Positions 1 through 60,156 of a stretch of DNA of 60,156 nucleotides are shown here, in pieces (within the stretch, counting starts at the first letter, position 1; each line of letters starts with the position of its first letter). This DNA is from a virus, in IMG/VR virus record IMGVR_UViG_3300029805_000006, positions 1 through 60,156 of that record; one strand, written 5' to 3'. The notes under the pieces are model-generated. The model was given only the letters and a program-made list of their open reading frames with translations, was not told the DNA's origin and did no database searches. The translations under genes and the position numbers were made by a program.

Positions 1-119
1 ACAACTTGCATCTGTTAGACCGATCTCAAGACGGACCTCCTATGGTGCTCATGCCCATACTTCTAACGGGCACAATAGACCAATGCCGCAAGGCTATCGA
101 CGCTGTACAGGGAGGCCTG
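1..119. repeat. 119-bp terminal redundancy, left copy. Either a circular-assembly overlap or a short direct terminal repeat.
   Basis: Read directly: bases 1-119 (acaacttgcatctg...gtacagggaggcctg) recur exactly at 60038-60156, the last bases of the window. Confidence 0.95.
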
Positions 120-122
120 TAG
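1..122 (+). CDS. 3' part of a junction-spanning small ORF. It continues from 59941..60156; the stop is TAG at 120-122.
   Basis: Hand translation in the frame with codons at 3-5, 6-8 and so on gives ...NLHLLDRSQDGPPMVLMPILLTGTIDQCRKAIDAVQGGL*. The frame is open back across the circular junction to a GTG at 59941. Confidence 0.35.
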   Translation, partial: NLHLLDRSQDGPPMVLMPILLTGTIDQCRKAIDAVQGGL

Positions 123-215
123 TGGATCCTATCGAAGCATTGGCACTACTGATCGAAGAGTGCAAGGCTACACTAGCCGACCCTACAGGAGGCCTCTAAT
201 GTACTGACCCAATGA

Positions 216-289
216 GAGACACTGCCACCTTGGCAGGCCTGTCGTTATGGCGTGAGCTGTAGTGAGACACTGCCACCTTGGCAGGCCTG
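216..289. promoter_or_regulatory. Two 26-bp direct repeats, GAGACACTGCCACCTTGGCAGGCCTG, each holding the palindrome CTGCCA-CCT-TGGCAG. Operator-like sites.
   Basis: Copies read at 216-241 and 264-289, with palindromes at 222-236 and 270-284. The same motif family recurs at 58231-58330. The track ORF 183..380(-) is just this repeat translated (GLPRWQCL twice). Confidence 0.6.
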
Positions 290-507
290 CCAACTTGGCG
301 TGACCCTTTACGAGACTGACCCTCGGGCGTGAACAGAAGGACTCATTCAAAAACTGGAACGAAAAATAACACGGAGACAAAAAATCCCACTCGGTCTAAA
401 GTTCAACAGGACGAAAGTCAATTCGGCACAATAGGCCAATCGTCTCACAATCAACCAATTTAGGTGAATCCTTCACATCACTCAAGAAACAACGGTACAC
501 TCACATC

Positions 508-708
508 ATGAACTTCTTCATCAGATACAAGGGACTGAAAGTAGGCGACAAGTACGCCATTCGCAGATCCCTCTTCGGCTTCATCTGCCCCGAATACTAC
601 AACTTCGTCAACCAGACATGGGACAGCAAAGGCACCAGTGATTTCCTTGCTCAGTGTTGGGGAACTGAAAAGAACGCCTTAGACGCATACGAACGGTACA
701 CTGCATGA
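508..708 (+). CDS. hypothetical protein (66 aa), CWGTE-motif paralog 1
   Basis: ORF track. ATGA stop/start overlap with the next ORF. The C-terminal motif QCWGTEKNALDAYERY resembles ECWGTEEQVNLAILRL of 705..998. Confidence 0.55.
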   Translation: MNFFIRYKGLKVGDKYAIRRSLFGFICPEYYNFVNQTWDSKGTSDFLAQCWGTEKNALDAYERYTA

Positions 709-998
709 AGAACTTAGATCCGACATACGAGAAGGTCAAGAACGAAGCAGACGAGTTCTGTGTAGTGAGGTCGATTCCTACCAAATGGTACCAGGAGGTC
801 GTGCCTCGTGTAGAAAGGGATGACCCTTACGAAGTGACTCCTGCATACATGAAATACTTCGTCATTGAAACCAAACAAGAGGTCCTGCAACTGAAAGGGG
901 CAAATAGAGGATGGGGAAGCAAGGACATGATGTTTTTAAATGAATGCTGGGGAACAGAAGAACAAGTAAACCTCGCTATCTTGAGGTTGAACTCATGA
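705..998 (+). CDS. hypothetical protein (97 aa), CWGTE-motif paralog 2
   Basis: ORF track. ATGA overlaps at both ends. Confidence 0.55.
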   Translation: MKNLDPTYEKVKNEADEFCVVRSIPTKWYQEVVPRVERDDPYEVTPAYMKYFVIETKQEVLQLKGANRGWGSKDMMFLNECWGTEEQVNLAILRLNS

Positions 999-1291
999 AC
1001 CCTCTCAAAGAACTATACGACAAAGTACCGAAGGACACCCCACTGACCGAGGCAAGCCTTCGTCATATCTTTCCTGAAATGACCATAGTGCAGATGATCC
1101 TTAGGAACGCGGAACTCTACGGCAAAGGGTTGTTGAAGGTCGAGTTCTACGTGAAGCATTTAGGGAAGAGCTTCGACACTCTGAAGGAAATCCCTGATAC
1201 CATCGTCTGCGATCAGGTCCAACCGCTGTACACCTATCTCACAATCGACCAACCTTCAAACGGTTCCACACCAACCACCGACACACGGTAG
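995..1291 (+). CDS. hypothetical protein (98 aa)
   Basis: The track ORF is 944..1291. The internal ATG at 995 is preferred because it forms an ATGA overlap with the stop of 705..998. Confidence 0.55.
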   Translation: MNPLKELYDKVPKDTPLTEASLRHIFPEMTIVQMILRNAELYGKGLLKVEFYVKHLGKSFDTLKEIPDTIVCDQVQPLYTYLTIDQPSNGSTPTTDTR

Positions 1292-1300
1292 AATGACACC

Positions 1301-1450
1301 ATGATAGCTTACGGAAGCAGAAGACCCTACCCGGTCCCAGCCAACACTACGACCCCTCCACCTCCTCCCTCGGAAGACAACACCTCACTGATCATGTTGG
1401 TCGGCGTACTCCTCCTGGTAGCAGGATTTCTAATAGGAACACAACTATGA
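1301..1450 (+). CDS. small membrane protein (49 aa)
   Basis: Below the track cutoff, so translated by hand: MIAYGSRRPYPVPANTTTPPPPPSEDNTSLIMLVGVLLLVAGFLIGTQL. It has a Pro-rich N-terminus and one hydrophobic helix. Its stop overlaps the next ATG (ATGA at 1447-1450). Confidence 0.45.
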   Translation: MIAYGSRRPYPVPANTTTPPPPPSEDNTSLIMLVGVLLLVAGFLIGTQL

Positions 1451-1896
1451 AATGGATCGCACAACACCCAGAACCTTGGCGGCCGCAACTGTGGCACTCA
1501 GAAGTCGGAGGGTACCAGATTCAAGAAGTAGAAGAAGTTTTCGAACGCTCAGACCCTCTCTTCAACCTCAGTAAGGTCCAGGCCAACGACCTAGACGAAG
1601 AGGTACCTTACATGCCCTTCGGTACTTTAGAGGAGGCCAAGGTAGCAGGCGAAGGACTCATCATCGAAGACAGCAGTACAGACCACAGCGGTCAGGTTCT
1701 CATCGGACTGGACGCAAGGATCTACCTGATCCCTGAAGGCAAGGTGCGCAAGTTCCAGTTAGAACACGCGGAGTACGGCAAGGCCTTCAACGGCAAGGCC
1801 AAGGATGCGGAAGTTTGGTTGAAGGCTCGGGACTTCACTCGCAAGTACGCAGACTACCGCATCCACGAAACCGACATCCTCTACAAGAAATCATGA
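1447..1896 (+). CDS. hypothetical protein (149 aa)
   Basis: ORF track. Translationally coupled on both sides. Confidence 0.6.
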   Translation: MKWIAQHPEPWRPQLWHSEVGGYQIQEVEEVFERSDPLFNLSKVQANDLDEEVPYMPFGTLEEAKVAGEGLIIEDSSTDHSGQVLIGLDARIYLIPEGKVRKFQLEHAEYGKAFNGKAKDAEVWLKARDFTRKYADYRIHETDILYKKS

Positions 1897-2222
1897 AGCA
1901 CGCCATCACACCCACCCACCTCAAACTCGTTGAACGCTACAAAGAGCTTATGGTTGAGATCGGCTGCGATCTGAAACTCAACTTCTACGCAGGGCTGGAG
2001 CCTATCCTTCCTGGAGTAATGGACAAGTCAGCCATCTCCGTCATACACTACTTCGATCTAGTACAGCGCGGAGACGATTATGATGGTTTCACCGAGTACC
2101 AAATCCTAGAAGGCGCTCGCCAACAAATCACCGATGACAATGATTATATTCGAATCAATGTTGTTGTTCTACCTACCCAAAACCGAATAGACATCGACCT
2201 TCAAGTCACCGAAATCCTATGA
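1893..2222 (+). CDS. hypothetical protein (109 aa)
   Basis: The track ORF is 1815..2222. The ATG at 1893 (MKHAITPTH...) forms an ATGA overlap with the upstream stop. Confidence 0.6.
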   Translation: MKHAITPTHLKLVERYKELMVEIGCDLKLNFYAGLEPILPGVMDKSAISVIHYFDLVQRGDDYDGFTEYQILEGARQQITDDNDYIRINVVVLPTQNRIDIDLQVTEIL

Positions 2223-3121
2223 ACCCTACCAGCAACTCAACCGACAACCTCGATCCGATCATGGAACAAGAACTCAACGAAATGGCCGACACTCCCAGCT
2301 ATACCTTGGACATCGTCTGGGACAATAACCAGACAGCCAACGTCTCCACAGCGAAGGTCACTGTTACAACTGACCTGGAGTTACCTGCCGAGTTCGGCTT
2401 CGCGGTCCAGATCGCACATCGCCCGGAGTCTTTCGAGATCACCGTGTTGACCAGTGGAGGCAAAGGCCACCCGAAACTCACCGGCTCTACCTTCCTCACT
2501 CTTGAGGAAGCTCAGGACGCAGTAAGTGATACCATCAATGAGTCAGTCAACAACATCATCGAGAACGTAGAAGCAGGAATTCGACGCGAGAAGGAAGCGC
2601 CGATCCGTGCTCAAGAGCTGGCGGATTTCCTGACCGAAATGAAATTCCCCTACGTGGTCAATATGAACGTCACCGCACCTCACCAACCCTGCATCCTATC
2701 TGTATGGATCGAGGCCACCGATGAGGAGTGCAACTACTCGGACGAGTATGGTCAAGCCAATCTGTACTGTGTCTTGATGGAAATCGCAGGCAAGGAAAAG
2801 CTCAACTTGAACAACTACCGATTCTTGAACGGGCCCAAAGAACTTTTCCAAGAAGGTCTTCAAGGCATTCGTCAGCAAGCTGTCCTCGCCTCCATCTTCA
2901 CCGGCCAACCTGTTGAGCTTCACGAGATCACTCTGCAATACACTCCTTCCGAAGAGGATGTCAAGCTGTACGACGATGCCCGTGCAAAGAGCGCGAAGAA
3001 GTTCGAAGAGGAGCTGCTGAAGGAAGCCGTGGATCCGAAGGGCTTCCAGACAGGCGGCGTCATTGAGAACGATGGTGTGGACCCGCTAGTCGTCAAAAGT
3101 GATGCACTAGAGACCCAGTAG
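2219..3121 (+). CDS. hypothetical acidic protein (300 aa)
   Basis: ORF track. ATGA coupling upstream and a strong terminator downstream. Confidence 0.7.
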   Translation: MNPTSNSTDNLDPIMEQELNEMADTPSYTLDIVWDNNQTANVSTAKVTVTTDLELPAEFGFAVQIAHRPESFEITVLTSGGKGHPKLTGSTFLTLEEAQDAVSDTINESVNNIIENVEAGIRREKEAPIRAQELADFLTEMKFPYVVNMNVTAPHQPCILSVWIEATDEECNYSDEYGQANLYCVLMEIAGKEKLNLNNYRFLNGPKELFQEGLQGIRQQAVLASIFTGQPVELHEITLQYTPSEEDVKLYDDARAKSAKKFEEELLKEAVDPKGFQTGGVIENDGVDPLVVKSDALETQ

Positions 3122-3150
3122 CCGATAAAGTAGCACTTCTGCTGCTTATC

Positions 3151-3191
3151 ATAGCCGCCCTGCTCCTAGCCGTCCAGGGCGGCTATTTTTT
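3151..3191 (+). terminator. rho-independent terminator
   Basis: Perfect 12-bp stem ATAGCCGCCCTG / CAGGGCGGCTAT with a 12-nt loop, then a T6 run (3186-3191). Confidence 0.8.
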
Positions 3192-3200
3192 GTGTAAAAC

Positions 3201-3229
3201 TTGACAGGGGTCTCAGAATGAGGTAAGGT
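3201..3229 (+). promoter_or_regulatory. candidate sigma70-type promoter, TTGACA-N17-TAAGGT. The putative -10 may instead be a Shine-Dalgarno element.
   Basis: TTGACA at 3201-3206, an exact 17-nt spacer, and TAAGGT at 3224-3229, 8 nt before the ATG at 3238. It lies directly after the terminator. The same arrangement is found at 34593-34621 on the minus strand. Confidence 0.45.
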
Positions 3230-3237
3230 TGTCCCTC

Positions 3238-3951
3238 ATGACCCGACGCCAGCTAGACCTGAAGGCCATCTTCCCTGAAGTGGAGAGGCCTGACCGCAAC
3301 ACTTCAGAGCCAGCTACGCTGCCCTTCATGGACACTGTGCTGCTCTCTGAGGAACTGTTGGACCTGCTGGGTACTTGGAGAGTCCTTCGCCACCAGAACC
3401 GGGAGGAGTACACCTACGAGGAGTTCCTCAGGACCTGCCCTCCCCACCTCGTTTCCTTGTGGACGCCCGCGCCCTCTGAGGAAGCCGCTTGGCTAGACGC
3501 CCTGGAGATCCACTGCATCGACTTGGACATCCCGTTCGAGTGCATGGGCGCATACTCCATGAAGGCCCTGGTGGGCTTTGAGAACTCTCTGGTCAGAGAC
3601 GTGATGACCTGCTCGGTCAGGTACGGCGAGCTGGAGACGGTTCACCTGCTGGAGACTACCTACCAGTTCACGCCAGAAGAAGTGGGTTCCATCCTGATGA
3701 TGTCCCGTTCGGCCATGCAGGGATACTTCACGCTGGGCCCGGACGCCGCTCGCGCAGTCACCATCGCTTTCCTGATGGACCTGATCCCAGACCTCAAAGA
3801 GAGTCTCAGCAACCGCGACCGACTCAACGCCATCAACCTGCTCGCCAGGATCACCGGCGTAACCAAGACCAACCCCAACGACGAAGTCAAAGACTTCATG
3901 GACGCCATCCGTGCGAACTCCCAAGAACTCACCATTGAGGACGAAGAGTAA
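3238..3951 (+). CDS. hypothetical protein (237 aa); weak small-terminase-like C-terminal pattern
   Basis: The track ORF starts at a TTG (3229); the ATG at 3238 is preferred. The C-terminal segment NRDRLNAINLLARITGVTK resembles the (D/K)R-L-x-A-x-x-L-L-x-(R/K)-x-x-G pattern I associate with TerS proteins. That recall is not verified. Confidence 0.5.
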   Translation: MTRRQLDLKAIFPEVERPDRNTSEPATLPFMDTVLLSEELLDLLGTWRVLRHQNREEYTYEEFLRTCPPHLVSLWTPAPSEEAAWLDALEIHCIDLDIPFECMGAYSMKALVGFENSLVRDVMTCSVRYGELETVHLLETTYQFTPEEVGSILMMSRSAMQGYFTLGPDAARAVTIAFLMDLIPDLKESLSNRDRLNAINLLARITGVTKTNPNDEVKDFMDAIRANSQELTIEDEE

Positions 3952-4010
3952 TGGGCTGATGCGATCCTAAACCGCGCCGGTACGGTGCAAAACCAACACT
4001 AGAAACTCCT

Positions 4011-4346
4011 ATGGGACAAAGCATTCAATTCGACAATTCCAAGCTCGCAGACGTTATCGACGCGACCATCCGTGGTGAACTGCAAGAGATCCTTGGCGAC
4101 ATCGCTGAGGACTTGGATACAACCATCCGGCAGATCTCCGCACGCATGGCCGTCGCGGCCCGCAGGAAGCGCCCCGACCTCGTGGAAGCATGCAGGGATC
4201 AACTGGCCCTGGCCGTTGAAACTCGTCGCGCCACCATCGAAGAGAACCTCCTGCCGCGCATGGACAACCTCATTGAATATGGTATCAACTTCCTGTTCAA
4301 TGGTGCGCTCGGTGCCTTCTCTACAATCAACGTACAGCCTGGGTAA
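4011..4346 (+). CDS. hypothetical protein (111 aa)
   Basis: ORF track. TAATG overlap with the next ORF. Confidence 0.6.
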   Translation: MGQSIQFDNSKLADVIDATIRGELQEILGDIAEDLDTTIRQISARMAVAARRKRPDLVEACRDQLALAVETRRATIEENLLPRMDNLIEYGINFLFNGALGAFSTINVQPG

Positions 4347-4543
4347 TGGACTACTGTCCTAACTGCCAGAAGGCAGCACCTACCTACCCGCAATTAGCTC
4401 CCCCTTCATATCCACAGCAACCGCAGCCGATACACCAGTCACCTCCGAAAGACGGGATCCGATCCAGTCAAACTCTCGTGGTGTTGACGGTGCTGGTAGC
4501 TGTGGATATTTTCATCCGTCTCATTGAAATAGCCCAGATCTAA
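4346..4543 (+). CDS. small P/Q-rich protein with a C-terminal TM helix (65 aa)
   Basis: ORF track. CPNC near the N-terminus, then PTYPQLAPPSYPQQPQPIHQSPP, then the hydrophobic stretch TLVVLTVLVAVDIFI. Confidence 0.5.
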   Translation: MDYCPNCQKAAPTYPQLAPPSYPQQPQPIHQSPPKDGIRSSQTLVVLTVLVAVDIFIRLIEIAQI

Positions 4544-4549
4544 CCCTAC

Positions 4550-5104
4550 ATGGATCCTGTCAACATAGAAACCAGCCTGCAATACGGAGTGTGCTTGAGC
4601 ACGCGCCGGGTGTTCCTGCACGGCGACCTAGACGAAGCTACGGTCGGCATCGCCATTCGAGCCCTTCACTTCTTCCAAGCCAAGTCTCCCACCTCCGCGC
4701 AGTTGATCCTGTCTTCATGCGGTGGAGAACTAGACGAAGCCTTTGGTCTTCACGACACAATCCAAGCCTTAGACATCAACGTCGAAGTACGTGCCATCGG
4801 CAAGTGCATGTCGGCAGCTCCTCTGCTCCTTGCCTGTGGTGAGAAGTCGTGGAGAAGCGCGGGGCCTAACACTCAATTCATGCTGCACGCTGCCTCCATC
4901 GAGATGGCCGACTCCTCAGTAAAAGGAGCACAAGCAGTGGTCACAGCAACCAAGAAAAAGATGGACGAGTACGCCCGAGTGCTTGCCCTCTACACATGCA
5001 AAGACGAGACTCACTGGAAGTATCGTCTGCAATCTACCGATGATCGCTACTTCGATGCAGAGCAAGCATTGGAGTGGGGACTCATTGATTCAATCTGGAA
5101 GTAA
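4550..5104 (+). CDS. ClpP-family (S14-like) serine protease
   Basis: GKCMSAAPLLLACGEKSWRSAGPNTQFMLHAAS matches the ClpP G-x-A-A-S...R...M-x-H pattern (catalytic Ser and His). DDRYFDAEQALEWGLIDSI matches the D-R-D...A-x-E-A...G-L-I-D tail. Confidence 0.8.
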   Translation: MDPVNIETSLQYGVCLSTRRVFLHGDLDEATVGIAIRALHFFQAKSPTSAQLILSSCGGELDEAFGLHDTIQALDINVEVRAIGKCMSAAPLLLACGEKSWRSAGPNTQFMLHAASIEMADSSVKGAQAVVTATKKKMDEYARVLALYTCKDETHWKYRLQSTDDRYFDAEQALEWGLIDSIWK

Positions 5105-5109
5105 TCCCT

Positions 5110-5460
5110 ATGAAGCAATTTATTCTTGCACTTACCTTGGCCCTTGCGGTCTCTTGCGCGGGGCCCCGAGGCACCGTCAATCTCAGTCCCGACAGCGCGT
5201 TTAGCCGCACTGCCCAGCGCGTGGTAGACCGTTGTCCTGAAGGGGACATCGACGCGCAGACATTCTCCGCGTTCCTCAGCGCGACTGATGGAGACATCAG
5301 CGTGCAGATCGTTGGCCCTCTCTACGATCCTGTCGAGGAGCTGCACGACCTTGAAGTCCTGACCGGCGACTATGACTCGCTCGAACAGGAGATCTACATC
5401 GGAGATACTCAAATGCTCCGAGGACTCCTAGCCGCTCGTGGCTACGAGGCAGGAAACTGA
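5110..5460 (+). CDS. probable lipoprotein (116 aa)
   Basis: N-terminus MKQFILALTLALAVSCAG: a signal peptide plus a lipobox-like AVSC. Confidence 0.6.
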   Translation: MKQFILALTLALAVSCAGPRGTVNLSPDSAFSRTAQRVVDRCPEGDIDAQTFSAFLSATDGDISVQIVGPLYDPVEELHDLEVLTGDYDSLEQEIYIGDTQMLRGLLAARGYEAGN

Positions 5461-5765
5461 TGCCCGTCGAAACAGTCAAGACCGCAACTGAGTGGGGACC
5501 CGCATTGATTGGGTTCCTGTTTGGAGGTGGTATTCTCAGGGTTCTTTCTTGGTGGTCAGAGAACAAGAAGCTCAATAAATCTGAGTACCGCGACACTCTG
5601 GAAACACACATCAAAAGGTTGGAGGCTAGGATCACAGACTTAGAACTCAAAGAAGAGCAACGAGACCAGTTGATCCTGGAGCAGGCCAACCACATCGGAG
5701 AGCAACGAGGAATCATCGCCTCGCTTCGAGCACAACAGGCAGCACATGAAGGAAACAATTCCTAG
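5460..5765 (+). CDS. membrane-anchored coiled-coil protein (101 aa), i-spanin-like architecture
   Basis: TM segment WGPALIGFLFGGGILRVL followed by a heptad-rich region (IKRLEARITDLELKEEQRDQLILEQ). TGATG overlap with the upstream lipoprotein gene. Confidence 0.55.
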   Translation: MPVETVKTATEWGPALIGFLFGGGILRVLSWWSENKKLNKSEYRDTLETHIKRLEARITDLELKEEQRDQLILEQANHIGEQRGIIASLRAQQAAHEGNNS

Positions 5766-6162
5766 CATCTGGGATCAGATAAGCGCCGGAGATGTCATCG
5801 ACTTGGTATTTGAAAGTACCAATGACGTGGCGTTTCTGTGCGTCAATGTGATGAAGCTCTGCCTCATGGGCAGCAAGATTCAAGTAGCCGCGAGTTCTAA
5901 AAAGGCTCTCGATGATTTCTGGATCGTGCTGCTGAAGGCACGGCAGTCTTCAGCCATATTCTCCACCCATACGATTGAGTACGAGGAGTGTGTGAGGTGT
6001 ACCCAAAACAACGGGGACATCATGAAGATCAAAGGCTACAAGAACTCAGACGATGAAGCCATCCTGATTTACCTCGGAGCTGGACAGTCCGATCCTCAAA
6101 AGGTAGCACACCAAATTGCAGCGGAAGAACACTCCTTCGCTGTAGTCAGGGTCTGGGGTTAG
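5746..6162 (+). CDS. hypothetical protein (138 aa)
   Basis: ORF track. 20-nt overlap with the upstream gene. Confidence 0.55.
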   Translation: MKETIPSIWDQISAGDVIDLVFESTNDVAFLCVNVMKLCLMGSKIQVAASSKKALDDFWIVLLKARQSSAIFSTHTIEYEECVRCTQNNGDIMKIKGYKNSDDEAILIYLGAGQSDPQKVAHQIAAEEHSFAVVRVWG

Positions 6163-6339
6163 ATGAAGCACACTCGCAAGAACAAGAATCAAGGCAAGAC
6201 CTCTTCTAAGGACCCTCTTAGATTATACGAGGCAGACTGGAACTGCCATCTGTATCCCTGCATGCTTTGCTGCAAACGCATGGGAGTTACTCCGAAGAAG
6301 CAGTCCAATTTCCGCAGGGTCTTTAGGCAGTCTATCTAA
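6163..6339 (+). CDS. small basic Cys-containing protein (58 aa)
   Basis: Below the track cutoff, so translated by hand: MKHTRKNKNQGKTSSKDPLRLYEADWNCHLYPCMLCCKRMGVTPKKQSNFRRVFRQSI. It starts directly after the upstream TAG, and its TAA overlaps the terminase ATG (TAATG). Confidence 0.45.
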   Translation: MKHTRKNKNQGKTSSKDPLRLYEADWNCHLYPCMLCCKRMGVTPKKQSNFRRVFRQSI

Positions 6340-7790
6340 TGGCACGCACAAGCAAATTCCGCAGGGACTGGCAACGATACCATAAACGATGGAGCCAGGA
6401 CTTGGTTCTTATGGTGCGGGAGGGTTTCAATGTGGAGCCCCACGTACAGCAATTGCAGGTGCTCGAAGCTATCCAGGCTGAGAGCACTATGCCGTTTCAT
6501 AAGAGGAAGAAACGCTTCGTCATTGTGTCCGCGCAGGGAGGAGGCAAGTCCGCCATGGAAGTGTGGGTCGCAGTGTGGCGCTGCCTTCGCCACGTCTCCG
6601 CAGTCTCCGCAGTTACCGCGCCGGGCATGCGCCAAGTAGGTCAGTGGTTCGACGAGCTTCGCCGTCAACTCTCCTCGGCTCACCCGGTCCTCCAGCGACA
6701 CATCAGGGTCTTGAAGTCCAAGGCAGTCATCGCAGGTCAGGACGGCTGGGAGATCAGGGGAATGACAGCCACGACCCCTGGTAAGATTGCAGGCCTCCAC
6801 CAGACTCACTTGGGCTACATCGTTGACGAGGCCAATGAGATGTTGCGCCCTTTGATCCAAACGATTGAAGGCACGCTCACCAATCAGGATTCGATCATGC
6901 TCCTGGCAGGCAACCCTATCTCCATCAACAACTCGCTGCACGATGCCTGCACGAAGTTTAGGAACCTCTACCATGTGTTCCACTTCGACCGCATCACCAT
7001 CGCACGAGACCGGCCCGACATCATCGCGCCTGAAGAGAACGAGAAGCTCCTGATTCAGTACGGCAAGGACTCTGACTTCTACCGCGTGCGTGTGTTGGGA
7101 TTGTTCCCGAACAAGAACTCCGACACGCTCATGGGAATCAACGACCTAGAAGCTTGCACGAAGAACAACATGTTGGAGTGCGCGGCCAGGAGGAACATCC
7201 TCCCTGAGAACCGCGCTTTCGGTCTGGACTTCTCCCGATATGGCGGAGACAAGAACGTGATGGTGCAGCGACAAGGGCTCGCAGTCATCCAGATGGAGAA
7301 GTACCTCGACATGGATCCCAACGAGCTGGTCGGTCGGGCTTTCTTCAATCAGAACATCTCCCGCTGGGATGACCGAGACTGCATCTTCATTGCTGATGCT
7401 GGAGGCCTCGGTCAAGGAGTCATGCACAACTTCCACCAGCAGGGCAAGAGATTGGTGGCATTCCACACTGAAGGCAAGGCCTTCGAGTCTCGCATCTTCG
7501 CAAACAAGATGGCAGAGGCTTGGTGGAACCTTTCCAAGTTGGTAGAGAAGCGCCTCGTCTACCTGCCCGACGATCCTGACCTGCTTCAGCAGTTGTCTTC
7601 CCGCAAATACATCATCGACGATAAGACCGGCAAGATCGACCTACAGTCAAAAGACGAATGGAAGAAGGACGTAGAGCAGGACATCTCTCCAGACGAAGCC
7701 GACGCTACAGCCATGGCGTTCTACAGCCCTCACCGCAACGGAGTCAGTATGCTCCAGCTCGACCGTAGTCGAACTCCCCGGAGACTCTAA
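6339..7790 (+). CDS. terL: terminase large subunit
   Basis: 483 aa. Walker A-like VSAQGGGKSA and Walker B-like GYIVDEANEM. The C-terminal half has acidic nuclease-like motifs (FIADAGGLG, SPDEADA). It lies beside the portal/capsid genes. Confidence 0.85.
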   Translation: MARTSKFRRDWQRYHKRWSQDLVLMVREGFNVEPHVQQLQVLEAIQAESTMPFHKRKKRFVIVSAQGGGKSAMEVWVAVWRCLRHVSAVSAVTAPGMRQVGQWFDELRRQLSSAHPVLQRHIRVLKSKAVIAGQDGWEIRGMTATTPGKIAGLHQTHLGYIVDEANEMLRPLIQTIEGTLTNQDSIMLLAGNPISINNSLHDACTKFRNLYHVFHFDRITIARDRPDIIAPEENEKLLIQYGKDSDFYRVRVLGLFPNKNSDTLMGINDLEACTKNNMLECAARRNILPENRAFGLDFSRYGGDKNVMVQRQGLAVIQMEKYLDMDPNELVGRAFFNQNISRWDDRDCIFIADAGGLGQGVMHNFHQQGKRLVAFHTEGKAFESRIFANKMAEAWWNLSKLVEKRLVYLPDDPDLLQQLSSRKYIIDDKTGKIDLQSKDEWKKDVEQDISPDEADATAMAFYSPHRNGVSMLQLDRSRTPRRL

Positions 7791-8206
7791 TGAATACCCA
7801 ACTGACCTCGGTCTGCTTCAACGCGATCCCTGACCAAGCACTGAAATCCTACTTCAATGGTTGTGGCGGTCCAGGCTTCCGCGTGCCATCCTTCGGCGTG
7901 TTCACTCCTGCCTGCCTGTGGCACGATCTGGCGTATGTTATTGGAGGAACCGACACTGATAGACTCAGGGCCGACCGGATGTTCCTGAGGGACATGCTGA
8001 AGCGCCGTAAGAAAGCCTCGTGGTGGAAGCGGTGGCTCTTGAAGATCGCGGCCCGCACCTACTACTCCGCAGTCAGGCTGGCCGGAAGGAAGCACTTCCA
8101 TATCACAGAAAAGTCGCCCTCCTGGGATGACCTAAGAGGGCGACTGAAGAGTCAAGGCAAGGTTGCCGTGTGGTGGTGGGTGGACGGCCTCAGCGTTACT
8201 GGCTGA
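7790..8206 (+). CDS. hypothetical protein with G-x-G-G-P-G ... C-x-W-H-D-x-x-Y ... R-x-D-R-x-F motifs (DUF1353-like or phospholipase A2-like)
   Basis: 138 aa. YFNGCGGPGFRVPSFGVFTPACLWHDLAYVIGGTDTDRLRADRMFLRDM. TAATG coupling to terL. The family assignment is from memory of the HDxxY motif families only. Confidence 0.55.
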   Translation: MNTQLTSVCFNAIPDQALKSYFNGCGGPGFRVPSFGVFTPACLWHDLAYVIGGTDTDRLRADRMFLRDMLKRRKKASWWKRWLLKIAARTYYSAVRLAGRKHFHITEKSPSWDDLRGRLKSQGKVAVWWWVDGLSVTG

Positions 8207-8444
8207 AGATTGCCCAGACGGTTCCATCAGAGAACCAAAGCTCGTAGCCGTTGATGGTATGGTCGAGCCAGATCATGCAGCGTTGGAAGGAGGCCGCCGG
8301 GTGAGTCGCTTCGATGGTCAATTCCGTCAGCGCCGTCTCTGGCATAGGGAAAGGCTTGTCGAAGATGTTGACCATGTTGGTATCGACGCCAGCGTCCCAG
8401 CCTTGTTGGCCAGAGATCAGAGGGATTCTAAGAGGACGAGCCAT
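8196..8444 (-). CDS. hypothetical protein (82 aa), co-oriented with the portal
   Basis: ORF track. TAATG overlap with the portal stop. Its 3' end overlaps the convergent 7790..8206 by 11 nt. Confidence 0.55.
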   Translation of the reverse strand: MARPLRIPLISGQQGWDAGVDTNMVNIFDKPFPMPETALTELTIEATHPAASFQRCMIWLDHTINGYELWFSDGTVWAIFSQ

Positions 8445-9886
8445 TACTTACCTGCCTTGCCGGGGTTGCCGGACGTAGTTTTGCGACCACCTGTTCGGTC
8501 TTTGCCGCTGGATAGAAGACCCTTCTTAGGATCACGAGTCGAGCCGCCTTGGGGCTCGCGCTGCTTGGACATGGTGTCCATCGCTACCATGTCGAGGTGA
8601 TCGACGATGGTCTTGAAGGCGTTTCCTTTCTCAGCGAAGGGAAGCTCCTCTGTTTTGGCAAGGCCCTTGAAGGTGTTCTCTGGAAGAGATCGACCTTTCG
8701 TATCTTCAGGGCTAGAGAACACCAAACCCTTCTGACCTAAGGTGCATTGCAGGGCTCGGCTCCACACGCGCTGTGCAGGCCCGCACTTGATCTTCTGGAA
8801 CAGGATCAAGGCGTTAGGCCCCTCGTTGTTGGAGGCCATCTTGCCGGGAACCAGGAGGCCTGCGAGGACGGCGGGAACACCGTGGACGGAAACGATGGCT
8901 TCCATGAGCTTGTCCATCTTGTCGGAGAACTCTCCCTCGGTCATGACTTCCGACACGAGCTTGTGGATCTCAAGCCGGACATCTTCAGGAGAAGAGTTGA
9001 AGTGAGCGAGGCCGGTGCGGTGCCCGTTACCTACTCCGGTGGAGTTGTTGAGCAACTCTTTGAAAGCCATGATGCAACCTGCGTCAAGGTTCGCGCCCAC
9101 CAGCTCCACGATGAAGTCGGGGATGCCGTGGTTGAAGTAGAAGTCTCCTTCGTACTGCAACATCAAACAGGCCAGTTCAATGTAGGCCACCGCCGAGGTG
9201 TAGTCGATGCCACCGTACCAAGGAGAGTTCGCGCAAGGCTCTCGCACGATGATGACTTCAGAGTTCACAATGTCTCCCTCCATAGAGGCTACGTTCGCTC
9301 CCTTCTTCGGACGCCCTCGACCGCGCTTGCCTCCTCTCTTCTTCAACGCCTCAAGGTCTCCGAAGGAAGCCATGACAACAGTCCTGACTCCGTAGTGAAC
9401 GTAGTGCCACTTGTGACCGCGTTCATCTTCTTGACTGACCTTCACTTGGTTCGCTGGCAAGTAGTAAAGGCCCGTGATCATGAGAGGGTTCTTCTCATCT
9501 CTCACCACTTCGATGAACCCGAAGCCATACTTGCGAACGTCTTGGTCTACGCAGTTGATGGTATCGTCGAAGTTCAACTTGCACACAGGGTCGAGGATGT
9601 CGTAGGCCTCTTCGACGCGCAAGCCCTGGCCCACAATCGAATCGGTCTTGGTCTCAAGGCACTTCTCGTGGTACGGATTTAATTTGGCCAAGTCATTTGC
9701 TGTAGACAAACAAATAGGGTAGGGCTGGATTCCAACAGACCCGTGGACGTTGGACCCTTCTTCCCCAGGCTTCTGGGATTTCCTCACCAAGGTCAGTTGA
9801 TGCAACTTGGATCCCTGCGTGGTCAGGGGCGCTTTCCCCCGCTTGTAATGCAGCAGTTCGCTTTTTACTTTTTTTTCTTCGGTCAT
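8444..9886 (-). CDS. portal protein
   Basis: 480 aa. The central region (GLRVEEAYDIL...KYGFGFIEVVRDEKNP...LYYLPANQVKV) looks like PBSX/HK97-type portal family members as I recall them. It sits between terL and the capsid operon. The orientation is inverted relative to both. Confidence 0.75.
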   Translation of the reverse strand: MTEEKKVKSELLHYKRGKAPLTTQGSKLHQLTLVRKSQKPGEEGSNVHGSVGIQPYPICLSTANDLAKLNPYHEKCLETKTDSIVGQGLRVEEAYDILDPVCKLNFDDTINCVDQDVRKYGFGFIEVVRDEKNPLMITGLYYLPANQVKVSQEDERGHKWHYVHYGVRTVVMASFGDLEALKKRGGKRGRGRPKKGANVASMEGDIVNSEVIIVREPCANSPWYGGIDYTSAVAYIELACLMLQYEGDFYFNHGIPDFIVELVGANLDAGCIMAFKELLNNSTGVGNGHRTGLAHFNSSPEDVRLEIHKLVSEVMTEGEFSDKMDKLMEAIVSVHGVPAVLAGLLVPGKMASNNEGPNALILFQKIKCGPAQRVWSRALQCTLGQKGLVFSSPEDTKGRSLPENTFKGLAKTEELPFAEKGNAFKTIVDHLDMVAMDTMSKQREPQGGSTRDPKKGLLSSGKDRTGGRKTTSGNPGKAGK

Positions 9887-9889
9887 AAC

Positions 9890-9918
9890 TTGACAAGTGT
9901 ATCAGAGCGGGATATACT
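9890..9918 (+). promoter_or_regulatory. strong sigma70-type promoter for the head/tail operon
   Basis: TTGACA (9890-9895), an exact 17-nt spacer, and TATACT (9913-9918). It lies in the divergent gap between the portal (-) and the scaffold/protease gene (+), 58 nt upstream of the ATG at 9977. Confidence 0.6.
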
Positions 9919-9976
9919 CCCGTATCGAGTGGATCAAATTGAGATCCTCGGAACGCAAGAATTCTAACTGATAACC

Positions 9977-11023
9977 ATGGCAAAAGCCAAGAAAAGACTG
10001 AAAAATTTGAAGATCAATACTCTGTCGCTGTGCAAACGCGGTAAGAACGGTCTCAAAACAGTTCTAAAATCCCAAGGCTCTGGAGCCTCGACTTTGGAAG
10101 CGCCCTCCCAGTTCCTAGTTCGAGAGGACCCGGAAGTCAAGGGCCGCCTGTTGGTGGTGAACGTGGTACCCAACCTTCCCGACGTTGACGGAGAAGAGAC
10201 CGAGACTGAAGTGGTCATGCGGGCCGCGCACGAATACCTGCGCGATTTCCGACAGCTTGACATCGAACACAACGGCAAGATCCTGCCCAAGAGTGCAGCC
10301 TACCTTGCGGAGTCCTTCATCATCAACGAAGGCGACACCCGGTTCCAAGACTGGGAAGACTACGACGGCAACCCGGTAGACGTTACCGGCGGCTGGGCCA
10401 GCGTGATCCAACTCAACGACCCCGACCTTATCCAGTCCTACTTGGACGGAGACTGGGACGGAATTAGCATGCTCGGCACCGCCAACTTGGTGGTCGAGAA
10501 ATCCAAAAAACCCAAAGCCGCCCCCGGCGGAAATCACATGACCCCCGAAGAGATCAAAGCTCTCTTGGACGGACGCGATGAAGCCTTGATTCAAAAGATC
10601 GTGGCGCTCATGTCCGAGACCAAAGAGACCAAAGAGGACGTGTCTGAAGAGACCGCCCAAGCTCCTGTGTTCAAAGGCGACATCCAAAATGTTGAGGACG
10701 TTACCGCGTTCCAACTGGAACTGGCCGCCCACGAACTTTCCACCAAAATCGCTAACGGCGAGATGGACTCTACTCAACTCATGGCAGTTGTGAAGAGCAT
10801 GTCCGCTGATGGTCCGTCCGACAAAGAGTTAGGCCTGGACAGCGAATCCTCCACCAAGGAGCGTAGCCTTGCTCGTGAACTTCATGAAGTTCGCAAGAGT
10901 CGCCATGCTTCTACCCTCACTGTAGAGGGCTCCGAAGAGACCGAAGACGAACAGGAACTCAGTGATGAAGACCTGATCAACATCGGCCTTGGCCGTCCCG
11001 TCACCCGCAAGGAGGCCAAGTAA
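9977..11023 (+). CDS. XkdF-like prohead protease fused to an acidic scaffold-like C-terminal region
   Basis: LLVVNVVPNLPDVDGEETETEVVMRAAHEYLRDFRQLDIEHNG...AESFIINEGD...GGWASVIQLNDPDL...GDWDGISMLG follows the XkdF (Peptidase_S78_2) pattern. The C-terminal 150 aa are E/K/D-rich and helical. Position is portal-proximal. Confidence 0.7.
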   Translation: MAKAKKRLKNLKINTLSLCKRGKNGLKTVLKSQGSGASTLEAPSQFLVREDPEVKGRLLVVNVVPNLPDVDGEETETEVVMRAAHEYLRDFRQLDIEHNGKILPKSAAYLAESFIINEGDTRFQDWEDYDGNPVDVTGGWASVIQLNDPDLIQSYLDGDWDGISMLGTANLVVEKSKKPKAAPGGNHMTPEEIKALLDGRDEALIQKIVALMSETKETKEDVSEETAQAPVFKGDIQNVEDVTAFQLELAAHELSTKIANGEMDSTQLMAVVKSMSADGPSDKELGLDSESSTKERSLARELHEVRKSRHASTLTVEGSEETEDEQELSDEDLINIGLGRPVTRKEAK

Positions 11024-11424
11024 TGGCTATCCAAAAAGAACCTCTGGTCGGCACTAAGCAGACCTCCTCTGAAGAGACGCGATTCTTCGCTTACGAAGAT
11101 GGCGTCCAGCCCGGCCTGTTGAACCCGATTACGGGTGCGCCGGATCTCCCTCACCTTACCCCCTTGGTCTACAACGCAGGCGCGTATGATGTGTGGGAAG
11201 ATGGCGAGGCCATCGACGCACTCTTGTACCAGCCCCGAGGTCAGGCAACTGACGCGACCGATCAAGTGGTCATCGCTCTAGGCAAACGTGGTCGTGTTTC
11301 GGCTCCCGCTGTCCCCCTCCCCATCACCAATTCCCAGACGCAAGGCGCTCTGGATACGGCCCTCAAGGCGACCGCGCTTCGCCAGAAGGGAATCACTGTC
11401 ACCGAAATTGACGGAGTTGCATAA
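11023..11424 (+). CDS. head decoration protein (lambda gpD-like, by position and pattern)
   Basis: 133 aa, immediately upstream of the E-like major capsid gene with TAATG overlaps. The pattern TPLVYN..YDVWEDGEAIDALLY...VVIALGKRGRV...GITV resembles gpD-family proteins. Confidence 0.5.
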   Translation: MAIQKEPLVGTKQTSSEETRFFAYEDGVQPGLLNPITGAPDLPHLTPLVYNAGAYDVWEDGEAIDALLYQPRGQATDATDQVVIALGKRGRVSAPAVPLPITNSQTQGALDTALKATALRQKGITVTEIDGVA

Positions 11425-12494
11425 TGCCCCTTCCCACAGTAAATGAACTAGCATCGCTGACTCATCGCGTGCTCACCCCCATGGCCGACGAGCGTAAAGC
11501 TCCTAACGCTGCGGTCAAGAACCTCCTGTTTGCCACGGAGATCACCCACGATGCTCGCCAAGTGCAGCTCTCCAGCATGAAGCGTGACCGCAAGACGGTC
11601 CCCTTCGTGCGCCGTGACACCGCCGCCATCATCATCAAGAATGGTGAAGACGAGCGTTTCGCCATGGAGCCCGCACACATTCGCATCAAGGAGTTCGTCT
11701 CCGCTGCTGACCTCGCCACCCGGCGCTCGGTTGATCAGCCTGCTGATGGCGTGACTCGCGCTATGATGGAGCAAACCGCTGCCCGCGTTCTTGGCACCCG
11801 CCAGGAAGAAATGATGTGGGATATCTTCGACACCGAAGAGTGGATGTGTTGCCAGCTCCTGACCGGCCTCTTGGAGTACTCCTCTGAGGCGGCTGCGTTC
11901 TCGGTTGACCTCGGACGCAACGCTGCTCACGATGTCACCGTCTCCAACGTCTGGGACGGCGGTTCCGCCGACCCTCAGGTTGACCTCCTGGCAGCCATGG
12001 AGCTGACCAACGAAGCTGAAGGTACCAACCCTACCATCGGTATCTGCGGCAGTCTTGCTGGCAAGGCTTTCCTGACCTGGGCCAAGGCCAACCCCAACGC
12101 TATCCTTCGGGATCCCAGCCGCCTCAACACCGGCACCGTTGAAGGCTTGGTCAACCAGATCGACACTCGCGGTATGATCTACCTAGGCACCACGTTCCAC
12201 GGCGTTGCAATGTACATGTACTTGCGCAAGGTCCTGATCGACGGCGTGTCCACGGACCTCATCCGTTCCAAGTACTGCGAAGTGATCTGCCAAGATCCCA
12301 TCGCCGGATTCGCCATGCACTACGGCGGCATTGAGGACAAGAACTTGTTCCAAGGCCAGCCCGCTGCTGCCAAGCGTTTCAGCAAGACCATGGAGCGCGA
12401 GGACCCCTACGGTCACTGGCTCTTGGTCGAAACCAACCCCCTCCCCTTCATTCGTCGTGCTGACTGCACGGTGTCTCTGAAGGTGGTTGCCTAA
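11424..12494 (+). CDS. major capsid protein (lambda gpE-like family)
   Basis: 356 aa. The size, position and overall pattern (N-terminal ..LTHRVLTP.., C-terminal ...NPLPFIRRADCTVSLKVVA) fit Phage_cap_E-type capsid proteins. A stable hairpin follows. Confidence 0.8.
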   Translation: MPLPTVNELASLTHRVLTPMADERKAPNAAVKNLLFATEITHDARQVQLSSMKRDRKTVPFVRRDTAAIIIKNGEDERFAMEPAHIRIKEFVSAADLATRRSVDQPADGVTRAMMEQTAARVLGTRQEEMMWDIFDTEEWMCCQLLTGLLEYSSEAAAFSVDLGRNAAHDVTVSNVWDGGSADPQVDLLAAMELTNEAEGTNPTIGICGSLAGKAFLTWAKANPNAILRDPSRLNTGTVEGLVNQIDTRGMIYLGTTFHGVAMYMYLRKVLIDGVSTDLIRSKYCEVICQDPIAGFAMHYGGIEDKNLFQGQPAAAKRFSKTMEREDPYGHWLLVETNPLPFIRRADCTVSLKVVA

Positions 12495-12512
12495 CAAGGC
12501 GCTTCGCTACTT

Positions 12513-12542
12513 GGGGGCGAGTCTTTCACCGGGCTCGCCCCT
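12513..12542 (+). terminator. stem-loop after the major capsid gene (attenuator or terminator candidate)
   Basis: GGGGCGAG (12514-12521) pairs with CTCGCCCC (12534-12541). The downstream tract is pyrimidine-rich, not a clean U-run. Confidence 0.45.
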
Positions 12543-12569
12543 TCCCTCCCCTCCCTACCGAACAGAAGA

Positions 12570-13004
12570 ATGAATCAACGACTTACCCTACAGAAATCTT
12601 TCCTTCGCGGCAGTACCATGTACTTGCCCGGCCAGCTTGTCCCCAGCGACATCACTGACGCCGAGATGGAACTGCTCAAGAACTCCGACAGCATCCTACG
12701 TCAGCTAGTAGACATCGACGAGTTTCAAACCACTCCCGGTCAAACCCCGCCCTCCCGTCCCCAGCGTACTGACGCTGGTGCTCCTAAGGCTGGCAAGTTT
12801 GATATGGATCCTGCTCACTTGATTGGCCTGGACAAAGATCAGCTTCAGCTCATGCTGACCAACCTCGGCTCTGACCCGGTTGACTTGTCCGTAGAGGAGA
12901 TGATCGCTCAACTCAGCTCCGCATTCAAGGGGCAGTCTCAAAGCTCTCCTGAGGTCACTGGGACCAAGCTGGGCGAGTCCATCAAAGACTCCACCAAGGC
13001 GTAA
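12570..13004 (+). CDS. hypothetical head-module protein (144 aa)
   Basis: ORF track; position. Confidence 0.6.
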   Translation: MNQRLTLQKSFLRGSTMYLPGQLVPSDITDAEMELLKNSDSILRQLVDIDEFQTTPGQTPPSRPQRTDAGAPKAGKFDMDPAHLIGLDKDQLQLMLTNLGSDPVDLSVEEMIAQLSSAFKGQSQSSPEVTGTKLGESIKDSTKA

Positions 13005-13010
13005 TCCTCC

Positions 13011-13529
13011 ATGGCATCAACACCCCTATTCTACTCCTCCCGCGATGATCTGAAAGAGAGCATGCGGCTCGGTCCCTCGTGCAACACTTCTGCCGATCCT
13101 ATGATCGACGAGTGCATGCTGAAGGCTCGACTGCGCATGTACGCAGAGTTGGGAGAAGCTAGAATAGGGGTGCTGTTGGCCCTCCCTGTAGAAGAGAACC
13201 CCACGACTGTCGATGAGCGCCTGCGCTCGAACGCTTCGTTGCTGGAACTCACCATGGTAAGGTGCTGTCTTCAAGACCGCCTGCCTCAAGTCTTCCTGGA
13301 CAAGTCTGGCGACATCAATAAGTTATGGGACGAACAAGCCATAACTCGGGAAGCATCTGAGTACGACTCTCGCTCTCAGCGATTGAACTGCTCATCTGAA
13401 ATCAATCGCCTGCTGGATGTCCTGGCAGACGGAAAACAAGACAACCCCTGTGGCGTTTACACCCACACCACCGGACCTGCGGCTGTAGATCGCCTGCCTC
13501 TAGGCGGCTCGATCTGGCCCTGTTCCTAA
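13011..13529 (+). CDS. hypothetical protein (172 aa), head-tail connector or adaptor by position
   Basis: ORF track; position only. Confidence 0.55.
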   Translation: MASTPLFYSSRDDLKESMRLGPSCNTSADPMIDECMLKARLRMYAELGEARIGVLLALPVEENPTTVDERLRSNASLLELTMVRCCLQDRLPQVFLDKSGDINKLWDEQAITREASEYDSRSQRLNCSSEINRLLDVLADGKQDNPCGVYTHTTGPAAVDRLPLGGSIWPCS

Positions 13530-13541
13530 CCCTGAATTATC

Positions 13542-13943
13542 ATGGCCTGCGGCACATACGACTCATACATCTCAGCCATCCAAGAGGGTGACATCGACGT
13601 AACCTCAGACATCTTCAAGGTGATCCTGATCGACACGGCGGACTACACCTTCGACGCGGCTGATGACTTCCTCTCGGACATCCCGGCTGCTGCTCGCGTA
13701 GCCACCGCCACCTTGGCCAACGTGGCCATCGTAGGCCGCGCCTTTGACGCAGACAACGTGACCTTCACGGCTGTCACCGGAGATGAATCAGAAGCGTTCG
13801 TGATCTACAAAGATACAGGCACGGAAGGCACCAGCCAACTGATCCTATATTCTGACGATGCCACGAACTTGCCTGTCACTCCCAACGGTGGCGATATCAC
13901 CATGACTTGGGACTCCGGCACCGACCGTATCTTCAGCCTGTAA
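13542..13943 (+). CDS. hypothetical virion protein (133 aa)
   Basis: ORF track; beta-rich sequence; position between the capsid and tail genes. Confidence 0.6.
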   Translation: MACGTYDSYISAIQEGDIDVTSDIFKVILIDTADYTFDAADDFLSDIPAAARVATATLANVAIVGRAFDADNVTFTAVTGDESEAFVIYKDTGTEGTSQLILYSDDATNLPVTPNGGDITMTWDSGTDRIFSL

Positions 13944-13946
13944 GAA

Positions 13947-14261
13947 ATGTCGCTCATCCACAGGTTGATCGGGCGCAACGCCACTGACGAGTCTCTCCCC
14001 TTCACAGAGGAGAGGCTCCCTATCCACGGAGCTATGGCTCTGTTTGGAGAGATCATCCGTGGGTACATCTCGTTCGCTGACGCAACTACCCTCTTCGGGT
14101 TGACGGAGGACGAAAAGACAGAGCTGCAAGGATGGATGACTGCATGGTCTACATCCTCCACGTTCGACATGTCAGAACTGAAAGACGTTCTGATGCTAGG
14201 AGAGACAGGACTGTATACGGTGGCCGAAATCCAAGCGCGCCTTGGTTTGACTGTAGGATAA
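13947..14261 (+). CDS. hypothetical protein (104 aa)
   Basis: ORF track; tight spacing. Confidence 0.55.
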   Translation: MSLIHRLIGRNATDESLPFTEERLPIHGAMALFGEIIRGYISFADATTLFGLTEDEKTELQGWMTAWSTSSTFDMSELKDVLMLGETGLYTVAEIQARLGLTVG

Positions 14262-14264
14262 TTC

Positions 14265-16892
14265 GTGGCAGACCCGAAGTTCATCGCACGGCAAATCACG
14301 ATCACCGCCCCTGCGACGGGAACGTGGAATGTCTCACATCCCGAGCTGGTAGCCAGGGGGATCACACCGAAAGCTGTGATCGTCATGGCTTCTGCTGTAG
14401 ATTCAGAGACCGACAAGGACATCTCTACGAACGCTTCCGGTTCGTGGGGAGTCTACGATGGTACGGACCAGTCCGCACAAAACTGGTTTAGTAAGGACGC
14501 TCAATCTACTTCACAGAGCGACAGTGGATTCAAGTCCTCCACGGTAGCTAGAGTAGGAGGACTGGGAGGGGAGACTCTCCACCTGGAGATGGACGCCACC
14601 GCCCTCGTTTCAGGAGGAGGTACGTTCAACGTATCGACCAGTGATGCAGGTCAAGTGGTACGAGTTACCTTCCTGTTCTTGGGAGGAACGGAGCTTGATG
14701 TCACCTACTTCTCAGCGACAGCAAACCTGTCCACGACTACCGTCACTGTAGGGTTCGAGACTGATGTCATCTTCGCGTCAGGGCGTAGGGACATCGGAGC
14801 AGATTCAGAAGCAGACGTTGACTCTCTGCACTATCATTGGAGTATGATCACCGCCATCAATGATGGCGCAGGTGAGTTCGATGATATCGGAAAACACAAC
14901 TACGCTAAGGATGGTTTATCTACCATTCAGAGTAGGTCCATCATCACAAATGATAGGGCCAAGTTTTCAGTCACTCTAGATCCTACAGCGTCAGACGGTT
15001 CGAGTTACTTTGAGAATGTAACTTCCACAACTTTCGACTACAGGGAATCCACTCAAGCCTCAGACCACGCAGTCTTTGGTCTGGCTTTAGATCTAGGCAC
15101 TGTGGTTTATGGACAGGCCACCAACTATCTCACCCCGATTGATTTTCCTGTCGGTGAAGATACAATCTCTTATGATGACCTTGGGTTTCTCCCGGAGCTG
15201 ATTTACAGTCCTTGGGTTTATCGAAACACAGGTACGGTCTCTGGAGTTTCTTCAGGTGGAGGAATGGCAGGGGGCCTGAATATTTCAGACGGCTCTAGTG
15301 TGTCAGGTCACCACTACAGCGACAACCACAACGTCTCAACATCTAAGACCAGGACCGCAGTAAACAGCGGTAATTTCTTCACTGGATTTTTCCATGGAGG
15401 GACTCTCCTTTGGTCTGGAGACATCGTCCATACAGCAGATGGATTCGACATTGTATGGATTGACAACAGTACTGAAGTCCTCGGTCACTTCCACGCTCTT
15501 GGTATTGAAAACCAAGGCGCATGGTTAGGAGAGACTACAGGCTGCGCTTCGGTAGAGTCGTGCGGTACTCCTACCGTTTCAGTAGGCGCAGTTGATCTAG
15601 TAGCTACTGGCTGCCCCGCTCCCGGCGCGTGCGGCACGGCTACAGTCTCTACGTCCATCGGCCTCACTGCGACTGGATGCGCTGCGACGGGCTCGTGCGG
15701 TACGCCGGTCATCACACCTCCGACTACCTCGCTCACCGCGACTGGTTGTCCTGCCAACGGCGCGTGTGGCACGCCTGTCATCACGCCTCCCACCACTGCA
15801 CTTACCGCCACCGGCTGTGCAGCCTCCGGGACATGTGGCACGACTGTCATCGCTCCGGGAGCCGTCAATCTTACCGCCACCGGCTGTGCTGCGACCGGCG
15901 TGTGTGGCACGGCTTCTGTTTCAGTAGGAGCTGTGGTCTTAGCCGCAGTGGCCTGCTTGGCCATGGCTGCGTGCGGTACTCCTACAATCTCTGTAGGAGC
16001 CTTTGATCTCGTGGCAAATAGCTGCCCTGCGACAGGCTCGTGCGGCACTCCTACAGTCTCTACCGGAGCCGTCAACCTCACGGCTACCGGCTGCCCCGCT
16101 ACAGGCGCGTGTGGCACGCCTACAGTCTCTACCGGAGCCGTGACCCTCACTGCTACTGGTTGCACCGCGACAGGCGCGTGCGGCACTCCTACAGTCACTC
16201 AGGCAGGACAGGATCTCACGGCTACCGGATGCACGGCGACCGGCGACTGTGGCACTCCCACATTGACTCTGGGCGCGGTTGACCTCACGGCTACCGGCTG
16301 CCCAGCCACTGGAGCGTGCGGCGATACCACAGTAGGCACTGATGCGCAAGTAATTACCGCAAATAGCTGTTCAAGTGTCTCAAAATGTGGTATTGTTTTC
16401 CTTCAAGGCGGGACTATCCCCGAAACCATGCACACCCGAATCAAGAACGCTCTCATCTGCGCTGCCCGCTTAGGGACATTCATCAAGGTCGATCAGCAAT
16501 GCTCAGGCGTAGGTGACTGTGGTGATACGGCTACCCAGTCTCAAGGATTGCAAGTGGCCCCGGCCACCATCCTCGTGAATGAAGTCCGCACCAAGTTCGC
16601 TGAGAGAGATCGCTGCTCGCCGTGCGGCAAGCATGGTCGCCGTCGTACTCAATGGATGTGGAAAATGATCCTTCGCTTTGACTGCGATGTGACCACCACT
16701 CTGTTTGACGAGCAGATCGCATGTACCCCCGTGGTGCTGCCCCGCCTACCGGAACCTGTTGAAGGGCTCCACACAAAAAACCGACAAGTGGTTCTCCAGT
16801 TGTTGGACATCGTACCGAAGCATCCTCCTGGAGGCAAATCGTCTTCAGGCGCGGAGTTTCATTACATCTTCGAAGCGCAGACCAGCGCATAA
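14265..16892 (+). CDS. large virion-module protein with 12 tandem 23-aa double-cysteine repeats
   Basis: 875-aa ORF with a GTG start. Repeats occupy aa 426-700. It is the only long ORF consistent with the operon's strand and spacing. Confidence 0.75.
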   Translation: MADPKFIARQITITAPATGTWNVSHPELVARGITPKAVIVMASAVDSETDKDISTNASGSWGVYDGTDQSAQNWFSKDAQSTSQSDSGFKSSTVARVGGLGGETLHLEMDATALVSGGGTFNVSTSDAGQVVRVTFLFLGGTELDVTYFSATANLSTTTVTVGFETDVIFASGRRDIGADSEADVDSLHYHWSMITAINDGAGEFDDIGKHNYAKDGLSTIQSRSIITNDRAKFSVTLDPTASDGSSYFENVTSTTFDYRESTQASDHAVFGLALDLGTVVYGQATNYLTPIDFPVGEDTISYDDLGFLPELIYSPWVYRNTGTVSGVSSGGGMAGGLNISDGSSVSGHHYSDNHNVSTSKTRTAVNSGNFFTGFFHGGTLLWSGDIVHTADGFDIVWIDNSTEVLGHFHALGIENQGAWLGETTGCASVESCGTPTVSVGAVDLVATGCPAPGACGTATVSTSIGLTATGCAATGSCGTPVITPPTTSLTATGCPANGACGTPVITPPTTALTATGCAASGTCGTTVIAPGAVNLTATGCAATGVCGTASVSVGAVVLAAVACLAMAACGTPTISVGAFDLVANSCPATGSCGTPTVSTGAVNLTATGCPATGACGTPTVSTGAVTLTATGCTATGACGTPTVTQAGQDLTATGCTATGDCGTPTLTLGAVDLTATGCPATGACGDTTVGTDAQVITANSCSSVSKCGIVFLQGGTIPETMHTRIKNALICAARLGTFIKVDQQCSGVGDCGDTATQSQGLQVAPATILVNEVRTKFAERDRCSPCGKHGRRRTQWMWKMILRFDCDVTTTLFDEQIACTPVVLPRLPEPVEGLHTKNRQVVLQLLDIVPKHPPGGKSSSGAEFHYIFEAQTSA
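15540..16364 (+). repeat. tandem 69-bp (23-aa) coding repeat, 12 copies; a degenerate 13th runs to about 16412
   Basis: Example units: GCASVESCGTPTVSVGAVDLVAT, GCPATGACGTPTVSTGAVNLTAT, GCTATGDCGTPTLTLGAVDLTAT. One copy is 22 aa. Frame checked: codon 426 starts at 15540 and codon 701 at 16365. Confidence 0.9.
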
Positions 16893-16916
16893 CCAAAAAC
16901 CCAAGAGGAAGCAACC

Positions 16917-17780
16917 ATGCTTACTGCAAACACTACGGGCAGCTCCAATGATCGGGACATCCTGATCCCCGGAGCCGAACTTTTTGTCGCGTCTATCGGC
17001 GCTGACGGATTTCCCGACAACGGAGGTCTTCGCAACGTAGGTTGCATTGAGACCGTCACCCTTTCGACCGAGGAAGAACTCAAGGACATCTACTGCAAAA
17101 AGAAGTGCAAGAAGGTCCTCATCAAGTCGGTCTCGATCACCTCTGACATCACCGTCGCTTGGCAGATGAAAGAAGTCTCGGCTCAAAACCTTGCCTTGTT
17201 CCTGAAAGGAACCACGGTCATCTACGACAACCCTCACGACACGACCTTTGCTGATGCTCAGATCGTTGACGGCGGCACCACCGCTTTCACGCTGGGTCAC
17301 TGGTACCTCATGAAGGACTTGTCCGGCGCTCGCGCATACAACCTCGGCGCTGCTGGGTGTGTCTACGCTATCCACGATGATGCCGCTGCTGTGATGGACA
17401 CCACGGACTACGAGATCGACGAAGAAGCAGGCATGATCCGCTTCAAGTCTGGTGGAACGAACACCCTCACGGGTGCTGAGAAGATGGAGTGGGACATCAC
17501 CACTGCTGCCACCGTCGCCACCGACCTGACTGAAGTCCAGTCCTTCAAGTTCTCCAACCAAGAGCTGTATGTGGTCATCCGTGTTGGCAACTCTGCCGAC
17601 ACCTTGTCCAACGGCGACTGCTCGGAAGGCGAAGTGGTCATCCCCCGTTTGAGCGTAAGCTCTGATGGTGAATTCTCCTTGAGTGGAGATGAAGAATCCC
17701 TGTTGGGTGTTACGGGCCGAGTGCTCGAACCTTCCAATGGTGAAGAAGCGCTGTTCACCCGCGCTCGCGTACAGGCGTAA
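16917..17780 (+). CDS. major tail (tube) protein
   Basis: 287 aa. It lies immediately upstream of the G/GT chaperone pair and the tape measure, and is followed by hairpins. Confidence 0.65.
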   Translation: MLTANTTGSSNDRDILIPGAELFVASIGADGFPDNGGLRNVGCIETVTLSTEEELKDIYCKKKCKKVLIKSVSITSDITVAWQMKEVSAQNLALFLKGTTVIYDNPHDTTFADAQIVDGGTTAFTLGHWYLMKDLSGARAYNLGAAGCVYAIHDDAAAVMDTTDYEIDEEAGMIRFKSGGTNTLTGAEKMEWDITTAATVATDLTEVQSFKFSNQELYVVIRVGNSADTLSNGDCSEGEVVIPRLSVSSDGEFSLSGDEESLLGVTGRVLEPSNGEEALFTRARVQA

Positions 17781-17781
17781 G

Positions 17782-17830
17782 CCTTTCCTCTGGTAGGGAA
17801 AGAGGACGGTCCTGGGCTTCGGCCCGGGGC
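17782..17830 (+). terminator. tandem stem-loops after the major tail gene
   Basis: CTTTCC/GGAAAG stem, then CCTGGGC-TTCG-GCCCGGG (17811-17828, one G:U pair, TTCG tetraloop). The downstream T tract is weak. Confidence 0.4.
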
Positions 17831-17883
17831 CATTTCCCTCCTGCCAAAAACCTCCCTACCAAACCCCTACCAAAACAAATCAC

Positions 17884-18507
17884 ATGTCTTTTCTTGACAA
17901 CTTCTGCAAGCCTAAATCAGTTTCCGTAGACTTCGGAAACGATAACAACAGTGTCGAAATGTACCCCAGCAGGGTGTGCATGTCCTCAGAACTTAGGACT
18001 CTCTTCACTGACCTTGGCCCCGACATCTCGGTCATCTTTGATGATCGCTCGATGGACACTGGCACCAGCAACGAATACCTCCAAGACGAAAGTGAGGACG
18101 CAAACATCGTCAACACCAAGCGAGTGCAGACAGCAGCCTCTGTGGACCTCTTGAAGTTCCGTTCGGAGTCTCGCTCCCAGGCTATCCGCCGGGTCGCTGA
18201 GAACGCCTTAGAGAACCGCTGCAAGCTGGCCATCGGTCGTATCTTGATGGACTCCATGAGGGACGAATACAAAGCTCACGCCTCCCGTCCCAATGGTGAT
18301 GTCTTGGAGTTCATGAACCACGAGCACCTGACCATTGAAGTCTTGATCCAACTCTTGGTTGGCTGGGCGAAAGCCAACGCCAGCAAGTTGGGCTCGCTGG
18401 GAAAGAAGATGGTCTCGGCGGTCGAGACGATACAAGAGACCCCTGGCGAGCAATCCTCGACCAGTTCACCCGAGCAATCGGAGCCGGATACAGAGTCGGA
18501 GAACTAG
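17884..18507 (+). CDS. tail assembly chaperone (gpG-like)
   Basis: 207 aa, between the tube and tape measure genes. It contains the slippery heptamer near its 3' end. Confidence 0.75.
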   Translation: MSFLDNFCKPKSVSVDFGNDNNSVEMYPSRVCMSSELRTLFTDLGPDISVIFDDRSMDTGTSNEYLQDESEDANIVNTKRVQTAASVDLLKFRSESRSQAIRRVAENALENRCKLAIGRILMDSMRDEYKAHASRPNGDVLEFMNHEHLTIEVLIQLLVGWAKANASKLGSLGKKMVSAVETIQETPGEQSSTSSPEQSEPDTESEN

Positions 18508-18734
18508 ACTTGCTGGACTTCGATCAGTTAGAAGCTGTGGTGGCAAGCATCGACAGGGTGGACAACTTCAACCGTTCCACTCGGGTCGTTGACACCTTCA
18601 CCGCATCTCAGACTGATTCCAAAGGCATCAAGGATCACCTCGATTCTCTCTCCGATCCTGACGCTCCCAAGGCCAAGCCCAAGGCTATGTCTTTCGGAGC
18701 ACTTCAAAGTCGCATCGCCTCTATGGGCAACTAA
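17884..18734 (+). CDS. tail assembly chaperone frameshift product (gpGT-like), join(17884..18405,18405..18734)
   Basis: The -1 frame is open from 18339 to the TAA at 18732-18734. The slippery G GGA AAG is in the correct zero-frame phase at 18399-18405. The predicted fusion is 283 aa. Confidence 0.7.
18399..18405 (+). promoter_or_regulatory. programmed -1 ribosomal frameshift site, G GGA AAG
   Basis: Zero-frame codons are CTG GGA AAG (..SLGKK..). The heptamer is identical to the lambda G/GT slippery sequence. Confidence 0.7.
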
Positions 18735-18737
18735 ACT

Positions 18738-21700
18738 ATGGCACTAGACGAATCCTTCATCTTTGACATTGATGTTCAAATCATCAATGAAGAATCTCTC
18801 ACCGCTCTCCGCAGCGAGCTGAAGAAATCAAGGGAAGAGTACCTTCGTCTGAAAAAGGCCTTGCGTGAAACTTCACGAGAAGGGTTGACCGCTGCACAAT
18901 CTCAAGTCAACTCTTCTCGCAAGAGCAGGGAGGCCATCAAGTCTGAAATCTTGGTGGCCCGAGACAAGGTAAGGTCAGACCGCAAGCGGGAGATCTCCTC
19001 CAAGAAGTTTTCCCAGAGTTCTCCCAAGGAAGTCGCTGCCGTCAACCGCAGGGTCACCGCCCTTCGGGCCAACATTGAGGTCCAGAAGAGACTCAACAAA
19101 GAGAAGGTAGCCGCAGCTCAGATCGCTAAGTTCCAATCCATTGGCCGCCAGGATCTAATCACTGACCCGTTGCGCAAGACCGCAGGTCAGCGCACCTTGG
19201 CCGACGTGAATCGGGAAGTCAGTGAGAAGAAGAAAGCAGCAGAGCAGACCTCCCGCTTCCGCATCAAGAAGGAAGAGGAAGTAGCCCGCGCTCAAGCGTC
19301 CCTACGCAAGCAGCAGATCCGAGAGGAGAAGGCGCTTGCCAAGGAACGGGAACGCCAGCACAACGCGCAGATCAAGCAAGAGGCTCGCATCGCCAGGGAC
19401 CGCGAGCGAGACACAGCCAAGGCTTTGCGCTTGGAAGAGAAGCTCAACCTTGAGAAAGAGCGTGCTCGTAAATTCAAAGTCCGAGAGCAGAACCGATTGT
19501 TCGGAGATGACTCTACCCAGACCGTGCAGAAGCAGGACCGGGCCAAGAGAACCATCGACGCACTCAGGCGTCAAGGCCGAGAGGACCTGATCACCAACTC
19601 CCTGCGCACTCAGTCAGGAGAGTTGAAGAAACAAGAAGGGCTGGCCCAGCGCCTGCTATTCACCTTCCGCCGTCTGGTGGGAGTGCTCGCGCTCTTCACG
19701 TTGGCCAGGGTCGTGACCCGAGAGTTCGCCAACATGGTGAGGTTCGGCATCCAGTTCGCAGACAGCATCAAAGGTAGCGAGATCGCTATCGGTGGTATCG
19801 TCACAGCATCGACACGTCTAAGCGACGAGTTCGGAAACATCCTCACCGGCGTCGATGCGCTCAACGCTGCCCAGGGCTTGGCCCGAGATCAGCTAGGGAA
19901 GTTGCGCCAGGATGCGCTGAAGACCACGGCTACGTTTGAAGAGTTGGCAGAGACCTTCCAGATCGCTGTGGGCCCCGGCCTGTCGGCGGGCGGTACCTTG
20001 GACGAGATCAGGGAACTGACGGTTGGTATCTCCCAGGCAGCCACAGCAATCGGCCTGCCTCAGAACCAGTTGGCGGAAGAGATTCGCTCCCTGTTGTCTG
20101 GTACCATCCAGGCGCGGACCACGCGGATCGCAACGACGTTGGGCATCACCAACTCGGACATCAAGCAACTCAAGGAAGCAGGGACACTCTTTGCTGTATT
20201 GAACAAGCGGTTCGATGCCTTCCAAGAATCAGCCGAGCGAGCTGCCCGCAGCACCATCAGTGGTTTGCAGACGCTGTTGCGCGGAGCCTTCGGTGAAGTA
20301 CTGGCCCAAGCCAGTGACGGCCTTCGAGGCATCCTGCTCACGCAACTCACTGAGCTGCTAGACGGAGTGCTCTTGGTCAAGGACGAAGTAGGCAACGTAG
20401 CCCCCAACCCCCAAGCGGTCGCAGTCTTCAGAACTGTCTTCGACTTCCTTGGGGAGATCATCATCCGAGCCAAGGCCGCAGCCTCGATCCTGACCTTTAC
20501 GGATGTGATCAGGTCCTTACGGTTCGTGCAGGCCATCCTTCGAAACGTCATCGCGTTCGCTGAAGGGTTCGCCTCGGTAATCGCTGTAGGGTTCCAACTC
20601 CTAGTCAGCCTGTTCTCTACCTTCCGGGATACGCTCGGGGCTTCGACCCAAGAAGCCCTGCGATTCCTTGGAGTATTCATCGCACTGCGCGTGCTCATCC
20701 CGGGAGTCATCGGAGAGTTCGTCAAGATCGCAGGCGTGATCACCAAGATCAACAAGACCACATTGATTTGGTTGGGCATCGCAATCGCCTTAGGGAAGGC
20801 CTTGCAGTTCGTGACCCAGAAGGTGACCGGAGTCAACGTGTCCTTGACCGACACGGTGAAGCTCATTGGTTTAGGCCTGTCCGTCGCTCTCAACGATGTG
20901 GGCGGGGCGTTCGCCAAGATGGGCGCAATCATCAAGGCCAACCTGCTAGGCCCTTTGGAGAAAGCCGAGTTCCTCAGCCGCAAGGTCGCGCTCGCAGCCA
21001 AGCTGGCCAAGGCCGGAGCTACAGGTGACGATACAGAACAGCAACGCCTCTTCCAAGAGAAGGACGCTTTGGACTTGGAGTCCGAGCGGGCCGCCAAAGA
21101 GCGCGGTCTTTCCTTAGACCAGAAGCTCGCCAGGATCACCGCCGAAACCAAGAAGCGTGAGATCGAACTAGGCAACAGGGTCTCTATCCTGCTAGGCGAC
21201 AACCGTACCCAGGTCGAGAAGAACACTGAAGCCATGGGAGACCTAGACAAGGTTCTCGGTTCGGTGAAGAGCGCGTTCGAGGACACCTTTGGTTCCACCG
21301 GAGCAGGGCTCGCCCTCTCCAGCGCGACCGAGATCATCCGTGACTTGGCAGCTCCCATGAGCGAGTTGCGCACCTCCACCCAAGACGCCAACCGTGAGTT
21401 CTTGAAGATGGCTTCGACCATCCGAACTCTGGAAGGTACCGGAGGAGGAGCGTTCATTGAGATCTTCGACCAAGGCTCCTTGGCCACAGGCAAGAAGTTG
21501 GAAGCATCCCTTCGTGCTCTGGTAGACTTGCGCAAGCAGTTGAAAGGAGAGAACGGAACGACCGCAGACAGCAGGGCCAAGATCCTTTCTCTTCAGAAGG
21601 ACATCCTTGACGTGGAAGACGCAAGGTTGCAGATCTCCTTGCAGCAGACTCAGATCTCCAACGCGCAGGCGGCCACGGCTGCACTGAAACTTGCCGACGA

Positions 21701-22766
21701 GCTACGAGGAACTGCCGAGCTTGCTCGCATCAACTCTCAGTTTGCGTTGCAAGATTCACTGGCTCCCACCAATGCCAAGCGCAACGAAGTGCAGGCCACG
21801 AAAGATCTGGCCATCGCCCTTCAGACCGCAAGGCAGGAAGATCAGAAGCGTGCCCAATCCATCGCGCTGCTCTCCACTCTGGCCGAAGGGTTCAACGGTA
21901 GGCAGAAGCAAGCCGTCCTCGACCTGATCGAGCTGGAGAAGGAACGCAAAGGAGTTGAGGAGCAGGCTTTCAGGGCCCGCATCTCTCGCCTCGAAGAAGA
22001 AGCCGCACGAGCCACCGCGCTGGCCTCTGATGACCTCAGTGCAGGAATCGGAGTAGGACTCAAGCAGATCGTCGAAGAGCTTCCTACGCTCGCACAGACG
22101 GGCGCAGACCTGATCAAGCAGACCGTCAATGGTCTGGGCGATTTCATTAGTACAACCATCGTCGATGCTTTCGATCCGACCAAGGACAACACCATCCGGG
22201 AGAGGTTCGCCTCGTTCGTCGCCGGGCTGGCACAGACCCTGATCTCCGCGTTCGCCAAGGTGCAACTCGCCAAGCTCTTCCCGACCTTGTTGGGAGCAGC
22301 AGGTGGAGCCACGGGCGGTCAGGTAGCAGGTGGAGCCCGAGGGGGCTTCGTGACCGGCTTCGACGGAGGAGGCATCGTCCCCTCCACCGCGCCCTCCATC
22401 GGGTCCCAGCCGGGCTTCGACCCTCGTGACGTGGTGCCCGCCCTGCTCCGCAAGAATGAGTTCGTGGTCAGGCCGGAGATCGCTCGCCCGAATATGGAGT
22501 TCTTGCACGCACTCAACAGTGGACAATTCCTCCCGCATTTGCTAAGGTCTGGCATGAAGACCAAGGGATTTGCAACAGGCGGAGCCACCTCAGGTGGATC
22601 GAGCACCGTGACCTCTCCAGGCTCAGGCGCAGGCCTTGTAGTCCTTCCTGCAATCGCAGCGGACGAAGAGACCATGGACAGGATGACTTCTGGAGGCCAA
22701 GCGGCTTTCATGCAATTCGCAACAGACAACGCCGCAGAACTCAACGCAATCTTAGGAAACTCATAA
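18738..22766 (+). CDS. tape measure protein
   Basis: 1342 aa. Long Lys/Arg/Glu coiled-coil N-terminus, hydrophobic central segments and a Gly-rich C-terminus. Canonical position. Confidence 0.9.
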   Translation: MALDESFIFDIDVQIINEESLTALRSELKKSREEYLRLKKALRETSREGLTAAQSQVNSSRKSREAIKSEILVARDKVRSDRKREISSKKFSQSSPKEVAAVNRRVTALRANIEVQKRLNKEKVAAAQIAKFQSIGRQDLITDPLRKTAGQRTLADVNREVSEKKKAAEQTSRFRIKKEEEVARAQASLRKQQIREEKALAKERERQHNAQIKQEARIARDRERDTAKALRLEEKLNLEKERARKFKVREQNRLFGDDSTQTVQKQDRAKRTIDALRRQGREDLITNSLRTQSGELKKQEGLAQRLLFTFRRLVGVLALFTLARVVTREFANMVRFGIQFADSIKGSEIAIGGIVTASTRLSDEFGNILTGVDALNAAQGLARDQLGKLRQDALKTTATFEELAETFQIAVGPGLSAGGTLDEIRELTVGISQAATAIGLPQNQLAEEIRSLLSGTIQARTTRIATTLGITNSDIKQLKEAGTLFAVLNKRFDAFQESAERAARSTISGLQTLLRGAFGEVLAQASDGLRGILLTQLTELLDGVLLVKDEVGNVAPNPQAVAVFRTVFDFLGEIIIRAKAAASILTFTDVIRSLRFVQAILRNVIAFAEGFASVIAVGFQLLVSLFSTFRDTLGASTQEALRFLGVFIALRVLIPGVIGEFVKIAGVITKINKTTLIWLGIAIALGKALQFVTQKVTGVNVSLTDTVKLIGLGLSVALNDVGGAFAKMGAIIKANLLGPLEKAEFLSRKVALAAKLAKAGATGDDTEQQRLFQEKDALDLESERAAKERGLSLDQKLARITAETKKREIELGNRVSILLGDNRTQVEKNTEAMGDLDKVLGSVKSAFEDTFGSTGAGLALSSATEIIRDLAAPMSELRTSTQDANREFLKMASTIRTLEGTGGGAFIEIFDQGSLATGKKLEASLRALVDLRKQLKGENGTTADSRAKILSLQKDILDVEDARLQISLQQTQISNAQAATAALKLADELRGTAELARINSQFALQDSLAPTNAKRNEVQATKDLAIALQTARQEDQKRAQSIALLSTLAEGFNGRQKQAVLDLIELEKERKGVEEQAFRARISRLEEEAARATALASDDLSAGIGVGLKQIVEELPTLAQTGADLIKQTVNGLGDFISTTIVDAFDPTKDNTIRERFASFVAGLAQTLISAFAKVQLAKLFPTLLGAAGGATGGQVAGGARGGFVTGFDGGGIVPSTAPSIGSQPGFDPRDVVPALLRKNEFVVRPEIARPNMEFLHALNSGQFLPHLLRSGMKTKGFATGGATSGGSSTVTSPGSGAGLVVLPAIAADEETMDRMTSGGQAAFMQFATDNAAELNAILGNS

Positions 22767-23797
22767 TGGCAGTCAAATGGATCGAGGGTTTCGAGACCCA
22801 CACAAACACAACTACCTTGGGCCAGAAGTGGCTCTCGGCAGGAGGCACCAGTACGGCTTCCGGCAGGGTGTTGGGAAGCTCCTCCACAGGCAACATCGTG
22901 ATGACCTCACCTTCGTTGGGCTTGGATGACACCATGGTCTTCGGGGTAGGCATTCGCATCAACAGCAACGCTACCTTCTCAGGCGAGCAGGGGTTCTACT
23001 TCCAGCGCGGTGCGCAGGAGCAGTGCCACCTTTTCATCGACAGGCAAGCAGGCGTCGGATACGATCTCCAACTCAAAGTTGGCACCACCGTCATCGACAC
23101 AACGACCACGACCTTGGACTTTGACATTTGGTATTACATCGAACTCAAGTGTGAGTGTACTGCGTCTGGAGACTACGAGTTCCGAGTGGATGGCATCACC
23201 GCTTTCTCAGGAACTGGAGCCACGTTGAACGACTCAGGCTTGGACGGAGCTGACACGTTCGGATTCAACTTCCCGTCAGGCAGTCTTTCCTCTCGTTTCT
23301 TCTTGGATGATTTGTATGTCCTAGACGCCACGGGAGGATCCAACAACGATTTCATTGGTGCTCAAACTATTGAAGGGATCGAAGTGACCGCAAACGGCAC
23401 GACGAACGACTGGACTCAAGATGGATCCGGCGACAACTACACCAGCGTCGATGATGGTACTACTTCCCACACCGACTCCGGTACCGGAGGCACAGTGTCC
23501 AGTGGCACGTTGGCGCAAGAGGATCTCTACACCATGTCAGATCTGGTATCATTGACCGGCAGTGTTTCCGCCGTGCAGTTCAATGCCCGAGCAGCCGTCG
23601 CCGTAGCAGGCTCACGGACGATGCTCTTCAAGGTGAAGACCGGCGCGAGTGGTAGTGCTTCAGCAGGCAGTTCTCCCGTGTCGGACACGGTGTTCAAAAA
23701 CATTCACAAGGTCATGGAGACCAACCCCTCAACCGCATCGGGATGGACTATCTCGGATGTGAACGATACCCAACTCGGCGTGGAGACCGGAGCGTAA
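22766..23797 (+). CDS. tail-associated protein, LamG/ConA-like jelly-roll paralog 1
   Basis: 343 aa. The N-terminus MAVKWIEGFETH parallels MAIRWIDGFEVA of the next gene. WYYIELKCE...YEFRVDG...FFLDDLYVLD is a typical LamG-like pattern. TAATG overlap with the TMP stop. Confidence 0.65.
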   Translation: MAVKWIEGFETHTNTTTLGQKWLSAGGTSTASGRVLGSSSTGNIVMTSPSLGLDDTMVFGVGIRINSNATFSGEQGFYFQRGAQEQCHLFIDRQAGVGYDLQLKVGTTVIDTTTTTLDFDIWYYIELKCECTASGDYEFRVDGITAFSGTGATLNDSGLDGADTFGFNFPSGSLSSRFFLDDLYVLDATGGSNNDFIGAQTIEGIEVTANGTTNDWTQDGSGDNYTSVDDGTTSHTDSGTGGTVSSGTLAQEDLYTMSDLVSLTGSVSAVQFNARAAVAVAGSRTMLFKVKTGASGSASAGSSPVSDTVFKNIHKVMETNPSTASGWTISDVNDTQLGVETGA

Positions 23798-23798
23798 T

Positions 23799-24902
23799 AT
23801 GGCCATTCGATGGATTGACGGATTTGAGGTAGCAGCACATGCCACCACTCTAGCTCGCGTATACAGCGACTTGCAAGTCGTAGGGTCAGTGAGTACCGTA
23901 GTAGGCAGGCAGGGTGGCCGCGCACTCAAGAAGGAGATGTCGATCAGGACTCACGATCTGGTAGGCTCTCCCTCGAACACTTGGACCACCGGCATCGAGT
24001 TCTACAAGGCCACCACGAACGCCCTTGACTCAGACGCACCGCGCCTCGCGTTCTTCATTGGTACTGATGAGCAGATCCGATGTGAGATCGCGCCGTATGT
24101 GATCCCGTCAGCAGTGCGTTCCGCGAACGGGTTCAAGCTGGTCGTGAAGAGGGGAGCCACTACCCTGGCCACCTCCAACGAATTCTGGTCACACAACAAC
24201 GAACGGGAAGATCACAGGTACATCGAGTTCTCTGTGGTCATCGCAGATGGAGTGGGCGGAAGCTTCAGTGCCAAGGTCAGCGACATCGCAGGCTCGGTGG
24301 TCACGACGGACGTAACTTGGGACTCTGCCAACACGAGCATCGACACTCAGGAGCAGGTGGCCACGGGCGCGAACCGTTGCGAACTCAACACCGGAGACAA
24401 CGCACCTCAGTTCGACAACTGGTATGTGTCTGATGACTCTACGTTCCAAGGCCCTCTCTACATCCAAGGCTACCTGCCCGATGGAGACGGGGCATCTACC
24501 GACTGGGTTCTAGACGGCGCTTCCGACATCGAAGACGCTTGGGCTGAGACCTATTCCCAAGGCAGCGTGGCTGAGGATGACAAGCGAGTCTCCTCCAACG
24601 TGACCACCGACGAGTACTTGGCCACCATGGCCTCCTCTGATGCGAACGACATCGTAGGGGACACATCGACCGTGGTCGCAGTCAAGCTTGACATCCATGC
24701 CCGCATGGAAACCTCTGGAGACTTGGACCTCGGCGCACGTTGGAGGCAAGGTGGAACGACCGTACAGTCGGGCACGATCAACGTCTCCTCTACAGCGATG
24801 GCTATCCTCTTCGAGGTCGCAGTCATCAACCCCGTCACCACGTCAGCGTGGGTAGGATCCGAGCCGCGTAACCTCGAACTCGGGGTCATCAACAACGGCT
24901 AA
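23799..24902 (+). CDS. tail-associated protein, LamG/ConA-like jelly-roll paralog 2
   Basis: 367 aa. It has the same two-domain layout as 22766..23797 (N-terminal MAIRWIDGFE, ...FDNWYVSDD, and a C-terminal domain ending ...SAWVGSEPRNLELGV versus ...SGWTISDVNDTQLGV). Confidence 0.65.
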   Translation: MAIRWIDGFEVAAHATTLARVYSDLQVVGSVSTVVGRQGGRALKKEMSIRTHDLVGSPSNTWTTGIEFYKATTNALDSDAPRLAFFIGTDEQIRCEIAPYVIPSAVRSANGFKLVVKRGATTLATSNEFWSHNNEREDHRYIEFSVVIADGVGGSFSAKVSDIAGSVVTTDVTWDSANTSIDTQEQVATGANRCELNTGDNAPQFDNWYVSDDSTFQGPLYIQGYLPDGDGASTDWVLDGASDIEDAWAETYSQGSVAEDDKRVSSNVTTDEYLATMASSDANDIVGDTSTVVAVKLDIHARMETSGDLDLGARWRQGGTTVQSGTINVSSTAMAILFEVAVINPVTTSAWVGSEPRNLELGVINNG

Positions 24903-26470
24903 TGGTTGACCTCAAGGTCTCTAGGGTCTCAGCAGAAATACTGAAGGCCGACACTCCCTCGGTGGCAGTGTGCCGCACAGGCATGCAGTCAGGCGCAAGC
25001 CGTGGAGCTGCTGTGGATGCTCTGCTGTCCCGCGTCTCTGCTGAGGTCATGGTGTCCGAAGCGACCAAGGCTGCAACCTCCCGCCTTGGCTTGCAGGCTG
25101 GAGTGAACCGCGCAGGCTCGGTGGACACTCTACTGTCCCGCGTCTCTGCTGAGATCCTAATCGGCCAGCCGGTCCAGATCGCTGTGTCCCGCTTGGGCAT
25201 GCAGGCCGGAGCCTCCCGCGATAGCACGGTAGACTTGGCCCTGTCTCGGATCTCTTCTGAAGTCCTAGGCCTTCCGCCCGCGCCCGCCGTGGTGCCTGCG
25301 CCTATCATCTCGCACTCCTTCCTAGACTGCCACAACTGGATCCAAGGCTTCACCATGGAGACGGAAGCCATGACCTCTGTGGGCATCTCAGGAGAGTCTG
25401 AGAGAGAACGCCGCCGAGGTCTGCGCAATGCCCCCATCCGTACACTCCAAGTCATCTGGGAGGCCGTAGACGAAGCCTCATCCATTCGCCTGCACCACGC
25501 GATGCGGGACGCAGCTCGGGCCATCTTCCAGTTGCCTTTGGCTTCCGATCAGATCGAGGCCTCCACGATCTCAGGCTCCACGATCACGGTGGACACTACC
25601 CAAGGACGATGGTTCAAGGGAGCCCGCGTGGTCATTGGTCATTCGGAGCTTGCGCAGATCAACCTAGTAACTCCAACAACACTGGAGTTAGTCTCCCCGG
25701 TTGTCGGCTCATGGCCTGCCGAAACTCCCGTCGCTCCCGTGGTGGACTGCTCCTTGATCCGAGAGCCGACCGCAGTCTACGAACACGGGTGCCTTGTTTC
25801 CCTCACCGTCAATGCAGTAGAAGCACCCGGCGCATCACAACTCCCCTTCCTTGAGGACTTCTCGTATAGCGAGGGATCAGACTACCGTGGCTATCCGGTG
25901 TTCCGTATCTCCCCTGATTGGACGAGCGGGGTTTCCAAAGGTATCTCACGACCTGGGACGGGGAGTTCCTTCAGCGATGGGCGAGCCCCTTCGACATTCA
26001 CCAACAGTGACCGTGGCAGAGTCACGCACAACATGGAGTTTGTAACCGAAGAGCCGTGGACCCTCCTCAAGTTTTGGGAGAGTCGCCGTGGTCGCCTGTA
26101 CCCGTTCTGGAAACTGGACGAGGCTCAAGACTCCTTGATTAAAGTCACCGCAGTTGACCCGAGCTTCATCGACTTCGAGTTGACCACCGACTTCGACGAT
26201 TGGAAAGAAGGCATGGACTTCATCGGCCTGGAGCTGAATGATGGATCCTTCGTGGTCCGTGAGGCAGCAGTCATTCAAGACGTGGCCACCTCCTACCGAG
26301 TCACTCTGGGAGACACTCTCACCGGCGTCTCCTTGTCCGACATCAAATACGCAGCCATCGCTCGGCTGACTCGTTTCAGCAAAGACGTGATCAAAGAGCA
26401 ATGGATTTCAGGATGTGTAATGGGCACCTCGCTCGCCACCATCGAACTACTCAACGAAAACCCTACCTAG
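24902..26470 (+). CDS. distal tail protein (RcGTA g12 / TIGR02217-like by order) with an N-terminal 36-aa repeat extension
   Basis: 522 aa, first gene of a four-gene block in the RcGTA-type order. Residues 1-120 hold about 3.3 copies of LLSRVSAE(I/V)...SRLG(L/M)QAG(A/V)(S/N)R...VD. Confidence 0.55.
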   Translation: MVDLKVSRVSAEILKADTPSVAVCRTGMQSGASRGAAVDALLSRVSAEVMVSEATKAATSRLGLQAGVNRAGSVDTLLSRVSAEILIGQPVQIAVSRLGMQAGASRDSTVDLALSRISSEVLGLPPAPAVVPAPIISHSFLDCHNWIQGFTMETEAMTSVGISGESERERRRGLRNAPIRTLQVIWEAVDEASSIRLHHAMRDAARAIFQLPLASDQIEASTISGSTITVDTTQGRWFKGARVVIGHSELAQINLVTPTTLELVSPVVGSWPAETPVAPVVDCSLIREPTAVYEHGCLVSLTVNAVEAPGASQLPFLEDFSYSEGSDYRGYPVFRISPDWTSGVSKGISRPGTGSSFSDGRAPSTFTNSDRGRVTHNMEFVTEEPWTLLKFWESRRGRLYPFWKLDEAQDSLIKVTAVDPSFIDFELTTDFDDWKEGMDFIGLELNDGSFVVREAAVIQDVATSYRVTLGDTLTGVSLSDIKYAAIARLTRFSKDVIKEQWISGCVMGTSLATIELLNENPT

Positions 26471-26471
26471 A

Positions 26472-27281
26472 ATGAGTAACTCCACAAGCACCCACGTAAG
26501 CCACGTACTCGTCACGTTCTATTTCAACGACGGCGAGTACCGGAAGTACACCGACTCTTCCTTGCCGGTCCCCGGCTACACCTCCATCCCCAACATGGAA
26601 GTGTCCGGCCTCAAAAACAGCGGTACCCTAGACAGTCCCAAGATTCGCATCGTCCTCCCCGCAGATGATTGGACTTCACGAGTAGCTTCAGGGGTACCGC
26701 ACTCTCCCATCACCGTTCGCATCCAAGAGATCTCCACCTCGCCGGACGGGTTAGTGGCTGGCAACATTCTGATGAAGGGAGACATCACCGAATCGGTCAA
26801 GAACTTCCAAGGGAAGAAGAACCGCATCGCGCTGATGGCCACTCGGGAGCAGGGCCTGCTCGACCGGAGCCTAGGTCTTCAATGCACGCACCAATGTCAG
26901 TGGGTTGTGTTTGGTCGAGGCTGTGGTTTGGACCGGAATGCCTTCAGTCAGTTCGCAACCATTGACACAATCAGCGGCCACACCTTGACCACTTTGACTA
27001 TTCAGGCAGGGACCAAGCCTGATGAGTACTGGCACAAAGGGTACGTTGAGTTCGAGGACCTTCGCATCGCCATTCGATTCACGCTCGACACCAATCCCCT
27101 CCAGTTCACGATGGCCCGTAGGTGCCCCGACGAATGGTTAGGCCAGACGGTCACGGTAGTCCCCGGCTGCAACGGCAACGTGGAAGTGTGCCGCGACACC
27201 TTCGACAACGAATCCCGGATCATGAATCCAGGCTTCGCCATCCCCGCGCACGATCCTACTTACGAACAGGGAGCAGGCTAA
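26472..27281 (+). CDS. tail hub protein (DUF2163 / BR0599-like)
   Basis: 269 aa. The C-terminal VVPGCNGNVEVCRDTFDNESRIMNPGFAIP matches the conserved C...C..F.N....GFP.P ending of this family, as I recall it. Confidence 0.65.
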   Translation: MSNSTSTHVSHVLVTFYFNDGEYRKYTDSSLPVPGYTSIPNMEVSGLKNSGTLDSPKIRIVLPADDWTSRVASGVPHSPITVRIQEISTSPDGLVAGNILMKGDITESVKNFQGKKNRIALMATREQGLLDRSLGLQCTHQCQWVVFGRGCGLDRNAFSQFATIDTISGHTLTTLTIQAGTKPDEYWHKGYVEFEDLRIAIRFTLDTNPLQFTMARRCPDEWLGQTVTVVPGCNGNVEVCRDTFDNESRIMNPGFAIPAHDPTYEQGAG

Positions 27282-27718
27282 TGAAGCTCGCCCCGATCAC
27301 TGTCACCTGGACTCCTGGAGGTCCCGATCTTGAAGAAGAATTTACTAAATGGGCTGGCGTCCCTTACATGTCTGGCGGTTCAAGTACCGCTGGAGCCGAT
27401 TGTCTTGGCAGCGTTTTTTCTATTCTAGGATTACCGCACGACCGCATCCCGGCTGACACCTGCATGCACTCTCCCGAAACAGCCAAGGCAGCGATGAAGC
27501 AACTCATCCGTGACGCCAATCTGACTGTGGTGACGGGCGAGGTACAGTGTGGAGACCTGCTGGTCTTCTGTACTCGAAGCGGAGGACCTGCTCACCTAGG
27601 AATCGTAGGCAACCGTACCAACACTTTCTGGCACTCGTCTTCAAAAGGATTCACCCTCTCAGGGTGGGCCTGTCCCATCGGTCAACAATTATTGAGGTGT
27701 TTCCGCCATGGCAACTAG
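27281..27718 (+). CDS. NlpC/P60-family cell-wall peptidase (tail-associated)
   Basis: Start moved to the ATG at 27281 (TAATG overlap). Catalytic Cys in GADCLGSV, His in PAHLGIV and a second His in FWHSS. Confidence 0.8.
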   Translation: MKLAPITVTWTPGGPDLEEEFTKWAGVPYMSGGSSTAGADCLGSVFSILGLPHDRIPADTCMHSPETAKAAMKQLIRDANLTVVTGEVQCGDLLVFCTRSGGPAHLGIVGNRTNTFWHSSSKGFTLSGWACPIGQQLLRCFRHGN

Positions 27719-30362
27719 CCCCTCTGGTGCCTTGATTGGCATCGGCCTCAGCATTCTTGCTGGAGCCCTAAGCAAAAAGAAGTCCCTGCTCGAAACCGCC
27801 AAGCCTACCGCTCTGTCTGAGCGAGGCGCGTGGATTCCTCGTGGACACGGTGGAGTGTTTCCTGTTGGTCCTAGGCTCTGCGCTGTAGGCAACCGCTCGG
27901 TGATCAAAGAGTCGGTCGAGGGAGGCAAGGGCATCTTCGGAGGCCCGAAACAAGAGGTGATCCTTGAGGACGGTTGGGACGTGCTGGCTGTGGGCCTCGT
28001 CACCGCGCTGCATGGGATCGAAGTCGGAGGGGAGTTCATCTTCACCGGCCCCATCACTCCTACCTCTCACCCTTCAGGCACTGAGGTAGACCTGGGCAAA
28101 GAAGGCAGCTTCCGCATTTACTGGGGAGAGGACATCCAACCCTCGGACGCGCTCGTCACTGAGCTGACCACCATCGACTCTACTTGGCCCTTCCTGTGTC
28201 ATGTGGTGTGGACTGGCCGAAGGCTTGGCCCCTCGGCTGTGTGGGCCGACCGCAGGTACCACCTGGAAGTTCAACCTACAGGCAACCACCTAGCTCACAC
28301 CGAGCCGTGGGTGGAGCCTACCGTCACTCTTGACGGACCTACGGACTCTATTCAAGGAGCCGTGGCGGACGCAGACCAAGACGTTGGATACCTGATCGTA
28401 GAGTCAGGCCACGTATCTCGGTACCTCGTTGGTCAGCCGATCAACCTCCTGTCGTGGGGTCCCTCGGACGGCGACTACACAGTGCTTCGAGCCGAGATCG
28501 CTCTGATCCCTTTTGGTTCCGATGATGACGGGGTGGACAAGTTCACTCAGCAAGGTCGCATCTTCTTAGAAGGCGGAACCTTAGGAGCCACCGGCTCCGG
28601 CACCGCACAGACCTACACCGTAGAGAAAGACAACGGTGCCAACATCGCCCACGCCATCGCGGACATGTTGTTTGAGCCCGCTCCCCAAGGGCTGGGAAGG
28701 AACAAGGACAGGTGGGACACCGACAGTCTCAACGATCTAGCCATCGACGCTACCACGTTGGACGTTCGATCCTCCCTCACCTCCCGAGATGGAGAAGAAG
28801 TCAATAGGGTTTTGGCCAGGGCGATGCAGGACCACGCCACGCTTCTGCCTCTGAATCCCCAGAGTGCTTTGTGTCAGTTCTCGATGCTCCGCAAGCCTGT
28901 GGCTTTGGACTTCGTGTTCGACGAGCATGACTACCACGGCCTCCCTCAAATCACTTCGCTCCTAGGGTTCAAGAAGGTAGACCGTTTGGTCTTCTCCTTC
29001 AAGGACAGGGAGAGGAACTACGACAGCATGACGCTGGAAGTGTTCGACGATGGGCAGGCTGCTCGCGCCGACATCTACAAGGCCCGCAGTGTAGGCATTG
29101 AAACTTGCTCCCACTTCGACTCGGCCTCCCAACTGGCAGAGCTTCGCAAAGCCGAGGAGCTTTCCCAGCGTGCCAACTTCGACGTGAAGTTCACCGGCGC
29201 AGCACGGAACCTGAAGCCTGGAATGGTCGGCACCATCTATGGTTTCGATGAAGTGGTTCGAGTGATCTCGGTCGTGCCTAATCCTCTGAGCGAGGTGGTC
29301 ACAGTGACCTTGGTCCCCGACTACTGGAACGTGGACATCGAAGCATTGGAAATCGTCAACGGTGGCGGCATCCCTGAATTCAACAAGCCCGCACCCGACA
29401 GGATCCGCGATGTAGTGGAAGTACCCGAGCAGCTCCTAGGTGGATTCCCCAACACCCAACAAGTCATGGTCTTGAGGGTCAGGGATAACGTGTCGATCTC
29501 CGGTGCAAGCATCCACTTGTCCCGCGACAACGTGACCTACTCCTACTGGGGAGAGGACACCGTGTATCAAACCGGCGGGACCTTGATTGATCCGTTGGCA
29601 GCGGACGGTGAACGACTGGTCGATACCGGCCCGACCTACACCCAGCTAGGCCCCGACGCCTCCATCATCAAGGACTTCACCGGGGACGATACTTCATGGA
29701 CTTTGGGCAAGCAGCTCGCCATCATCGTCTCAGACGAAGGCGTAGAGATCTGCTACCTGAAGAAGTCCACAGTGATCGGTGGCGATGTCCGCAGGCTTGA
29801 TGGCCTGATCCGGGCTCGCTACGGCACCCAGGCCTTGAACCATCCCGCAGGTGCTCGCATCTACATCACCGATCCCACGGTGTTCACCGCTCCCGACGAT
29901 GCCTTGTTGGCTCAGAACGTGGAGCTGTTCATGAAGGCTCAGGCCCGCACGAGTGCAGGTCAGATCGAGCTGGACGAGGCGCTCCCGGTCGGCAGGCTAC
30001 TGCGTGGCGCTGGGCAGGCCCCTGGTCGCCCCTCCTACGTCTCGGTTCCGAATGAGAGCTATGAGACGGGCGATGACCTGGATGTCACCTGGGGGCTCCA
30101 GACAGGGCCGATCAGTTCCGGTGCAGGATTACAAAGAGCAGGGGATGCAGTCACCGCACTGGCCGCGCCCGGCCAAGTGGAGATCTCCCTCGTGGGGACG
30201 GGCTACTCCGAGGTCATCGACGCCACGTCTACCGGCCACACCATCACCAGTGCTGAGTTGGTAGCCGCCCTGGGAAGCCACGTAGACGCTACGGTCAGGG
30301 TCAGGCACATCGCCAACGGTCTGATCTCCGAAAGCCGTGACAGGCTCGTGGAGGCAGTGTAG
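27708..30362 (+). CDS. host specificity / central tail fibre protein (lambda J / RcGTA g15-like)
   Basis: 884 aa, the last large gene of the tail block, directly after the NlpC/P60 gene. The N-terminus has a hydrophobic segment as in J-like proteins. Confidence 0.7.
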   Translation: MATSPSGALIGIGLSILAGALSKKKSLLETAKPTALSERGAWIPRGHGGVFPVGPRLCAVGNRSVIKESVEGGKGIFGGPKQEVILEDGWDVLAVGLVTALHGIEVGGEFIFTGPITPTSHPSGTEVDLGKEGSFRIYWGEDIQPSDALVTELTTIDSTWPFLCHVVWTGRRLGPSAVWADRRYHLEVQPTGNHLAHTEPWVEPTVTLDGPTDSIQGAVADADQDVGYLIVESGHVSRYLVGQPINLLSWGPSDGDYTVLRAEIALIPFGSDDDGVDKFTQQGRIFLEGGTLGATGSGTAQTYTVEKDNGANIAHAIADMLFEPAPQGLGRNKDRWDTDSLNDLAIDATTLDVRSSLTSRDGEEVNRVLARAMQDHATLLPLNPQSALCQFSMLRKPVALDFVFDEHDYHGLPQITSLLGFKKVDRLVFSFKDRERNYDSMTLEVFDDGQAARADIYKARSVGIETCSHFDSASQLAELRKAEELSQRANFDVKFTGAARNLKPGMVGTIYGFDEVVRVISVVPNPLSEVVTVTLVPDYWNVDIEALEIVNGGGIPEFNKPAPDRIRDVVEVPEQLLGGFPNTQQVMVLRVRDNVSISGASIHLSRDNVTYSYWGEDTVYQTGGTLIDPLAADGERLVDTGPTYTQLGPDASIIKDFTGDDTSWTLGKQLAIIVSDEGVEICYLKKSTVIGGDVRRLDGLIRARYGTQALNHPAGARIYITDPTVFTAPDDALLAQNVELFMKAQARTSAGQIELDEALPVGRLLRGAGQAPGRPSYVSVPNESYETGDDLDVTWGLQTGPISSGAGLQRAGDAVTALAAPGQVEISLVGTGYSEVIDATSTGHTITSAELVAALGSHVDATVRVRHIANGLISESRDRLVEAV

Positions 30363-30892
30363 TGGCGGACCTGGACAATGTGATGCAGGGCATCCTAGAT
30401 TCCATCGGAGAGAGGGTGGGAGCCAGGGCCAAGAACCTGCTTCGAAGCAAGACCCTCAGCGACTCCCTGTTCTACCGGGCCGACTTCGGCAGCCAGAAAC
30501 TAGAGATCGTGATCCCCTACTACTGGGCTGAGTTCTACCTCAACGGTCACGGGGTCATCCACTCCAACAAGGGACGCGGCGTAGGTTGGATGGTCTGGTT
30601 CGCCAACCCCAAAGATGACCCTCGCCTTCGAGGAGGCCCGGCCCGCACCCGAGCGGAGCGCAAGCACCTCACCCGAGACCAATGGAAGATCGGACTAGAG
30701 ATCAACCGCGAACGCAAGAGCGCGGGGCTCCCTCCCTTCATGTACTACTCGCGTGAAATCCCGGCGAGCAGAGGGTCAGGCGACTTGGATCCCTTGAATA
30801 GAGAAATCCCCCAGATCGTTCGTGAAGAAGCGACCAAGGGGATCAAGGAATACGTCAGGGATTTGATCCGCGACGAGCTGAAAGGCCTTTAG
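30362..30892 (+). CDS. hypothetical protein (176 aa), last gene of the plus-strand structural operon
   Basis: ORF track. GTG start overlapping the upstream TAG (TAGTG). An in-frame ATG at 30383 is an alternative start. Confidence 0.55.
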   Translation: MADLDNVMQGILDSIGERVGARAKNLLRSKTLSDSLFYRADFGSQKLEIVIPYYWAEFYLNGHGVIHSNKGRGVGWMVWFANPKDDPRLRGGPARTRAERKHLTRDQWKIGLEINRERKSAGLPPFMYYSREIPASRGSGDLDPLNREIPQIVREEATKGIKEYVRDLIRDELKGL

Positions 30893-33054
30893 ATACCGAG
30901 CCTGTTCTCCAGCTCTCGGATGTCAGTCTGAAGAAGCCCGATGATGTGACCTGATCGAATCATCAAGTGCATGTAGGCATCCTTCCAGCTATCAAGTCCC
31001 GGAGGTAGTTCAACTTCAGGGTCCGTGACGGGAGGGTCAACGGGCGGGTCAATCGGAGGGTCAACCGGAGGGTCAACGGGCGGATCGACGGGAGGATCGA
31101 CCGGAGGGCCTTGACTAACCATCCACATGGCCTGAGCGCGGTCCAGGTGATTCATGCTGTTCACAATCGGCAGGTCCTGAAGGTTGCTTCCGTACATCTC
31201 CTCCAAGTACCTCATATGCTCGCCTTCTGGATTGGACAGTGCCGCGTAGGCATGCAGAGCCATTCCATACCAGTTCTCGTAAGGAGCGTGCGCGTACCCT
31301 GATGAGTTCCTGATAGGACTCTCAGTATGTCCCAAAGAGTTGGCCACATTCAAGTACCAGTACGGTGCTTTGTGGGGAGTGCCTGGAATATCCACCATGG
31401 CTTCACCTATCAAGGTGCTGCACTCTTCCACGTAATTGGAAATGAGGGCAAACTCTGGAATTTGCGAGAGGCAGTGCATGAAGTGAGCGAAGTGCTCGGC
31501 TTCGAAAGTTTGGGTGACTCCCATGCCTAGAGTGATCATGCCGTGGCCGGGAGCAGCAACTGCCTTAGGACCGTTGCCTCCAATCCTGCCCATGGCTCGA
31601 TTCTCTACAACAGGATTGCCCTTCTGCACGCCGACACCTGTATTGAGAATGTTCCCATAGATCACGTCAGCGTAACTTCGCAGCCAGTCTAGGGAAGAGG
31701 ACTTGTCGGTCAAGAGGTGACTCATGAGGATGGCCTCACCTAGCCAAGCATCTTCCCGCTTACCTACTCCGATCCCTAGGTTTTGGTTGCGCTTAGGTTC
31801 GTGGTGTAGCATGCCGTACACTGAGTTGGAGAATCCCCAACCTTCTTCCAAGTCGAGGTGAGACTTGCAGAGCATGGCGTGCGCTCCGACCTGCTTCATG
31901 CAGTGCATGGCGTACCTATCTCCTGCGTTCCAGATAGCCGACTTCAGCAAGGCCGTCATTCGAACCAAGTGTTGGCCGTCGTGAGGTTTCCAACCGTGTT
32001 TGATTTTAGGAAGGTGACCTTCCTGCCAGTTGCCAGGGTATTTGTTACGATTGTGGTGACCTTCAGGAAATCCTTCAAAGAAGGTAGGGATCATCAAGTG
32101 AGGCAGGTTGGTAGGCTCTGCACGGAAGGGGATCTTCCCGCCGTAAGCGACCGATGCGGCTTTGGCATCCATAGGCTCACCTTGGAAGTAGGTCCAGATA
32201 GCCTCCCTTTCCATCATAGCATCGCTGAGGTGCAGCAGCTCGTTCAACCTTTTCTGCGCGAGTCCTGGACGGTAGGAATATTCGATCAAGAAACCACCGG
32301 GTTCGTTGCCGTCCTTGTATCCGATAGCACGGCAGGGAGAACCTCCCTCGATCATCCTGGAGCTGAGTCCTTCAATGTCAGGCACTGCGTCTAGGTCAAG
32401 GATCGAAATCATTTGAGGACCCCAAGCAGCGATGGATTCGTAGGACCAATCCCCCCTGCACTGGATCAAGTGCTCTCCCTGCTCGACGGCTTGCTGGGCA
32501 CCGTACTTAGTGTAAGTGAATCTACGGTTGATGTGCTCCCGAGGATTCAAACGACCTTCTTGCCCAGTTGTGAGATGGAAAGGACGGCCTTGGATCTTCA
32601 CAATGACTTGAGGAATATTCAAAGGACCACGGTGCCTACCTACGGTCCACTCTGCGTCAGCAATTTCCAAGGTGCCGGTGATGACATCCTGGAATCGGTC
32701 CAGGAAAATAGTAAACCTAAGGCCTCCATGAACGAAAGACTTATAGTTCAAACCTGTAGCAAAGGAGATAGATCCTTCATCCCCATTGATGTCTACAGCC
32801 ACCACGGTATTCTCCATGTTGACCTCTTCCCTAAGAGGGACGGGATCTCCTTCGGTACCTACAGACACCCGAGCGATCCCAGGAGCCTGAGCACCTTGCA
32901 CTAAGATCACCCGGTCAGTGATCTTCCGTGTTTTCCGTAGAATACCTCCAACGAACACAGGGATAGATGTAGGAGTACCTTCAGGAAGAGGGAGAGGGAA
33001 TGAGAAAATGCCACACGAGGGCACTACGATTTCAGCTACTTTGTTCATCAGCAA
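30889..33054 (-). CDS. large hypothetical protein (721 aa) with a C-terminal (PPVD)n linker; possibly a helical-toroid glycan-degrading or virion-associated enzyme
   Basis: ORF track. His/Trp/Tyr-rich helical central region, then PPVDPPVDPPVDPPVDPPIDPPVDPPVT, then a 45-aa helical tail. No family recognised. Confidence 0.7.
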   Translation of the reverse strand: MLMNKVAEIVVPSCGIFSFPLPLPEGTPTSIPVFVGGILRKTRKITDRVILVQGAQAPGIARVSVGTEGDPVPLREEVNMENTVVAVDINGDEGSISFATGLNYKSFVHGGLRFTIFLDRFQDVITGTLEIADAEWTVGRHRGPLNIPQVIVKIQGRPFHLTTGQEGRLNPREHINRRFTYTKYGAQQAVEQGEHLIQCRGDWSYESIAAWGPQMISILDLDAVPDIEGLSSRMIEGGSPCRAIGYKDGNEPGGFLIEYSYRPGLAQKRLNELLHLSDAMMEREAIWTYFQGEPMDAKAASVAYGGKIPFRAEPTNLPHLMIPTFFEGFPEGHHNRNKYPGNWQEGHLPKIKHGWKPHDGQHLVRMTALLKSAIWNAGDRYAMHCMKQVGAHAMLCKSHLDLEEGWGFSNSVYGMLHHEPKRNQNLGIGVGKREDAWLGEAILMSHLLTDKSSSLDWLRSYADVIYGNILNTGVGVQKGNPVVENRAMGRIGGNGPKAVAAPGHGMITLGMGVTQTFEAEHFAHFMHCLSQIPEFALISNYVEECSTLIGEAMVDIPGTPHKAPYWYLNVANSLGHTESPIRNSSGYAHAPYENWYGMALHAYAALSNPEGEHMRYLEEMYGSNLQDLPIVNSMNHLDRAQAMWMVSQGPPVDPPVDPPVDPPVDPPIDPPVDPPVTDPEVELPPGLDSWKDAYMHLMIRSGHIIGLLQTDIRELENRLGI
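31024..31107 (-). repeat. 12-bp tandem repeat encoding (PPVD)6-PPVT
   Basis: Codon-by-codon reading in the frame of 30889..33054 gives seven PPV(D/T)-type units. Confidence 0.9.
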
Positions 33055-33352
33055 GTTTCAACCTCTTCAGGTAGTTTTTGGCCTTTCGGGCCTGATTTAT
33101 AATGGCCTCAAGAGCCGCAATGGATTGGTCTCGATCACTAGAATCGTCACCGTATAAGTCTAGGGAGGCCTCTGATTCGAGAGAGTCTCCAGGGAAGCGC
33201 ACCCAAAAGTTACCTCGGGGAAGGTAATCTAAGGCAATGTCAGCTTCTACCATCTGCCATCCACAGGCAGAAGACGATCCAGGAACATCGACTAGGAATT
33301 CACGGCTCCCGTGAACTACAATTTTGTTTTCTCCGAAATTATCATCAACCAT
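33032..33352 (-). CDS. hypothetical protein (106 aa)
   Basis: ORF track; overlaps both neighbours. Confidence 0.5.
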   Translation of the reverse strand: MVDDNFGENKIVVHGSREFLVDVPGSSSACGWQMVEADIALDYLPRGNFWVRFPGDSLESEASLDLYGDDSSDRDQSIAALEAIINQARKAKNYLKRLKLADEQSS

Positions 33353-34586
33353 TCCACTGTGCCTCGCGTATGTCTTTTTCTAGTTGTGTTGGCCGCCAAA
33401 CGCGACCGTTAAAGGAACACCCATCCTCGTAGATAACGACGGGTTGTGTGAAACTCCTGCCTGTGGCAGTGTCGATGGTGACCACAAGGAATCCCATGGT
33501 CCATGTCCAAGGGTCGTTGGAGTAGCCCTTGCCTACAATGAATCCAGCAGCCATCGGGGAGATGGTCCAGGACCTGCCTTTGTGTGTGAACAACTCATAG
33601 CGGTGGAGGTGCCCTGAGGTGCCGCTCATTTCCGCTCGCCTGAGTTCTAGATCAGCCGCGTTGCGTCCGGTGAACTTGCCGTGGGTCACTGTGTAGCATC
33701 CGTACAGAACTTCCTTGTGGTCGAGGATGAGCTGACGCTCTCCCCTCTTAGAAGTTGCCATGGAGTTGCTGCCCATGCACATCTCGATTCCCAGCCTGTC
33801 CGAGTCGAATAGGGTGGCCCAGTTCATCGTATCCAGACCTAGTATTTGAGGGCTGGTCTTCGCCATGGTTCGAATGGCAGTGTGTTCGTGGTTCCCGAGG
33901 TTGAATTTCTTCCAAGCGTGGGGAGCGGTGCCACATGAGGGAAGCCAAAAATCATTCCTTAGGAACTCAATGTCCTTACCAAAAGATAGCACGTTCTCAG
34001 AAGGGAACGAAGGGTGTTGACTCATGGCCACGTTGTCGAGCCCGTCCCCGTTCAACATGATCCCGTCCGGCTGAATCATTTCCAGCACGTCGAGCCATAC
34101 TCGCAGGACCATAGGGTCCATCTTGTCTGAGTGGATGTCGCTGATGATGGCGACGGTCTTCAACTTGCCGTCAGGCTTCGTGTCCCATCCCCAGTCCTGC
34201 TTGACGTACTCATCCACATACTCTTGCACTGAGAGTTCGGAGGCCGCACGCGCCATCTGGAGACGTAGTGCCGATGTGCCTCGTTGGTCTCTCAGGCCTG
34301 CTGCACGCTGGAACTCTTCGTGCGTTCCGTAGACCAAGGAAACCAAGGTCTCGGAGTAGTGGCCTAGGTCTCGGTACCTCTGGCGACTGGCAGTAGTTCC
34401 AGCGTGCGGGTTTTGAGGATGGTGGAAGACTCGGATCAGGTCTCCCACCATCTTCTTCTCTATTCCTTGACGGAATTTCTTGACTCGTAGGTCTTCACGC
34501 TTGACAATGTTCTTCGCCCGTTGCTTAGAAGCCAGTGAGGACTCCTGCTGATACCGTTCGAATTCCTCTTGCTTTTCATTTGTCAT
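33345..34586 (-). CDS. calcineurin-like metallophosphoesterase with a basic N-terminal extension
   Basis: Motifs IISDIHSD, LNGDGLDN, LGNHEH, VTHGK and GTSGHLH occur in the canonical order. About 150 aa of Lys/Arg-rich sequence precedes them. Confidence 0.8.
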   Translation of the reverse strand: MTNEKQEEFERYQQESSLASKQRAKNIVKREDLRVKKFRQGIEKKMVGDLIRVFHHPQNPHAGTTASRQRYRDLGHYSETLVSLVYGTHEEFQRAAGLRDQRGTSALRLQMARAASELSVQEYVDEYVKQDWGWDTKPDGKLKTVAIISDIHSDKMDPMVLRVWLDVLEMIQPDGIMLNGDGLDNVAMSQHPSFPSENVLSFGKDIEFLRNDFWLPSCGTAPHAWKKFNLGNHEHTAIRTMAKTSPQILGLDTMNWATLFDSDRLGIEMCMGSNSMATSKRGERQLILDHKEVLYGCYTVTHGKFTGRNAADLELRRAEMSGTSGHLHRYELFTHKGRSWTISPMAAGFIVGKGYSNDPWTWTMGFLVVTIDTATGRSFTQPVVIYEDGCSFNGRVWRPTQLEKDIREAQWNG

Positions 34587-34592
34587 GGTGAG

Positions 34593-34621
34593 ACCTTACC
34601 TTTCTAGGCGGATCGTGTCAA
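34593..34621 (-). promoter_or_regulatory. candidate promoter TTGACA-N17-TAAGGT, 6 nt upstream of the ATG at 34586. The putative -10 could instead be an SD.
   Basis: On the minus strand: TTGACA (34621-34616), a 17-nt spacer and TAAGGT (34598-34593). It sits in the 37-nt gap after the RNR stop. Confidence 0.4.
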
Positions 34622-34623
34622 GT

Positions 34624-36375
34624 TTAGTTGCCGCAATCCTTCTGACCTGTCTCAGGATTGAGCGTGCATGAGCCACCTTCCTCGCTGGAGGCCTTCAGGA
34701 GTGCCATGCGCTTGCCTTCGATGCGGAAGGTTGTGACTCCCTTGAGCCCCATCTTCCAGGCCTTCATGTAGATCTCCTTGAAGGCATCCCACTCGATACC
34801 GCTGCCACAGTTGACCGTCTTGGACACGGCAGCGCAGACATATTTCTGCATGATGGCCTGGACCTTCAAGTGGCAGTCCACGGAAACTTCCGACGCGGGA
34901 GTGCAGGCATAGTCCCACTTGCGAAGGGCGTAGTCCTCAAGGACCAAGGTCATCGGACCTACCTCAGTCTGGATGTCCCGAGTGGTGGAGGAAGAGAACA
35001 TAGGCTCGCACCCGGCGCTGCAATTGTCTGCCTCTTGGGAGATCGTTCCCGTGGGAGCGATTGACAACGAGTGACTGTTGCGAATGCCATGTCGGCGCAC
35101 GCCAACCTGCACACTCCAAGGGAGGGATTGGAAGAACAAACCTGTGCAGTATTTGTCTTCGTCGTAGGCCGGGAACGGTCCGTGCTTTTTGGACAACTCG
35201 ATGCTCTCCATGTAGGCCACGAGCTGTTGCTTCTGCATGATCTTGTCAAGCATGTCGCAGAACACTTTGGAACCGTAGGCTCCTCCCGTGACTACTTCGA
35301 TAGCGTTGGCAACTCCGGTCAAGCCTTGGCCGATGCGGCGGGTGGCTTGGGACTCAATCTTCTGAGCTTCAAGAGGGTAGTCTGTCTCGTCGATGACTGC
35401 ATCCAGCGCACGTTGCGCGATCCGCACAGCCTCTTCGAATCCAGCCCAGTCGAAACGGAAACCAGCGTCGGTGTGGTACACAAACTTGGTCAAGTTGATA
35501 GAGCCTAGCACGCAACTCCCGTTAGGAGGAAGGGGCTGCTCGCCACAAGGGTTGGTAGCACTGATCGTCTCTCGATACCAAAGGTTGTTCAACTCGTTGA
35601 TACGATCCATGAACAGGATGCCCGGCTCGGACCAATCCCAAGTAGAGCGCATCACCTTGTCCCACAGGGCGCGAGCGTTGACTGTGCGGTAGACCCTTCC
35701 GTTGAACTTGAGGTCGAACTCTTTGTCTTGGGCCACGGCCAACATGAACTCGTCCGTCACTCCGATGGAGAGGTTGAACGTCTTCAAAGAAGTTTGGTCG
35801 TGCTTGCTGGTGATGTACTCTTCGATGTCAGGGTGCCAGATCATCAAGACTCCCATCTGTGCTCCCCGGCGGTGCCCTGCACTAGAGACAGTTTCGCACC
35901 CAGCATCGTAGAGATGAATGAAAGCGAGCGGACCACTGGCACTACTGTCCAGGGATACAATGCGGTCGTGGCGGGGACGCAAGGTACTGAAGTTGTACCC
36001 GTCGCCTCCTCCTCTGCGCATGGTCTCAATTGATTCGGTCAGACGATCCATGATGCCGCCTTCGCCTAGGATTTTATCCTCAATGGTTCCACTGACGAAG
36101 CAACTTACGGCGGTCACCTTGCGGGCCGAGCCGACTGCGCTTTGGATGCGGCCACCTAGCAGGATCTTCTGACCAAGCAGAGCATCCTTGAGGGCATGGA
36201 AGTCCTCGGAGTTGCTGGTGAGGGCACCGGCCTGCCGGTTGCTTGACTCACGCAGAGTGGTCTCTCCTCCCGAGAGGTACTTCATCGCCAGGATGTCCTG
36301 CGCGGCTTTGGTTTCAGGAAGATCAGGTTGTGTGGTTTCGGAAGTCATTGAGAGTTTGGGTTCGGAGGGGTTCAT
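34624..36375 (-). CDS. nrdJ: ribonucleotide reductase, class II (adenosylcobalamin-dependent) type
   Basis: Catalytic loop NPCGEQPLPPNGSCVLGSINL. C-terminal Cys pair CTLNPETGQKDC. About 583 aa, with no beta-subunit gene nearby. Start set at the ATG at 36375 (ATGA overlap with the upstream stop). Confidence 0.8.
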   Translation of the reverse strand: MNPSEPKLSMTSETTQPDLPETKAAQDILAMKYLSGGETTLRESSNRQAGALTSNSEDFHALKDALLGQKILLGGRIQSAVGSARKVTAVSCFVSGTIEDKILGEGGIMDRLTESIETMRRGGGDGYNFSTLRPRHDRIVSLDSSASGPLAFIHLYDAGCETVSSAGHRRGAQMGVLMIWHPDIEEYITSKHDQTSLKTFNLSIGVTDEFMLAVAQDKEFDLKFNGRVYRTVNARALWDKVMRSTWDWSEPGILFMDRINELNNLWYRETISATNPCGEQPLPPNGSCVLGSINLTKFVYHTDAGFRFDWAGFEEAVRIAQRALDAVIDETDYPLEAQKIESQATRRIGQGLTGVANAIEVVTGGAYGSKVFCDMLDKIMQKQQLVAYMESIELSKKHGPFPAYDEDKYCTGLFFQSLPWSVQVGVRRHGIRNSHSLSIAPTGTISQEADNCSAGCEPMFSSSTTRDIQTEVGPMTLVLEDYALRKWDYACTPASEVSVDCHLKVQAIMQKYVCAAVSKTVNCGSGIEWDAFKEIYMKAWKMGLKGVTTFRIEGKRMALLKASSEEGGSCTLNPETGQKDCGN

Positions 36376-36908
36376 GAGAGTTCTGCTCCCCACATTGCGA
36401 GGAGGATTGCATCGCCTGCTTCTTTCCAGTCGATGCCTTTGATGTGAGAGAAGCGAGAGGGAGGGTTCTTAGGGATGGCGTACCCGCTGCGAGGTTCGTA
36501 GCCCCATCCCAAACGGTGGTACAGACGGGCCTGCATTTTACCCTTTTCGACCTGCTTCTTCCACACCTTAGGCTCAGGAATTATGAGCCTGCTGGAGGGG
36601 GCTATGAAGTGGGCCGCGCACGCCCCGGCGACCTGACCCACATGGATCAAGTCGTTAGGGTCAACCTTTTTGATGTCTATCTGCCCACGGTAGTCGTAGG
36701 CTGTCTGTCCTTCCACTACAACGGTGTCGGGCAGGTAGGGAGTGGAGAGAGCTTGGATGATCTGGATCATCGTGGTGACCTTCTCAGGACCTCTGATGCC
36801 TCTCGGCACCTTCGGCACAAAGACCTCGGCAATCTCGTCTCCGAGCATGATGGCGATGCCACACTCTCCCACGCCGGGGTCGATGCCTACTGTGATTTTA
36901 GTAGACAT
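36372..36908 (-). CDS. RuvC-like Holliday junction resolvase
   Basis: Start set at MSTKITVGIDPGVGECG (ATG at 36908). GIDPG and VVVEGQ acidic motifs are spaced as in RuvC. Confidence 0.55.
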   Translation of the reverse strand: MSTKITVGIDPGVGECGIAIMLGDEIAEVFVPKVPRGIRGPEKVTTMIQIIQALSTPYLPDTVVVEGQTAYDYRGQIDIKKVDPNDLIHVGQVAGACAAHFIAPSSRLIIPEPKVWKKQVEKGKMQARLYHRLGWGYEPRSGYAIPKNPPSRFSHIKGIDWKEAGDAILLAMWGAELS

Positions 36909-37335
36909 CTTCGTACCTACTGCCAGGCTTGTTGAACACAAACTTCTTGAGAGGAGATCCCAAAGGACTCCATCGACCTCCGTGCTCATTCAGTAAGGAC
37001 CCATGCCCTGTCTTCAGGAACCCGTCCAGGTTCTCGTGGATCTTGACCCACAAGGGATCATTCTCTGAGTAGTGACGTGTTGACACTTCACACTTGGGAC
37101 ATTTGATATGGTAGGGAGGCTTTGCTTCGGTTGTCCAGTAGTCTCCGCTGGAACACCCTGAAGGTTCGACGTAGTAGTCTTCGATGCCTAGAGTGAGCCT
37201 GCCTAGAATGGTTTGCTTCTGACAAACCTTGCAGGTCCACCACTTGCGAGACTTCAGTACGACCTTCAAGTCTTTCAACGAGACGATCTCACATTGCAGG
37301 CTCTTGATCTTAGAGTCTATTTGCTTTTCGTTCAT
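36898..37335 (-). CDS. zinc-ribbon protein (145 aa)
   Basis: CKVCQK ... CPKCE pairs; ORF track. Confidence 0.55.
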   Translation of the reverse strand: MNEKQIDSKIKSLQCEIVSLKDLKVVLKSRKWWTCKVCQKQTILGRLTLGIEDYYVEPSGCSSGDYWTTEAKPPYHIKCPKCEVSTRHYSENDPLWVKIHENLDGFLKTGHGSLLNEHGGRWSPLGSPLKKFVFNKPGSRYEDVY

Positions 37336-37925
37336 AACGTGTCGATGATCTGCTGGACCAAGTACTGGGAAACTTCGCGGAGGTCTTGGAGGGTTCCGTC
37401 ATTACGAAGGGTGATGCTGGAGGGTCCGTCCACTTCCTTGCGAGAGTCGTGAGAGTAGTCCTTGCCTTCCCGTTCGATCTTGAACAGGTGGACCTTGTGG
37501 AATTTGTCGAAGTAATCGTACTCAGCCTGGAACCCTAAGTCCGTGACTACCAAGACACGAGGCTTGCGAATCAAGTCTATGTCGGTAGTACGAGCCCACA
37601 GGTCTTGGCCCAAGGCTTTCTTCTGAGCTTCACTGAATTCGATCACCAGTTCGCGGGGCGTCTTGCCTCGCCTCCAAGGCAAGTCCTTGAGTTCTCTGGA
37701 GAACATGAGTTCGGCAGAGACTCCGTGGCGGTAGGCCACCATCTCTTTCGGCTTGTCCGCCAGTGCCCTGCGCTTGAAGTCAACCTGGGCTGCTCGAAGC
37801 TGGGCGCACATGTAGTCGGCCACCGTGTCCTTGCCTGCCTCAGGAGGAGCGTTGAGCATGATGACTCGCATGGGAGGGTCCGAGACGAACTCGCCCTGCA
37901 CTTGGAGTTCGTAGTTATTTTCCAC
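37332..37925 (-). CDS. P-loop kinase, dNMP kinase-like
   Basis: N-terminal LNAPPEAGKDTVADY P-loop (G-x-x-G-K-D variant typical of phage dNMP kinases). 197 aa. Confidence 0.45.
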   Translation of the reverse strand: MENNYELQVQGEFVSDPPMRVIMLNAPPEAGKDTVADYMCAQLRAAQVDFKRRALADKPKEMVAYRHGVSAELMFSRELKDLPWRRGKTPRELVIEFSEAQKKALGQDLWARTTDIDLIRKPRVLVVTDLGFQAEYDYFDKFHKVHLFKIEREGKDYSHDSRKEVDGPSSITLRNDGTLQDLREVSQYLVQQIIDTL

Positions 37926-38280
37926 TAAGAACCCTTCTCACATAGACGGACAATCCTACTGCCACAAGCGCACCTAAGGTACACACGATCATCAAGGGAG
38001 CCATGACGGCCCACCAACTCCAGGTGATGACACCTGCGAGCTTGAGTCCGATGAAGAGGATTTGCAGGAGCTGCCAAGCTTGGATAGAAGCCTCGCCTCG
38101 GTTCTTCTTGCGGGATGCTCGGGCGACCTTGGAGGCCTTGCGCCGTGCGGCCTTGGCCTTGGCGTGCTGGGCCTTGCGATTGGCGAGACCATTCTCACTG
38201 TCCTCGATCTTCCTTCCGATCTTGAAGATCTTCAGGAGGTTGCGCATGCTGCGAGGGAGTTTTTTCTTGGGAGCTTTCAT
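37915..38280 (-). CDS. membrane protein with a basic N-terminus (121 aa)
   Basis: Lys/Arg-rich first 60 aa, then two hydrophobic helices. Confidence 0.5.
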   Translation of the reverse strand: MKAPKKKLPRSMRNLLKIFKIGRKIEDSENGLANRKAQHAKAKAARRKASKVARASRKKNRGEASIQAWQLLQILFIGLKLAGVITWSWWAVMAPLMIVCTLGALVAVGLSVYVRRVLSGK

Positions 38281-38762
38281 TATGCTTCAGTAGAGGGAGA
38301 GGGGTTGATCATCTTGGTGATGATGCGGTCGTGGAGTTTGAGTTGTTGACGAGGAGAAATTTGATTGTTCTTCTCGGAATAGTGATCGTCTAAAGCTCGG
38401 CGCTCTAGCTCGTCCATCATCCGTTCTCTAATGAGGTCAGGGTCAGTCCCTCCGAAGTTTCCCTCCAAGCAATTCTCGATGTGATTGTCTGACATCATGC
38501 GAAGGGGAATTTCGTGGCCTTCCAAGGTTTTCCAAATCACTCCTCCTGTGATTGCGGGGATGATGTTCCTGTAGAGGTTGACGATGCTCCTGTGGTTCTG
38601 GGCTGCGTACCTCTCCTCAGACCTAACCTCCTGCCGGAGGTCGTAGAACATTTCCCGCATATCCTCGGAGTCGCGCTCCGCTTGGGAGGTAGCTCCCTTC
38701 ATGAAGAGGATGACGAGGATTTGGGCGAGGGCTATGAGGCCTAAGATGATGTAGATGGTCAT
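38280..38762 (-). CDS. membrane-anchored protein (160 aa)
   Basis: Start moved to the ATG at 38762 (MTIYIILGLIALAQILVILF), which forms an ATGA overlap with the polymerase stop. Confidence 0.55.
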   Translation of the reverse strand: MTIYIILGLIALAQILVILFMKGATSQAERDSEDMREMFYDLRQEVRSEERYAAQNHRSIVNLYRNIIPAITGGVIWKTLEGHEIPLRMMSDNHIENCLEGNFGGTDPDLIRERMMDELERRALDDHYSEKNNQISPRQQLKLHDRIITKMINPSPSTEA

Positions 38763-41077
38763 TGGTTGGTTTTGGTAGAGGGTTTCGGGTGCCACACAAT
38801 CAGCTTACCTGACTCGTCGAACGTGGGCTTGGCTTTCTTTGTCCAAACCGACATGAGACACGCTTCGGAGGTGACGAAGACATCTTTTAGAATCATGCGG
38901 GCTGCTTTGACCATCAGTTCGGAGATCCGTTCTGCCTGGGCTGCCCACTTTGATTGATCCGTGGTGGTCTCTGCGAGGAGTTCATCGTGGATCGTGTTGA
39001 CCAGCCTACAGCCGAAGAGAACACTGTCAAGACTCTCGTCTAGCATTTCTCTCCAAATCAAACGCTGGGCCAGTTTGATACACTCTGCACCCGGCGTCTG
39101 CATGCCACGGGCGTTGGCGACCTGGGTATATCCACGCGCTCGGACCAACATGCCCATGTGACTGCGGAACCAATACAGGTTGCGGCCCTTCTGATCCACG
39201 TTGAACGGATCGACGTTCCTTTGGATCTTCTTGAAGTAAGGAGTCATCTCCCGGAAGGTGACGCGGTGCAGTTTCTGGGTGGCTTTGGCTTGATCTTGGG
39301 TGATGACGATTCCATAGCCTGCGGCGATGTCTACCATGGTGGCAGGTCCGACTCCTCCAGGTGATCCCAAGGTGAAAGGCTTGGCTGACTTGCGACGGAA
39401 CTTATAGAACTCCTGCCCAACTTCTCCGCACTCTTGAAGGGACTTGAACAGGGCGTACTGTTCCTCTGTGGACATGCCTTTGGCAGCCTCTTGGAACTGC
39501 AAGACGTGCTCGTCTTCCGACCCGTCTTCCATGAGTTGGTCAACCGCGAAGACTGCGTGCAGGTCGTGGCCTTTGTTGTAGCGATCCATGTGGTCGCTGT
39601 AGCCCAGCATCTCGAAGCAGACCTGCCCGAAGCACGCCAACTCCATCGAGTCGTAGTCGCTTGCGATCAGTGCTTTGCCTTTGCCTGGAACGTAGGTACG
39701 TCGAGGGTCGCACGCTCCGATCAGATCGGGGACCTGCTGGCCACTGGCCGAGGCGAAGACTCGCTTCTTGTTGATCATGCCTCGGTCTTTGGACGAGGTG
39801 CGCCCCGTCTCCTTCAAGACATCGTACCCGAAGTACATGCGCCCTCCTTCCACGGCCAACAGCATCGCAGGGATCTGGTTGGTAGCGATCTTGTTGAGGA
39901 TCTCATACTCATCGAGAGCTGAGATGACCTCACAGTTCTTCTTGATCTTGCCTCGAACCTCAGCGGTCACGGAAGGGGCACCCTTGTCGGTGGTCGGCAT
40001 CAACTTGTCGGGGAAGGTCTTCTTCCAAGCATCGACCGCGAGCTTCACGATCACCTTGGTAGACTTGGAGGCCTTCTTGGCATTGACCATCTTCACTTCC
40101 TTGTCTTTGGTCCGAGTGAAGGTAGGGACGAAATCCACTTCGTACACGACCTCATCTGATTCGAACTGAAGAGACACAGGTTCCCCTTCTTCAGGGAACA
40201 TGGGAAGTCCTGCCGGTAGCTCGGAGTTTTTGACCTTGACCATCTTGCCTTTATCGTTCAACGTCTTCCAAGAGATCTGAGGCCGCTCAGGTGTCGAGGG
40301 GTTCAAGGCACCACTGGCCACCAGGGCTTTGTACGCGGCGCTGTCAGGCCCTCGGAGACGATCCACCTCTTCTGACATGAACTTCACGTTGGCTTCGTCT
40401 ACGGCCATCCCAGTGCGTGTGATGAGGGAGAGGTGGAAGGCGGATTCCGTCTGGAACTCGCTGGAGTCACAGCAGTACCTTTCATCCGAGGCGCACCTGA
40501 TCTGCTGCTGCTCCCAGACCTTCAGGCATTCCTCGGCATCCTCCAAGGCATAGTCGTAGGCTTCCTGAGGATAGTCCTCTGCCTTCATGCCGTCCAGCTC
40601 CCCGTAGCGGAGACGCCAGATGTCCTCGCCTTGCTTCTGATCGGAGCGGTCGGTTCCTAGGTACTTGCCCTCCAAGTGAGCCAGTGAGTAGCGGAACACT
40701 ACCTTGGATCCGTCAGGAGCGTAGTAGTTCTTGATGGCCCCGTAGGCCGAGAGCATCATGAGCTTCTGCCTGATCATCGTGTCATCCAGACGGCCAGCCT
40801 CTCCAGCCTTGAGCATGGGCACCATCAGGTTCGGGTACTTCTTGACGATGACACCACAGTCGAACATGCCTAGGTTGTGGCCCAGCAGTAGGTACTGAGG
40901 ATCCTCAATCACTTCGAGGAGCGCGGCCTCTAGGTCATCCCCGTTGCCGTACAGAGCGGACTGGATCTTACCCTCCACGCGCACCGCGAAGGAGGCACAG
41001 ATGAGGTCGGGGACGGGCGTACCGTTGGCACCGATGAGGGTGGTCTCGGTGTCGATGCAGAGGGGGATGAGCTTCAT
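38759..41077 (-). CDS. polA: family A DNA polymerase with a 3'-5' exonuclease domain
   Basis: Exo I CIDTETT, Exo II LLGHNLGMFD, Exo III YDYALEDAE. Pol motif A IASDYDSMELA, motif B RRKSAKPFTLGSPGG, motif C VNTIHDELL. Confidence 0.9.
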   Translation of the reverse strand: MKLIPLCIDTETTLIGANGTPVPDLICASFAVRVEGKIQSALYGNGDDLEAALLEVIEDPQYLLLGHNLGMFDCGVIVKKYPNLMVPMLKAGEAGRLDDTMIRQKLMMLSAYGAIKNYYAPDGSKVVFRYSLAHLEGKYLGTDRSDQKQGEDIWRLRYGELDGMKAEDYPQEAYDYALEDAEECLKVWEQQQIRCASDERYCCDSSEFQTESAFHLSLITRTGMAVDEANVKFMSEEVDRLRGPDSAAYKALVASGALNPSTPERPQISWKTLNDKGKMVKVKNSELPAGLPMFPEEGEPVSLQFESDEVVYEVDFVPTFTRTKDKEVKMVNAKKASKSTKVIVKLAVDAWKKTFPDKLMPTTDKGAPSVTAEVRGKIKKNCEVISALDEYEILNKIATNQIPAMLLAVEGGRMYFGYDVLKETGRTSSKDRGMINKKRVFASASGQQVPDLIGACDPRRTYVPGKGKALIASDYDSMELACFGQVCFEMLGYSDHMDRYNKGHDLHAVFAVDQLMEDGSEDEHVLQFQEAAKGMSTEEQYALFKSLQECGEVGQEFYKFRRKSAKPFTLGSPGGVGPATMVDIAAGYGIVITQDQAKATQKLHRVTFREMTPYFKKIQRNVDPFNVDQKGRNLYWFRSHMGMLVRARGYTQVANARGMQTPGAECIKLAQRLIWREMLDESLDSVLFGCRLVNTIHDELLAETTTDQSKWAAQAERISELMVKAARMILKDVFVTSEACLMSVWTKKAKPTFDESGKLIVWHPKPSTKTNQ

Positions 41078-41082
41078 GTCTA

Positions 41083-41469
41083 TTAGAACGCTTTCCCTTG
41101 TTGCTTCGCCGTCTCTCGGCTCATGTTATACCGGGCCTTCGCCTCAACGGCTGCCTGGATGTCGATGCCTCGGGCTGCTGCTGCATCAATGGTTTGGAGG
41201 ATGATGTCTGCGTACTCCTCTTCCTCGCAGGTCAGGCCGGTGCCTGCCTTGCCGCACGGGTCGTGCATCTTTCCCTTTCGGTAGACCTCGACCAACTCAC
41301 TGACCTCTCCGTGGATGCGAGCCATCTTGACTGACATCATTCGTGGAGTATCATCGCCGGGTTTCCAGTAGCCTGCATCAACCATCTGATTGTGTTGAAA
41401 CTTGGCGAATTCGGTGAGACCTCGAAGGTCGATTGCTCTTGACTGATTCATGATTATTCTTCTGGCCAC
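41083..41469 (-). CDS. mazG: MazG-like nucleoside triphosphate pyrophosphohydrolase
   Basis: 128 aa. IHGEVSELVEVYRKG and EEEYADIILQTIDAAAARGIDI match the all-alpha NTP-PPase EExxE/D pattern. Confidence 0.6.
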   Translation of the reverse strand: MARRIIMNQSRAIDLRGLTEFAKFQHNQMVDAGYWKPGDDTPRMMSVKMARIHGEVSELVEVYRKGKMHDPCGKAGTGLTCEEEEYADIILQTIDAAAARGIDIQAAVEAKARYNMSRETAKQQGKAF

Positions 41470-41666
41470 TCTTCTAGGAGGTCGGGGTTAGATTCGGACT
41501 CCTCAAAGTCCTTGAGCATTTGTTCTTCGATGTCGCTCCAGTCATCGTCTAGAGGATCTTCCTCCTCCTCTAACTCTCTGAATGTGTGGCACGCATAGCA
41601 CATGCCAGATTCAAAAACTAGGTCTCGTGCTGTGAGAGGTTGACCGCATTCGCATGTAGGTTCCAT
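41454..41666 (-). CDS. zinc-ribbon protein with an acidic tail (70 aa)
   Basis: CECGQ...CYACH, followed by a D/E-rich C-terminus. Confidence 0.5.
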   Translation of the reverse strand: MEPTCECGQPLTARDLVFESGMCYACHTFRELEEEEDPLDDDWSDIEEQMLKDFEESESNPDLLEEWPEE

Positions 41667-41740
41667 TAGATGTCACCTTCACAGCATACGCATTGGTCAA
41701 CAGGATACCAGCAATACTCGCAGTCTTCTGTAGGTTCCAT
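41666..41740 (-). CDS. tiny Cys-rich ORF (24 aa)
   Basis: Hand translation gives MEPTEDCEYCWYPVDQCVCCEGDI. It shares the MEPT start with the next gene and has a TAATG overlap. Very short, so weak. Confidence 0.2.
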   Translation of the reverse strand: MEPTEDCEYCWYPVDQCVCCEGDI

Positions 41741-41741
41741 G

Positions 41742-42125
41742 TTAACTTAGGAGTACGACGGTGGAGCCCCAGGCAGCGGCGATTTCAAGCATCTTGGACA
41801 TTTCTTTACTCAAGCTGCGGTGGTCCATGACATGGATGACGGCGGGGTAATCCCTGCCTTCAATATCTGAGGCGTATCGGATAGGCACACTGTACTTCAG
41901 TGAAGGATCATCCATGACTGCCATGCTGCACTGCCGCAAGGTAGGAGACACGATCCAGTTTGGAGTGTTGTGCCGGTGGGCATGGGTTCGAACGTGCTTG
42001 ACTCTTTTCTGGTGAGCAGTCATGTCTGAGGCGACGGACTTGACCTTCCAGATCATTCCTGCAATCAGGAGGGCAGAGCCTATAAAGGCGGCGCTTGTTG
42101 CGAAGGCTTCGGGTGATATGGTCAT
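41742..42125 (-). CDS. membrane protein (127 aa)
   Basis: N-terminal hydrophobic helix AFIGSALLIAGMIW; ORF track. Confidence 0.55.
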   Translation of the reverse strand: MTISPEAFATSAAFIGSALLIAGMIWKVKSVASDMTAHQKRVKHVRTHAHRHNTPNWIVSPTLRQCSMAVMDDPSLKYSVPIRYASDIEGRDYPAVIHVMDHRSLSKEMSKMLEIAAAWGSTVVLLS

Positions 42126-42469
42126 TAGGAATCCTTGATGTTTGAGTTGGTTATGCCTAAGGCGGTGGTGACTCGGCAGGATCTCATGTTGATGGTCCTG
42201 CTCAAGATGTGTTGGATTTCGAGGGCTAGGTTCCGAGGCGATACGCCCAGGCCTACTGCCGCTTTCTTGATCATTGCAATGACCTCTTGTTCTTCGAATT
42301 TCTTCTGTGCTAGTTTATTGATCTGATTGCAGATCTGAATCCTATAGCAGGTGTTCGTCCATTGCTCTTCGGGCGTGCGGGAAGGGGCTTCAGTGTCGAT
42401 CCATTGAAGAGCCTCGTGCAGCTCGGAGAGAGTCATGTCAGACAGATTGTCTCTATCGAAGTGGCTCAT
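42125..42469 (-). CDS. hypothetical protein (114 aa)
   Basis: ORF track; coupled on both sides. Confidence 0.55.
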   Translation of the reverse strand: MSHFDRDNLSDMTLSELHEALQWIDTEAPSRTPEEQWTNTCYRIQICNQINKLAQKKFEEQEVIAMIKKAAVGLGVSPRNLALEIQHILSRTINMRSCRVTTALGITNSNIKDS

Positions 42470-50758: not shown

Positions 50759-53303
50759 GGTATAGTTTCCTCAGTTGAGGGGCTGTGATTTCTTCGTCTA
50801 GGGCGTTGAGCAATTTGTCCATGGGGATTTGAAGCACTCGAACTCTATCTTCGTCTATCCTGACTCGGAGCTGTTTGAGAATGTCTGAGTTTCCAACGGG
50901 ACCAAGAGCCAAGGTGACGGCCTTCTTCAGAAGATGGATGGAGATGCTGTTGCCTTGCGCGTCAACGGTGACGGCAGGGAAACCATTGAGTTGGAAGGAT
51001 AGGATCCCGTCCTCGATCCAAAACAGACTGCCTCTCTCCCACTCGAAGTCGGACTTGTTCTCCAAGCGTTTGATGAGGTGCCTCCAGAACATGACGCCGA
51101 TGTCATAGACTTGGTTCTTCAATGTTTCGCTCATGCCTTTGGAGCTGGCTGAGAATGACTTGCCGAGTTCTTTCATACGTTCCCTTTCTAGGTTTCCGCC
51201 CACGGTCATTTTGTTGTTCACGAAACCATACTTCTGATCGTCCGGCAGGTTTTGCCAGAGCCATAGGATGTGGGCAGCGATGGCCTTCGGGGCCTTGCTA
51301 CGATCTCGCGGGTCTACCCACTCTTGAGTGAGCAACCATTCAGCGATGTCCTTGCGTTCGTTCTCGATCATGAAGTACCTACTTTGCAGTGCTGGCCAAT
51401 CTGCGTCCGAGAACGCGAAGTTGGAAAGGGGCCGCATGAGTACGTCGATGTTCTGGAGGTTGTTGCACACGATGAATGCCACGGGGCTCGCGTTGCAGAG
51501 GAAGGCGGGGATGCCTTTCGGATTCACGCGGTAGCCTGAGCCTGCGAGGATCTTGCGGAACTCCAACTCCTCGTTGTTTGATTCGGTTGAACTGAATGAC
51601 CTACCGATGCGCTCCTCAAAAACCATGAGCGGTGAATGCTGCATGCTATCGTTGTGCGTGCTGGCCAACTGACCTAGAGCTTCCACTTGGTTTTTGAAGA
51701 CGTAATTGAGGGCCTGGGCGAACAGTGTCTTGCCGATGTCGGCGGTGCCTCGGAGGATGAGGGCTGCGCGAGTGGCTTCCTTGTTGGGGACCGAGGCCAA
51801 CCAACTCACGAGGCGACTGTAGTCGTTCCCTCCCAAGAGCCTGATGTATTGGTCCACGCCTTCGGAGTACGTTGGGTTGATGACCTTGGTCAACGGGTGG
51901 CCTTCGGGGTGGATGGTCACCGAGCCGTTGGCTGCTTCAAAAACCACGGCAACTTTATACGAACGGAAGTCCGGGTCGGACTCCTCGGCGTTGAGAGAGT
52001 TCTCCTCCAAAATAGCGGCAGCCGAGAGATCCTTCTGTGCTCCCTTATCGTCGATGTACTGGAGTTGGATGCCCTTGGCTAGAGGGTGTTGTTTGAGGGC
52101 CCTGTTGAGTCCTCCAGGTCCGCCGTCATATTCGATGGGTCCTTCGTAGTCTCCAGTGATCGGGTTGAGCAGGTAGAACTTGTTGCCTCCAACCACCTTC
52201 AACATTCGCATGCGGTGGGGCTCGGCCCGGAATGCCTGCGGTGCCTCTGCTACCACCTGGGTCTGGAGGATGGCTGCTTCGATCTCGTCCGCGTCGAGGT
52301 TCTCTGCTATGCGGCGTTCCCGCTCGGCAGCGTTCATGCGCTCGACCATAGACCATAGCGTATCGACCCACGATAGCTCGCCTGGGTCCTCGTCTTCCTC
52401 GTCCAGATCTAGGCACAAATCCTGGAGCACCGAAAAAGTCTGCTCCTCGTCCAGGCCTCGCGCTAGGCACTGGCCTACCATGGACAGTAGGGCTGAGTTC
52501 CAGCCCGGCCAATTACCTTTGGCCAGGGTCTCGGGGGAGAGGGCGTCGGCTGCCTCTAAGGCCATGGCCGTTGCTGTCCCTTTGAGAGTGTTGGCGATGA
52601 GCTTGGAGAACTCCTCCAGGATGGCCTCGGGGTTGCCGGGCGCATCGGTTGTGAGGCCCTGTATGGGCGCAGGAGCCCTCGAAGGCGTGTAGTGCCCAAC
52701 GACTCGCGGGGGAGACACTTCGTCGCTTAGATCGAGCAGCAGAGCGCCTGGGAGAGGGGAAACGAATACCCTGTGCCATTGGTCCGTGGAGGCGTCCTCA
52801 AACACGATCTCAGGGACCTCCATCATGATGGTAGCCATGAGGGCGAGGATCGAAGGCTTGTAGTGGCTGACGTGGATGGGCTCGGCCAGTTGGTAGACCC
52901 AACGGGACCCGCTCGCGGTGCTGTACCACCATGCAGGTTTCATGTGCTCTGGCAGCGTGGCCACGATCATCATGTGCTCGACCATCTCTTCGTCTGAGTA
53001 CCACTTGCGGTGCCCGGGGAGGTCGTAGTCCAGCACGAGGTAGTTGACCTCCACGGGGCTGTCAGGACCTACAGAGATATGGTCCTTCTTGACGCGGTGG
53101 GGAATGCGTTCGGGAATGGAGTAGGTCAGAAAACACGGCCACCGTTCTTTGTCGGGAGTGTCTCCAGGGGATGAGGACTGAGCCTCACGCAGGAGGGTAC
53201 CCATGTCAGGATACTCAGCTCCTTTGCACCAGTCTTGAATATCTGATTCAGGACATTCTGCGCTGTAACTGTTGACGTTCAATCGTCCTACCAGCCATAC
53301 CAT
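50751..53303 (-). CDS. primase-helicase: putative prim-pol N-terminus plus a D5/P4-type SF3 NTPase
   Basis: 850 aa. The YLVLDYDLPGH (DxD) and SGSRWVYQL motifs are AEP-like. Walker A LILRGTADIGKTLF and Walker B-like PLMVFEE. Confidence 0.65.
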   Translation of the reverse strand: MVWLVGRLNVNSYSAECPESDIQDWCKGAEYPDMGTLLREAQSSSPGDTPDKERWPCFLTYSIPERIPHRVKKDHISVGPDSPVEVNYLVLDYDLPGHRKWYSDEEMVEHMMIVATLPEHMKPAWWYSTASGSRWVYQLAEPIHVSHYKPSILALMATIMMEVPEIVFEDASTDQWHRVFVSPLPGALLLDLSDEVSPPRVVGHYTPSRAPAPIQGLTTDAPGNPEAILEEFSKLIANTLKGTATAMALEAADALSPETLAKGNWPGWNSALLSMVGQCLARGLDEEQTFSVLQDLCLDLDEEDEDPGELSWVDTLWSMVERMNAAERERRIAENLDADEIEAAILQTQVVAEAPQAFRAEPHRMRMLKVVGGNKFYLLNPITGDYEGPIEYDGGPGGLNRALKQHPLAKGIQLQYIDDKGAQKDLSAAAILEENSLNAEESDPDFRSYKVAVVFEAANGSVTIHPEGHPLTKVINPTYSEGVDQYIRLLGGNDYSRLVSWLASVPNKEATRAALILRGTADIGKTLFAQALNYVFKNQVEALGQLASTHNDSMQHSPLMVFEERIGRSFSSTESNNEELEFRKILAGSGYRVNPKGIPAFLCNASPVAFIVCNNLQNIDVLMRPLSNFAFSDADWPALQSRYFMIENERKDIAEWLLTQEWVDPRDRSKAPKAIAAHILWLWQNLPDDQKYGFVNNKMTVGGNLERERMKELGKSFSASSKGMSETLKNQVYDIGVMFWRHLIKRLENKSDFEWERGSLFWIEDGILSFQLNGFPAVTVDAQGNSISIHLLKKAVTLALGPVGNSDILKQLRVRIDEDRVRVLQIPMDKLLNALDEEITAPQLRKLYHA

Positions 53304-53549
53304 TTAGCGTGCCACCCTTTCGAGTACGTCTTGGGAATCGGTGAGGATGTGCTCTACTTCCATGAGGGTGTGTCCCATCGCGTAAGCGGAGGCATAGTGC
53401 GCCTCGGCCACGGCCATCTTGAGGTCGGTGCCTAGCTCGCGCAATTCAAGAGACCAATGATCACATGCCATTTGGGCAGTGATCAGGGCGTCTCCGAGGG
53501 TGCCTGATTGGATGGCTTTTTCTATTGCTTCTTTCAACTGTTCGTCCAT
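53304..53549 (-). CDS. hypothetical protein (81 aa)
   Basis: ORF track; abuts the primase gene. Confidence 0.55.
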   Translation of the reverse strand: MDEQLKEAIEKAIQSGTLGDALITAQMACDHWSLELRELGTDLKMAVAEAHYASAYAMGHTLMEVEHILTDSQDVLERVAR

Positions 53550-53571
53550 AACAAGAGGGACCCTACCTTAT

Positions 53572-53682
53572 TCAGGAGAGTTTGGCAAGGTCGAAATACA
53601 TAATGGCTCCGATCATGGCTGCCACGTAGATGACCACCACTAGGAGGGTCAGGAAGTACTTTACTGTCTCTTCAAGTTTCAT
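53572..53682 (-). CDS. small membrane protein (36 aa)
   Basis: Hand translation gives MKLEETVKYFLTLLVVVIYVAAMIGAIMYFDLAKLS. ATGA overlap with the upstream gene. Confidence 0.4.
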   Translation of the reverse strand: MKLEETVKYFLTLLVVVIYVAAMIGAIMYFDLAKLS

Positions 53683-53888
53683 AGTCCTAGCCTCGTCCAA
53701 TCACTGTCGCAATTGAGACTATCCATGACGTAAGGGATGTCGTTCATGATCTTGAATGAAGAGGCGTCTTGGAAGTTCCAGCAGTGCCAGTACTCTCCCT
53801 TGAAGAACGTGCAAGGGTACATGGGAAGGAAGTCGATCAGGTTGCCATGGAGTAGCCACCATTGGTATGCTTTCATAGCGATCATCAT
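53679..53888 (-). CDS. hypothetical Trp/Cys-rich protein (69 aa)
   Basis: Start set at the ATG at 53888 (ATGA overlap). Confidence 0.5.
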   Translation of the reverse strand: MMIAMKAYQWWLLHGNLIDFLPMYPCTFFKGEYWHCWNFQDASSFKIMNDIPYVMDSLNCDSDWTRLGL

Positions 53889-54079
53889 GAGGGTGCCTCC
53901 GCGTCCATCCAATGAGTAATACGACTGAGCCTAAGGTGGAGTTGCCCTGTTATGCAGAGCCATTCGTCATGTCTAAGTTCATAGTATCCGAACTCAATAG
54001 ATTTATAATGATCGTCCCAAAACATCACGGCACGAGAAGGGTCGGGGAGTCGGTCAGTTACTTTGATCCATTTATTCAT
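53885..54079 (-). CDS. DUF551-like protein, paralog 1 (64 aa)
   Basis: MNKWIKVTDRLPD...ITHWMDAEAP follows the W-I-x-V-x-D-x-L-P ... (V/I)-T-H-W pattern. Confidence 0.55.
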   Translation of the reverse strand: MNKWIKVTDRLPDPSRAVMFWDDHYKSIEFGYYELRHDEWLCITGQLHLRLSRITHWMDAEAPS

Positions 54080-54264
54080 GATGTAGGTCCTTCGATTTCG
54101 GCCCAGTGAGTCACGTCATTCTGGAACGAAATTTCGTTGCCTCTAGGTGTCTCCCATTTATTGTAGAAGTGATTGAAGGCTCCAAGCATTAGGTCTCCGT
54201 TGTACCAGATAAGAATCCGGCGGGAGTCTCCAGGCTTGGTGTGTTTGACGCTGATCCATTTCAT
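54076..54264 (-). CDS. DUF551-like protein, paralog 2 (62 aa)
   Basis: MKWISVKHTKPGD...VTHWAEIEGP. Confidence 0.55.
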   Translation of the reverse strand: MKWISVKHTKPGDSRRILIWYNGDLMLGAFNHFYNKWETPRGNEISFQNDVTHWAEIEGPTS

Positions 54265-54665
54265 TTGGTTTTTATCCTTAGTCTTAGTACAGAGGGGTCG
54301 TGACCTAGAGCGATGCCTATGGCCTTGATGATTGTTTCGGTTCCTTTCTTGTCACATGTGTCTACTTCTTGACTTAGGAAGATGCCGCATGATTTGATTG
54401 CGAGGATCATTGCGCGTCCTGGTTGATCAAGATGCTTACCTAAGGCGTGGGCATGACCTGCGGCTTTGATCCTACCGTTGTCGCGCACTTCGAAGTAGCA
54501 TGCCACGTACTCCCCTAGCTTGCCGTAGAAAGTAGCCTTGACCACGAGGTCAGTGCTCCAAGTATTGAAGGCAGCCATTGTGATTTGCAGAAAGGGATTG
54601 TACCGATACTTAGTAAGCGTCCGGTTGGGTAGTACCGCCGGGGTCTTGGGTAGGGTAGCTCTCAT
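54261..54665 (-). CDS. hypothetical protein (134 aa)
   Basis: Start set at MRATLPK (ATGA overlap). Confidence 0.55.
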   Translation of the reverse strand: MRATLPKTPAVLPNRTLTKYRYNPFLQITMAAFNTWSTDLVVKATFYGKLGEYVACYFEVRDNGRIKAAGHAHALGKHLDQPGRAMILAIKSCGIFLSQEVDTCDKKGTETIIKAIGIALGHDPSVLRLRIKTK

Positions 54666-54853
54666 GCCAACCTCCACTTCACGATGCTGGGTGCTTGAAC
54701 GAATAGCTCCCCGGTCGGAGTCGTGCCTAAAGGTCGCATGAACAAGTTGGCCGTTGCATCGTAGTGACCTTCGAACTCTTCGCCGTGTCGATCAACCAAT
54801 ACCAGAGGTACGTTGTCGGGCGGGAGCTTCATGAACGGACTGTTCCAGTTCAT
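54662..54853 (-). CDS. DUF551-like protein, paralog 3, divergent (63 aa)
   Basis: Start set at MNWNSPFMKLPPDNVPLVLVD... and the protein ends ..SIVKWRLA. ATGA overlap. Confidence 0.45.
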   Translation of the reverse strand: MNWNSPFMKLPPDNVPLVLVDRHGEEFEGHYDATANLFMRPLGTTPTGELFVQAPSIVKWRLA

Positions 54854-55224
54854 TTCTGGTAGCCCCACTTGCGGGCAGTTTCGTTGTAGCCTTCGTTCCA
54901 TGCTTCCTCGTCCTTAGGATCAGTCGTGTACTCGTCCATCATCGGGCAGGGTGTGTCCAAACCATACTCTTCAGGAGTTGGCCGTGAGGGCGTCTGCGGA
55001 ACCTGGAGCTTCAACTGCCTAGCGATCAGCGCGATCCTCTGGCGGGGCCATACGTCCTTCGAGAGATGGTCTGAGTTGATTCGCATGAGCATGAGTCCGT
55101 CCTTGTTGGCGGCTCGAATGCCTTTGGCTCTGGACCATGACTTGCATGCTTCGTTGTAGAGTTCGACGCGAGCTTCTTTGCTTTCCGCTTGGTCGATCAG
55201 GTTGTGGTATTGGTCTTGGTTCAT
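54850..55224 (-). CDS. hypothetical protein (124 aa)
   Basis: ORF track. Confidence 0.55.
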   Translation of the reverse strand: MNQDQYHNLIDQAESKEARVELYNEACKSWSRAKGIRAANKDGLMLMRINSDHLSKDVWPRQRIALIARQLKLQVPQTPSRPTPEEYGLDTPCPMMDEYTTDPKDEEAWNEGYNETARKWGYQK

Positions 55225-55460
55225 GAGAAGAGACTACCCGCGTCTTGGGTTCTAGTAAGCATTCTTTCTGAAATTCTTACTGAGGTGTTTCGAACTGAGT
55301 CAGTAAAATCGTCCTGCTTGAGAGTACGACCGATGATGGTCTCCAGGCAGCCGATGCAGAGGCACCCGCGCAGGCCAGCAGGCCACACGCTCTTGTGGAC
55401 TTCGTAGAACTCACCGATCTGTTTGGTGTGTACCTTGCATAGGTTGCAGTGCCAATTCAC
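55221..55460 (-). CDS. four-Cys zinc-binding protein (79 aa)
   Basis: CNLC ... CLCIGCLETIIGRTL pattern; ORF track. Confidence 0.55.
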   Translation of the reverse strand: MNWHCNLCKVHTKQIGEFYEVHKSVWPAGLRGCLCIGCLETIIGRTLKQDDFTDSVRNTSVRISERMLTRTQDAGSLFS

Positions 55461-55696
55461 GATTCGTTCCTAAGGATCTGAGCCTCTTCTGCTTCGGCTT
55501 CCAGCTTCTCAACCTTCTCCATGAGGCGACGAATGGTCGCGGCCATAGGCATGATGTATTCAATGAGCAGGAAATTCTCTGCGTGATCTATATCGGTGTG
55601 GTGACCATCGTTGCAAGTGTAGGAGGGAGCGGGGAAGTCTGGACTGTCTTTGAGCCATTCGGGCGATTTGCCGTTTAGGAAGTCGTGGTTTTGCAT
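55457..55696 (-). CDS. hypothetical protein (79 aa)
   Basis: ORF track. Confidence 0.5.
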   Translation of the reverse strand: MQNHDFLNGKSPEWLKDSPDFPAPSYTCNDGHHTDIDHAENFLLIEYIMPMAATIRRLMEKVEKLEAEAEEAQILRNES

Positions 55697-55699
55697 GAT

Positions 55700-56179
55700 T
55701 TAGCCTGTGCCTAGCACGCCTTGGAGTGCGATGAGGATGCGCCTTCGGTAATCGTCGCCAGTGTTTCGTGCTTCAACGTCCAACATGCTTGAGAGTTTGT
55801 CGATGATTCGTCCCTCGTGGTAGTTGTCTGCTTGTTGTAGAACGTCTACGATGCTGAATACAGCGGCCTTGAGTACGAGGGCTTTCTCGTGCGCCTCGGA
55901 GATCTGAGGTTCCTTCTTTTCTTTTCCGTCCTGCGTCTCAGTATCTAGTAAGGGTTCACCGTTCAACCACGTTTCAATGATCTTGTAATTGTCTGCGCAC
56001 TCGGTTCCGTTGGAGTACCTGCCTGTTTCTATTGCTAGGCGTGCTTCATAATCACGATCAAATCCGTAGGCTGTGCCGGAGAGACCTTTTTTGGAAATGA
56101 TGCAGTGTATTTGATCTGTGAGGATCCCGTCTGCGTGAAAATTCTTTAGCAGGGCCCTTACATGTTTTACAGTCTTCAT
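55700..56179 (-). CDS. hypothetical protein (159 aa)
   Basis: ORF track. Confidence 0.55.
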   Translation of the reverse strand: MKTVKHVRALLKNFHADGILTDQIHCIISKKGLSGTAYGFDRDYEARLAIETGRYSNGTECADNYKIIETWLNGEPLLDTETQDGKEKKEPQISEAHEKALVLKAAVFSIVDVLQQADNYHEGRIIDKLSSMLDVEARNTGDDYRRRILIALQGVLGTG

Positions 56180-56589
56180 AGTTGGAAGTTTCCTTCGAGG
56201 GTGTGGCTACCGTCTTGCGCGACTCGTAGCGTGTAGGTGTTGCCGGGGATGAGGTTGAGGTCTCCGAAGTGGAGAGGCTGGACGGGCTCGGTAAGTGAGA
56301 ACGGTTCGCTTGGTGCGGTCAGATCTATCACGGACTCGGTCTCTTCGGTCAGTAGCGGGTGTTCGATTTGCTTGCCTTTAAACCATACCTCTACGACTTC
56401 GAAGGGCTCGACCTTGCCTAGATTTTCTGTGTACTCTCCTGTCCTTTGCCAGTGTTCGACGTTGGAAGCGTAGTCCCAGGTGTAATTGTCCGACCCGTCT
56501 TCCCGTTGGCGTTTGATAACCGCCACGGGCTCTTTACTTTCTAGGGAATTATTGCGGGCTCTGTCGGAAGTTCTTTGGTAGTTGCTCAT
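56176..56589 (-). CDS. hypothetical protein (137 aa)
   Basis: ORF track. Confidence 0.55.
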   Translation of the reverse strand: MSNYQRTSDRARNNSLESKEPVAVIKRQREDGSDNYTWDYASNVEHWQRTGEYTENLGKVEPFEVVEVWFKGKQIEHPLLTEETESVIDLTAPSEPFSLTEPVQPLHFGDLNLIPGNTYTLRVAQDGSHTLEGNFQL

Positions 56590-56593
56590 GATT

Positions 56594-57052
56594 TTAGTTT
56601 ACCCGGTAGAAGAAGAACCTGCCGCATGCGCTTTGAATTTCTTCGTTGTCGTAGTGGCTGAGGAAGTGGCCCCTGCCGTCTGTGTCGATTGCGCCTTGAA
56701 CCAGAATGTCGAAGTTCTTAGGACCAACGCCTCGGATCAGGCTCAAGAGGTCTTCGTTGGCTTCCTCGCATCGGTCGCCTTGAATAGCGATGACTCCCGA
56801 AACGGTCATGCCTTCGGGCATGTAGTCCACAAGCCAAGAGGGAGTGAAGGCCCAGAGGCTTTCCTTGATCTGCTCGGTTGCAGCTTCGAGGGCTTCTGCG
56901 TCATTGAGGACCAACCATTCTCCTGCGTCAGCGATCACGTCCGCCATAGCGAAAGTGTTGTTGTCGTAGAGGTGGACCACGTCAGGTAAGGGTGTCTCGG
57001 CTGATAGGAGTTGAAGGGCGTCGATGCGTTCTTGTTGTGTGGGCGTTTGCAT
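56594..57052 (-). CDS. strongly acidic early protein (152 aa)
   Basis: The ATG at 57052 is preferred over the track's TTG at 57109. A hand count gives about 25 D/E versus 8 K/R. The protein ends GRGHFLSHYDNEEIQSACGRFFFYRVN. Confidence 0.55.
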   Translation of the reverse strand: MQTPTQQERIDALQLLSAETPLPDVVHLYDNNTFAMADVIADAGEWLVLNDAEALEAATEQIKESLWAFTPSWLVDYMPEGMTVSGVIAIQGDRCEEANEDLLSLIRGVGPKNFDILVQGAIDTDGRGHFLSHYDNEEIQSACGRFFFYRVN

Positions 57053-57089
57053 GGTTGTATGGTAGCGGGTTGAGGTTGAGTCGGTCGGG

Positions 57090-57617
57090 TTATTCTTCGA
57101 GAGTATCAATCTTGGACTGGAGTTCGACCACCAGATCCACCAGAGTTTCGTTCTCTAGTTTGAGGGCCTTGATTTCAGGTAGCAGTTCGAGGTCGATCAT
57201 CTCGTTGGCTAAGGCCAATGCTTTCTTCTTTTTGCGTTTGGGCCTGGGCTGAGGTAGACCAATGTTCGATGCCGCCGCTTGGTGTGACAGAATGTCTCCT
57301 GAAATGTAGAGGTGGCTGGGGTTGAAGCAGAAGGGATTGTGGCACGCCTTGTTGAGCCTGTGCGGGACTTTACCGTTATGGACAAGAGACCATGCGACTT
57401 GGTACAGAGTGATCCTACGGCCCTCGTGGAGGCGCTGAGGTCTAGGAGTCGCTGAGGTGTGATTCCAGCAACTCTCAAGCCGCATGTGTTTGTCGGCGGG
57501 GGTCTGTCCAGGATATGCCTCCTTGGTATGGGTGAAGGCCAAGTCCCTCAGGGAGTGGTCTGTGTCGAAGGCCTCATAAAAGGATCGGAGTTGTCCGATG
57601 GTGGTGATGGTAGTCAT
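57090..57617 (-). CDS. HNH_3-type nuclease / DNA-binding protein with a basic patch and a C-terminal coiled coil
   Basis: Start set at MTTITTIGQ (57617). CWNHTS...LYQVAWSLVHNGKVPHRLNKACHNPFCFNPSHLY matches the H-x-C-x-N-x-x-C-x-N-P-x-H-L signature. It ends PRPKRKKKK + LELLPEIKALKLENETLVDLVVELQSKIDTLEE. Confidence 0.55.
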   Translation of the reverse strand: MTTITTIGQLRSFYEAFDTDHSLRDLAFTHTKEAYPGQTPADKHMRLESCWNHTSATPRPQRLHEGRRITLYQVAWSLVHNGKVPHRLNKACHNPFCFNPSHLYISGDILSHQAAASNIGLPQPRPKRKKKKALALANEMIDLELLPEIKALKLENETLVDLVVELQSKIDTLEE

Positions 57618-57940
57618 GCCGAAGCATACCACAGCAAATGGTATATGTGTGCAGTATTCCTTAATTCCAAGAAACAGGATTTGAGGACTGAAAAGAGTGT
57701 GCAGGATCTTGTCCCGTGGGCACAAAAAAATCGAGATCGGTGGCAGCAGTAGGATATTTGTGAATCGACGGAATTTACCTCCTTAATTACTTTAATTAAG
57801 CGATTTTTGGGTATTTTAGGGTGATTTCCAAGAAATGTAAGACAATCTCTATCTTTTACTACCCCCTGGACCAAGAAGAGTAAAGAGTGGTAGAAAACGG
57901 GCCTCCTGATAGCTAGAACCCATGGTCTGATTGAGGACAT

Positions 57941-58017
57941 TGGACAAACGTGGTCCACCCCTCAAGCGACCCGGCCTTTTTTCGTGGGTCGCTTGAGTGA
58001 TGGACCTCGTTTGTCCA
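57941..58017. repeat. 77-bp near-perfect palindrome (long hairpin or cruciform)
   Basis: Arms TGGACAAACG TGGTCCACCC CTCAAGCGACCC and GGGTCGCTTGAG TGATGGACCT CGTTTGTCCA, giving 10 + 7 of 10 + 12 paired bases. The 13-nt loop is GGCCTTTTTTCGT. A partial direct copy, CCTCAAGCGGGCCGGC, lies at 58021. Confidence 0.85.
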
Positions 58018-58111
58018 ACCTCCTCAAGCGGGCCGGCATTTGGAGCCTCTGAGAGGGGTGCACACTTCATGTCAAAATGTAAAATCCAAGAGTCACTTTC
58101 TGCTAATTAAG

Positions 58112-58210
58112 CGTATTTCGTCTCAGTTTGCAGTTTGGTTTAAGTGTGCAGTTCGTATTTCGTCCCAGTAAGCAGTTCGTCCTTGGTCCCAGTATGCAGT
58201 TTGAAACAGG
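58112..58210. repeat. iteron-like array with a 24-bp period
   Basis: GCAGTT starts at 58130, 58148, 58172 and 58196. Full units are GCAGTTCGTATTTCGTCCCAGTA and GCAGTTCGTCCTTGGTCCCAGTA. A related CGTATTTCGTCTCAGT lies at 58112. Confidence 0.75.
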
Positions 58211-58230
58211 AGGACCACTCAGAATGAGAA

Positions 58231-58330
58231 TGGTTTGGAGCGCCGATCTGGTAGGACCGTTATGAGACACTGCCAATCTGGCAGGACCTTTATGAGACAC
58301 GCCAGATTGGCACCTGCCAGATTGGCAGAT
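58231..58330. promoter_or_regulatory. ~30-bp tandem units carrying CTGCCA-N3-TGGCAG palindromes (operator-like)
   Basis: Perfect palindromes at 58270-58284 (CTGCCAATCTGGCAG) and 58314-58328 (CTGCCAGATTGGCAG). A partial GCCAGATTGGC lies at 58301-58311 and a degenerate CGCCGATCTGGTAGG at 58241-58255. Units begin TATGAGACAC. Confidence 0.65.
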
Positions 58331-58405
58331 TCCCACTTTGGGTTTGGGTCAAACTTCCGGCAGAAAGATCCGACCGGGCCCGGGCCACTAGGGTAGTTTG
58401 AAGGT

Positions 58406-59716
58406 ATGCAAAGCAACCCAAACACAAACACAGACGAGATCGAAGCTACCCAACTTGAATTCCAGGAGGCCACATATAAGGAGGTCGCCGCTGAGGCCTT
58501 GGAAGAATACCTAAACGGATACAAGAACACAAATCAGAATGATCGCTATCAGGCCCTACGGGACGTTATCGCCACTTGGAAGATGCCCGCTTGGATCATG
58601 CAAGAGGCTCTTTTGAATTGGGCGATTGTGGCAAAGGAAGCTACTCGTGCCTACAAAAAGAACCCGGTTCCTAACTCCACCCGCGCCGATTGGGTTTACA
58701 TTTGGAGCAAGACTTCATGCAGTGGCACGACCGTTATATGGGGCGGATCATCTGTAGACCTGCGCAACCTTCCTTTGCTCTTAGGTTCATGGGGCTCAAT
58801 ATCCTTGTGGGCCAAAATGGCAATGCCCAATGGGCCTTTGGATCTTCCCCTCTTGGACGCTACAGGAGGGAGCGGAATGCGGACCTATGAATACAAGGCC
58901 CCCAAACTTCCGGCAGTAGAGAACGGGCTCCCGGTTCTGAAAGCAGGAATGGCAGATGAAATTGAGATGACTTTTCAGGACGTAATTGACTGGCAAAACA
59001 AGAGCGGGGCTTGCGACGAAGGGACGGTGGAATTCTTCCGATCTATTGGTGTGCATGTTGACGTAGAACACTCTTGGGACGGCTTTGACGGTTGCGTCAA
59101 TTGTGCCTCTGAGGATCCTTGCTTTGACTACGATGAAGAATTGGGAATTGAGAGTATTCAGGACATTGAAGATTTCACTTTCACCCGTGATAATTTAGAC
59201 GATATCCCTAGCGAACACTCTCAATACCGGGAAGGGCTCGAAGAGCTTTTTCTGAATGCAGGAGGCCAATGGGAAGATGCGCCCGAGTGTATCAAAGCGG
59301 TACAAGAGGCCAATCCTGACATAATAAACAAGAAAGGCATCCTGTCTATCGGTGCCACTTTCAAGGCAGATATTCTAGGCCACATTGAGGCCTTGGATTT
59401 GGACGATTGGGATAACACGGAACTTATGGAACTGGCCCTTTCTCTGAATGCCATGGTAGAGCGTTTCTATAGTGCCGGATACCTTCCCCCGATCAAAGGC
59501 ACCCTTGATTACCTAGGGGACGATTGGGAGTTTGACGGGACAGAATTCAAGGACTATGGAATGACCCTTGCACACAACGGTACAGGGTGGACCGTCAACG
59601 GGCATGAGGTACACGCCCAACCTACCAGGAAAGTGGTGTTTGTTCAATCAAGAGGCAGGGACGCTGAGGTAGGGCACTCATTGGACAACATGAATAACGC
59701 CTTGCGCATGGGCTAG
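58406..59716 (+). CDS. hypothetical acidic protein (436 aa), monocistronic
   Basis: ORF track. GAAGG lies 3 nt upstream of the ATG. A strong terminator follows and operator-like repeats precede. Confidence 0.7.
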   Translation: MQSNPNTNTDEIEATQLEFQEATYKEVAAEALEEYLNGYKNTNQNDRYQALRDVIATWKMPAWIMQEALLNWAIVAKEATRAYKKNPVPNSTRADWVYIWSKTSCSGTTVIWGGSSVDLRNLPLLLGSWGSISLWAKMAMPNGPLDLPLLDATGGSGMRTYEYKAPKLPAVENGLPVLKAGMADEIEMTFQDVIDWQNKSGACDEGTVEFFRSIGVHVDVEHSWDGFDGCVNCASEDPCFDYDEELGIESIQDIEDFTFTRDNLDDIPSEHSQYREGLEELFLNAGGQWEDAPECIKAVQEANPDIINKKGILSIGATFKADILGHIEALDLDDWDNTELMELALSLNAMVERFYSAGYLPPIKGTLDYLGDDWEFDGTEFKDYGMTLAHNGTGWTVNGHEVHAQPTRKVVFVQSRGRDAEVGHSLDNMNNALRMG

Positions 59717-59749
59717 GTACACGGTCGCTTTGCAAAGGAGACCTCCAGG

Positions 59750-59796
59750 GAGGCTCTATTCTCACTAAGGGAATAGGGCCTCTTTCTTTTGGTTTT
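59750..59796 (+). terminator. rho-independent terminator
   Basis: 12-bp stem GAGGCTCTATTC / GAATAGGGCCTC (one G:U pair) with a 9-nt loop, then TTTCTTTTGGTTTT. Confidence 0.75.
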
Positions 59797-59836
59797 ACCC
59801 GACCCCACCCGCCAAAGCCGGGTACTCTAAAGCGTT

Positions 59837-59941
59837 ATGAAAAAGTCACTCAAAGCACTCGCCGCACTCGCCGCACTCGCCCTTATCGTTCAAACCCTCG
59901 CACCGTTCTTGTCATTCATGGCTACCCAGGGAGGCCTGTAG
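59837..59941 (+). CDS. small hydrophobic peptide (34 aa)
   Basis: Hand translation gives MKKSLKALAALAALALIVQTLAPFLSFMATQGGL. It contains a 3 x 9-bp repeat (gcactcgcc). Its TAG overlaps the GTG of the next ORF (TAGTG). Confidence 0.3.
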   Translation: MKKSLKALAALAALALIVQTLAPFLSFMATQGGL

Positions 59942-60156
59942 TGGCTCGCTTAGAGAACGTGGCCTTCCCCTCAGGCAGTGTAGAATCAAGGACAACGGAA
60001 GGGCCCTATGTGCTTGTGGCCAAGGGAGAAGGTCAATACAACTTGCATCTGTTAGACCGATCTCAAGACGGACCTCCTATGGTGCTCATGCCCATACTTC
60101 TAACGGGCACAATAGACCAATGCCGCAAGGCTATCGACGCTGTACAGGGAGGCCTG
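59941..60156 (+). CDS. 5' part of a junction-spanning small ORF (72 aa after circularisation; stop at 120-122)
   Basis: The GTG at 59941 is preceded by GGGAGG with a 6-nt spacer. Translation: (M)ARLENVAFPSGSVESRTTEGPYVLVAKGEGQYNLHLLDRSQDGPPMVLMPILLTGTIDQCRKAIDAVQGGL. The ORF track misses it because the window ends before the stop. Confidence 0.4.
   Translation, partial: MARLENVAFPSGSVESRTTEGPYVLVAKGEGQYNLHLLDRSQDGPPMVLMPILLTGTIDQCRKAIDAVQGGL
60038..60156. repeat. 119-bp terminal redundancy, right copy
   Basis: Identical to 1-119. Confidence 0.95.

Follow-up and report, generated by a model that had tools for sequence, protein, structure and literature searches.

The known systems that come nearest to the protein considered here include appendages of mycobacteriophages. 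The tail wing of Bxb1 is made of a base (gp30), which combines an FN3 domain with a D-Ala-D-Ala carboxypeptidase, an arm (gp31) and a brush (gp33); it sits at the tail tip, docked through gp30 on the tail spike protein (PDB 9D93; PMC12646305, citing Freeman et al. 2025). Two proteins that are annotated as minor tail proteins but are not characterised, Marvin gp88 and Damien gp31, carry repeats with a period of 23 aa in which G9-T-P, G16 and hydrophobic residues at positions 13, 18 and 20 recur; each has a gene for an arm of ~135 aa adjoining it and a variable globular domain at one end. In lambda (gpU), SPP1 (gp17), HK97 (gp9) and Bxb1 (gp18), the slot before the major tail protein is held by tail terminators of 115-148 aa. 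Outside the phages, the antifreeze protein of Tenebrio molitor provides an example of a disulfide-laddered beta-helix, with C-x5-C in each 12-aa unit and one disulfide per unit.

The gene analysed here comes from an uncultured tailed phage and lies in a window of 60,156 nucleotides, the whole stretch of viral DNA that was studied. It encodes an 875-aa protein in which a repeat stalk joins an N-terminal head, a beta-sandwich present in triplicate, to a C-terminal domain of ~155 aa, which we call CT1. On balance we consider it probable, from sequence comparison, that the product is a structural fibre of three modules that is attached through its C-terminal end, with the neck as the probable site, and has a disulfide-stapled stalk. 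It shares the period and the conserved positions of the Marvin and Damien repeats, but the order of the modules is reversed, since the mycobacteriophage proteins have their repeats at the N-terminus, behind a short WWAE peptide, and end in the globular domain. Relative to their GIASAEAFGTP repeats, cysteine stands at positions 2 and 8 in place of Ile and Phe/Trp, and Gly in place of E6. The likeness to the Bxb1 wing consists in the adjacent arm homologue and in the probable status of both as accessory, non-essential appendages. However, the wing belongs to the tail tip but the present gene to the neck block, and when Bxb1 gp30 and Damien gp30 were compared by phmmer with all six-frame ORFs of the window, no base homologue was found at E<=0.01; in turn, the stretch of Bxb1 examined has no 23-aa repeat protein. 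Tail terminators share the slot and approach CT1 in size, but no sequence or profile similarity between them and CT1 was detected, and CT1 is always seen with repeats. The Tenebrio protein is an analogy only, differing in period (12 against 23 aa) and unrelated in sequence and function.

A further comparison is with a group of fibres from uncultured myoviruses in which the stalk is fused to a gpFII domain (L009, 7685-10336; P0024, P0029, P0031 and P0040). They have the same stalk, an arm gene upstream and a place in the head-tail block, and two of them (P0029 and P0040) share the N-terminal head family. They differ in having a C-terminus that is not detectably CT1-like, in belonging to phages with a sheath as well as a tube, and in lacking the cysteine pairs.

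The proposed fibre gene and its neighbours

The genes around the fibre gene are as follows.

13542..13943, + strand: 133-aa "wing arm" partner gene, Bxb1 gp31 homologue
13947..14261, + strand: 104-aa ORF between the arm and fibre genes, with no assigned role
14265..16892, + strand: 875-aa fibre-protein gene, with GTG start and TAA stop at 16890-16892 (ORF list and translation)
16917..17780, + strand: major tail protein gene, 24 nt past the fibre stop, with its own RBS (AAGAGGAAG)

An RBS-like AGGA at 14256-14259, 5 nt 5' of the GTG, precedes the fibre gene, and the TAA of the gene before it lies at 14259-14261. The same GTG start context is found in an orthologue on another contig, L001, whose product is 64% identical to the fibre protein. 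Because this orthologue keeps all the cysteine pairs while synonymous differences are spread throughout, the gene appears to be real and under selection. The earlier note on this DNA had distinguished separate domains on either side of the repeats and had placed the gene in the slot just before the major tail protein. Both statements hold: head, stalk and C-terminal domain make up a real, conserved virion-module gene, and the product of the next gene matches phrog_807 (E 4e-22), has orthologues that carry PF27730, and weakly resembles the tail tube of Chi/YSD1 (E 0.01).

The 133-aa ORF matches PDB 9d93, "Tail wing arm, gp31", at E 3.2e-21 and phrog_644 at E 3e-35. A homologue of this arm lies upstream of the repeat gene in all nine loci that have upstream DNA, and in Damien and Marvin (E ~1e-55) it comes next after the minor tail protein that bears the repeats; arm homologues also adjoin stand-alone FII-like genes. 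The arm homologue is thus a constant partner and probably forms part of the same appendage. The 104-aa ORF has no match in Pfam, PHROG or PDB, is missing from this place in L005, L008, L011 and L017, and gives a weak match inside L003 (E 8e-6).

Neither the whole fibre protein nor any of its three parts has a match in Pfam or PHROGs. No match was obtained among GenBank phages by tblastn with the fibre protein or with the major tail protein, nor by megablast with 15 kb of the window, and searches for relatives of the fibre protein in IMG/VR and JGI metagenomes found none. Word-indexed protein searches were near-blind, yielding in turn the protein itself with a single relative, no match at all, and a truncated protein; it was exhaustive HMMER searching that uncovered the family. 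In structure prediction by AF2, a two-sequence alignment led to an unusable model (pLDDT 37); from 28 sequences both the head and CT1 could be resolved, while the stalk stayed at low confidence (pLDDT 45-52). With the whole model as query, Foldseek found no match in PDB at E<=1e-3, and in BFVD only uncharacterised phage proteins.

A widespread 23-residue repeat family

Within the fibre protein the modules are arranged as follows.

14265..15524, + strand: N-terminal head, aa 1-420, three homologous all-beta modules of ~130-140 aa, without cysteine
15540..16364, + strand: stalk, aa 426-700, 12 tandem units in register, 23 aa each except unit 2 (22 aa)
16365..16391, + strand: degenerate 13th unit SCSSVSKCG, aa 701-709, leading into the C-terminal domain
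16386..16889, + strand: CT1, aa 708-875, proposed particle-attachment domain, ~155 aa in relatives (alignment of 16 relatives)

The repeat structure described earlier, namely 12 head-to-tail units over aa 426-700, one of them of 22 aa, with a C-x5-C pair, followed by the degenerate copy SCSSVSKCG, is confirmed on the translation. The units begin at nt 15540, 15609, 15675, 15744, 15813, 15882, 15951, 16020, 16089, 16158, 16227 and 16296, with the block ending at 16364, and their consensus is G-C-A-A-T-G-A-C-G-T-P-T-V-S-V-G-A-V-D-L-T-A-T; all 12 contain C-x5-C-G. At the place of the 13th unit relatives have GI.S.E.FG.PFL.GG. A 14th motif, QCSGVGDCG at aa 745-753, had been overlooked. The full protein has 33 cysteines, none of them in aa 1-425, and the earlier estimate of about 26 at regular spacing agrees with the 26 counted in units 1-13.

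A profile search recovered the same 23-aa unit in 815 protein clusters (at 50% identity) at E<=1e-3 and in 306 at E<=1e-10, with E values over the repeat block as low as 2e-63, and mycobacteriophage "minor tail proteins" are among the proteins that carry it. In the family as a whole 23 is the commonest spacing between units (1154 of ~2000 intervals), and the consensus GIASAEAFGTPTVTPGAVTISPT, with its per-position frequencies, was derived from 1154 units. The present stalk fits the per-position table in its period, in G9-T/S-P, in G16 and in the hydrophobic residues at 13, 18 and 20; it departs from it in having no Ile/Val/Leu at position 2 and no Phe/Trp/Leu at position 8, both being Cys. Other members of the family carry LamG, BACON, PE-PPE or Ig-like domains.

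Judged by its profile, the stalk is a member of a widespread but uncurated 23-residue phage repeat family. The earlier statement that the repeat was not recognised as any named family stands to the extent that neither Pfam nor PHROGs has a model of it and that no description was found in the literature; it does not stand to the extent that this cysteine-bearing repeat has counterparts of its unit in the 815 clusters. The repeat, which occurs in over 800 protein clusters and in numerous "minor tail proteins" of mycobacteriophages, has neither a curated family nor a solved structure. If confirmed, the design described here would assist the annotation of a large set of phage structural genes now called "hypothetical".

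The N-terminal head

The head comprises modules at aa 1-150 (m1), 151-290 (m2) and 291-420 (m3), which are related to one another by hhalign with probabilities of 97.7% (m1-m3), 96.3% (m2-m3) and 56% (m1-m2). AF2 gives it a confident all-beta fold as a single chain (pLDDT ~80-95). It has no sequence match in Pfam or PDB, and its best fold matches are proteins of uncultured Caudovirales, including a DUF7483 protein at E 2e-6. The same domain, joined to one or the other type of C-terminus, recurs in at least 20 further cluster representatives, and one relative (L007) has a different N-terminal domain. The head is a triplicated beta-sandwich, which would form a pseudo-trimeric globe at the distal end of the fibre. 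As it is the fastest-evolving part and is exchangeable between relatives, it is likely to be the ligand-binding part, and it would bind a host surface polymer reversibly.

The C-terminal domain and its proposed site of attachment

CT1 is the best conserved part of the protein: it is 94% identical in aa (89% in nt) to its counterpart in the L001 orthologue, whereas the head reaches 61%, the stalk 59% and the major tail protein 82%. AF2 models it with pLDDT 75-88 and the element order alpha-beta4-alpha-beta2. In this lineage two insertions in it bear cysteines, one as C-x5-C (aa 746-752, nt 16500-16520) and the other as C-x2-C (aa 784-787, nt 16614-16625). There is no sequence match to CT1 in Pfam, even at E<=10, or in PHROG or PDB, no relative was found in GTDB genomes, and none of the top 150 representatives has CT1 without repeats; P0152, a candidate for a stand-alone CT1 protein, was rejected as a truncated gene call.

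Its pattern of conservation suggests that CT1 is the attachment end, and we consider it most likely to reside in the head-tail connector or the top of the tail, as or instead of a small neck protein. A sister subfamily with the same head and repeats ends in PF05354, the head-tail attachment protein family of lambda gpFII (E 1e-9 to 1e-11), and in the myovirus L009 this fusion occupies the place that a stand-alone 135-aa FII-like gene has in the related L021. The proposal that the protein is a neck whisker or fibre remains, with this fusion of head and repeats to a gpFII domain, the best available reading. A terminator or completion protein of ~130 aa had been expected in this slot. CT1, at 155 aa, is of the size expected there, so the gene may contain such a protein rather than replace it. 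The identification of CT1 as a terminator or an FII protein is nonetheless unproven. In hhalign comparisons of CT1 with the FII-like domain and 15 neck and tail proteins taken as references, no sequence or profile similarity to gpFII, gpU, gpZ, SPP1 gp15-17, HK97 gp6-9 or Bxb1 gp18 was detected; the hhalign probability was 0.1% against FII-type C-termini and below 1% against known terminators, the latter taken as single sequences.

The same three modules could instead be fixed elsewhere on the particle, as an accessory of a Bxb1-like tail-tip wing or on the tail tube or capsid, with CT1 docking onto a protein of the tail or capsid and not serving as a neck-ring subunit. We regard this as unlikely, although several observations speak for it. 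The constant partner is homologous to Bxb1 gp31, which belongs to a tail-tip wing docked via gp30 on the tail spike protein; in the tail-tip block of Damien and Marvin, the gene of the repeat protein is flanked by a wing-base homologue on one side and the arm gene on the other; and CT1 resembles none of the known neck proteins compared. However, no homologue of the wing base gp30 is present in the window, and the fibre gene lies in the head-tail joining block, where in all seven loci with downstream DNA a homologue of the major tail protein directly follows the CT1 gene, and not among tail-tip genes. The fusion of the sister subfamily to a bona fide neck protein domain, and the occurrence of arm homologues beside stand-alone FII-like genes, also argue against it.

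Anchorage at the neck, which we prefer, can be extended to a more ambitious model, which is possible but remains tentative. Here the repeat would be a hitherto undescribed single-chain fibre fold in which each 23-aa unit is one rung closed by Ile and Phe, and the whole would be an N-terminal outgrowth of a neck-ring subunit in hundreds of uncultured sipho- and myoviruses, with 6 or 12 neck subunits each projecting a monomeric whisker with a pseudo-trimeric head; in the present phage nature would have "disulfide-engineered" this fold, marking the very contact that closes each rung. The design of head, repeat stalk and neck-protein domain in one chain, always by a Bxb1-gp31-like arm gene, is recurrent, and it ties modules of uncultured phages of Gram-negative type to the mycobacteriophage tail wing.

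A paired cysteine substitution

Positions 2 and 8 are cysteine in all 12 units here and in all 14 units of L001, the only other contig to share this variant. Elsewhere, among 851 units, cysteine is never found at position 2 and is found once at position 8, in a dubious unit. Searches of the JGI metagenomes and IMG/VR with DNA patterns for further cysteine-variant copies returned single chance matches only. The residues replaced, I2 and F/W8, are conserved hydrophobic positions of the family, and their covariation across it is positive but modest and not outstanding (z 4.7 against within-protein shuffles).

It is this paired change from I2/F8 to C2/C8, taken by itself, that points to a ladder of disulfide staples. 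Each stalk unit probably consists of two strands, a short one and, after a P/G turn, a longer one, followed by a loop of 9 residues (G-I-A-S-A-E-A-F-G in the ordinary form), and in ordinary units the loop would be shut by the packing of Ile2 on Phe/Trp8. In the present protein a C-x5-C disulfide would hold each loop shut once the particle is released into an oxidising environment, and 12-14 such covalent staples in a ladder would give a stiffer, protected stalk. A point to the contrary is that phage proteins fold in the reducing cytoplasm, so that the disulfides would need to form after lysis. The variant can be seen as a natural experiment in which one hydrophobic pair has become a cysteine pair in every unit, which predicts that the two residues touch in the fold. 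It also suggests a covalent means of stiffening a phage fibre and, if confirmed, could provide a modular disulfide-stabilised scaffold for display or receptor-binding engineering.

An alternative, which we think improbable, is that the cysteine pairs bind metal ions and not one another, for instance in a trimer whose three chains coordinate ions along the axis. The tip of the T4 long tail fibre, with its His-x-His iron sites, is the structure that such a trimer would resemble. The regular spacing of the cysteines at sites that are hydrophobic core residues in relatives would suit metal binding, as would the further C-x2-C and C-x5-C insertions in the C-terminal domain, and the reducing cytoplasm in which virions assemble allows metal sites to form. 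Nevertheless, C-x5-C is not a usual metal-binding knuckle and the per-position table shows no conserved His or Asp co-ligand in the unit. In each unit one hydrophobic pair, no more and no less, has been replaced, as a covalent contact between two residues would demand, and the single-chain pseudo-trimeric head argues for a monomeric fibre.

DNA repeats and copy number

At the DNA level the tandem repeats are diverged, and not perfect as had been stated. Pairwise identity between units is 45-86%, mostly 50-70%, with 86% reached in one pair only (units 8/9), and Tandem Repeats Finder picks out a pair of arrays with period 69 (15663-15851 and 16021-16322), each with 75% matches. With DNA units so diverged, an assembly artefact or collapse is unlikely. 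That the block is an artefact of assembly or frame and the long ORF not a genuine single protein can be set aside as extremely improbable, for although repeats are a known source of misassembly and the 69-nt periodicity leaves other frames open, the units are just 45-86% identical, architecture, frame and cysteine pattern recur, with 14 units, in an independent assembly of a different sample, hundreds of homologues read the same frame, and the flanking domains are in frame and conserved.

The suggestion that copy number varies at this locus is borne out among relatives, with 12 units here against 14 in the nearest relative (L001) and a family median of 16, up to 40. On its sequence, though, the stalk locus is not a hypervariable slippage locus. 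The four overlapping ORFs that had been called spurious are indeed present, lying inside the repeat block or at most 55 nt from it.

The repeat block and its reading frame

The gene that carries the repeat is present in the ORF listing:

14265-16892, + strand: fibre gene, GTG start, 875 codons

The sequence AGGA stands 5 nt 5′ of the GTG, and the stop codon of the preceding gene lies at 14259-14261. As the earlier note had proposed, the protein carries a tandem double-cysteine repeat: anchored on C-x5-C-G, 12 consecutive units occupy nt 15540-16364 (aa 426-700), with a length of 23 aa in all except unit 2 (22 aa), and the degenerate 13th copy, SCSSVSKCG, is found at aa 701-709. Of 33 cysteines in the protein, 24 fall in the 12 units, nine in the last 175 aa and none in the first 425. 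The four overlapping ORFs that had been put down to the repeat also exist, either inside the block or within 55 nt of it. Tandem Repeats Finder reports two arrays, each of period 69 and 75% matches. The description of the DNA repeats as perfect was wrong, with unit-to-unit identity ranging from 45 to 86% (mostly 50-70%). Collapse of the block during assembly is disfavoured because the DNA units have diverged to this degree, and because an independently assembled relative, the Logan contig L001 (SRR18920793), has the same frame and cysteine pattern, encoding a 919-aa orthologue that is 64% identical and has 14 units.

A cysteine-substituted member of a common repeat family

The fibre protein is without a match in Pfam, PHROGs or, by tblastn, GenBank phages. 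An exhaustive HMMER search of 1.84 billion cluster representatives, with a profile built from two sequences, matched 815 proteins at E<=1e-3, of which 306 reach E<=1e-10 and 43 reach E<=1e-30. These proteins carry the 23-aa unit without cysteines, in a median of 16 copies each. The earlier view that the repeat is of no recognised named family survives in that Pfam does not cover it (a DUF6437 match touches just one of the 46 members scanned), but not in its wider sense, as the repeat is a cysteine-substituted member of this uncurated family. The family is common, yet has no solved structure, and a repeat-rich member matched no chain in the PDB. Most GenBank occurrences of the repeat are in ‘minor tail proteins’ of mycobacteriophages such as Marvin, Kumao, Damien, McProf and Wildcat.

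The family consensus, drawn from 1154 units, is G-I-A-S-A-E-A-F-G-T-P-T-V-T-P-G-A-V-T-I-S-P-T. Window units retain G1, G9-T-P, V13, G16, A17-V18 and L20 and differ by a paired substitution, with cysteine at position 2, where 82% of family units have isoleucine, and at position 8, where the family has phenylalanine, tryptophan or leucine; in addition, glycine replaces glutamate at position 6 and alanine replaces proline at position 22. Both cysteines are present in 12/12 window units and 14/14 L001 units. Across 851 units from 148 other representatives, cysteine is found at position 2 in none and at position 8 in one, itself dubious. DNA patterns for T-G-C-x-A-x-G-x-C-G-T-P gave isolated chance matches only in JGI metagenomes and IMG/VR, and the double-cysteine form is therefore so far confined to the window phage and one relative. 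An accessory phage fibre with a tandem-repeat stalk is of an already known kind; it is the double-cysteine variant in every unit that is new.

Positions 2 and 8 show modest covariation across the family (z 4.7). We propose that each unit would comprise two strands, the shorter T-P-T-V and the longer A-V-x-L-T-A-T, separated by a P/G turn and followed by a 9-residue loop. The AF2 model of the stalk, though of low confidence (pLDDT 45-52), has strands at periodic intervals that agree with this layout. The loop would normally be closed by packing of Ile2 on Phe8, and in the window phage a C-x5-C disulfide that forms following release may take the place of this contact, giving 12-14 covalent staples. 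The strand-turn-strand core (TPTVSTGAVNLTAT) is reminiscent of the adenovirus shaft repeat, and the C-x5-C ladder of insect antifreeze beta-helices. The main chemical alternative to such disulfides is that the cysteine pairs bind metal.

The head and the C-terminal domain

The fibre protein has a three-module layout, in which the stalk separates an N-terminal head from a C-terminal domain, CT1. In an AF2 model built on a 28-sequence alignment, the head (aa 1-420) is all-beta (pLDDT about 80-95) and CT1 (aa 720-875) is alpha/beta (pLDDT 75-88). The head is an internal triplication of modules of ~130-140 aa, related in hhalign comparisons with probabilities of 97.7% (modules 1 and 3), 96.3% (2 and 3) and 56% (1 and 2). 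It is common to at least 20 other cluster representatives and has no sequence match in Pfam or the PDB; its closest folds are uncharacterised proteins of uncultured Caudovirales, one of them a DUF7483 protein. Such a pseudo-trimeric, single-chain head suggests, though it does not establish, a monomeric fibre, an arrangement compatible with a single fibre on each neck-ring subunit. The head is exchangeable: other family members bear LamG, BACON, PE-PPE or Ig-like domains, and the relative on contig L007 has an N-terminal domain that differs from the triplicated head and begins MADTKISALS. The L007 fibre gene (8590-10462) is apparently split by a frameshift into overlapping ORFs (8590-9246 and 9035-10462), owing perhaps to a sequencing error, perhaps to programmed frameshifting.

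CT1, of ~155 aa, aligns well across 16 relatives and has no sequence match in Pfam, PHROG or the PDB. Between the window and L001 there is a marked conservation gradient, with protein identity of 61% in the head, 59% in the stalk, 82% in the major tail protein and 94% in CT1, where DNA identity is 89% and synonymous differences are present. One conserved end and one fast-evolving end are the usual signature of a fibre, marking its attachment and receptor ends, respectively. CT1 also contains a 14th C-x5-C-G motif that had been overlooked, QCSGVGDCG (aa 745-753; window 16500-16523, +), and a C-S-P-C (C-x2-C) insertion (window 16614-16625, +); both are lineage-specific insertions, absent from the 15 other aligned relatives. 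No CT1 relatives were found in prophages of GTDB genomes.

Attachment of the fibre

Genes of the CT1 subfamily lie in the block that runs from a gpE-like capsid gene to the major tail protein gene, and the slot directly upstream of the latter, noted previously for the window, is occupied by the CT1 gene in 7/7 loci with downstream DNA. In lambda, HK97, SPP1 and Bxb1 this slot is filled by terminators of 115-148 aa, a size close to that of CT1. A sister subfamily combines the repeats and head (the head in cluster representatives P0029 and P0040) with a C-terminal PF05354 domain, the lambda gpFII head-tail attachment protein (E 1e-9 to 1e-11). On the myovirus-like contig L009, an 883-aa fusion of head, repeats and FII (7685-10336) has the gpE-like capsid gene on one side and the sheath gene on the other, whereas the related contig L021 has a stand-alone 135-aa FII-like gene (9920-10327) in the corresponding place. 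The L009 fibre is therefore an N-terminal extension of a neck protein, and the pair shows cleanly the acquisition of a fibre by a neck protein. That the repeat family is fused, in uncultured sipho- and myoviruses, to neck-protein domains is newly recognised here.

Cysteine enrichment in the window lineage reaches CT1 (nine cysteines) and an adaptor-like protein and excludes the head. The adaptor-like protein (13011-13529, +; 172 aa), encoded at the head-tail adaptor position, has seven cysteines (4.1%) compared with one or two in its L005 and L007 orthologues. The major tail protein has five against two in L005, and the capsid protein six against two. This pattern hints at a shift toward cysteine in neck and tail proteins across the lineage.

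Comparison of CT1 with FII-like domains and 15 reference neck/tail proteins revealed no similarity, Foldseek returned no significant PDB match for the whole fibre model, and no stand-alone CT1 protein was seen among the top 150 representatives (one candidate, P0152, was rejected as a truncated gene call). For these reasons we only infer, from the FII-fused sister subfamily, the gene slot and the distribution of cysteines, that the fibre is anchored at the head-tail junction.

The chief argument that the fibre could instead be attached somewhere other than the neck is its pairing with a gene upstream:

13542-13943, + strand: arm, 133 aa, matching the PDB 9D93 chain ‘Tail wing arm, gp31’ of Bxb1 (E 3.2e-21)

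This ORF belongs to phrog_644 (‘unknown function’). As described in PMC12646305, the Bxb1 tail wing is built from the base gp30, which docks on a tail spike protein, the arm gp31 and the brush gp33, and deletion of gp30 is tolerated with a modest growth defect. The window has the arm homologue and, unlike Bxb1, no wing base homologue. A full-length arm homologue lies upstream of the repeat gene in 9/9 metagenomic loci with upstream DNA, and the full-length homologues Damien gp32 and Marvin gp89 (E about 1e-55) lie directly downstream of repeat-bearing minor tail proteins. This constant pairing of the repeat family with a Bxb1-gp31-like gene is also new, and ties the fibre to an already known class of accessory appendages. 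Arm homologues also precede both the L009 fusion and the L021 FII-like gene, and adjoin stand-alone FII-like genes in contigs L020-L024.

Damien gp30-33 and Marvin gp87-90 form a common four-gene block, encoding a wing-base-like protein (D-Ala-D-Ala carboxypeptidase), the repeat protein (N-terminal M-x-x-G-W-W-A-E), a 135-aa arm and a protein of ~65 aa containing the motif YPYTYWY. The arrangement suggests that the mycobacteriophage repeat protein stands in for the Bxb1 ‘brush’.

Genome context

The window appears to be a complete phage genome of ~60 kb, with structural genes on the + and replication genes on the - strand. No cultured phage has a capsid protein more than 26% identical to that of the window, and the window phage is only distantly related to cultured phages. 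Upstream of a protease/scaffold-like gene, in the region where the portal is expected, are two long, overlapping ORFs on opposite strands (8444-9886, -, and 8747-9682, +), neither with a PHROG match. The major tail protein (16917-17780, +) contains a C-K-K-K-C motif and, over residues 44-276, weakly matches the tail tube of Chi/YSD1 (PDB 8vhx, 6xgr; E 0.01), which are flagellotropic phages. In size (~60 kb) and GC content (~55%), too, the genome is Chi-like.
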